From contig OZ024754.1 in the NCBI GenBank assembly GCA_964016885.1, positions 32,302,001-32,366,000 of the forward strand: a DNA stretch of 64,000 nt. Reading direction: 5' to 3'. The notes under the pieces are model-generated. The model saw only the letters and a list, made by a program, of their open reading frames with translations. It ran no database searches and had not been told where the DNA came from. A program made the translations under genes and the position numbers. Below are positions 1-64,000 of the stretch, one piece after another. Within the stretch, counting starts at the first letter, position 1. Each line of letters begins with the position of its first letter. The stretch is from Eledone cirrhosa (Eukaryota).

Positions 1-1559
1 TATGGCAGGATTTATAATAAATTGTTTATATATAATTATATAGAACTATAAACAAACAGTCTGATAGTCATGCCTGCATCGTCTCACACATTTACAACAA
101 AAAAATATATAATAATAAAATATATTTTTTGAAACCCAAATTAATAAAACCTTTCTAATTACTTGCGAAACAAAAATATAACTTTCACATTTCTTCCAAG
201 GCATTTTGACGTTTATCAGCCCCAATCCCAACTGAAGACCAGGAATGGTTAAACTAAGAATTTGCTTATTTGAATTTTAGAAATTAAAAAAAAACGAAAA
301 AAAAACGATTTATTATCTATACTTGATTCAGACCTATTTGCATTATGTTGCTGGCTGTTGTGACTATGATTTATATTAATCTGTACATGTTTCATTTGAT
401 ACCAAACTACCGGAAATTGCACCTGTTTCTATGATACAAAGCTGTTTGTTTTAAAGTGTTTGTGTTTATCTAAAAACCTTCCATCATAATTTTATATAAG
501 CACTTTTGTTAAGTTATGCTCCAAACACCAGTTAAATAGTGAGAAAGTTATATTACTAAATCCCTCCAAATTTTTTATTATTTTCAAAATTATTTGAAAA
601 TAATAGGCAATGTTTTCTAATCAAAATATACTAATGAAAGGGTTAAAGTGTTTATATTTATCTAAACACCGTCCAACATAATTTTATATAAGAACTTTTG
701 TTAAGTTATACTTCAAACACCAGCTAAATAATGAGAAAGTTATATTATTAAATCCCTCCAAATTCTTAATTATTTTCAAAATTACTTGAAAATCATAGGC
801 AGTGTTTTTTATTAGAAATATGGTAATGAAAGGGTTAAACAACAAGTAATATTTTGATATTTATTCTTGGTGAGGAATGTGTGGTCCTACTAAGTCTTTT
901 TTGTTGGGCTGTTTTGTAAAATCTCCTTGTGTTTCTTTTTTATAAGATTAATATGGGATAAAGAGTGAATGGTTGATTGAATAATATCCCAAACTACAGC
1001 ATAATCTATCATGTTGATACTATTCTAAGACTGAGTTATTTTCCATTGCATCCCACACCCTCTCCTAAGCCCAACTAACAATAACTGTCTTTTACACTTG
1101 TGCCTGAAGCAAATTCACAAGGCATTCAAAAAATAAATCTTCAATTTTATCAATGTCCATAAAACTTTCAGCAATAAATAACAAACAAAAGATTTCAACT
1201 TCATTCTCTATCGGAGTTATTATTCTGTCGGAATATAATGGGAACATTTATTGGAAAAGTCTAGGATCTCACCCATTAGAATAATCTAAAATACAAGCGT
1301 TTTAAGCCATTTTCTTTGGTACTGCAACAGTTAGCCTTATAGGGACCCATGACAAGCTTCTCTATTTTGCCCTATCCTCTTCATCCCCATTCACCAAACT
1401 AACTGCCCTGGCTTTAATTTCCTCTTGTCATCTTTAGCCATGTTTTTCTTGATCTTCATCATTGTGACCACAGTGAAACATTCCTGACAAAGTCTCTCCA
1501 CAATTCATCATTTTCCATTGTTCCTGGTAACTGTTCCCTACTGGGGTTTGTATCATCCA

Positions 1560-2085
1560 AGAGTTGATTGATGAAGGTTCAAGCAGGTCTCCCTCAACTG
1601 TGTCTCCCATAAGTTAGTTCCCACAATAGTAGCTTGTGTATAATACCCTGAGTTGGTCAATGAAGGTTCAAGCAGGTCTTCCATGCAGCTCCCCTTGCTT
1701 TGGTTCCCACAATAGTAACTTGTGTATAACACCCTGAGTTGATCAATGAAGGTTCAAGCAGGTCTTCCTCTACTGTCTCTTGTCAGTTAGTTCCCACAAT
1801 AGTAACTTGTGTATAACACCCTGAGTTGATCAATGAAGGTTCAAGCAGGCCTTCCTCTACTGTCTCCTGTCAGTTAGTTCCCACAATAGCAGCTTGTGTA
1901 TAACATCATGAGTTGATCAATGAAGGTTCAAGCAGGCCTTCCTCTACTGTCTCCTGTCAGTTAGTTCCCACAATAGCAGCTTGTGTATAACATCCTGAGT
2001 TGATCAATGAAGGTTCAAGCAGGTCTTCCTCTATGGCGTCTCCTGTCAGTTAGTTCCCACAATAGTAGCTTGTGTATAACATCAT
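1560..2085. repeat. Minisatellite, ~80 bp unit, ~6.5 copies
   Basis: Repeated GAGTTGATCAATGAAGGTTCAAGCAGG...TAGTTCCCACAATAG..CTTGTGTATAAC. Confidence 0.9.
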
Positions 2086-2489
2086 GCTTGCTTCTCCAGC
2101 AATGTCTACAAATCATAACCATCTTTGAACAATTGTAGTTATGTTGGGCAAGTTTCTTGGATTGAATTAGGAAGGAAAGGAATGGTATTGGTGGTGCTTC
2201 TGTCTTTTCATATCCTTGGGGAGCTATATACTATGGGCAACTATAACCTTTGGAGTTACTTCCATTGGATCAAGTTACTGTAAGCCAAGGAATATGTGAC
2301 CGAAAAATCGATGGTAGAAGTGGGTGGTGGCTTATATTCACCATCTAAACAATGTGTTGATTAGCTGCCTTGGCTTATAAATGGGGTTTGGATATTTGAC
2401 AATTTTTTTCAGACATAAAATAGTGTGTGTGTGTGTGTGTGGGGGGGGGGGGGATTATATTCAAGTACATAGGGTAATTGTTAACAGGT

Positions 2490-3229
2490 GTAAGTATATA
2501 TAAATCTCAGTGGAAGGAAGCTGCAGTAGAGGTAGACCAAAAAAGACCTGGGCAGAGGTGGTGAGAGCTGGTGCATGACCAATGGAGCATCAATGAGCAG
2601 AGAGAAAAACTGGATATAAAGAAAGATTGGATACAGTGTGCAGGGGAAGAGACTGCATTGGTAGAGAATGTACACAATACAGATCTTGGGTACACAAGAG
2701 GTAGTGGGGTAGCAGGCAAACTAACAGGAAGGGAAAACTTCATATGTGGTAAAGGTTCAGGGAAATTTGATAGAAGTGTCAGTGATAGGCACATTTTTCA
2801 AATGCAGGTAGGATCTATAGAGGTAGTTGATAGCTTCTGATACCTAGGTGATCAGATTATCAAGGGAGGAGGATGCTCCGAGGTCATAGTATCTGTAATA
2901 AGGACAGGATGAAAGAAGTTTAGGGAGCTGTTTCCTCTATTGATGATGAAGGGTTTCTCCCTACGAACGAAAGTAGTGTGCGAGAGTGAAGACTGCATTG
3001 TATGGACATGTGATGCACATGGAAGATGACCGCTGGGTGAAGAAATGTCAAGAAATCCCAGTGGAAGGAAGACCACAAAAAACACGGGCGGGGGTGGTGA
3101 GAGCTGACCTCAGTTCACTGAAGCTCACAGAGGAGATGAAGAAGGACCGTGATGAATGGAGAGATGCTGTGCTGAAAAGGACCCGTCCCACCCTTACAAG
3201 CAAGGAAAAGCGGACGTAAAATGATGATG
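2490..3229 (+). mobile_element. Degenerate RTE-clade LINE 3' fragment
   Basis: IEVVDSF*YLGD, IRTG*KKFRELFPLL, LYGHVMHMEDDRWVKKC, GRPQKT; ends GAAAAGCGGACGTAAAA(TGA)n. Confidence 0.8.
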
Positions 3230-4722
3230 TGTATGAAGGGTAACAGCTATATAAAGAAATGGTGAGCACTTGAAGTCAAAGGAACCTATGGAAAGGGAAG
3301 AGCTATGAAAATGAGGGATCATGTGGTGATGATTAATCTTATGTTGTTGAACCTCACTGAGATCAAGTTATCTGGCAACATGACATGCTGCAGAAGTCTT
3401 GCCTTCTCACACAACTAGGATGAAATAAGCATAAGGAGGATGGTCTCCACCTAGCAGCATGCTCCTAGTTTCGTAATGGGCACTTTAATGTTGTAACGGG
3501 GCAGTGCTGGTACCACGATAAAATGTTCCTAGTAAAGCCAAAACTGAGCATGATGTGGTCCCTGACCAGTCTGGCCTCATCATGCAAACATGGAAAATTA
3601 AACGGTGATTATATATATATATATATATATATATCGGGTCACGAATAACCGTTCCCCACCGCTTATTAAATTTTGCTAACCTAACCTATCTCCAGCGATA
3701 TTTTATTTTAAGTGGTAGCATTCCGGCGACAATTTATTTTCTTTATATACATAACAAAAAAGTACATTACTAGAAATCATATACGTTATAAAATAAATAG
3801 GATGAGTTGTGGTCTTAATATGGAAATTAAGCGACTTATTCTAGTTTTTTCAAAAACCAACGGAGACAACCTAGAAAAATTATCTCCCCCCCCCCGTGCT
3901 TATTCCACCACTCCCCTTATTTTTGGGGACCCGAGAGTACAGTGTAAAACAGGTCTCGACATTATTAACGGTACGAAGAAGGAGTTACATAAATAATTAG
4001 ATGTAGCAAAAAATCTTCATTTGAAACACGAGTCACTGATAACTTTTCGCCCTCCTGAACCTACAATATATAAATATTTCGTATATGTATGGACCCGTAA
4101 CGCCATTTTAAACATCTCCAACTGACGAGAGAGATAGAGTGATAGAGATATGGACGAAAGATCGACCCTAGTACTGAACTGGTACTTTCATCAACATCGA
4201 AAATATAGAAGTCAAAGTTGAACTCAGGTGGATTTGAACTTATAACACAAAGTATCCTACCAGATGTTTTAACGATATTGTCAATTCACCACCTATTTTA
4301 CAAAAAGAAGTTATACAATGATGGAAATATGAAAAAACAAAACGAAATAAAGAAAAAAGGGAGGAATGGGTAAAGAACGTCAGATCTGGCTGTATAGGAA
4401 AGGACTAAATGCCATAAATCTCTGTTGTTGAAGATTGGTTTCTGATTTAAGCACAAGGCCAACAATTTTGGTTAAGGGGGAAAGTCGACTAAATCGATCC
4501 CAGTGCATTACTGGTACTTTATTTTATCAACCTCGTAAGGATGAAAGGCAAAGCTAACATCGGCAGGATTTGAACTCAGATCGTAAAGGACCGTAACTCT
4601 GCCATAAAACATGTCCGACGCTACTAACTAAACAGGCACAACACAATTTTTACAGGTCTCCTTTTATAGATATTCACCGCCTTGTCCTGTCTTCTAATCT
4701 CCTGTGCTACTAACTGTCTAAC

Positions 4723-4746
4723 ATGGTACTGTTAGAAAATGACTCG
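4723..4746 (+). CDS. SRP14: SRP14 coding exon 1 (MVLLENDS)
   Basis: ATG at 4723; donor GTATGT at 4747. Confidence 0.9.
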
Positions 4747-4999
4747 GTATGTGGAATATTTATTATTCATCTCAATTTGTTCATTGTATTCCACGACAAA
4801 TTATTGAACTTCTATTTGTACAAACTAGATTAAAAATTACGTTAAACAACGACGATAGTTCTTTTAGTTCTTACACCTTCATTAAGTCCAATCTTTTCTA
4901 CTTAAATTACGTTTTACATTTTTCGTTTTCACCAGACAGACACAAGTATTACTTTAGAATCTTTGTTTTTTCCCTTTTGAACGCAATTATATAATAATT

Positions 5000-5040
<41 letters not shown>

Positions 5041-8000
5041 AAATCCTTTTGTATAAAAAATTACCTGTTTCGAATAAAATTTAATATGGGTGTCACAAAA
5101 ATTCCTACTTAAAAAAACCCCATTATTTTAAATTCTAACACTATTACGGGCTGCATTTAAAACCGTCCAGCTGTTAATTATCGTGTGATAAATAATAATA
5201 CTTATTACTTTTGCTATTTAGGTTTGTATAACGTTATATAAACAGTTGTCATTATTTCCACAGCAACATATGGTCTAGTTAAGTTGATTCTCGACAAGAG
5301 CCACGAGTTCTTTTCTCTCACACTTTACATATAATATCATTAACAATTTTCTGAGGAAGGAGCTCCGCGAAGTGAGGTGGCTGTTGCAGTGTGTGTCACT
5401 GGCCATTGTCCGCGGAAATGCCTTTGCTATTTTGTCCACGGGCCGCAGCCAAAATACCGCTCTGAACTAGATGTAGAATCTGTCACCTACCCTTTTTCTT
5501 TCTTGCTTTGTCAAATAGTCCTTGCTCCCCCCTCCCCCTTTTCTCTCATTTATGGCACTTAGTCATTTCCAATGCTGCTTTCATTTTCTGATTAGCTTTG
5601 GTGGGTTGAATCAGTGAACTTGTGTCAATCCTCGGTGGTAGCTATTTCACTGAGACTGCGAGTTGTGTTTGTGAGCAAGAGCAGGTTTCAATCCTCGGTG
5701 GTATCTATTTCACTGAGACTGCGAGTTGTGTTTGTGAGCAAGAGCAGGTTTCAATCCTCGGTGGTAGCTATTTCACTGAGACTGCGAGTTGTGTTTGTGA
5801 GCAAGAGCAGGTTTCAATCCTCGGTGGTAGCTATTTCACTGAGACTGCGAGTTGTGTTTGTGAGCAAGAACAGGTTTCAATCCTCGGTGGTAGCTATTTC
5901 ACTTAACACCGCCAACATCAATGGAAAAGGCTTCAACGCCGTGACTCCCCCATAAAAAAATATATATCGCCTTTGTATCTAATAAATAAAAGTTCAGTAT
6001 TTTCCCTGAATATTTCGAAATTAAACATAGAAAGTCAGTAATGTTTAAGATGGTCACTTCGTGTTCGATCTCACAGGGTGTCAGCTTATGCAACTGTCGT
6101 TTACTGCACTCTTGACACTACTACTACATAGTTTGTTTCACAACCACAAGGTTTTGGGTTCTGTCCCACCGCATGTCACAAGTGTCTCTATAAGCTCTGA
6201 CTGACCAATGGTAGGGAGTTGTTTAAAGGGAATATTGTTGCTATTTCTAGCAGGTCAGTGACAGTCTCGAAGGTCTCTTGTTGATTTAAATATAGTTAAA
6301 TGATATTTATATGGTATGGATATTTTTACCTTTGTTTTATTTTTACGCAACTTCGTTTGCCTTATCCCATATATATATATAATGTGTGTGTGTGTGTGTG
6401 TGTTGTATGTATGAAAATACCCTATTGGCAACGTTAAGGAAATTGTTATTGGATTGGTTGAATTGTTAGCCCTTCTTCTTTGCCCACTTATTCCTGAGAG
6501 AGTCGTGGGGGCACAGTCTTCAAACACTCCTTCCAGCAGGTCCTGTCAGAAGCAACTGATTTCGCTGGATCCCCAAGCGTGACCAGCCCTGTTCATGGCT
6601 GTTATCCAACCATCTTGCTTGGTGTTTAGCCCTGGGTCTACTGCTGGTTGCTTTTACACATAAAAATCTGTCCAGCAATTCTTTCCTGAGACATTCTAAC
6701 CACATGCCCATAGTATCGGAACTGTGATGTCTCAATTGTTAGCCCATCAGTCAAAAAGCGCCATATGGGACTTGAACCCCTAGGAATGTCCCTCCCCCAC
6801 CCCATGATTTTTTATTACTCCCACCTGTTATATATTCAATGTCTTTTTCAGTTTCTCAGTGAACTTACACGATTTTTTCAAAGATCAAAGAACACGGGGT
6901 CATTGAATATAACAATGAAACGATGTAAGTAGCAAATCTTTTCATGACTGGATTGTTAATGAAATAAACTCAATCTCAATTGATTAAGAATTTTGAGGGA
7001 TTTACTAAAATTATTTCATTACTAATATAGTAAATTAACATATCTTATATAAAATTGTTGGGAGACCTTAATTTAGATAGGAACCCTTTAAAATGTGTTG
7101 TTTTGTTTCATAGAATCAGGGTTAGGATTTTTAATGAGATAAACTCAATCTCAATTAAGAATTTTGAGGGATTTACTAAAATTATTTTATTACTAAGATT
7201 GTAACTTAACATATTCTTATATAAAATTATGTTGGAAGACCTTAATTTAGATAGGAACCCTTTAAAATGTGTTGTTTTGTTTCATAGAATCAGGGTTAGG
7301 ATGGTATTAAGAGAGTTAATAGAATGTGAATGACTTAAAGCAATCATTGCTTCTGGTAAGTGAAACTTGTCTATTGGTTTCGATTCTAGGCTTAATCCAG
7401 TCTGATTTACTTCTACTTCTAATGCCTTTGAGAACAACCAACCCTTTCTAGGGCTGGGGTCAACAAAATATATTACCAGTTGAGTATTAGAGTTGATTAA
7501 ATTGATTATTTGTTCCCCAAATTGTGTCATCATGTTGGGAATTATTATAATTATTATTTTTGACTAGTAGTATTAGTAGAGCGTCGGACAACATGCTTGC
7601 TTTGTAGCATAGAGCTAAGTCTCTTTACGCTCTTAGTTGAAATCCTGCCTTTCATCCTTATGGGGTTAATAAAATGAAGTACTTGCAATGCTCTGGAGTC
7701 GATTTAATTGACTTTCCCCTCTCCCAGATTTGTTGGCTTTGTGCCTAAATCAGAAACCATTGTTTTCATTTTCAACTTTTCATTTTAGATGATGGCCGGA
7801 CTAAGCCTAAACCAAAGACTAAACGTTTGGAACAAACCATGTCTCATGAAACGGTAGAATATAAATGTATTCTCAGAGCATCTTTAGGCAACAAGAAAAT
7901 TTCCACTGTAGTAAGTATATATATATCTATCTGTTTAAAATAGCAGGGGGCACAGGACATAGACAATGGAAAAAAAAACAACAGAAAAACGGACAGTCCT

Positions 8001-8053
8001 TTCTTCTCAGTCAACTTCTGGAAATTGCTACAGTTTCGGTGTATTAAGGTTGA

Positions 8054-8096
<43 letters not shown>

Positions 8097-10626
8097 TAGG
8101 AAGGGCATCCAGCTGTAGAAAACCAGCCAGAAACTCTCCTATATGAGCGAGACATGGTCACTCGACCCCACTTGCCTCTAAATAAGACAACCCCATGCTA
8201 GCGTAGAAGATAGACATTAATCGATGATGATGATAATATATATATATATAGAAAGAACAAACGAACATATGTTTAGAAAATGGCAAGCAGAATTTGAAAG
8301 TTGAATTAGATTTTTCCGTAACTTAGTTTAAATAATAGTTTAATAGTAACTGGGCGTATAAACTCACTGAACAGAAAAAGATAGGCATCAGCACACATGG
8401 GAGTCAAACTCACAGCTCTTGTTTGCCAGACAAGTGCACTACATCTTATGTTCTGTATTTGTTTCACTTCTGTATTGTATGAGTAAGGCCTTTGTCTTTA
8501 CATGCAGATTTTGTTAAAAATATATAACAGGGGTTCAGGCATGGCTATGTGTTAAGAAGTTTGTTTTGTAACCATGTGATTTTGGATTCAGTTGCACCAC
8601 CTGACCTTCTATTATAGTCTTGAGTTGACCAATGCTATGTTAGTAAAATTTGATAGAAACTGTGCAGAAGCCCATTGTATATGTCACCACCATCAACAAC
8701 ACTGTCTCCATTTACTGATTGATTATATTCCATAACTTAGTAGTTCAACAAATAGGGATTGATAAAATAAGTACCTGATAGAATTGATTAAATTTCTTAA
8801 CACTTTGTCCAAACATGTCTATGGCTGTGACCTTCAGGAACACTCATTGTCCTGCTTTCATTGCAGGCATCTATTTTAATAGCATTAGAAAGCCTACCAA
8901 CACTATAAGCATAGCCTTTCTTCTATGGATTAAAATAAAAAAAATAAAAAAGTAGTATGTGACCTGTGTGATAGCTAGAAGTGGTTGTGAACCAATGTAG
9001 TCAGCATCTCACCTGTATTATGAGAAATGTGGCTGAGATGAAGAGAATCATCAAACTTTGTTTCATACATTTCAGTGAGATTGTAGGCAAGCCATGTATA
9101 CTTAGCTGTCTGGCACCTCTCAACATTTTCCACCCTTTTCTTATTCTAGCTACTAAGCTTTCAGAGCAACCTCACCCACTGCTAATGAGAATACCTGAAT
9201 AACAGACACTATCAACTATTTCTGTGGTATTCTCCAGAGAGTGGACAAAAATTTATTTTACACCACAATGGGATTTTTTTCTACAAGTCAAGGGTAGATT
9301 GTGTGATGTTTGCATGAGAAATGTGATGATGCCTGTCAGTGAGACATGGGTTGCAAATGTAGAGGATATGTGAAAGCTGGAGAAAAATGGACTGAGCATA
9401 TTCTGTTGGATGTGTAATGTTAGAATATTAGTGTGCATAATAGTGCATGGATGAACTGAGGAAAAAAAATGGGTATAAGATGAATTAGATGCAATGTGCA
9501 AGAGAGAGGACTGTGCTGGTATGGACATGTGAGACACATGGATGATGGTTGCTGAGCGAACAAGCACCAGTGGAAAGAAGCTGCAGTAGAGGAAGACCAT
9601 GAAAAACCTGAGTAGAGGTGGTTAGATATGATTTCAAAACTGAACCTCACAGAGGAGATGATGAAGGGAGGCTGTGTTGAATAGGACTTGTACATTCCAT
9701 ATAAGCATGATGATTGGTAAAACTGGTACTAACATTGTACTCGTGTATTGAGAGCAGTGCTGGATTTACCATTGTGCTTAGGTGAGCTTAAGCCCAGGGT
9801 CTCGTTGGGCAGGAGGGGGGGCATCTTCCTGCCAAAATAATTTTTTACCTCCTTTAGGGCTCAAGTAAGGGGCTTCATAACTTAACTAGCACGGGGCCTC
9901 ATTTGTCCTAAATCCAGCACTGGTTGAGAGGGATAATGATATTATTAGTTAGATTAATGCAGTCAACACAGTCATTTAAGCAAGAGATTATTAGATAGAT
10001 TAATACAGTCAATATATTCATTTAAGCAAGAGATTATTAGATAGATTAAAACAGTCAATATATTCATTTGAGCAAGAGATTTAGTTAGATTAATACAGTC
10101 AATATATTCAAGAGATTATTGCTGGGATCAATATTATCAATACCATTCCATTTAACTTTCATCTTGTTTCTATTTTTTTCCAGGTAAATCAAAAAGATGT
10201 AAATAAATTCCAGATGGTGAGCAACTGTTTTATTTTCAAAAATTAAAATTTTAATTTTTATATTCACTTATCTCTGTATATCTTGTTTTTTATTGCCTTG
10301 GTTTACTAGCTCTATACGGACGTTTAAATAAATAAATAATATTATTACTGATAACATATCAATGTGTCATTGAAGCCAACTATATCTGGTTGTAAAATAT
10401 TGCCTCAAAAAGAACCTTTGCCTTAACCCTTTAGCATTTACATTACTCTATATATACTATTGTATTTTTGTGGTAAAAGCTTTATCTTACATAATATCGA
10501 GTCTACAAGATTTTGATGTTATTTATTTTGAGAACAATACCTTAATGTCAGTATGAGCGACCGGTTTGAACAGAAAGAGTGAGAGGATTCTGAGCTAAAG
10601 GGTTAAAATGCTATGCATGCGTTTGT

Positions 10627-10659
<33 letters not shown>

Positions 10660-10790
10660 CTTTGTTACTGTTCCATTAATGTTTTCATTATCTTTTTCAG
10701 GCATATGTTAATGTTTTGAAAGGCAACATGGATGGCTTGAAGAAACGGGATAAAAAATCAGCCAAAGGAAAATCCAAAGCTACTCAATAA
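4723..10790 (+). CDS. SRP14: Signal recognition particle 14 kDa protein, 5 coding exons (4723-4746, 6852-6924, 7789-7910, 10184-10216, 10701-10790), 113 aa
   Basis: All introns are GT..AG with consistent phase. Spliced product MVLLENDS-FLSELTRFFQRSKNTGSLNITMKRY-DGRTKPKPK...YKCILRASLGNKKISTV-VNQKDVNKFQM-AYVNVLKGNMDGLKKRDKKSAKGKSKATQ* matches the SRP14 hallmarks (MVLL, YDGRTKP, KKISTVV, NKFQMAY, NMDGLKKRDKK). Confidence 0.96.
5352..5560 (+). mobile_element. 3' fragment of a CRE-like retrotransposon in SRP14 intron 1
   Basis: [24 protein letters not shown], homologous to the 46357 fragment. Confidence 0.6.
5626..5903. repeat. Minisatellite, 63 bp unit, ~4.4 copies
   Basis: TCAATCCTCGGTGGTAGCTATTTCACTGAGACTGCGAGTTGTGTTTGTGAGCAAGAGCAGGTT. 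Confidence 0.92.
6445..6745 (-). mobile_element. RTE-like LINE C-terminal fragment of a different family
   Basis: Frameshifted LRYYGHVVRMSQERIARQIF / RPRAKHQARWLD..WSRLGI. Confidence 0.55.
6852..6924 (+). CDS. SRP14: SRP14 coding exon 2
   Basis: tttttcAG acceptor, GTAAGT donor; FLSELTRFFQRSKNTGSLNITMKR. Confidence 0.93.
7789..7910 (+). CDS. SRP14: SRP14 coding exon 3
   Basis: ttttAG acceptor, GTAAGT donor; YDGRTKP...KKISTV. Confidence 0.94.
9270..9712 (+). mobile_element. Degenerate RTE LINE fragment (SRP14 intron 3)
   Basis: Similar to 2490-3229; LCWYGHVRHMDD motif. Confidence 0.7.
9755..9922. mobile_element. hAT-type MITE
   Basis: 14 bp TIR CAGTGCTGGATTTA/TAAATCCAGCACTG; 8 bp TSD ATTGAGAG/GTTGAGAG. 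Confidence 0.85.
10184..10216 (+). CDS. SRP14: SRP14 coding exon 4 (33 nt)
   Basis: tttttttccAG acceptor, GTGAGC donor; VNQKDVNKFQM. Confidence 0.92.
10427..10602. mobile_element. piggyBac-type MITE copy
   Basis: TTAA-CCCTTTAGC...GCTAAAGGG-TTAA. Confidence 0.8.
10701..10790 (+). CDS. SRP14: SRP14 coding exon 5
   Basis: tttttcAG acceptor; AYVNVLKGNMDGLKKRDKK...TQ*. Confidence 0.94.
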   Translation, partial: AYVNVLKGNMDGLKKRDKKSAKGKSKATQ

Positions 10791-13613
10791 ATGTTCACAC
10801 AATTCCATTTTCTTCTACAATTGTATTTTAGTATTTTGTTGGTTTTTACTCTTTTCTTGGTTTCTTTCATTATATTGCTACCATGCTGGAGCATTGCCTT
10901 AAAGAGATTTAGTTGATTGGATTGTCATTAGACTTCTACCATGCTGGAGCATCACCTTTAAGAGATTTAGTTGATCATTTTTGACCCAGTACTTATTTTT
11001 CAAGTGTGGTACTTATTTTATTGATCTTTACTTGACAAACTGTTAAGTTATTGACAGAAACAAACAGTAAATGTAAACACAGATGCATGCACATACAATT
11101 ATATATATATACGCACGCACGTACACGTATATAGTTTTCAAAAAAAGCCTGCATGGCTAAGTTTTTAAAATATGAATTCAAAATGGTGGGTGAGTGCACA
11201 GGACAAAATTCAATGGAAAAACACAGTCCCATCTCCTAAGTCAACCCCTGGAATTCACTAGTTTCAGTACATTAAGGTTGATACATATATTTATATGATT
11301 GGTTTCCTTATAGTTTCTATCTACCAAATTCCACTTACAAGGTGTTGATCAACATGAGGTTCTAGTAGACACTTGTCCAAGATGCCACACACTGGGATAG
11401 AAGCCAAACCATAGTTATAAAGTGAAACACTGGTTATATGTGGTAAGACCACCTCAATGGCCTACATGTATATTATATCTTAAATATAAATGTTTGAAAA
11501 GGTCTGAACTCTACAAATATATTATATTACATAAATTCATGAGAACCCCCTCAATAACTCAAATGAATATTCTAATATATTTTACACATAAACACCTGAA
11601 AGAAGTGCGACTCACAGAAAACACCTCAATGGCACACATACATTATAAAAATTTTACATTTAAACAGGTTTGAGGTGTGTAGAAAACACCTTGACCCTTT
11701 AGCATTTACATTACTCTATATTTACTATTGTATTTTCATGGTAAAGGCTTTACCTCACATAATATTGAATCTACGAGATTTTAATATTATTTATTTTGAG
11801 AACAATATCTTGACATCAGTATGAGTGGCCAGTTTGAACAGAAAGAGGTGAAAGATTCTGGCCAGATACAGCCGGTTGAAATGCTAAAGGGTTAATGAAC
11901 CACCTGTTTCTGGCCCCTGAATTGTTTTAGATACGCTGCCTGAAGATCTTCAGTGGTGTCCCAGCTGGAGAGGCACTTGGCTCTGTACTACGTATGTCCA
12001 CAAAGAGACCAGTAAATGCACAGGAAACACGGTAGACAGATAAAGAATTGGTTGAGGTCTGTAGAGGAAGCCCTAGCCAAGGAGTAGGCCCATATCAAGG
12101 TTTGCATCCATGCAGAATGGAGGTCTCTTCTCACCCAATTCTCCATAAGAAACAAAAAAATAAATTAAATTAAATTAGAATAATATAAAGTTATGTGGAA
12201 GGTTTTAATTTATGAGTGTTGGCTGAAAAGTTCATAGGTTGACTAAGATACTCTCGTGGAATGACTAAATGGTTTATTTTTCAACATAGTCTCTAGAACC
12301 CCCCCCCCCCCCCCCCCCCCAAAAAAAAACAATGCAGTTATTAAGAAATAGAGTTGAAATTAATGCATGCAAAATTTCACAGCTCTGGCATCACTCCTTC
12401 ATAGCCTTTTCAGCTGACTCTTGTAACTAGGAACCATTTAAAATGGGTTGTTTCATAGAACCAGGATCAGTTTTGGGTGAGTTGGTATTGAAAGGGTTAA
12501 CTGTAGTTATATATTGATTCTTCATTTGGCACAAAGCCAGCAATTTGAAGGGAAAGGGAAGTCGATTAAATCTACCACAGTGCATTACTGGTACTTTATT
12601 TTATCGACCTTCATAAGGATGAAAGACAAAGCTACCCATGGTGGGATTTGAACTCAGAATGTAAGGGACCGTAACTACATGCCACAAAGAATGTTGTCTG
12701 GCACTCTAATGATACTGCCAATCCAAATAATGTTTTCTACTTTAGGCACAAGGCCAACACTTCTGGGGAGGGGCAAGTTGATTAAATCAATCCCAGTGTG
12801 GTACTTTATTTTATCGACCCTGCAAGGACGAGAGGCAAAGCTAACCTTGGTGGGATTTGAAGTCAGAATGTAAAGGGACGTAACTATGTTTCAAAAATAT
12901 ATATTTAGATATTGAAAAATAAAGCAGCAGTTTGTTTATTTCCTGATGGAATATAAAGAAAACATTTCAACTGACAGCAAGTAGAATTGGAAAAACAACA
13001 AAATCTCAGGTAAGTAATCATCATCATCATGGTTTAACCGTTTAGCATTTAAACCGGCCATATCTGACCAAGATACTTTCATGGAATGACCAAATGAAAT
13101 TTACTTTTCAACATAATCCCTTGAAGGAAACAATGCAGTTATTAATAAAAAAGAGTTGAAATTAATGCGTGTAAGATTTCACAGCACTAGCATCATTTCT
13201 TCATAGTCAGCCTATAGTGGCCTCGGGATGCCATCATTATTGCCATCTGTTCAAACTGGCCGTAACTGGCCGCTCATTTTGATGTTAAAGTATTTTTCTC
13301 AAAATAAATAATATCAAAATCTCATAGTTTCGATATTATGTGAGATAATTATGTGAGGTAAAGCTTTTACCATGAAAATATGATAGTATATATAAAGTAA
13401 TGTAAATGCTAAAGGGTTTTAACGTCCATTTTTTCCACGCTAACATGGAAGGAGGCTGAACAACTAAGCACCGCTTGTATCTGTTTTCCAGTTACACCAT
13501 AGTTCTGCCTAACAGATCATACTGAACACTTTGCTGTGGATTGATGAATCATTGGCTGCAATGAAGTAGTCTGGAATTGTATTTTCTCTAGTTTCAAGGT
13601 TGTTTCTGTAGTA

Positions 13614-13811
13614 CAAGGGTCGGCCGAAAAGTTCGTAGCCTGACCAAGATACTCTCATGGAATGACCAAATGAGGTTTATTTTTCAACATAATCCCTGAA
13701 GAGAAACAATGCTATTATTAATGAGAAGTGTTGAAATTAATGCTTGCAAGATTTCACAGCTCTCGCATCACTCCTTCATATTCAGCATATGAACTTTTCA
13801 GCCTACCCTCG
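13614..13811. mobile_element. Tc1/mariner-type MITE (other copies: 12213-12423, 37182-37353; partial 15231-15343 and 13065-13215)
   Basis: TA-CAAGGGTCGGCCGAAAAGTTC ... GAACTTTTCAGCCTACCCTCG-TA: TIRs with TA flanks. Confidence 0.8.
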
Positions 13812-14019
13812 TATATATAATTACATTATCCATTGTATCCTTTTCAAAAGCCTCTATAGGATGATTTGGTTGTTATTTCTAGCAGGTCGAGCGACTGCAT
13901 AGGAAACTTCTCTTTTGGTCACCCGGTAAAGGAGAATAATGTAAATGGCGGAGTAACGTCCCTTGGTTATTGTTTGTTGAAGGGAGACAAGTGCAATGTT
14001 ACACCGTCACAATACAAAT

Positions 14020-14154
14020 ATGGCAGCCAACGATATGAAAGAGATTCCTGCGAATCTAAAAAAGAAGTTGGCCAATTTAGATTGTTCTTTAACGAATTTA
14101 GAAGAATCGTTTTCTCCCCTGCTTTCAAAATCACAGATAGAAATACAGTCAGAG
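14020..14154 (+). CDS. C1D: C1D coding exon 1
   Basis: aatATGG start context; donor at 14155; [10 protein letters not shown]...EIQSE. Confidence 0.88.
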
Positions 14155-17100
14155 GTATCTATATATATTAAATTATTTCTTCTGTTTTATCTGAAAATGA
14201 ACACTAGTAAACGAAATGGGCAGAAACTGGAAAAGAGAGGTGTAGTTAAACATTAAACCATTAACAAACTATAGGGAATGTAATAAATTATAATAACTTG
14301 GCTTTCTTGAATTACTGAAATAAACACTTTTCGTTTTAAAGTGGATTCTATTTTATCCTAACTGCAACTTTTTTAAAGTTTTTACTTCGATTTCTAAACG
14401 TTCCCGTTACCGTATTCAATTAATGAAAATATTCGAGTGATTGACTAAAACTATTAATTATTTCAATGCAGAGATAGTAACTTAGTATGTATTTCTCATA
14501 CAAAATTATGTTAAAAGGTTTTACTTTAAAATAGGTGGTTTTGTTTCATAGGGCTGGAATGGTTTTGGCCGAATTGGTATCAAATGGATTAAAATCTCAT
14601 CTGCATGTTGCCATCATGTTTAACTTGTTCGTTGGACAGACCAACTTCCCAACCCATAAATTTATATCAGATTAATATGTTAACAATGTTTTTGTTTTAA
14701 TTAACGCCATTCTTTTCTATTAAATAAATGTTGTTTTTCCTCCCGTAACGCACGTGCTTATAAAATGAAACCATTTAAAAAATACACGCGAAACGTCAAG
14801 TATCTTTTGTTTGCAGTTGTTTCACTTTTTAAAAATTAAAAACAATATTTCAGTTTTAAGTTATAACATTTTTATTACAAATGTAGTCATCATTTAACGT
14901 CTGTTTTTCCATGTCAGCCTGAGTGGGCTAGGTGTTAACACTTTCCACTAACCCTCATCAGAACACAGTTGTTGTTTTCTAGCCACCTCTCGCGTTGTTC
15001 TGTTTGTAAAGTGTCGTGAACGCCTGGGACAGCATTCTAGATGCTCCATGGTCTGCATTTGATCCATGTCTGTAGCTCTGTCAAGGAGATGACCTGCGGA
15101 AAGACGTTGCACGAAAGGCGCCCACATTAGTTGGGCTTAGCTTTCGTTATCATCGTTATTGTTGTTCTTGAGGTAATTTCACAAGTCCGTTAGCTGCAGC
15201 TCGTGTCTGCACACCAATACTTCAACTTTTCTTATTAATAACTGCATTGTTTCCTTCAAGGGACTATGTTGAAAAATAAATTTCATTTGGTCATTCCTTG
15301 AGAGTATCTTGGTCAGTTTATGAACTTATTAGCTGACCCTCAAATGATAATTTAATGTTGTTTAATGATAAATATGTCTAGAATTTCATTCACCTCTTTC
15401 TTTTTTTTCAGTTCACTCCTTTGGAACAAGCTAAGCTGAATTTAGTTGCTGTCTATGCTATGAATTCTTTATTCTGGGGTAAAGTTTTTATTTGCATTAT
15501 ATTTTACTGATTTTTTAGTATCATTCTTCAGTCACATCGACATGATAGCCTCTGTTGTTTGGGCTCCATGATAAATAACATGACACCAGGTACACTCTGT
15601 AAAGTGGTTGGCATTAAGCAGTGCATCTGACTGTAGAACCCACACCAAAAATTAAATGTATGTAAATGAAGCATGGCCTGCAACCCGTCTGGGACAGTAG
15701 CTCCGATTACTGTATATACTGGAATATAAGCCAATGAATATGTGACCACTAAATCGATGGTAAAATGTGTTGGTTAGCTGCCTTGGTTTATAAACAAGGA
15801 GATATAAAAAAGAGTTGGTGGTTGGCTTATATCTGAGTATATGTGGTAAGTACCGACTTGGTTTGTAACAGCTCATCCAACTCACGCTATCATAGAACGT
15901 CATCATCATCATAACATCTGCTATCCCTGCTAGCAAGGGTTGAACTAACAATTAACATGAAATGTTGATGATTGACCCTTTAATATTTAAATCAGCCGTA
16001 TTTGGCCAGAACTCTCTCACCTCTGCCTGTTTAAACTGGTTGTAGCTGGCCACTACATTAAGTTATTGTTCTCAAAATAAATCACATCAAAATCTCATAG
16101 GTTCGATATTACGTGAGATAATCGTGTAAGATAAAGCCTTTGCTGTGAAAATACAATAGTAAATATAAAGTAATGTAAATGCTAAATGGTTAAAAACCTG
16201 CCAGTGAGACATGTGCCCTGAGTGCAGAAGATTTGCATTGGCTAAAAAGAAATAAAGCATGCATGCTTCTCTGGATATATTAAGCTGGTATTTGGAATAC
16301 AACTTACTGTATATATTCCAATATAAGACCCCCCCCCCCCCCATTTTAATATTGATTTGTTTTGTCACATATTTCTCAGCTTATATACGAGTATATCCGT
16401 TTACAAAAACAAAAGATTCTCACATAGAATTATAATGGGAGGTGTAAATATAAATATGAAATATTTAAAAAGAACAGTTTTGTATCATAGACCCAGAATA
16501 TCAACAGGATTACTGTTGCTGATGATGGCAGTGACAGTAGCTAATAATAATATTCCTAATTTGGGAACAAGACCAGCAGTTTGAGTGGAGGGGAAATTCA
16601 ATTAAATCAACCCCAGCACTTGACTGGTACTTTATTTTACTGACCTCGGAAAAATGAAAGGTAAAGTTGACTTCTGCAGGATTTCAACTCAAAACTTTAA
16701 GGGCTAGAATGAATACTACAAAGTATTTTGTTAGATGCTCTAACGATCCTGTAAATCCAATAACAATGATAATTTCTTCCATCAAATATAAATATTTTGC
16801 ATTAATAATTTCTTTTGCAGCATATTTGAATACTTGTGGCTTAGAACCTTTAGGAAAAGGTGTGAAGACAGAATTGGTAAATATTGGTGTTTTGTTTTTG
16901 TTTCTAAATGCCTAGAGTTTGTCTGTCACTTTTATTTTCTGTTTAACCCTTTAGCATTTAAACCAGCCATATCTGGCCAGAACTCTCTCACCTGTTTCTG
17001 TTCAAACCGGCTGTAACTGGCCACTTATACCTACATTAAGTTATTGTTCTCAAAATATATAACATCAAAATCTCATAGATTTGATATTATATGAGATGTA

Positions 17101-18344
17101 AGATAAAACTTTTACCGTGAAAATACAATGGTAAATATAGAGTAATGTAAATGCTCATGGGTTAAGTCTGGTAGTCTTTCATAGTGTCACTTCCATGCTA
17201 CCTTCTTTTCAGTGTCAGTGAGTATATAAATAGAATAAAATAAAAATTAAATAGGAAAGGCCAGTGGGAAGCAAAATAGGCATTAAAAAAATAAAGTAAA
17301 ATCAAAAGCAAGGGCAGCTGTAAAGCAGATAGAAGGTTCTGTTGTTGAATCTTTTCATAACTTCCCAAGATTTACATTGTGTATATCGTATGGAGTTTAT
17401 GCCTACCCCTTCTCTATATATTGAGCAGGGCCTCTTCCCTTAAAGGATCAGGGTCCTGTCTTCTTTCATACTCTCTAGCACTTTAGTTTTGGTTAATTTT
17501 ACTTTCAGGCCTTTTGATTCCAAATTCTGTTTCCATAGATGGAACTTATTTTCTAGTTCTTTTATGGATTCAGCTATAAGGACCTTCTGCAGCTATAAGG
17601 ACCTTCTGCAGCTATAAGGATCTTCTGCAGCTATAAGGATCTTCTGCAGCTATAAGGACCTTCTGCAGCTATAAGGATCTTCTGCAGCTATAAGGATCTT
17701 CTGCATAGAGAGATTCCCTTATATATATATAAATATATTTGAACCTGAAACCATGTGGTTATAAAGTGAACTTCTTAACCATATAGCCATGCTTGCTCCA
17801 TTATTATATATTTATATATTTTTCTTCTAATGTTTTGTTTCATCCCAACCTAGGACCGCATCCGAAATTATATGAACCGTGTGAAAGAGATTGAAGACAA
17901 AGCAAAAGCACCAAGAGTTAACTCAGATGCAGCTAAACGGTTTGTGAGGAATGCTCTTTGGCAGTCTGCTCACAAGAAATCACAGGCTAGCTCAAGTAAA
18001 GGTAGGAATATTAACATTAAATCTGCTAAATATAACCGGTGGTGTTCAAGTCTTTTGAATTCTAACAATAAATGGCATGATGAGCTGTGGTTTCACCAGA
18101 TTGTTTGAGTGAGTTTGTTTGTGTATGCATATATATATATAGAAGTAGTTCCACAACAGTTAGCCCACCATACCGAGAACAAATGTTTCACCCCACTTGG
18201 ATCCTTAGACCGGGCTGAGGATCTGAGTGGGGTGAAACGTTTGTTCTTGGTATGGTGAACTAACTGTTGTGGAACTACTGCTACCAAACTCGTCCCATGG
18301 TCTGAGTGCTCTACTACTACGGATATAATCCACCAGTGTTCTAC

Positions 18345-18383
<39 letters not shown>

Positions 18384-18868
18384 CACATACATATATATAT
18401 ATATGTATGTGCCTATATATATATATATATATATATATATAGGCACATACATATATATATATATATATGCACATATATATATATGCACACACACTCACAT
18501 ATGTATATATATATATGTATGGCATATATATATTGGAGGCACATGGCTTAGTGGTTAGAGCATTGACCTTGCAATCGAAAGGTTGTGAGTTCAATTCTCA
18601 GACCGGGTGATGTGTTGTTTCCTTGAGCAAGACACTTTATTTCACATTGCTCCAGTTTACTCAGCTGTAGAAATGAGATGATAGGGACTGGGGTCCATAT
18701 CATTCCACTGCAAAGTGGTCGTGGAGGTGCCACGGCAAAAAAGCACCCAGCACTCACTGTAAATGAGGTTGGTGTTAGGAAGGGCATCCAGCTGTAGAAA
18801 TCAAGCCAGAATCAGTTCCCGTCCCACCCTTGCAAGCAGGGAAAAGTGGACGTAAAATGAAATGATGA

Positions 18869-18915
<47 letters not shown>

Positions 18916-21600
18916 GTTATAATGTAATAGTTGACTATTTTCATTGGTAAGATGAGTTAGGCTCATTTGAAATGAATAGAATGTATTATATAATGTTTTT
19001 ATTAAAACCTGATTAGGAAAATAACATACTTTCTGAGATATATATATATATACCATAAAAAATATTTTTACTGCATTACTACAATATTATTTCACATTTC
19101 TAACTAACGAAATATCTACTAAACATCCTAATAATTTTCAAATCTTTCTACATTAAAAGGATTAGTAAAAAAAATAAGCACTGCAATTTTATCTCATGAT
19201 AACATCCTTTCTAACAACTGTTATAACCAACTAACAGCTTTAATATATTTTAACAGATTTATGAAAAACACCCATAACTCTTTATTTTACTTTTGTATGC
19301 CTAAAATACTATTTTCACAAGCTTATGCCTTTGCTTTTGTACTTTGAATCTTGAATAATTCTTGATAATTTATCTTAGGATTTTAAACAAATTATTATTT
19401 TTATGAAAAGATACGGCTTAGAGAAAAGCACCTATAATGGAGTTACTAAACTGATAATATCTGTTTTTTCTCTACAATTGATGAAATATTCTAGTTGTAT
19501 TGAAACAACTGTAGATGTATAAATAATGATAATAATTATCCTTGGTCTTATTGAATTTTGAATTATATATATATATGTATATATATTAACCTTGGTCTTT
19601 CTTCATTTCATATATGTTTATATATCATCATCATTGTTTAACATCTATTTTCCATGGTAGCATGGGTTAGATGGGTTGTCCCATTTGAGGCAGGTCGAGT
19701 CAGATAACCGTATCTTGCTCATATAGAACTGTTTCTGGCTTGGTTTCTATGGCTGGATGCCCTCCCTAATGCCAACCACGTTTACAGAATGTGCTGGATG
19801 CTTTTTGTTATGAAACCTACATAACCACTTTTTGGAGTGGGCTGGGTGCTTTTTGTTGTGAAACCTACATGACCACTTTACAGTGTGGGCTGGGTGCTTT
19901 TAGTCATGATACTAACAAGACAACTTTATAGTGTAAGGGTGGTGTGATAAGATGTGGTGGGGTGTTAGGGCATGGGAGGTGTATTGAGGGGGAGGGAGGA
20001 TAGTTGTTAAAAGTTGCATACTAGCTCTTTGCTTCAGTCTGTGCACATTGGAAGCTGGGTCTTCTGTATTACTGCATAACACCAAAGATCTCAATATATA
20101 TAGATATTCATTATCATCATCATCTTGTTTGCATGGTTTGGGTGCTTCTTTGCCAGCATCGCATTCCTCTATTTGTTGTGGTCTTTCAGTTTCTACTCTG
20201 TGAACTTAAGCAATTTAAGATCAGCTCTCACAACCTCTGCCCAGATCACCCGTCATCTCTCTCGACTGCAGTTTCCTCTCACTGCGATTTCTTGGCACTT
20301 TTTCACTCAACGATCATCATCTGTATGCATCACATGTGCACAGTCTTTTCTCTTGCATACTACACCTGATTCCTCTGATACCCAGCTTTCCTCTCAGATC
20401 ATCCATACTTTGTTGTTCAAGTACATTAACATTGTACATTCATCGCGGCATGCTTACTTAATTTCTCTCTAGCCTTCGCATATCCTCTGCATTCACTCCT
20501 CAGGTCTTACTACTAGATGCATGCATGCACACACACACATATTATAAAAGTGGATTAAAATAAAATAAAAATGCTTTCACTCATACACTATGTATAAATC
20601 AGCTCAAATATGCTTTATATGGGGTAAAATCTGTATTTTACAGAGCACTGTATATATATATAAAGAGAAAGAGAGAATAACTAGTACATAGTGTGGTTAA
20701 ATAGAACCTCCTAGATATGGATTTTACTGTCTGGAACAACAGTGAGTTGACAAAGCAGTGTATGGAAATCTGAGATTTGTGTTGAATAAATGATTAAATA
20801 ACACAACACGGTGTACACCTGAACACAACCTAACAAATTTAAATGTTAAAGACAGAATAGAATCCAGGTGGCTAATTATCATCATTTTACACCTTTTTTT
20901 TTCCATGCTTGCATGGGTTAGATGTGTTATCATGTTATGAGACAAGTTAAGTCTGGAGACCACATCATGCTCATATGGATCTGTATTTTGGCTTGATTTC
21001 TATGGCTTGATGCCCTTCCTAACACCAGTCATGTTACAGTGTTGAAATTATTATCACAATAAACTGCATTCCATGCACTTTTAGATTATATAATAACATT
21101 GTGAATAGCATTTATAATGGACTTTTTAGTAACTTATTAAAATCTGGAAGGTTTTTTTTTTTTTACTTCTTCCTGTATGTAAGTTAATGTGTATCCCAGT
21201 TTATGTAGATGGGTTAATGTGTACCTTAGACACTGTAGATGGGTTAATGTGTACCCCAGTTGTAGATGGGTTAATGTGTACCCCAGTTGATGTAGATGGG
21301 TTAGTGTATATCCAAAGTTCTGTAGTGGTTCTACTGTGGACCTCAGTTTTTCTAATTATTTTACTGTGGCCTAAGCTCAGTGCTACTAGTATTGATTTCT
21401 AATCTAGGCACAAGTCCAACAATATAAAGGGAGCGGGCAAGTCGAGCACCTGTATATGACTGGTACTTTATTTAATTGACTTTGGAAGGAGGAAAGACAA
21501 AGTTGACCTTGTCTGGATTTGAACTCAGAATGTAAAAGGCTGTAATTAAATTCTGCAAAGTATGTTGTCCAACATTCTGATTCTGCCAAACTACTCTAGG

Positions 21601-21631
<31 letters not shown>

Positions 21632-22140
21632 ATATTAATAATCTTTTAACTTTGATTTGCACGATTAGTGTCACGATAAAATGTACCTGGTGCACTCTGT
21701 AGGGTGTGGGAATGTATGTAAGTGGGATGCCGTCTGTGAAGTCTGTAGCTCTGATTAACCCTTTAGCATTTAAAACCGCCGTAACTGGCCGCTCATACTG
21801 ACGTTAAGGTATTGTTCTCAAAATGAATAATATATAAAAATCTCATAGATTCAATATTATGTGAGATAAAGCCTTTACCGTGAAAATACAATAGTAAATA
21901 TAGAGTAATATAAATGCTAAAGGGTTAAATACTGACTTCATCTGTGAGGATCCTTCAAGTCTTTGCTAGCAGGGAGAATGCATGTTAACTGATGATGATG
22001 AAATATTTCTAAATTGTTTGTCTTGTCACCTTGATTTTTCAGCTGCAGCTGACCAAGACAGAATAGATGAAGCCCCACCCCCAAAGAAGAAGAAGAAACA
22101 AAACAAAAAGAAATCTAAAAAAGGAAAACACCCAAAGTGA
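14020..22140 (+). CDS. C1D: Nuclear nucleic acid-binding protein C1D (Rrp47, Sas10/C1D domain, exosome cofactor), 5 coding exons (14020-14154, 15412-15478, 16821-16876, 17854-18001, 22043-22140), 167 aa
   Basis: GT..AG introns in consistent phase. Product contains [48 protein letters not shown] and [11 protein letters not shown], matching vertebrate C1D ([23 protein letters not shown] / [15 protein letters not shown] / AASRFVKNALW). Confidence 0.95.
15412..15478 (+). CDS. C1D: C1D coding exon 2
   Basis: Polypyrimidine tract + cAG; [22 protein letters not shown]. Confidence 0.94.
16821..16876 (+). CDS. C1D: C1D coding exon 3
   Basis: ttttgcAG acceptor, GTAAAT donor; [19 protein letters not shown]. 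Confidence 0.92.
17571..17704. repeat. 19 bp tandem repeat, ~7 copies
   Basis: CAGCTATAAGGA(C/T)CTTCTG. Confidence 0.9.
17854..18001 (+). CDS. C1D: C1D coding exon 4
   Basis: cctAG acceptor, G|GTAGGA donor; [16 protein letters not shown]...RNALW. Confidence 0.93.
18144..18347 (+). mobile_element. Mini fold-back PLE remnant with hammerhead (18209-18251) in C1D intron 4
   Basis: Inverted arms ~18144-18207 / 18215-18279, tail to 18347, (TA)n flanks; ACCGGG-CTGAGGA...GAAA-CGTTTG-TT-CTTGGT. Confidence 0.7.
18535..18870 (+). mobile_element. tRNA-derived CORE-type SINE followed by an RTE-like tail
   Basis: A box TGGCTTAGTGG, B box GAGTTCAATTC, CCTTGAGCAAGACACTT core; 3' GAAAAGTGGACGTAAAATGA..(TGA)n matches the RTE end at 3205-3229. 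Partial copies at ~22955-23065 (+) and ~56340-56450 (-). Confidence 0.75.
20112..20510 (-). mobile_element. Degenerate RTE LINE 3' fragment (C1D intron 4)
   Basis: Reverse complement resembles 3000-3229; (CAT)n tail. Confidence 0.7.
21759..21924. mobile_element. piggyBac-type MITE (other copies: 10427-10602, 11695-11891, 13038-13416, 15976-16189, 16947-17161)
   Basis: TTAA-CCCTTTAGCATTTA ... TAAATGCTAAAGGG-TTAA: terminal inverted repeats with TTAA target duplication. Confidence 0.85.
22043..22140 (+). CDS. C1D: C1D coding exon 5 (basic tail)
   Basis: tttttcAG acceptor, phase fits exon 4; [32 protein letters not shown]. No family homology recognised for this exon. Confidence 0.75.
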
Positions 22141-23727
22141 CAACATTCCTCACTCCTCCCCTTCCCCTCCTGCCTCTTCCTCTCCCTCTCCTGTCTCTCC
22201 CCCTCTTTCTATAGTTTTATATTATTATTTTTATTAAACACATTGCAAATCACAAGTTGTTGTTGTTATTATTTAACCTGCAGTGGATTGGCGGTATTCA
22301 ATTACTGTATTTGCCGGCATACTTTCCCCCCACCATATTACATTAAAAAAGTCTTCCCACGTCCAATAACCCCATATCACTGCTGGTAGACCGAACGGAG
22401 GGTTGTGGGGAGTGCAGTCATGGTTAAAAATATTTGGTTTATATTACTATTAGTATTACTAATACAGTAATACACTACAATATATATAAGCAAAATGATG
22501 TCAAAATTATATAAAAGTTTCTGAAAAAACAATGAAATAATTTTTAGTAAATTTATGAAGAAATGTACTAAGATTATTTTTTCTCAAAATGTCCTTGTAA
22601 AACTGCCTTATACGCAGAAGCGTCCAATAGGCCAGCAAATACGGTATATAGATCGCAGTTCTTGTATGAGTAATCTACAAATATTATACACTAGCCGATT
22701 TTGTTTCCAAACAATCTTCTTCAAAATCGGGATGCGTCTCTATACCGGTGCCGGTGTGTTTTATATTATGAAAAAATATGGCATTTTATACGATTTCTTA
22801 AAATAATTCAAAATATACCAAAAAGTAGTCTCTTTCCCCACCAATCCGATATCAAGGGAGGCTACTCTTTACAGTAGGTTGTTTCCCTTGACAACTGTTT
22901 AATAAAATAATGCGCTAATTCTGTGTGTGTGTATCTTCATATATATATAAATGTGTAGCTGATTGGTTAGAGAACTGGATTCGTAATCGTGAAGTTGTCA
23001 GTTCAATTCCTGGACCCGGCGATGCGTTATGTCCTTGAGCAAGACAATTTATTTCACATTGCTTCTTCTACCTGGAGTTGCGACCGATAGATAGTATTAG
23101 CAATTGGAAAGACCAACGGAAACATTGTTTCCTCGGTCTGATATGACAAAAGTCGATCGAAAAAATATATATATATATATGTGTATGTGTGTACGTATGT
23201 ATCCTTACATCTATCTATCTATCTATCTACATATATATAATTCTCTGTCTGTCTGTTTCCTTATGCATTCTCAAGCGGGTCGACCAAATCAAATCAAATT
23301 TAACATGTAATTTTAATTTTCATTTGGATTAAAACAATATAACATTTTATCTAAAATAATCTTTCTATAGACAACTATAGTAAACGATATTTTATTTGTG
23401 CGTTCGTTACGTACGTTAGGCCTTAGTAAGTTGGATACACATTATTTTCACGTAAATATTTAATCAGATACACAGAATTAAACACACACATCTACACATA
23501 TGTAATGACTGACAAGTATGTATGTGAGGATACATACATTTCTGTGACAACAGAGATAACGACGAATATACATACACACATCTAAAGAGAGAGAAATAGG
23601 CCGTTATACAGAGATAGATACAATTAAAGTGTTAGATATTCAGAGAGAGTGACATCCCACAAAAGTGTAGAATTGGCTTAAACTATAGATCAAAGTAATA
23701 GTTGAATGTTTAACAATATTGCGTTAG

Positions 23728-23782
<55 letters not shown>

Positions 23783-23975
23783 GTGTGTGTGTACGTGTGC
23801 CTACTTACATTTATGTATCAGTTGTGCTAAGGCGAGAAATGAAATTCTAATTTTATTTTTAATATTCGGCAAGGCCAGCCATAACTCTCTCAGTATGCAA
23901 ATGAGGCTACTCAGCCGATGTGTACTTAAGAAAATACTTTATATTTTCAACCGTTCAACAGACAGGCAGAGGTAT

Positions 23976-24018
23976 ACAGTCCTGATGAAGGGTAATGACC
24001 CAGAAACATGTTCATTGT
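23976..24018 (+). ncRNA. Minimal hammerhead-like motif in a probable PLE terminal fragment (~23865-24140)
   Basis: ACAGTC-CTGATGA-A-GGGT(AATG)ACCC-A-GAAA-CATG-TT-CATTGT; palindromic CATG loop. Confidence 0.6.
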
Positions 24019-24140
24019 TCCTCAATGCCAGTGTTGAACAAACAGGTGACGATCGGTCACCGGCACGGCACAGCTTCAAATCATGTCGTTTGTTTATAAA
24101 CGGATCGAACATTATTATTAATGTTCAATATAACCCATAC

Positions 24141-24144
24141 GTAC

Positions 24145-24198
<54 letters not shown>

Positions 24199-24203
24199 GT
24201 ATG

Positions 24204-24274
<71 letters not shown>

Positions 24275-24287
24275 GTATATATATATG

Positions 24288-24384
<97 letters not shown>

Positions 24385-24449
24385 GTATATATATATATAT
24401 ATGTATGTATATATATATGTATGTATATATATATATATATGTATGTATG

Positions 24450-24489
<40 letters not shown>

Positions 24490-24576
24490 TGTATGTATAT
24501 ATATATGTATATATATATATGTATATATATATATGTATATATATATATGTATATATATATATGTATATATGTATAT

Positions 24577-24630
<54 letters not shown>

Positions 24631-24847
24631 GTATATATGTATATATATATATGTATATATATATATGTATATATATATATATGTATATATATATGTATAT
24701 ATATATATATGTATATATATGTATATATATATATATATGTATATGTATATATATGTATATATATGTATATATATATGTATATATATATGTATATATATGT
24801 ATATATATATGTATATATATATGTATATATATGTATATATATATATG

Positions 24848-24894
<47 letters not shown>

Positions 24895-25235
24895 GTATAT
24901 ATATATGTATATGTATGTATATGTATATATATGTATATGTATATATATGTATATGTATATATATGTATATGTATATATATGTATATGTATATATATATAT
25001 ATGTATATATATATATGTGTATATATATATATGTGTATATATATATATGTATATATATATATGTGTATATATATATATGTATATATATATATATGTATAT
25101 GTATATATATGTATATATATATATATGTATATGTATATATATGTATATATATATATGTATATGTATATATATGTATATATATATATGTATATGTATATAT
25201 ATGTATGTATATGTATATATATATGTATGTATATG

Positions 25236-25293
<58 letters not shown>

Positions 25294-25308
25294 TGTGTAT
25301 ATATATAT
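24141..25308. repeat. ~1.17 kb interrupted (TA)n/(TATG)n microsatellite
   Basis: Almost only T/A with periodic G; similar tracts at 31142-31521, 32132-32845, 33242-33875 and throughout 37.7-60.4 kb. Confidence 0.97.
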
Positions 25309-25519
25309 TTCGTTTCTGAATTTGTTTAGCAAGATTCTTTATCTGAAATCGTGTGTTGAAACCGATATTGTTATACTTTGGGAGGGTCATGTTGCCAATA
25401 AGAAACACACGCACCAGTTGCTTTCACTTCAATTTAATTTATTATATATTTATAAATTTACAAATTTATAAATTTCTGGTTGGTTGGTTCCACAACCAGA
25501 TAGTTGTTTATATATATAT

Positions 25520-25564
25520 AGTCATAGTTCTTTCGTCACACACTCTGTGACCTCCTCAGTGACT
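25520..25564 (-). ncRNA. Hammerhead motif, mirror copy in the left arm
   Basis: Same as 30939-30983 but the core reads CTGAGGA (differs at the variable N7 position). Confidence 0.75.
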
Positions 25565-25852
25565 GGGGATTTCTTTCTTCGTTTCTGTGCCTTTCCTTTC
25601 TTCTATCCTACGCCATTTTGTTTGTGTGTGGGTTGCGTGCTCAGTTTGCGCATGCGCCACATCCGGGTGTCTGTGTGTGTTTGTGTTCATTTTTCTATTT
25701 TTCTATTTATATTTTTCTATTTGTTTGTTTATTTATTTATTTATTGTTGGTTGGTTGTTTGTTCTATGTGTGTGTGTGTTTTCATTTTGTCTTGTGTGTG
25801 TTTTCAATTGTGAGTTGTTTGTTCTATGTGTGTGTGTGTTTTCATTTTGTCC

Positions 25853-28039
25853 TTAATTGTAAGTTGTGATGTTGCTGTTCCACTCATATTTTCTATTTAA
25901 TTTTGGTTTTAATTCTTTTATGCTTACTGCCTCTGTAATTTGCCTAAACATTGCGTCTTTCTTGTGTGTGGATTCTATTTTTATTTCTATGCTCTCTAAT
26001 TTACCCCTGTGTTCTATCTTAGCATGTTGGTAGAGCACAGATGATTCTTTATTATCTTGGAGGTCTCGCCAGTGTTCATTTATTCGTTCCCCTATACTAC
26101 GAGCTGTCTCACCTATGTACACTATATTTTTGTTTCTACATTGTCCTTCAGTACATCTTATGCTATATACTACATTTCTAGTTCTACAGTTAATATGGGG
26201 GCTTATTTTACAGGTTATACATTTCTTATCTATACATGAGGGTCTTTGGAACGGGTATGTCTTGCTAATAAGTGTTTTTACGGAGGTACCAGGTCTTTCT
26301 ACTATCTTAATATTGAGATTATGTTTCTTTAGGGCCCTTCTAAATTTGTAGGCTAGTTCGCCTCTAGGGGTTGTATTGATGAACATTACACTCTGGTATT
26401 TATTGCTATCATACCATGAGTTTATTCTATTGGCCTTGTTCTTAGTTCTTTCTATTCTATTCCAAAATTTGCTCCTATACAAGGGGCAGGTCCCATTTAT
26501 GTCATTATTTACCATTTTTTCCCATTTGGTTCTGGCTCCTTTATACACTCTGATTCTATCTCTCTGATTGTAGCCAGAGAACTGCATACGGTGGATGAAG
26601 TGTTGTATGTGTCTCTCTAGTTCTTCGGGGTTGCACATGCGGGACACATTTCTCATCACCCGTACCAAATCCGCAATCAGTATGTTGATTTTGGTATGGT
26701 CCGAAATGGCCGAGTTTCGGTGGATCAGATGTTTGGAAGTCATGGGTTTGGCATAATGGGAATGGAGGATTTGTTTTTGGTTGTTAATTGTATCTAACCA
26801 GAGCTCTGTGTCTAGTACAGGTAATCGATGGTTGGGGTGTCTACTTGGGTAGTCTATAGTAACTCTAATGCTCTGGTGGATGGAGTTTGCTATTTGCTGG
26901 ATGCTTTCCATTGTGTTTTTCTCTAGTTCCTGACTGTTCTTTAGTGGGGGTGTCTTAACTACGATGTTTATATCATCTACGTAGCGGGAGTACATTATCA
27001 GGGTTAAGCTGTCTTCTAATTGTTCATTAAGTTTTTGTTTAAGTCTACTGTCCCACCATACCATGAATAAGTTAGCTATGTCGCCTACAATGCTAACACC
27101 AATGGCTGCTCCTTCCTCTTGGGCATATGTTTTACCATTAAATTTGAACATATGTTCCTTAAGGGTTAATTTTATGCTGGCCCCTACCGCATGTGCAATC
27201 ATTTTCTTCAGTTCATCGTGGTTTTCGGGTGTCCGTATGGCTCTGGTCCACCCGTTCCATCTATCTGTGTGGGTTTTCTTGGCCATTGAGGTAATGGTAG
27301 GTGGTCTGCCTCTTGCTGGTCTTGTAGGGCACAGGTTGCTAAGGTCATAAGTGTCTAGGTAACTATTACTATGGGTAAGCTTAAGTAGAAGTCCCAGCTC
27401 ACTGGTATCAATCCCACGGAACTCAACCTTGCTCTCGCTGATCATTTCGACGCATTTCTCCACAGCAAAATCCACGTCAATAGATGGATACAGGGACACA
27501 ACATCCATACTGCCTATTATGCAGTTTGTTAGGTCCCCAGATCGGTTACCCGCGCCGATTCTGCTGAGGAGGTCCTCCGTGCTGTCACACACATCTGGGG
27601 ACATCTCAATGATGGGGCGTATGATCAGGGAGAGGAAGTAGGACAGTCTGTAGTTACTAGCAATGTTAGCCCCACAGACTGGCCGTGTTGGTGGTCCCGC
27701 GACAGGGTCCCAGCCCGTTTTATGGTCTTTTCGAAGCCCATACAACGCCGGCACGTCATTGTTCCAGGCCTGGAAGTTGTTGGCAGTCCTTTTGTTGGGC
27801 TGCATTATATTTGTCCACATCACCATATGGGCATTGAGGGTTTTTTCTCTATCCTCATGCTCCTGTGGTGTTACCTCTCTTGTGTTAGTGATGTGGGGTT
27901 GCATTGCCTGGATGTAGTTTGGCAGGCTGTCAACCGACATTCTGCCAGACTTGTCTGTTGGAAAGCATGCTATCTCTCCATTACGCGAGCGCTGCATGAG
28001 CTTACGCAAGCCATTTGCAGATTCTTCTCCCAGTTGCTG
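25853..28039 (-). CDS. Second (inverted) copy of the PLE RT + GIY-YIG frame, more deeply 5'-truncated
   Basis: Translation matches the + copy from QQLGEESANG onward except four residues seen (IVGD/IAGD, RRAL/RRSL, NCRT/NCKT, EHRG/EHKG). Confidence 0.94.
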   Translation of the reverse strand, partial: QQLGEESANGLRKLMQRSRNGEIACFPTDKSGRMSVDSLPNYIQAMQPHITNTREVTPQEHEDREKTLNAHMVMWTNIMQPNKRTANNFQAWNNDVPALYGLRKDHKTGWDPVAGPPTRPVCGANIASNYRLSYFLSLIIRPIIEMSPDVCDSTEDLLSRIGAGNRSGDLTNCIIGSMDVVSLYPSIDVDFAVEKCVEMISESKVEFRGIDTSELGLLLKLTHSNSYLDTYDLSNLCPTRPARGRPPTITSMAKKTHTDRWNGWTRAIRTPENHDELKKMIAHAVGASIKLTLKEHMFKFNGKTYAQEEGAAIGVSIVGDIANLFMVWWDSRLKQKLNEQLEDSLTLIMYSRYVDDINIVVKTPPLKNSQELEKNTMESIQQIANSIHQSIRVTIDYPSRHPNHRLPVLDTELWLDTINNQKQILHSHYAKPMTSKHLIHRNSAISDHTKINILIADLVRVMRNVSRMCNPEELERHIQHFIHRMQFSGYNQRDRIRVYKGARTKWEKMVNNDINGTCPLYRSKFWNRIERTKNKANRINSWYDSNKYQSVMFINTTPRGELAYKFRRALKKHNLNIKIVERPGTSVKTLISKTYPFQRPSCIDKKCITCKISPHINCRTRNVVYSIRCTEGQCRNKNIVYIGETARSIGERINEHWRDLQDNKESSVLYQHAKIEHRGKLESIEIKIESTHKKDAMFRQITEAVSIKELKPKLNRKYEWNSNITTYN

Positions 28040-30650
28040 GATTAAAAGGAAAAGGAGATGGGAGACTAAGGACAAAGAGAATAACCAAGATGAACACACA
28101 GACACACAAAATAGGGTAGATAACAACATTGAGCCAGTGGAAAGAGACAGGAGTAATTATGAGAGACATAGAAACAACCATGAAGCTGAGGCTGCTGCTG
28201 TTGGTGGAAATAGAAACAACACAACTAACAATAACAATAGCACTAGTACACATAAAGCAGCAGCCTGGAACTCTCCGTTTTATAACCCCTCCGATAAATC
28301 ATTCGACCTACGACGAGTCCACGCCACGACTTTGCCATTTAACAAACGCACGCAGTTGCCGTCGCAGGTCGATGAACAAACAGAAGCACAATTTAGTATA
28401 GCTAAATCCGAACTTAGAAATATTATAGAACAGTATAGCAAGAAGCATAATAGAATAGAGGCGCAGCAACTGGGAGAAGAATCTGCAAATGGCTTGCGTA
28501 AGCTCATGCAGCGCTCGCGTAATGGAGAGATAGCATGCTTTCCAACAGACAAGTCTGGCAGAATGTCGGTTGACAGCCTGCCAAACTACATCCAGGCAAT
28601 GCAACCCCACATCACTAACACAAGAGAGGTAACACCACAGGAGCATGAGGATAGAGAAAAAACCCTCAATGCCCATATGGTGATGTGGACAAATATAATG
28701 CAGCCCAACAAAAGGACTGCCAACAACTTCCAGGCCTGGAACAATGACGTGCCGGCGTTGTATGGGCTTCGAAAAGACCATAAAACGGGCTGGGACCCTG
28801 TCGCGGGACCACCAACACGGCCAGTCTGTGGGGCTAACATTGCTAGTAACTACAGACTGTCCTACTTCCTCTCCCTGATCATACGCCCCATCATTGAGAT
28901 GTCCCCAGATGTGTGTGACAGCACGGAGGACCTCCTCAGCAGAATCGGCGCGGGTAACCGATCTGGGGACCTAACAAACTGCATAATAGGCAGTATGGAT
29001 GTTGTGTCCCTGTATCCATCTATTGACGTGGATTTTGCTGTGGAGAAATGCGTCGAAATGATCAGCGAGAGCAAGGTTGAGTTCCGTGGGATTGATACCA
29101 GTGAGCTGGGACTTCTACTTAAGCTTACCCATAGTAATAGTTACCTAGACACTTATGACCTTAGCAACCTGTGCCCTACAAGACCAGCAAGAGGCAGACC
29201 ACCTACCATTACCTCAATGGCCAAGAAAACCCACACAGATAGATGGAACGGGTGGACCAGAGCCATACGGACACCCGAAAACCACGATGAACTGAAGAAA
29301 ATGATTGCACATGCGGTAGGGGCCAGCATAAAATTAACCCTTAAGGAACATATGTTCAAATTTAATGGTAAAACATATGCCCAAGAGGAAGGAGCAGCCA
29401 TTGGTGTTAGCATTGCAGGCGACATAGCTAACTTATTCATGGTATGGTGGGACAGTAGACTTAAACAAAAACTTAATGAACAATTAGAAGACAGCTTAAC
29501 CCTGATAATGTACTCCCGCTACGTAGATGATATAAACATCGTAGTTAAGACACCCCCACTAAAGAACAGTCAGGAACTAGAGAAAAACACAATGGAAAGC
29601 ATCCAGCAAATAGCAAACTCCATCCACCAGAGCATTAGAGTTACTATAGACTACCCAAGTAGACACCCCAACCATCGATTACCTGTACTAGACACAGAGC
29701 TCTGGTTAGATACAATTAACAACCAAAAACAAATCCTCCATTCCCATTATGCCAAACCCATGACTTCCAAACATCTGATCCACCGAAACTCGGCCATTTC
29801 GGACCATACCAAAATCAACATACTGATTGCGGATTTGGTACGGGTGATGAGAAATGTGTCCCGCATGTGCAACCCCGAAGAACTAGAGAGACACATACAA
29901 CACTTCATCCACCGTATGCAGTTCTCTGGCTACAATCAGAGAGATAGAATCAGAGTGTATAAAGGAGCCAGAACCAAATGGGAAAAAATGGTAAATAATG
30001 ACATAAATGGGACCTGCCCCTTGTATAGGAGCAAATTTTGGAATAGAATAGAAAGAACTAAGAACAAGGCCAATAGAATAAACTCATGGTATGATAGCAA
30101 TAAATACCAGAGTGTAATGTTCATCAATACAACCCCTAGAGGCGAACTAGCCTACAAATTTAGAAGGTCCCTAAAGAAACATAATCTCAATATTAAGATA
30201 GTAGAAAGACCTGGTACCTCCGTAAAAACACTTATTAGCAAGACATACCCGTTCCAAAGACCCTCATGTATAGATAAGAAATGTATAACCTGTAAAATAA
30301 GCCCCCATATTAACTGTAAAACTAGAAATGTAGTATATAGCATAAGATGTACTGAAGGACAATGTAGAAACAAAAATATAGTGTACATAGGTGAGACAGC
30401 TCGTAGTATAGGGGAACGAATAAATGAACACTGGCGAGACCTCCAAGATAATAAAGAATCATCTGTGCTCTACCAACATGCTAAGATAGAACACAAGGGT
30501 AAATTAGAGAGCATAGAAATAAAAATAGAATCCACACACAAGAAAGACGCAATGTTTAGGCAAATTACAGAGGCAGTAAGCATAAAAGAATTAAAACCAA
30601 AATTAAATAGAAAATATGAGTGGAACAGCAACATCACAACTTACAATTAA
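28040..30650 (+). CDS. PLE polyprotein, 5'-truncated: reverse transcriptase + Cys-rich linker + C-terminal GIY-YIG endonuclease
   Basis: Motifs LYGLRKDHK, PTRPV, SMDVVSLYPSI, QEEGAAIG, RYVDDI, LPVLD; linker CIDKKCITC; NVVYSIRC..VYIGETARSIGERINEH..RQITEA..LN. The ORF-track start at 27951 lies inside the antisense arm and is not the native start. Confidence 0.95.
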
Positions 30651-30938
30651 GGACAAAATGAAAACACACACACACATAGAACAAACAACTCACAATTGAA
30701 AACACACACAAGACAAAATGAAAACACACACACACATAGAACAAACAACCAACCAACAATAAATAAATAAATAAACAAACAAATAGAAAAATATAAATAG
30801 AAAAATAGAAAAATGAACACAAACACACACATACACCCGGATGTGGCGCATGCGCAAACTGAGCACGCAACCCACACACAAACAAAATGGCGTAGGATAG
30901 AAGAAAGGAAAGGCACAGAAACGAAGAAAGAAATCCCC

Positions 30939-30983
30939 AGTCACTGAAGAGGTCACAGAGTGTGTGACGAAAGAACTATGACT
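30939..30983 (+). ncRNA. Minimal type I hammerhead ribozyme motif in the PLE 3' region
   Basis: AGTCA-CTGAAGA-G-GTCACA(GAGTG)TGTGAC-GAAA-GAAC-TA-TGACT: helix I AGTCA/TGACT, helix II, core boxes. PLEs are known to carry such motifs. Confidence 0.75.
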
Positions 30984-31278
30984 ATATATATATAAACAAC
31001 TATCTGGTTGTGGAACCAACCAACCAACCAGAAATTTATAAATTTGTAAATTTATAAATATATAATAAATTAAATTGAAGTGGAAGCAACTGGTGCGTGT
31101 GTTTCTTATTGGCAACATGACCCTCCCAAAGTATAACAATAATGTATATATATATATATGTGTATATATATATAGATATGTATGTATGCATATATATATG
31201 TGTATGTATGTATATATATATGTGTATGTATGTATATATATATGTGTATGTATGTATATATATATATGTATGTATGTA

Positions 31279-31311
<33 letters not shown>

Positions 31312-31521
31312 ATATATATGTATGTATATATATATGTATATGTATGTATATATATATGTATATGTATGTATATATATATGTATATGTATGTATATGTATG
31401 TATTTATATATATGTATGTATGTATAAGTATGTATGTATATATATGTATGTATGTATATATATGTATGTATATGTATATATATATGTATATATATATGTA
31501 TGTATATATGTATGTATATAT

Positions 31522-32131
31522 GTCAGGTCACCAGTTGGTGCTACTGGTAACATGTATCCCAGTACAACCTGTCTCATGGTCGGGTCGTTGGCGACTAAAC
31601 TGGCAACCCCACCAAGGTTTCTTGGTGAGGAGGGTGACTTTGGACATCCTGCAGGACCAAAAACAAAACCTGTCAAAGGGCAAGGGAGCTCTTAAGACTC
31701 AATAGCCATCCAAAATCACCGGGAGAGATGACCCCTTAGCCTTTGTCAAGGCAGAATTCTAGGAGAAGGAAAACTCTGATATAACACCTGCAACCCTGAT
31801 GGTATCCAATGATGTTGACTTGTTCTTCTTTTTGGTAAATATCATCTTGGTTAAGAGAGTGGGACTGGCTTTGTGCAGTGCCTTTGCTCACTATAAAAGC
31901 TTCACAGCACAGGCATTGCTTTATATCTGGAGATATCTCTGCACTTGTCATCACATGGTACCATGGGCCCTGCACTATGTGTCAATAATGGTCACAAGTG
32001 TAGTCTTTGTACCAGAGTTTTCAAGTCGCTGGCTGGACTAAAAAGTCACATTCGTTCAGCGCATCGGTAGGGGTTCTCCTACATGGATATAAAGTAGTGG
32101 CCGTACTCGAAAACGAGTTGGCAGCCACCAT
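31522..32131 (+). mobile_element. Non-autonomous bipartite RTE-derived element (~610 bp)
   Basis: RTE/BovB-like 5' UTR signature CTAGGAGAAGGAAAACTCTGA..AAACC joined to a C-terminal zinc-finger remnant [22 protein letters not shown] (31999-32070) and a short 3' end; second copy with the same termini at 45494-46101. Confidence 0.7.
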
Positions 32132-32276
32132 GTATATATATATGTATATATATATGTATGTATATATATATGTATGTATATATATATGTATATATATATA
32201 TATGTATGTATATATATATGTATGTATATATGTATGTATATATGTATATATATATGTATGTATATATATATGTATG

Positions 32277-32316
<40 letters not shown>

Positions 32317-32698
32317 TATGTATGTATATATATATGTATGTATATATATATATATGTATGTGTATATATGTATGTATGTATATGTATGTATATATATATG
32401 TATGTATATATATATATATGTATGTGTATATGTATATATATATATGTATGTATATATATATATATGTATATATGTATATATATGTACATATGTATATATA
32501 TGTACATATGTATATATATATATATATGTATATGTATATATGTATATATGTATATATATATATGTATATGTATATGTGTATATATATATATGTATATATA
32601 CATATATGTATATATATGTATATATATATATGTATATATATATATGTATGTATATATATATATATGTATATATATATATGTATATGTATATATATATG

Positions 32699-32734
<36 letters not shown>

Positions 32735-32788
32735 TGTATATGTATATATATATATGTATATGTATATATATATATGTATATATATATG

Positions 32789-32840
<52 letters not shown>

Positions 32841-32845
32841 TATGT

Positions 32846-33241
32846 ATAAATCAGGAAAGAAGGTTTACATGGTTTGCTATACAAAGAAGTTTTTAATCAC
32901 ATAGCTTACATTTGTTTCACTGAACTGGTATGTCTAGAGATCGCTATCCGCCTAATTTTCAAAATTAGGCGGATAGCGATCTCTAGACATACCAGTTCAG
33001 TGAAACAAATGTAAGCTATGTGAATAAAAACTTTTTTGTATAGCAAACCATGTAAACCTTCTTTCCTGATTTATTATTACTCCAAGTGTTTACAACATAG
33101 GAATTACAGCATACCCGCAGCATCACTATGAAAACGCATTGTTGAGTCAAACCAAGCCAAGCGTTAATATCATCCACTACCTGGAATACCATAACTGGAC
33201 TTCACCTAAGTGGACTGCATTTAACTATTATTTGTTAATCC
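32846..33241 (+). mobile_element. Mini fold-back element: near-perfect ~229 bp palindrome (32846-33074) + ~165 bp tail
   Basis: Arms meet at AATTTT-C-AAAATT (centre 32960); embedded in (TATG/TA)n; retains a hammerhead-like 3' half GAAA-CAAATG-TA-AGCTAT. Confidence 0.7.
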
Positions 33242-33334
33242 GTATATATATATGTATATATATATGTATATATATATGTATATATATATGTATATATATA
33301 TATGTATGTATATATATATGTATATATATATATG

Positions 33335-33372
<38 letters not shown>

Positions 33373-33666
33373 TGTATGTATATATATATATATATATGTA
33401 TGTATATATGTATGTATGTATGTATATATATATATATATGTATGTATATATATATGTATGTATATATGTATGTATATATATATGTATGTATATATATATA
33501 TGTATGTATATATGTATGTATATATGTATGTATATATATATGTACGTATATATATATGTATGTATATATATATGTATGTATATATATATATATGTATGTA
33601 TATATATATATATATATGTATGTATATATATATATATGTATATATATATGTATGTATATATATATG

Positions 33667-33733
<67 letters not shown>

Positions 33734-33774
33734 GTATATATATATGTATATATATATATGTATATATATATATG

Positions 33775-33821
<47 letters not shown>

Positions 33822-34099
33822 GTATATATATGTATATATATATATGTATATATATGTATATATATATATATGTATGTGTGTACGCGTGCATACATTTATG
33901 TATCAGCTGTGCTTGGGCAAGAAATAAAATTCTAATTTTATTTTTTTTATAAAGTCGTTTTACACGAGTCTTTAATTTTACAGAACACAGAAAAAAATTG
34001 ATACTATTTGAAATTAATCTACAGTGTATATTAATTTAGCTTTTTGGGGATAGTGTCATGTTATTATTGACCTCATTCAGAATATAAGATGGGAAACAG

Positions 34100-34576
34100 A
34101 AAGGTTAAGACAACAAGAGACGATTGTAACTTTCTGAAAGTGTACAGAACCTGAGACAGGAAACAGAAAGATTAAGTTAAGAAGAAAGACTATCGCAACA
34201 AACAGAGGTTCAATATGAAAATAACCAAGAGGCAATGAGAGCTGCAGAACAAACTAGCTAAGAGCTGTGTTTTCATATGATCCATCGAAGGATTATAGAA
34301 ATGATACTAAAGTCGCGATTGGTAGCATGGATATTACACTTGGAATGTGTTGTTTAGGAGGAAAGGTCAGACTTCTACTGGTCGCGGACCCTCCAGCTTT
34401 TATCCATATACTGCTTACAGACCATACTAACGAAGCAACACTTCAGAAGCAATGTTATGCGATATCTTGCGTTTCAGATGACGTCCTTTGGAAATGAAAA
34501 AGATCATACTGACTATGATTATTTCACAACATTTAAAATCATTTAAAATCCGGGCCAAGCCGGGTACCTCAGCTAG
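34100..34576 (+). mobile_element. Internally deleted Helitron: RepHel N-terminal remnant + 3' terminus
   Basis: FSYDPSKDY..VAIGSMD..GMCCLGGKVRL...DPP resembles the Helitron N-terminal Cys region; subterminal hairpin CCGGGCCAAGCCGGG (34550-34564) followed by CTAG|T at 34573-34577. Confidence 0.72.
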
Positions 34577-35543
34577 TTTATATATATATATATATATATA
34601 CCGTAATCTGTTGAGCGTTCTATATAACCGAATACCCAACACACCACACACACACACACATGTTTATAATGAGATATTCGGCCACTTGAAATAGTCAGTG
34701 TATTATATGAAATAATCGCCATATTAAATGCAGCGAGCTGCCAAAACATCTTTGTTTTCCTATCTCTATCAACTGCAAGAGATGTTTAATGCACTCTATT
34801 GACTTTTGAGTCAATTCCAACATAATTGTGAGAGCAGCTCGAAGGAGGAAACATTTCCCTGTGCCAGCTATAGGGGCTACTTTTGAGCGTTCATTTTTAA
34901 TATTCATCACTGTAACCAGCAACATCACCACCACCACCAACGTTACCATTATCACCACCACCACCAGCACCACCACCGTTACCATTGTCACTACCACCAC
35001 CAGCACCACCACCACCACCACCGTTACCATTGTCACTCCCGCCATCACCACAGTAACCACCACCATTAACATTCACCACAGTAACCACCACCACCACTAT
35101 CATCACCTTAGCAACATCAGTCACCAAGCCATTGGAACCAAAACCATCAACTTATTCCTACCACCACCACCACCACCATCAACATCACTACCACCACCAC
35201 CACCATCACCATCACTACCACCACAATAACAACATCAGTCACTATGTCATTGCAACCAAAATTACCATCACACCACCGCCAACACCACGAACAACATGAT
35301 CACCATCACCACCACTACCACCATCGCTACCGCCACCGCCGCCACCATCACACGTGTATCGTTAATTTTAGTTCTCAGGAAGATTCAGCGTGGCACAATG
35401 CACCATATGTGATCAAAGATGGCTCCTTGAATTACAAGTACATCTCATTTTCCCGAACTGAGTAGATTTTGAAGCAACGTGAAATAAAGTATCTTGCTCC
35501 TTGGTACAACATGTCACTCGGTTTGGGAATCGAACTGATGACC

Positions 35544-35624
<81 letters not shown>

Positions 35625-36368
35625 GTGGTGGTGTAAATATGAAAGTAAAATATGAAACTCTGCCACAGATCAATGAAAAAACTTGTAGATAGTTTTAAAC
35701 TTACCATAAGTCTCAATCTGGAAACCCCCATTAAAACACTACATTACAGCAGACTTACTCTGAGAGTTCCTCAGCTGTTTAAATATTTTTTACCCTCAAG
35801 AAGCAAGAGAGATCTTGACAGTAAGAAATTTTGTCAAATATCAAAACAAACCAAAAAAAAAAAAAAAAAATACCAAATATTCGAAAATACAAAAAAAAAA
35901 AAAAAAAATTAAAAATAAATAAAATACAAAATAAAATAATAAGACAAACTTGACAGATTTTAGTGAAATGTTCTTGAACGAGTCATCACCTTCATCTTGC
36001 TAGGATGTGAGTAAAACAGCCTCCAGCCTTTAACTGATTTATCATCTATCGATTACAATATCCTAACCATTAATAAAAAAAAAAAAAAAAAAAAAATAAA
36101 TAAATAAATAAATAAATAAAAATAAAAATAATAAAAAAATAAAAATCAACAACAAAATAACACCAAGACAAATATCGATTTTTACCCCTCCCCTCCCCCC
36201 CACACACCTCACCTCACCCCTACCACCACATAATTCCTCCTCTTTATTATAATGATTCTTTACCAGTTACCACAACTATTATCATTACATTTATTGGTGG
36301 ACCACAGATAGATGTTTTGGAGTTTGTCAATAACTAATTGTAGATACGGTTGACATTGTGATGGTGTT

Positions 36369-37150
36369 GGGTCTCCGTCGGTAACGACGACGACGGTGAG
36401 TGTTCCAGTTCATAAAGACAGGGTCTCCGTCGGTAACGACGACGACGGTGAGTGTTCCAGTTCAGAAAGACAGGGTCTCCGTCGGTAACGACGACGACGG
36501 TGAGTGTTCCAGTTCATAAAGACAGGGTCTCCGTCGGTAACAACGACGACGGTGAGTGTTCCAGTTCATAAAGACAGGGTCTCCGTCGGTAACGACGACG
36601 ACGGTGAGTGTTCCAGTTCAGAAGGACAGGGTTTCCGTCGGTAACGACGACGACGGTGAGTGTTCCAGTTCATAAAGACAGGGTCTCCGTCGGTAACGAC
36701 GACGACGGTGAGTGTTCCAGTTCAGAAGGACAGGGTCTCCGTCGGTAACGACGACGACGGTGAGTGTTCCAGTTCATAAAGACAGGGTCTCCGTCGGTAA
36801 CGACGACGACTGTGAGTGTTCCAGTTCAGAAGGACAGGGTCTCCGTCGGTAACGACGACGACGGTGAGTGTTCCAGTTCATAAAGACAGGGTCTCCGTCG
36901 GTAACGACGACGACGGTGAGTGTTCCAGTTCATAAAGACAGGGTCTCCGTCGGTAACGACGACGACGGTGAGTGTTCCAGTTCATAAAGACAGGGTCTCC
37001 GTCGGTAACGACGACGACGGTGAGTGTTCCAGTTCATAAAGACAGGGTCTCCGTCGGTAACGACGACGACGGTGAGTGTTCCAGTTCATAAAGACAGGGT
37101 CTCCGTCGGTAACGACGACGACGGTGAGTGTTCCATCTCAGAAGGACAGG
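36369..37150. repeat. GC-rich minisatellite, 52 bp unit, ~15 copies
   Basis: GGGTCTCCGTCGGTAACGACGACGACGGTGAGTGTTCCAGTTCA(T/G)AA(A/G)GACA; no spacers. Confidence 0.95.
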
Positions 37151-37181
37151 ACCTCCGATGGCGATTTCGTACACACATGTA

Positions 37182-37353
37182 TGAGAATCGGCTGAAAGGT
37201 TCATAGGCTGACCAAGATTCTCTCATAGAATGACCAAATGGAAAGAAACAATGCAGTTATTAATAATTAGAGATGACATTAACGTATGCAAGATTTCACA
37301 GCTCTAGCATCACTCCCTCATAGTCAGCCTATGAAAATTTCAGCCGACCCTCA
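37182..37353. mobile_element. Tc1/mariner-type MITE copy
   Basis: TCGGCTGAAAGGTTCATAGGCTGAC ... GTCAGCCTATGAAAATTTCAGCCGA. Confidence 0.75.
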
Positions 37354-53240: not shown

Positions 53241-54009
53241 TAAACTCTAGGTAGACTCAATCCGCCACCTAGTTTAACACCACCACCCGTCCCTTCGATG
53301 TTTTTCATAGAGTCTAATCTATTGCCAGGAATCAAGCCATGTCTCTACTTAGATGTACCCTTTCTCTCCTTCTCCCACCAATTCTGGAAGTCCTCAAAAC
53401 TGTGGCCCTTCCCTCCCTGACTAAAAAACTTACAAAACAGATAAGGTTGAAATTATCAAAATATCGATTCACATTATTTTCTTTAATTACCTCCCCTTTC
53501 CCCCCACAAATATTTCTACGCTAGATGGCGCATCAAATGGCAGCTGATGGCGCCAGAAACTGATTTCTTTCTTGGATCAATTTCAAAAAGTTCTAAATCA
53601 TCGATCACTATTTGCTGTGTACGTGTGTGTGTATGTGTGTGTATATGTGTGTGTGTGTTTGTATGTATATGTGTGTTTTTCTACATGTATGTGTGTGTGT
53701 GTGTATTTTGTGTATGTATGTGTGAGAGTGTGTACGGGGAGTAGGTCTGAGTATAAGTGAAAATACATAAGTGTGAGTATGTATGTGTGTGGCAGTGTGT
53801 ATAGTGTGTGTATGTATGAGTATGTATGTGTGTGGCAGTGTGTATAGTGTGTGTATGTATGAGTATGTATGTTTGTGTATGTATGAGTATGTATCTGTGT
53901 GGCAGTTTGTATTGTGTGTGTATGTATGAGTGTGTATGTGTGTGGCAGTTTGTATAGTGTGTGTATGTATGAGTATGTATGTGTGTGACAGTTTGTATTG
54001 GGTGTGTAT

Positions 54010-54755
54010 ATATACGTGTATATGTGTACAATAGTGTGTACAGTATGTATATATAAGTATATATGCGTACAATAGAGCATACATGGTGTGTATATATAAG
54101 TATATATGTGTACAATAGTGTGTACAGTATTGTGTATATATAAATATATATGTGTACAATAGTGTGTACAGTATGTATATATAAGTATATATGTGTACAA
54201 TAGTGTGTACAGTATGTGTATATAAATATATATGTGTACAATAGTGTGTACAGTATGTGTATATATAAATATATGTGTACAATAGTGTGTACAGTATGTG
54301 TGTATATATAAGTATATATGTGTACAATAGTGTGTACAGTATGTGTATACATAAGTATATATGTGTACAATAGTGTGTACAGTATGTGTGTATATAAATA
54401 TATATGTGTACAATAGTGTGTACAGTATGTGTGTATATAAGTATATATGTGTACAATAGTGTGTACAGTATGTGTATATATAAGTATATATGTGTACAAT
54501 AGTGTGTACAGTATGTGTATACATAAGTATATATGTATACAATAGTGTGTACAGTATGTGTATATATATGTGTACAATAGTGTGTACAGTATGTGTGTAT
54601 ATAAATATATATGTGTACAATAGTGTGTACAGTATGTGTATATATAAGTATATATGTGTAGAATAGTGTGTACAGTATGTGTATACATAAGTATATATGT
54701 GTACAATACAGTATGTGTGTATATAAATATATATGTGGACAATAGTGTGTACAGT
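54010..54755. repeat. ~42 bp minisatellite built from TG/TA microsatellite
   Basis: GTGTACAATAGTGTGTACAGTATGTGTATATATAAGTATATAT repeated. Confidence 0.88.
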
Positions 54756-55099
54756 TTTTGATGTGGTGTTGGGTTGCCTCAATATGGAAACCACTGAGTT
54801 TCTGACGATGGGTTTTTGTATTTTATTTTATTCTATTTTCTATCTCTTTTTTTAATTATATTTGTTGTTGTTGTCACGGATGGCTGATTAAGTAATGAGT
54901 GGGTTAATATTACTTGTATTGATCGGCTTTTGATTATGGTTATCCTATATTTGTGTTGTGAGTTATCAGATATTTTCAATATGAAGATCTTTGGGTGTTC
55001 GAAGTCGTATTCTCCTGTTATTTCAACAATTAAATTATCATTTGTTTTTCTATCCAAGGAAGTTTTAATTATTTTGTGGGGATTTATTAATTCCTGCCT

Positions 55100-56100
55100 T
55101 TCTTAATTAGGTGGTTGATTCTTTATACCTAGAGAAGGTTTTTCAGTATTTTGTTGGAGCAGTTAATGATCCAGTCGGACCAAAAGTTACGTAGGTCCCT
55201 ATGAGTCATAATATCCAGCACAGGTCGCCTACCCTGTGTCAACCATGGCAAAGGTTTGTAGATCGCATTATCGACCTCGATATTTGATATTCCGTCTTGT
55301 TTTTCAGATCTCATATCTTCCTCGCCAGGGCAATTGCTTTGTACAGGTTAGCGTTTAGCGGTTTTGAATGAATGTATGTGCAGGTAGAGGCGTATTTTGA
55401 ATTGGTTTGCTGTCGCACCGATGTGAATATGCCACTTGTAGTTGTTATCTTGCATTTATATACAATATTACTGTACAGGAATTTATCCCATATGGTGTTG
55501 CCTGTAAATGCAGCTTCTTGTATCATATTTGCTGCTAGGTGGTGTTCTAGTATTAGATTGGATCGGTGTTTGTGGTAATGTGACAGTGTTGTTGACTGTT
55601 GCCTTACATCCTACAATTTCCTTGTTGAGGGAAATTTGGACCTTCCGGCTCGGTTCCATAGAGTTGCCTGTTTAGTTGTGGTGTTTGTTATAGTTATTAA
55701 GTCAGCTGAGTTTTAGATTGTGGAGTATCATAGTTTAATTGTACGACTATTAAGCATTTTATAGTTGTATCTACGATATGATGAACACATTTTTTTCAAT
55801 TTCTTCAAAAGAAATCATTAGATATTTTAGATTTCACCTGAATTCAGTAAGGAGGTTTATATCAGACAATTTCTTTCTACGGGTTCGTTTTGGTGATTCT
55901 CTCCGTTTGTTCTTTGGGTGTGTACATATTCCCACTTGGTGTTTCTATTCTGTTATTGTTGTTTCAGGAAGGGCCTTTGGTTCTCTACATTTTCTGTCAT
56001 GTGTTCATAGTTTGTATTCGGTAGAGTGTTTCTATGAGTCGCATTGATTTCTATGTTGTTATTTTTGTTTAGCTTTCTATGGATGGTGTCGTGTTTTCAG
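55100..56100 (-). pseudogene. Degenerate PLE GIY-YIG region fragment
   Basis: Reverse-complement frames give IV*YKPPY, YKMLNSRTIKL*YS, LYSNIVYKCKI, IGATANQFKIRLYLHIHSF, LARKI*DLK. Confidence 0.7.
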
Positions 56101-56684
56101 TAGTGTTTTGGAGTTATATGTTATAAACTAAAGTCTGTCTCGAGACCGAGATTCACCAGGCGGGTGCTTATTATCCGGGTGTCTATGGCTTGAAGTGACT
56201 GAGAGTACACAACTCCCCCCTGGACAGGACGCCAGTCCATCGCAGGGTTAAAGTCTGTCTCGAGCCCTGAGGCTGACCAAGCCGGTGCTTATCCCGGTGT
56301 CTGTTGCTTGAAGTGACAGAGAGTACAATACCCCCTCTGCCGTCCACTGCAGGGTTAACCCCCACCCCAGCTATTGCTGGTACTCATTTTCAGCTGAGTT
56401 ACTTGAGCAACGTGAAAATGAAGTGTTTTGTGCAAGAACACAACACACAACCACCACTACTGCTACCACCGCCATTTCTTCTATTTCATATTCGTTACAT
56501 TCCTCACAGAATAACTTTGCAATAATTTCACCAATTCCTACAACCACACCCTCCCCCACCACACCAATTCCTACAACCACACCCTCCCCCACCACACCAA
56601 TTCCTACAACCACACCCTCCCTCACCACACATGCGCATCAAATACAAACGAAAAGAAAATAATAAAAGACACCCACACACGAAA

Positions 56685-57400
56685 CACCACCACCATTACC
56701 ACCAGCACTACCGCCATTACCACAACCACCACCGCCGCCACCACCACCACCACCACCACCACCACCACCACCACCACCACCACCACCACCACCACCACCA
56801 CCACCAACACCACCACCACTACTACCACCACCACCACCACCACCATTACCACCACTAACACCACCGCCATTAACACAACCACCACCACCACCACCACCAC
56901 CGACATTACCACCACCACCACCACCACCACCACCACCACTACCACTACTACCACCACCACCACCATTACCGCCACCAACACCACCGCCATTAACACAACC
57001 ACCACCACCACCACCACCGACATTACCACCACCAACACCACCACCACCACTACTACCACCACCACCACCATTACCGCCACCAACACCACCGCCATTAACA
57101 CAACCACCACCACCACCACCATTACCACCACCAACACCACCACCACCATTACCACCACCACCACCACCACCACCATTACCACCACCACCACCATTACCAC
57201 CACCAACACCACCACCATTAACACAACCACCACCACCACCAGCACCGACATTACCACCACCAACACCACCACCACCACCACTACTACCACCACCACCACC
57301 ATTACCGCCACCACCACCACCACCACCACCACCACCACCACCACCATTACCACCACCACCACCACCATTACCCCCTCCCCCACCACCTTTACCACCACTA
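56685..57400. repeat. (CAC)n-type low-complexity tract (similar at 34920-35350 and 63370-63780)
   Basis: Degenerate ACC/CAC trinucleotide array with higher-order units. Confidence 0.95.
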
Positions 57401-58101
57401 CCCCCCCCCCCCCAACAACAACAACAAGCAAAAACTAAAACTCCGCAAAAAAACTGAAAATAATTTCTATCCCCAAAAGTCATTGCAGCTTCTCTAGAAA
57501 TATTAAACACCATCATCGTCATCGTCCCGATTATCATCGTCACGATTATCGTCATCGGTATCATAACCGTAATCATCATCATCATCATCATCAGCAGCAG
57601 CATTGGCACAGTCATTATCATCATCATCGTCAACATCATTGCCATCATCCCCATCCTTTCCCTTCTCCTTCTCTTCCTCCTCCTAATTATCTTCTTCTTC
57701 TTCTTCTTCTTCTTCTTTTTCTTCTTCTTCTTCTTCTTCTTCTTCTTCTTCTTCTTCTTCTTCTTCTTCTTCTTCTTCTTCTTCTTCTTCTTCTTCTTCT
57801 TCTATAAATGGTGGACGTTTGTGATAGTCGAGGCGTCTGTTTGGTTCTGAAACAAATGACAGCTTCTTGGAGTTTGGCACTTTCCGGACACCCCCTCGCC
57901 CTCCACGTACAGAACAACACACTCACATGCTCCTTTACACACACACACAGATATATATATACATACATACATATATACATACATATATACACACACAAAC
58001 ATACACATACACATACACACACACATACATGTACAAGTCCCACAAACTAGCTTTTCAGTATTCTAAGAACGTGGAGTGAAAAAAATAAATTACACACATA
58101 C

Positions 58102-58143
<42 letters not shown>

Positions 58144-58192
58144 ATATATGTATGGTCATCTCTATATACACTATACAAACGCATGCATACAG

Positions 58193-58237
<45 letters not shown>

Positions 58238-58285
58238 TCTTCTATTGACGTATATATATATATTTTGCTCTTCTATACACATATA

Positions 58286-58374
<89 letters not shown>

Positions 58375-58528
58375 CTATATATATATATCTATATATATAT
58401 ATAAAATATATATATATATATAGAGAGAGAGATTTCAGTGAAATAACAACCCAACAAGGAACTGGGCATATCAGAGTATTGACAATATTATACACCTCAA
58501 CTTGTCTATACCATACTAATTCAAACTG

Positions 58529-58577
<49 letters not shown>

Positions 58578-58610
58578 CATATTATATATATATATATATA
58601 ATATTCATAT

Positions 58611-58684
<74 letters not shown>

Positions 58685-58736
58685 CATATTATATATATAT
58701 ATATATATATATAATATACATATATATATATATATA

Positions 58737-58827
<91 letters not shown>

Positions 58828-59639
58828 GTGTATATCAATAGAAGAGCAAGGGGGGGGGGAGGGAGAGAAAGAGAATGAGATACAGAGAAGAGAAAGAGAT
58901 GGGTAGGAGAGAAAAAGAAGAAGAGCAAAATAAATTGAGCAAGAGGAGAGAAACAGGCGAAGAAGAGGAGAGAATAGAAGGAGAGAAAGAAGAGAAAAGG
59001 AGAGAAAGAGAAGGAGAGAAAGAGAAGGAGAGAACGAGAGGAGAGAAACAGGAGTTAAAGAGGGGGAAAAGAATGAGAGGAGAGAACGAAGGGGGAGATA
59101 GAGAAGGAGAGATAGAGAAAGAGAAAAAGAACAAGCTGAATCTTTCTCCTCTGTTTTCTGGTCAGCATATGAAGAGAGGTATGTTAAGTGACCCCCCCCC
59201 TCTCATATATCTGACAGTTGTTCTAACACCTGCCGAGGGGAACCCCTACAATGTCAAGAAGATATAATAACCTTTTTTGTTGCACCCAACGCAACCGTTA
59301 GACAGGAAATACCTTTGACATTCCAGCTCACCAGCCAATGTATATGTGGGTATGTATTGTTTCTACTTTTGGCACAAGGCCAGCAATTATCCCAGTGCAT
59401 TACTGGTACTTTATTTTATCGACCCCGTAAGGATGAAAGGCAAAGTTAACCTCGGCGAAATTTGAACTCAGAATGGCAAGGGCCGTAACTCTATGCATCA
59501 AAGCATGGCGTCCGACCGTGCGTATGTACACAAAATTTTTACCCATCTCTAGGCCCACGGACAGTTCACAAAGATTAATACACAACCAGCAAACTGATGT
59601 TGTGTGTGTGTGTGTGTGCATTGTGTATGTGTGTGTGAG

Positions 59640-59866
<227 letters not shown>

Positions 59867-60169
59867 TATGCATGTATATATGCATATGTATATATATATA
59901 TAACATATATATGTATATATATGTAATATGTATATATATAATATATATATATGTATATATATATGCATGTATATATGCATATGTATATATATATGTATAT
60001 ATATATAACATATATATGCGTTTACAGATTGACTTTGTTAGTTTCAGAAGATCCGTTAAGGGTGAAAGCAGCGATTCTTCGCTTAAACTTTAATCTGTTA
60101 TTTTAATAAATATAATATATTATATATATATAATATATATATAATATATTATATATATATAATTATATA

Positions 60170-60221
<52 letters not shown>

Positions 60222-60225
60222 TATA

Positions 60226-60355
<130 letters not shown>

Positions 60356-60432
60356 TATAAATATATATAATATATATATAATATATACAATGATATTAAA
60401 TAAGTGGAAACTATATTTATAAAACCATATTT

Positions 60433-60494
60433 ATTCTATTATATATATTTCAAGTGTACCAAAAAAACTTTGGTACGCTTTCATCAGATAAAAT
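60433..60494 (-). ncRNA. Hammerhead motif in a relative (60392-60541) of the 38474 element
   Basis: Reverse complement: ATTTTAT-CTGATGA-AAGCGTACCAAAG..TTTGGTACACTT-GAAA-TATATA-TA-ATAGAAT. Confidence 0.72.
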
Positions 60495-60549
60495 ACAAAG
60501 AGTGTTATAATACAAAGAGTGTTTATTTTATCTGATGAAAACTATATTT

Positions 60550-61980
60550 AGAGAAAAATACATAGTGATACAGGATTTCAGGTCTCTCAGCCAATGAAGA
60601 CATTTTTAGAGTCTCTGCCTCTTATTACAATGAATCCCTTGTCTCCAGTGGCTTTAAAGAAACATTACTTGTCTAGAAAACACCCCAAGACCACTTAGGA
60701 GAAATAGACATAGGGAAATTAGTTGGTACAACCCCCCGCCCCCACTTCAACCGAAAGGTATCTACACCAATAGCTAAAACTTTCTTCAAATTACTAAATA
60801 AACACTTCCCCACACAACATAGGCACTGCACTATTTTAAAATAAGAATACGATAAGACTCTCCTACTACATTACACCCAACTTAGCTAGGAATATGGCCA
60901 ACCTCAACACTGCTAAATTAAATAAGCCTATTACCTCCAAAACCTACCCCTGTTCGGGAGCCTTGTGCAACTGCCACAATAAGAAAACAAATGCCTGATG
61001 AATGACATCGTATATAAATGCGATGTCATCTCAGCCATTGACAAAAAAAAAAAACATATATCGGATAGACATCCAACGAATTTAAGACCCGGTGGTATGC
61101 CCATACCCACTCGTTCAGAAGACCGGACAAATCCAACCAAGCAACACTCGCCGCCTATGTTTGGAACCTCAAGAGGAAGTCCAACCCCTTCACGCTCAAA
61201 TGGAAATTACTCCAGGGAGCGCGCTCATGCATAGGAGGACACAAGTGTTGCGACCTTTGTATTTCGGAGAGCTATGAAACACCATTTGCCCGACACTGAA
61301 CAAACTCTCTGAACACTGCCCGAACTACATGCACAAAAGCTATGCAACGTATAAATCCTACAAACCAGTTTTGCCCCCAGAACGATAGTTTCAAAAAACA
61401 GCCCACTCGATAAAATATCAACCTACGCCTCTTTCGGTCCACCTCACAATACTGAGGTTATTTAAGTACTCTTTACCTACTTGCCTTTTTTACTTGTATA
61501 AGCGTACTTGTATGTATGAAAATGTGTGTTTATGTCTGTATGTACGTATATATATGTATATACAAAATTAAAATTAAGGGTTGTCATGTCTGAGAGACAT
61601 GCGCCATATATATGTATGCATTTGCGTGTATATACATATGTATATGTGTGTATATTTGTATATCTACTACTATGACTACCTCTCTCTCTATATATATATA
61701 AGGTTCCATTTTAGACCCAGTCTCGCAACAAGAAAGATGAATACTTCAACACTTAATTAAAAATTTTAAAATTTTAAATTCTTTTTAATTCTTCTTAATT
61801 GTAATATTCAATATTTGATAAGATGGTCTACACTGATACATCGAAACCGGTTATATTTTATATACATTATAAAACTCCTTTTTTTAACAAAAGATTGTCC
61901 CTCTCAGTTTTTCAATAATGCTACTTTGACGAATCAAAGAAGAAAAAAAGGAAAAACAGATCCTTAAATATATTTTCTGT
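60550..61980 (+). pseudogene. Degenerate 5'-truncated PLE of another family (GIY-YIG region + 3' UTR with decayed hammerhead 61810-61857)
   Basis: Frameshifted WYNPP, LLNKHFP, NTIRLSY, CLMNDIVYKC, YIG*TSNEFKTRWYAH, TLAAYVWNLK, CDLC; motif AATAT-TTGATAA-GATG..CATC-GAAA-CCGG-TT-ATATT. Confidence 0.8.
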
Positions 61981-62009
61981 GATATTTCCAATTCCTCTCT
62001 CTCACTCTT

Positions 62010-62048
<39 letters not shown>

Positions 62049-62058
62049 ATATATATAT

Positions 62059-62292
62059 ATAAGGAAAAAAGATGAAATCGAAAATGCAACTGGAGTCTTT
62101 TTAAGAATATTTATTTGGTTCCTTTACCGGTTTCACAGTTCTTATGCTTTTCAAAAGTAGAATTGAGATGGAGGGTTTGTGGTTATTCTCGTAAGATGCT
62201 CTAGTTGCATTTTCGATTTCATCTTTTTCCCTTATACTTTCACTCGTGTAGGACATCTCGTTTTTTTTCATTTTGGGAAAAACCCTTCATTT

Positions 62293-62297
<5 letters not shown>
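62059..62297 (+). mobile_element. Mini fold-back element with a degenerate hammerhead in the spacer (minus strand) and a ~60 bp tail
   Basis: Arms 62061-62095 / 62199-62233; spacer reverse complement TTGAAAA...GAAA-CCGG-TA; (TA)n flanks. Confidence 0.6.
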
Positions 62298-62340
<43 letters not shown>

Positions 62341-62344
<4 letters not shown>

Positions 62345-62528
62345 GTTTCTACTTTAGGCACAAGGCCAGCAATTACCCAGTGCATTACTGGTACTTTATT
62401 TTATCGACCCCGTAAGGATGAAAGGCAAAGTCAACCTCGGCGGGATTTGAACTCAGATCGTAAAGGGACGTAACTATGCTGGAAAGCATGGCGTCCGACC
62501 CTCTACCGATACTGCCAATCCACCGCCC
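62341..62528 (-). mobile_element. tRNA-derived SINE with Deu/Nin-type central domain (about 15 copies in the window)
   Basis: Reverse complement GGCGGTGGATTGGCAG..GAGTTCAAATCCC (B box)..GCCTTTCATCCTTACGGGGTCGATAAAATAAAGTACCAG. Other copies near 4140, 4440, 7565, 12520, 12730, 16555, 21400, 41240, 59357, 62748. Confidence 0.85.
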
Positions 62529-63230
62529 TCTTATATATATATATATTATATATATATATATAATATATATATATATTATATATATATATATAATATATAT
62601 ATATATTATATATATATATTATATATATATATATAAGTATTGAAGTTTCCGTTGAAAATTGAAAAAGTCAGAGGAATGAAGAGTGCTCTATGTAAGTTAC
62701 AGAGATATAAAATGACTTACCTACAGTTTAGTGCCTCATTACTAAATAATTGTTTCTACTTTTGACACAAGGCCAGCAATTATCCCAGTGTATTACTGGT
62801 ACTTTATTTTATCGTCCCCGTAAGGATGAAAGGCAAAGTTAACCTCGGCGGGATTTGAACTCATATCATACAGGGAGGTAACTCTATGCTTCAAAGCATG
62901 GCGTCCGACCCTCTACTGATACTTCCAATCCACCGCCTCATTACTTAATAATGTATATTACACAGCACAGTAGGATTACCTGTTTATGAAGTCAGAGAAA
63001 AAAACAAAATTGTTATATCGACTTATGGAAATTATCGGAAATTGTTTGTGATCTTAAAACGAAAGATTACCTCGATAATTGATAAGTTTTAGTGTTTGTG
63101 AGGTTACGAAGAAAATTTATTTAAGCATGTATTGTTATTAATCTATATAACTATTTATACTTTGAATGGAATTACTTAATAAATACCAAGTAAAATTATC
63201 TCTTTACTAAATTTCACCACCAACACCACC

Positions 63231-63261
<31 letters not shown>

Positions 63262-64000
63262 CTTCTATGTGAAGAAAATGCCACTAAAGGAGCGGCGACC
63301 ACAATAATCCTTAAGTCTCCATCCCTCTTACCAACGCAACGACAACTACCATCACACGACAACGACCACTACAATCATCATTCACACAACCACCACCACC
63401 ACCACTTCTGACACAACCACCACTACTACTACCACCACTACCACCACTACCACCACCACCACCGTCATTAACAAAACCACCACCACCACCACCACCACCA
63501 CCACCACCACCACCACCAACACCATTACCACCACCAACACCACCACCACTTCTGACACAACCACCACTACTACTACCACCAATACTACCACCACCACCAC
63601 CACCACCAGCACCACCACCACCACCACTTCTGACACAACCACCACTACTACTACTACCACCAATACTACCACCACCACCACCACTTCTGACACAGCCACC
63701 ACTACTACTACCACCACTACCACCACCACCACCACCACTATAACCACCACCACCACCACCACCACCACCACCACCACCAGAACTGTTTAGCAACTGTAAA
63801 CATTTTTAGGTGAGTGTGTGCCAAATGTTTCAGTTATTGTGGTCGCCACCACACCAGCTCCTCAGACTTACTGACCACACTCTCAATAATCAAATCTGAC
63901 ACATTGCCAACAAGTAAAGCTGCCGTCGAAGCTATCGGCTGCCTTTGAAGAATTTAAAGCCATAATTTCTACATAAACATTCATTTATCCATCGAAGACT

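What the first reader, a model, noticed from the sequence alone, without database searches (positions are those of the whole stretch)
25309..31141. 5.8 kb palindromic Penelope-like retroelement with two open RT + GIY-YIG frames
Seen: arms 25366-28039 and 28464-31141 are reverse complements with no net indel in the coding part. I noticed about 7 substitutions and one 4-nt CAAC indel by eye (not a full alignment). The arms diverge head-to-head around a 424 bp spacer that is simply more 5' ORF of the + copy, so both copies are 5'-truncated, at different points. Established: PLEs often carry an inverted upstream pseudo-LTR. Inference: here the inversion covers the whole catalytic region, the insertion is very young, and it may record one event with two cDNA syntheses or a template switch. 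Read-through transcription would give a ~2.7 kb hairpin, a substrate for small-RNA pathways or ADAR.
Basis: partly seen in the sequence, partly recalled or inferred. Interest (0 to 1): 0.85.

Follow-up and report, generated by a model that had tools for sequence, protein, structure and literature searches.

The report
Two-armed Penelope-like insertion, unusual polymerase
This 5.8-kb palindrome is two front-truncated copies of a Penelope-like jumping gene joined head to head, which is the usual way this very abundant family lands in this genome; the arms were likely copied from one template starting at two points 60 bases apart, and the element's reverse transcriptase carries a roughly 70-residue insert missing from the standard members of its kind that we compared.

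Summary
The palindrome is real in the assembly: 7 substitutions, one 4-nt indel, a unique junction and unmirrored flanks. Read support for the junction is inconclusive. It is not a one-off: 59 of 79 sampled loci of this family are head-to-head, two have longer arms, and the layout is published for Penelope-like elements. Both copies lack the ORF's first 400+ codons; their age (about 0.4 My) is typical of the family.

The family adds two constraints. Exactly one end carries the 60-nt tail in 54 of 55 scorable insertions. Partner arms disagree at only 2 of 597 polymorphic-site comparisons, against 124 expected for unrelated copies. Each arm here holds sequence the other lacks, which excludes simple fold-back. 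The likely mechanism: both target strands prime on one template haplotype at two start sites.

The RT motif A-to-B spacing is 128 residues (123-141 in all 154 measurable proteins), against 58 in a canonical family of the same genome. This fits no C-terminal-endonuclease clade in Craig 2021. The scan noted the one-tail rule before in another genome; another note reported two different templates.

The parts
24145..25308 (.). left (TA)n-type microsatellite, likely target
25307..25366 (-). 60-nt 3' tail (first 60 nt of the family unit), on this arm only; ends at an AAT|AT site
25367..28039 (-). minus arm: 5'-truncated copy, unit 1642-4313
25520..25564 (-). minimal hammerhead-ribozyme motif (CUGAGGA...GAAA); activity untested
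   Evidence: sequence, mirror of the + arm motif; its minimum-energy fold keeps helix II only
25853..28039 (-). open frame, 728 codons, RT + GIY-YIG, N-terminal 547 codons missing
28039..28040 (.). head-to-head junction, 1-nt microhomology, single copy in the assembly
28040..28463 (+). spacer: unit 1218-1641, ORF sequence held only by the + arm
28040..31140 (+). plus arm: 5'-truncated copy, unit 1218-4313, no tail
28041..30650 (+). open frame, 869 codons, RT + Zn linker + GIY-YIG, N-terminal ~405 codons missing
28998..29384 (+). RT motif A to motif B region, 128 aa, about 70 aa longer than in canonical PLEs, at the position of the telomerase insertion-in-fingers
30267..30317 (+). CX4CX2C-X7-C linker of the short Nematis type
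30330..30650 (+). GIY-YIG endonuclease (VVY...YIG) with two inner Cys and His residues; model matches the I-TevI catalytic domain
30939..30983 (+). minimal hammerhead-ribozyme motif (helix I 5 bp, CUGAAGA, helix II 6 bp, GAAA); activity untested
31142..31523 (.). right (TA)n-type microsatellite, likely target

Best explanation
This is a single insertion of a high-copy, TA-targeting Penelope-like retrotransposon, in which both cut strands of the target likely primed reverse transcription on the same template, probably one RNA, at two AAT|AT start sites 60 nt apart, and the two truncated cDNAs were then likely joined end to end. Shown: the anatomy, the one-tail rule, the haplotype agreement of partner arms, and that neither arm is a sub-copy of the other. 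Inferred: nicking of both strands, use of one RNA molecule with the outer primer displacing the inner cDNA, and joining by 0-4 nt of microhomology or a few added bases. Neither copy is likely autonomous, since both lack the ORF start and a sense-facing upstream pseudo-LTR. The 7 differences are best read as later neutral mutations, about 0.4 My old.
For: Layout: head-to-head junctions in 59 of 79 loci, and 27 pairs among the first 100 exact 3'-end hits on contig 1, unselected for length. Tails: exactly one end tailed in 54 of 55 scorable junctions; 25 of 25 in the sample whose query lacked the tail; 25 of 27 in the unselected sample. The tail lies on the longer arm 31 times and on the shorter 23 times. 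Template: partner arms differ at 2 of 597 polymorphic-site comparisons against 123.8 expected (49 pairs) and share 47 alleles private to their locus. Age: at six of the 7 window substitution sites the odd allele is absent or rare (0, 0, 0, 0, 0 and 3 segments) elsewhere, at the seventh 4 of 163; arm differences are overdispersed (p 4e-7) and singletons look neutral (114 synonymous, 281 non-synonymous, 12 stops). Biochemistry: PAc cleaves and extends both strands and starts at two adjacent internal sites that match the tail (PMC11167929).
Against: Genomic data cannot tell one RNA molecule from two RNAs of one source locus. The window pair alone proves little: 0 of 22 discordant, but 20% of unrelated copies score the same, and copy L046 is closer to each arm (5 and 6 differences) than the arms are to each other (7). 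Two of the 27 unselected pairs carry tail sequence on both sides; L157 probably runs on into a tandem unit, L134 is unexplained. One pair has no tail (L106). In PAc the start site did not differ between strands and was not homologous to the cut DNA. An unchecked scan note reports two templates in another genome (e1-7808845). 20 of 79 loci showed no scored second arm.
Confidence: 0.6

Rival explanations
1. Two RNA molecules from one active source locus, held by an asymmetric protein dimer, each prime one strand; one uses the outer start site and one the inner.
For: Explains the haplotype agreement if few sources are active per cell or the protein binds in cis. A PAc dimer is predicted (PMC11167929). 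Needs no strand displacement.
Against: Needs an extra rule to give one tail in 54 of 55 cases. Tandem units within one arm also share alleles: 25 shared minor or private alleles against 2 discordant shared-minor alleles in 17 tandems, which re-reading one template explains simply.
Confidence: 0.2
2. The cDNA folds back and self-primes, so the second arm is a DNA copy of the first (self-priming was proposed in PMC3846280).
For: Predicts identical haplotypes. Some junctions are near-symmetric (L083, 2927/2927). Published for Adineta elements, on an antisense template (passages).
Against: A DNA copy cannot hold sequence its template lacks. Here the - arm alone has the tail and the + arm alone has the 424-nt spacer, and the tail is on the shorter arm in 23 of 54 insertions. 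A variant on an antisense template was not tested.
Confidence: 0.08
3. Independent insertions or templates were later homogenised by arm-to-arm gene conversion.
For: Palindrome arms can convert each other (general knowledge, recalled).
Against: Arms keep private differences (137 counted) while agreeing at 595 of 597 polymorphic sites. Conversion would not give the one-tail rule.
Confidence: 0.06
4. The palindrome is an assembly or read fold-back artefact.
For: No listed record bridged the junction. Palindromes are prone to chimeras (general knowledge).
Against: The arms differ by substitutions on both sides, only one has a tail, the flanks are unmirrored, the junction is unique, and the geometry recurs with different junctions at dozens of loci.
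Confidence: 0.04

Closest known systems
Canonical C-terminal EN+ Penelope-like insertions (D. virilis Penelope, PMC2377424 Fig. 1C; Pen2a_Av, PMC3846280; scheme in PMC8557442 Fig. 2)
   Same: One ORF with RT then GIY-YIG; partial tandems; an adjacent inverted 5'-truncated copy; a tail often at one end only; hammerhead motif in the 3' repeat.
   Different: Tail 60 nt rather than 30-40; DKS instead of DKG; RT A-to-B spacing 128 rather than about 57-60; both arms long enough to hold RT and EN, which is the long end of a continuous range.
Nematis clade
   Same: Short CX2-5CxxC linker, 7 residues before the next Cys, as in Nematis_C4 (Craig Fig. S2); two Cys inside the GIY-YIG core.
   Different: The nematode RTs in Fig. 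S1 have no long insert (C. remanei spacing about 60, counted by eye). No tree against reference Nematis was built.
Naiad/Chlamys
   Same: Extra sequence between RT motifs A and B; Naiads prefer (TA)n; same tandem and inverted layouts.
   Different: Their endonuclease is N-terminal and they mostly lack canonical hammerheads. The Naiad insert is about 20 aa; here it is about 70.
PAc (Poseidon of Anolis), PMC11167929
   Same: Two adjacent start sites that define the tail; AT-rich targets; both strands cut and extended.
   Different: Here both start sites read AAT|AT and could pair with the TA target, and the two sites are used on opposite ends almost without exception.
Telomerase reverse transcriptase
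   Same: Best fold matches of the model; A-to-B spacing of similar size (human about 115, counted by eye from Fig. S1).
   Different: About 10-12% identity; a C-terminal endonuclease; the insert is predicted helical and looped, and homology to the TERT insertion is not shown.

Membership tests
EN+ Penelope-like element | telomerase-like RT and GIY-YIG endonuclease in one ORF | tested here: met
   Model pLDDT 92; top fold hits are TERTs; I-TevI Z 10.0, rmsd 2.2 over 88 residues; profile match to a canonical PLE protein, probability 99.3
EN+ Penelope-like element | partial tandems, inverted truncated copy and optional tail | tested here: met
EN+ Penelope-like element | hammerhead motif in the 3' repeat | tested here: met
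   Core and helices match the minimal type of PMC4209133; Rfam gave no hammerhead match; cleavage not tested
EN+ Penelope-like element | target-site duplication | not testable with these tools
   Both ends lie in TA repeats
canonical C-terminal EN+ clades | CCHH motif in the endonuclease | tested here: met
   Two Cys between VVY and YIG, His residues downstream
canonical C-terminal EN+ clades | no insertion between RT motifs A and B | tested here: not met
   128 aa here; 123-141 in 154 of 154 measurable proteins of 266; 58 in 20 of 20 control loci
canonical C-terminal EN+ clades | DKG motif | tested here: not met
   DKS here and in 68 of 95 proteins with a match
Nematis | short CX2-5CxxC linker | tested here: met
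   Spacer 7 aa in 25 of 34 measurable proteins; Craig Fig. S2
Nematis | RT groups with reference Nematis in a tree | not tested
   No labelled reference proteins were available as tool sequences
Neptune | long spacer (about 25-30 aa) after CxxC | tested here: not met
   7 aa here against the Neptune rows of Fig. S2
Penelope/Poseidon | no Zn-finger linker | tested here: not met
   Linker present
Hydra | CCHH absent, CxCX5C linker, DKT, no insert | tested here: not met
Naiad/Chlamys | N-terminal endonuclease | tested here: not met
   Endonuclease is C-terminal

The most novel reading that the evidence does not exclude
This family represents an undescribed clade of C-terminal-endonuclease Penelope-like elements of marine invertebrates (octopus, sea cucumber, jellyfish) with a telomerase-sized insertion in the RT fingers. 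It copies one RNA twice by strand displacement from two start sites, so each integration builds a palindrome with exactly one tail, and thousands of dated genomic copies record the mechanism.
Probability: 0.3. Interest if true: 0.75.

Novelty: new variant of a known kind. Interest (0 to 1): 0.45.

Why it matters
How Penelope-like elements form their tandem and inverted insertions is named as an open task in PMC8557442. The one-tail rule and the same-haplotype rule are two countable constraints that any model must meet, and a mixed-RNA assay on the existing PAc system can test them directly. A large fingers insertion in a C-terminal-endonuclease element would go against the published split, in which only N-terminal-endonuclease elements (and sporadic Coprina) have one, and bears on the link to telomerase. 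With 26,960 exact 3'-end matches, the family is also a major source of inverted repeats in this genome.

Tried and rejected
Junction reads: 4 of the 24 listed runs were laid on 27500-28460. They showed the normal family continuity and no listed record with 31 letters on both sides of the junction; only the longest pieces are listed, so this is inconclusive. No RNA holder was listed, so expression, small RNAs and editing are untested.

ADAR trace in genomic copies: singleton A>G 5.95 against T>C 8.14 per 10,000 (p 0.12). A>G makes up 13 of 47 alleles shared by both arms against 61 of 476 singletons (p 0.013); this is post hoc and not lopsided against T>C, so it is a lead only.

Truncation hotspots: 12 coincidences among 89 points against 10.0 in the null (p 0.31). 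Propagation of the palindrome as a unit: rejected, the junction is unique. Outer versus inner tandem unit as the partner arm's template: too few differences.

Libraries: Rfam gave only microsatellite-driven miRNA and snoRNA hits below threshold. Pfam gave only weak RVT_1. PDB by sequence gave only I-TevI at E 0.18. The pattern was mistyped and its zero means nothing. A dimer prediction for the N-terminal region was not obtained, and no tree against labelled clades was built, so both stay open.

Literature: ten paper searches showed no description of a C-terminal-EN clade with this insert, nor of the same-haplotype rule. Subscription papers (Arkhipova 2006, Evgen'ev and Arkhipova 2005, Lyozin 2001) and Repbase were not seen.

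Full report
Observation. The two arms, 25366-28039 and 28464-31141, are reverse complements with 7 substitutions and one 4-nt indel, around a 424-nt spacer. Both frames are open. The junction shares 1 nt and its 29-mer occurs once in the 3.0-Gb assembly. The flanks beyond the microsatellites share only two short dispersed repeats, not in mirror position. Four of 24 listed runs were laid on the junction; no listed record bridged it, which is inconclusive. The closest named protein is an Octopus vulgaris hypothetical protein at 70% identity, so the host is probably an octopod (inference).

The family. A natural full unit (L041) is 4313 nt with a 1275-codon open frame. The + arm starts at unit position 1217/1218 and has no tail; the - arm starts at 1642 and has a 60-nt tail. 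A 25-mer from the 3' end has 26,960 exact matches in the genome, several subfamilies included. The ends of two-armed insertions nearly all abut TA repeats. A minimal hammerhead motif of the type in PMC4209133 (passages read) lies at 30939-30983, is conserved in about 145 family segments, and folds into helices I and II.

The palindrome is the family's normal form. Of 79 loci (78 top hits of three searches plus the window), 59 have a head-to-head junction. These samples favour long, similar copies. Among the first 100 exact 3'-end hits on contig 1 there are 27 head-to-head pairs within 9 kb, spanning 102-3868 bp, median 572 (my notebook's 486 is a miscount). The window is therefore in the long tail, but L042 (shorter arm 3426 nt) and L070 (3096) exceed it (2672; L050 tops that list only through a short internal piece). 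A second, canonical PLE family in the same genome has both arms matching RT and EN in 11 of 69 loci. The layout is published: PMC8557442 Fig. 2 legend and section 6, PMC2377424 Fig. 1C legend (passages) and PMC3846280 (passages).

Age. At the 7 window substitution sites the odd allele is seen in 0, 0, 0, 0, 0, 3 and 4 other segments; three lie on the - arm and four on the + arm. The rate, 2.8 per kb, matches the median of 20 long pairs (2.7). Rates are overdispersed among pairs (chi2 66, df 19), so they reflect age rather than a fixed RT error rate, and singletons look neutral while shared variants are mostly synonymous (10 against 5). At the rate used in PMC13282606 (0.0036 per My, passages) the age is 0.39 My (0.16-0.8). 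That is young, but ordinary here.

Constraint 1, one tail. Of 61 junctions, 54 have exactly one tailed end, 1 has none and 6 could not be scored. The sample whose query lacked the tail gives 25 of 25, with 4 unscored. Two of the 54 rows (L104) look like one duplicated event. The unselected sample gives 25 of 27, with 2 showing tail sequence on both sides. Of 33 apparently single loci fetched (34 of 46 unpaired hits), 9 show by eye an inverted arm, each fitting the rule. Craig 2021 already says the tail is often at one end only, and scan note e1-9915070 reports the same rule in another genome.

Constraint 2, one haplotype. In 49 pairs (12 skipped for short overlap or low identity), partner arms disagree at 2 of 597 polymorphic-site comparisons, against 123.8 expected from unrelated copies, and 19 of 20 long pairs have none. 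Partner arms share 47 alleles seen at no other sampled locus. Tandem units inside one arm also agree. For the window alone the test is weak, since 20% of unrelated copies are equally concordant. Scan note e1-7808845 reports two templates in another genome; I could not check it.

Mechanism. Both outer ends are 3' ends, so both target strands were likely primed. Each arm holds sequence the other lacks, and the tail is on the shorter arm in 23 of 54 cases, so one arm is not a DNA copy of the other. PAc in vitro cuts and extends both strands and starts at two adjacent sites that define the tail (PMC11167929, parts 1-2 of 4 read). The simplest fit is one RNA with two AAT|AT start sites 60 nt apart, each taken by one target strand, with the outer cDNA displacing the inner one. 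The two truncated cDNA ends then join; the commonest junctions have 1-4 nt of overlap or a few added bases. One molecule, displacement and joining are inferred. Two RNAs from one source remain possible, and so does a circular template as proposed in PMC4209133.

The protein. The model (pLDDT 92, 104 sequences) matches telomerases best and, at its C-terminus, the I-TevI catalytic domain. The linker is of the short Nematis type. The distance from motif A to motif B is 128 aa, and 123-141 in all 154 measurable proteins of 266 (my regular expressions measured only those). It is 58 in 20 of 20 loci of the canonical family in this genome and 60 in P0359. Counted by eye from Craig Fig. S1 (supplement parts 53-54), it is about 57-60 for Penelope, Nematis and Neptune, 84 for one Naiad and 115 for human TERT. 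The profile alignment shows the gap directly. Named relatives come from octopus, a sea cucumber and a jellyfish. Craig 2021 (sections 6, 11, 12 and passages read) assigns such an insertion to N-terminal-EN elements and sporadic Coprina. The element therefore works like a canonical PLE but fails a stated feature of each C-terminal clade; without a reference tree I do not file it in any.

Verdict. The flagged palindrome is real in the assembly and ordinary for its family. What lifts it is the family-level evidence on mechanism and the long RT insert. It is a new variant of a known kind; interest 0.45.

Noticed in passing
window 59638-59757: Older relative's 3' end with its tail (78% identity), running into a TA tract; no inverted arm found within 58801-60000.
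   Followed up: partly
window 43676-44209 (+) and 51886-52284 (-): Open frames resembling restriction-like endonuclease ends of non-LTR elements (resemblance recalled; Pfam gave no hit).
   Followed up: partly
window 31521-32168 and 45457-46356: Dispersed repeat at 91% identity in opposite orientations, each beside a TA tract.
   Followed up: no
window 27996-30650 (+): An ATG in the antisense of the - arm is in frame across the junction with the + ORF; probably chance.
   Followed up: partly
L103-L107: Several insertions with arms cut at unit 4049-4065, four of them as ~256-bp inverted pairs; may be a non-autonomous form or mark the transcript start.
   Followed up: no
L070 204-3313: Another copy truncated at the same unit position (1218) as the window's + arm, but with a different partner; no general hotspot excess.
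   Followed up: partly
L111-L130: A second young PLE family in this genome (DKG, A-to-B spacing 58 aa, modified Cys linker), also often head-to-head.
   Followed up: partly
L095 (unit 4258, 4281, 4293) and L099 (unit 4215, 4227): Clusters of A>G shared by both arms in the 3' UTR; possibly RNA editing of the template fixed in DNA.
   Followed up: partly
window 36369-37157, 1561-2081, 5625-5903: Tandem arrays with 52-, 87- and 63-bp units.
   Followed up: no
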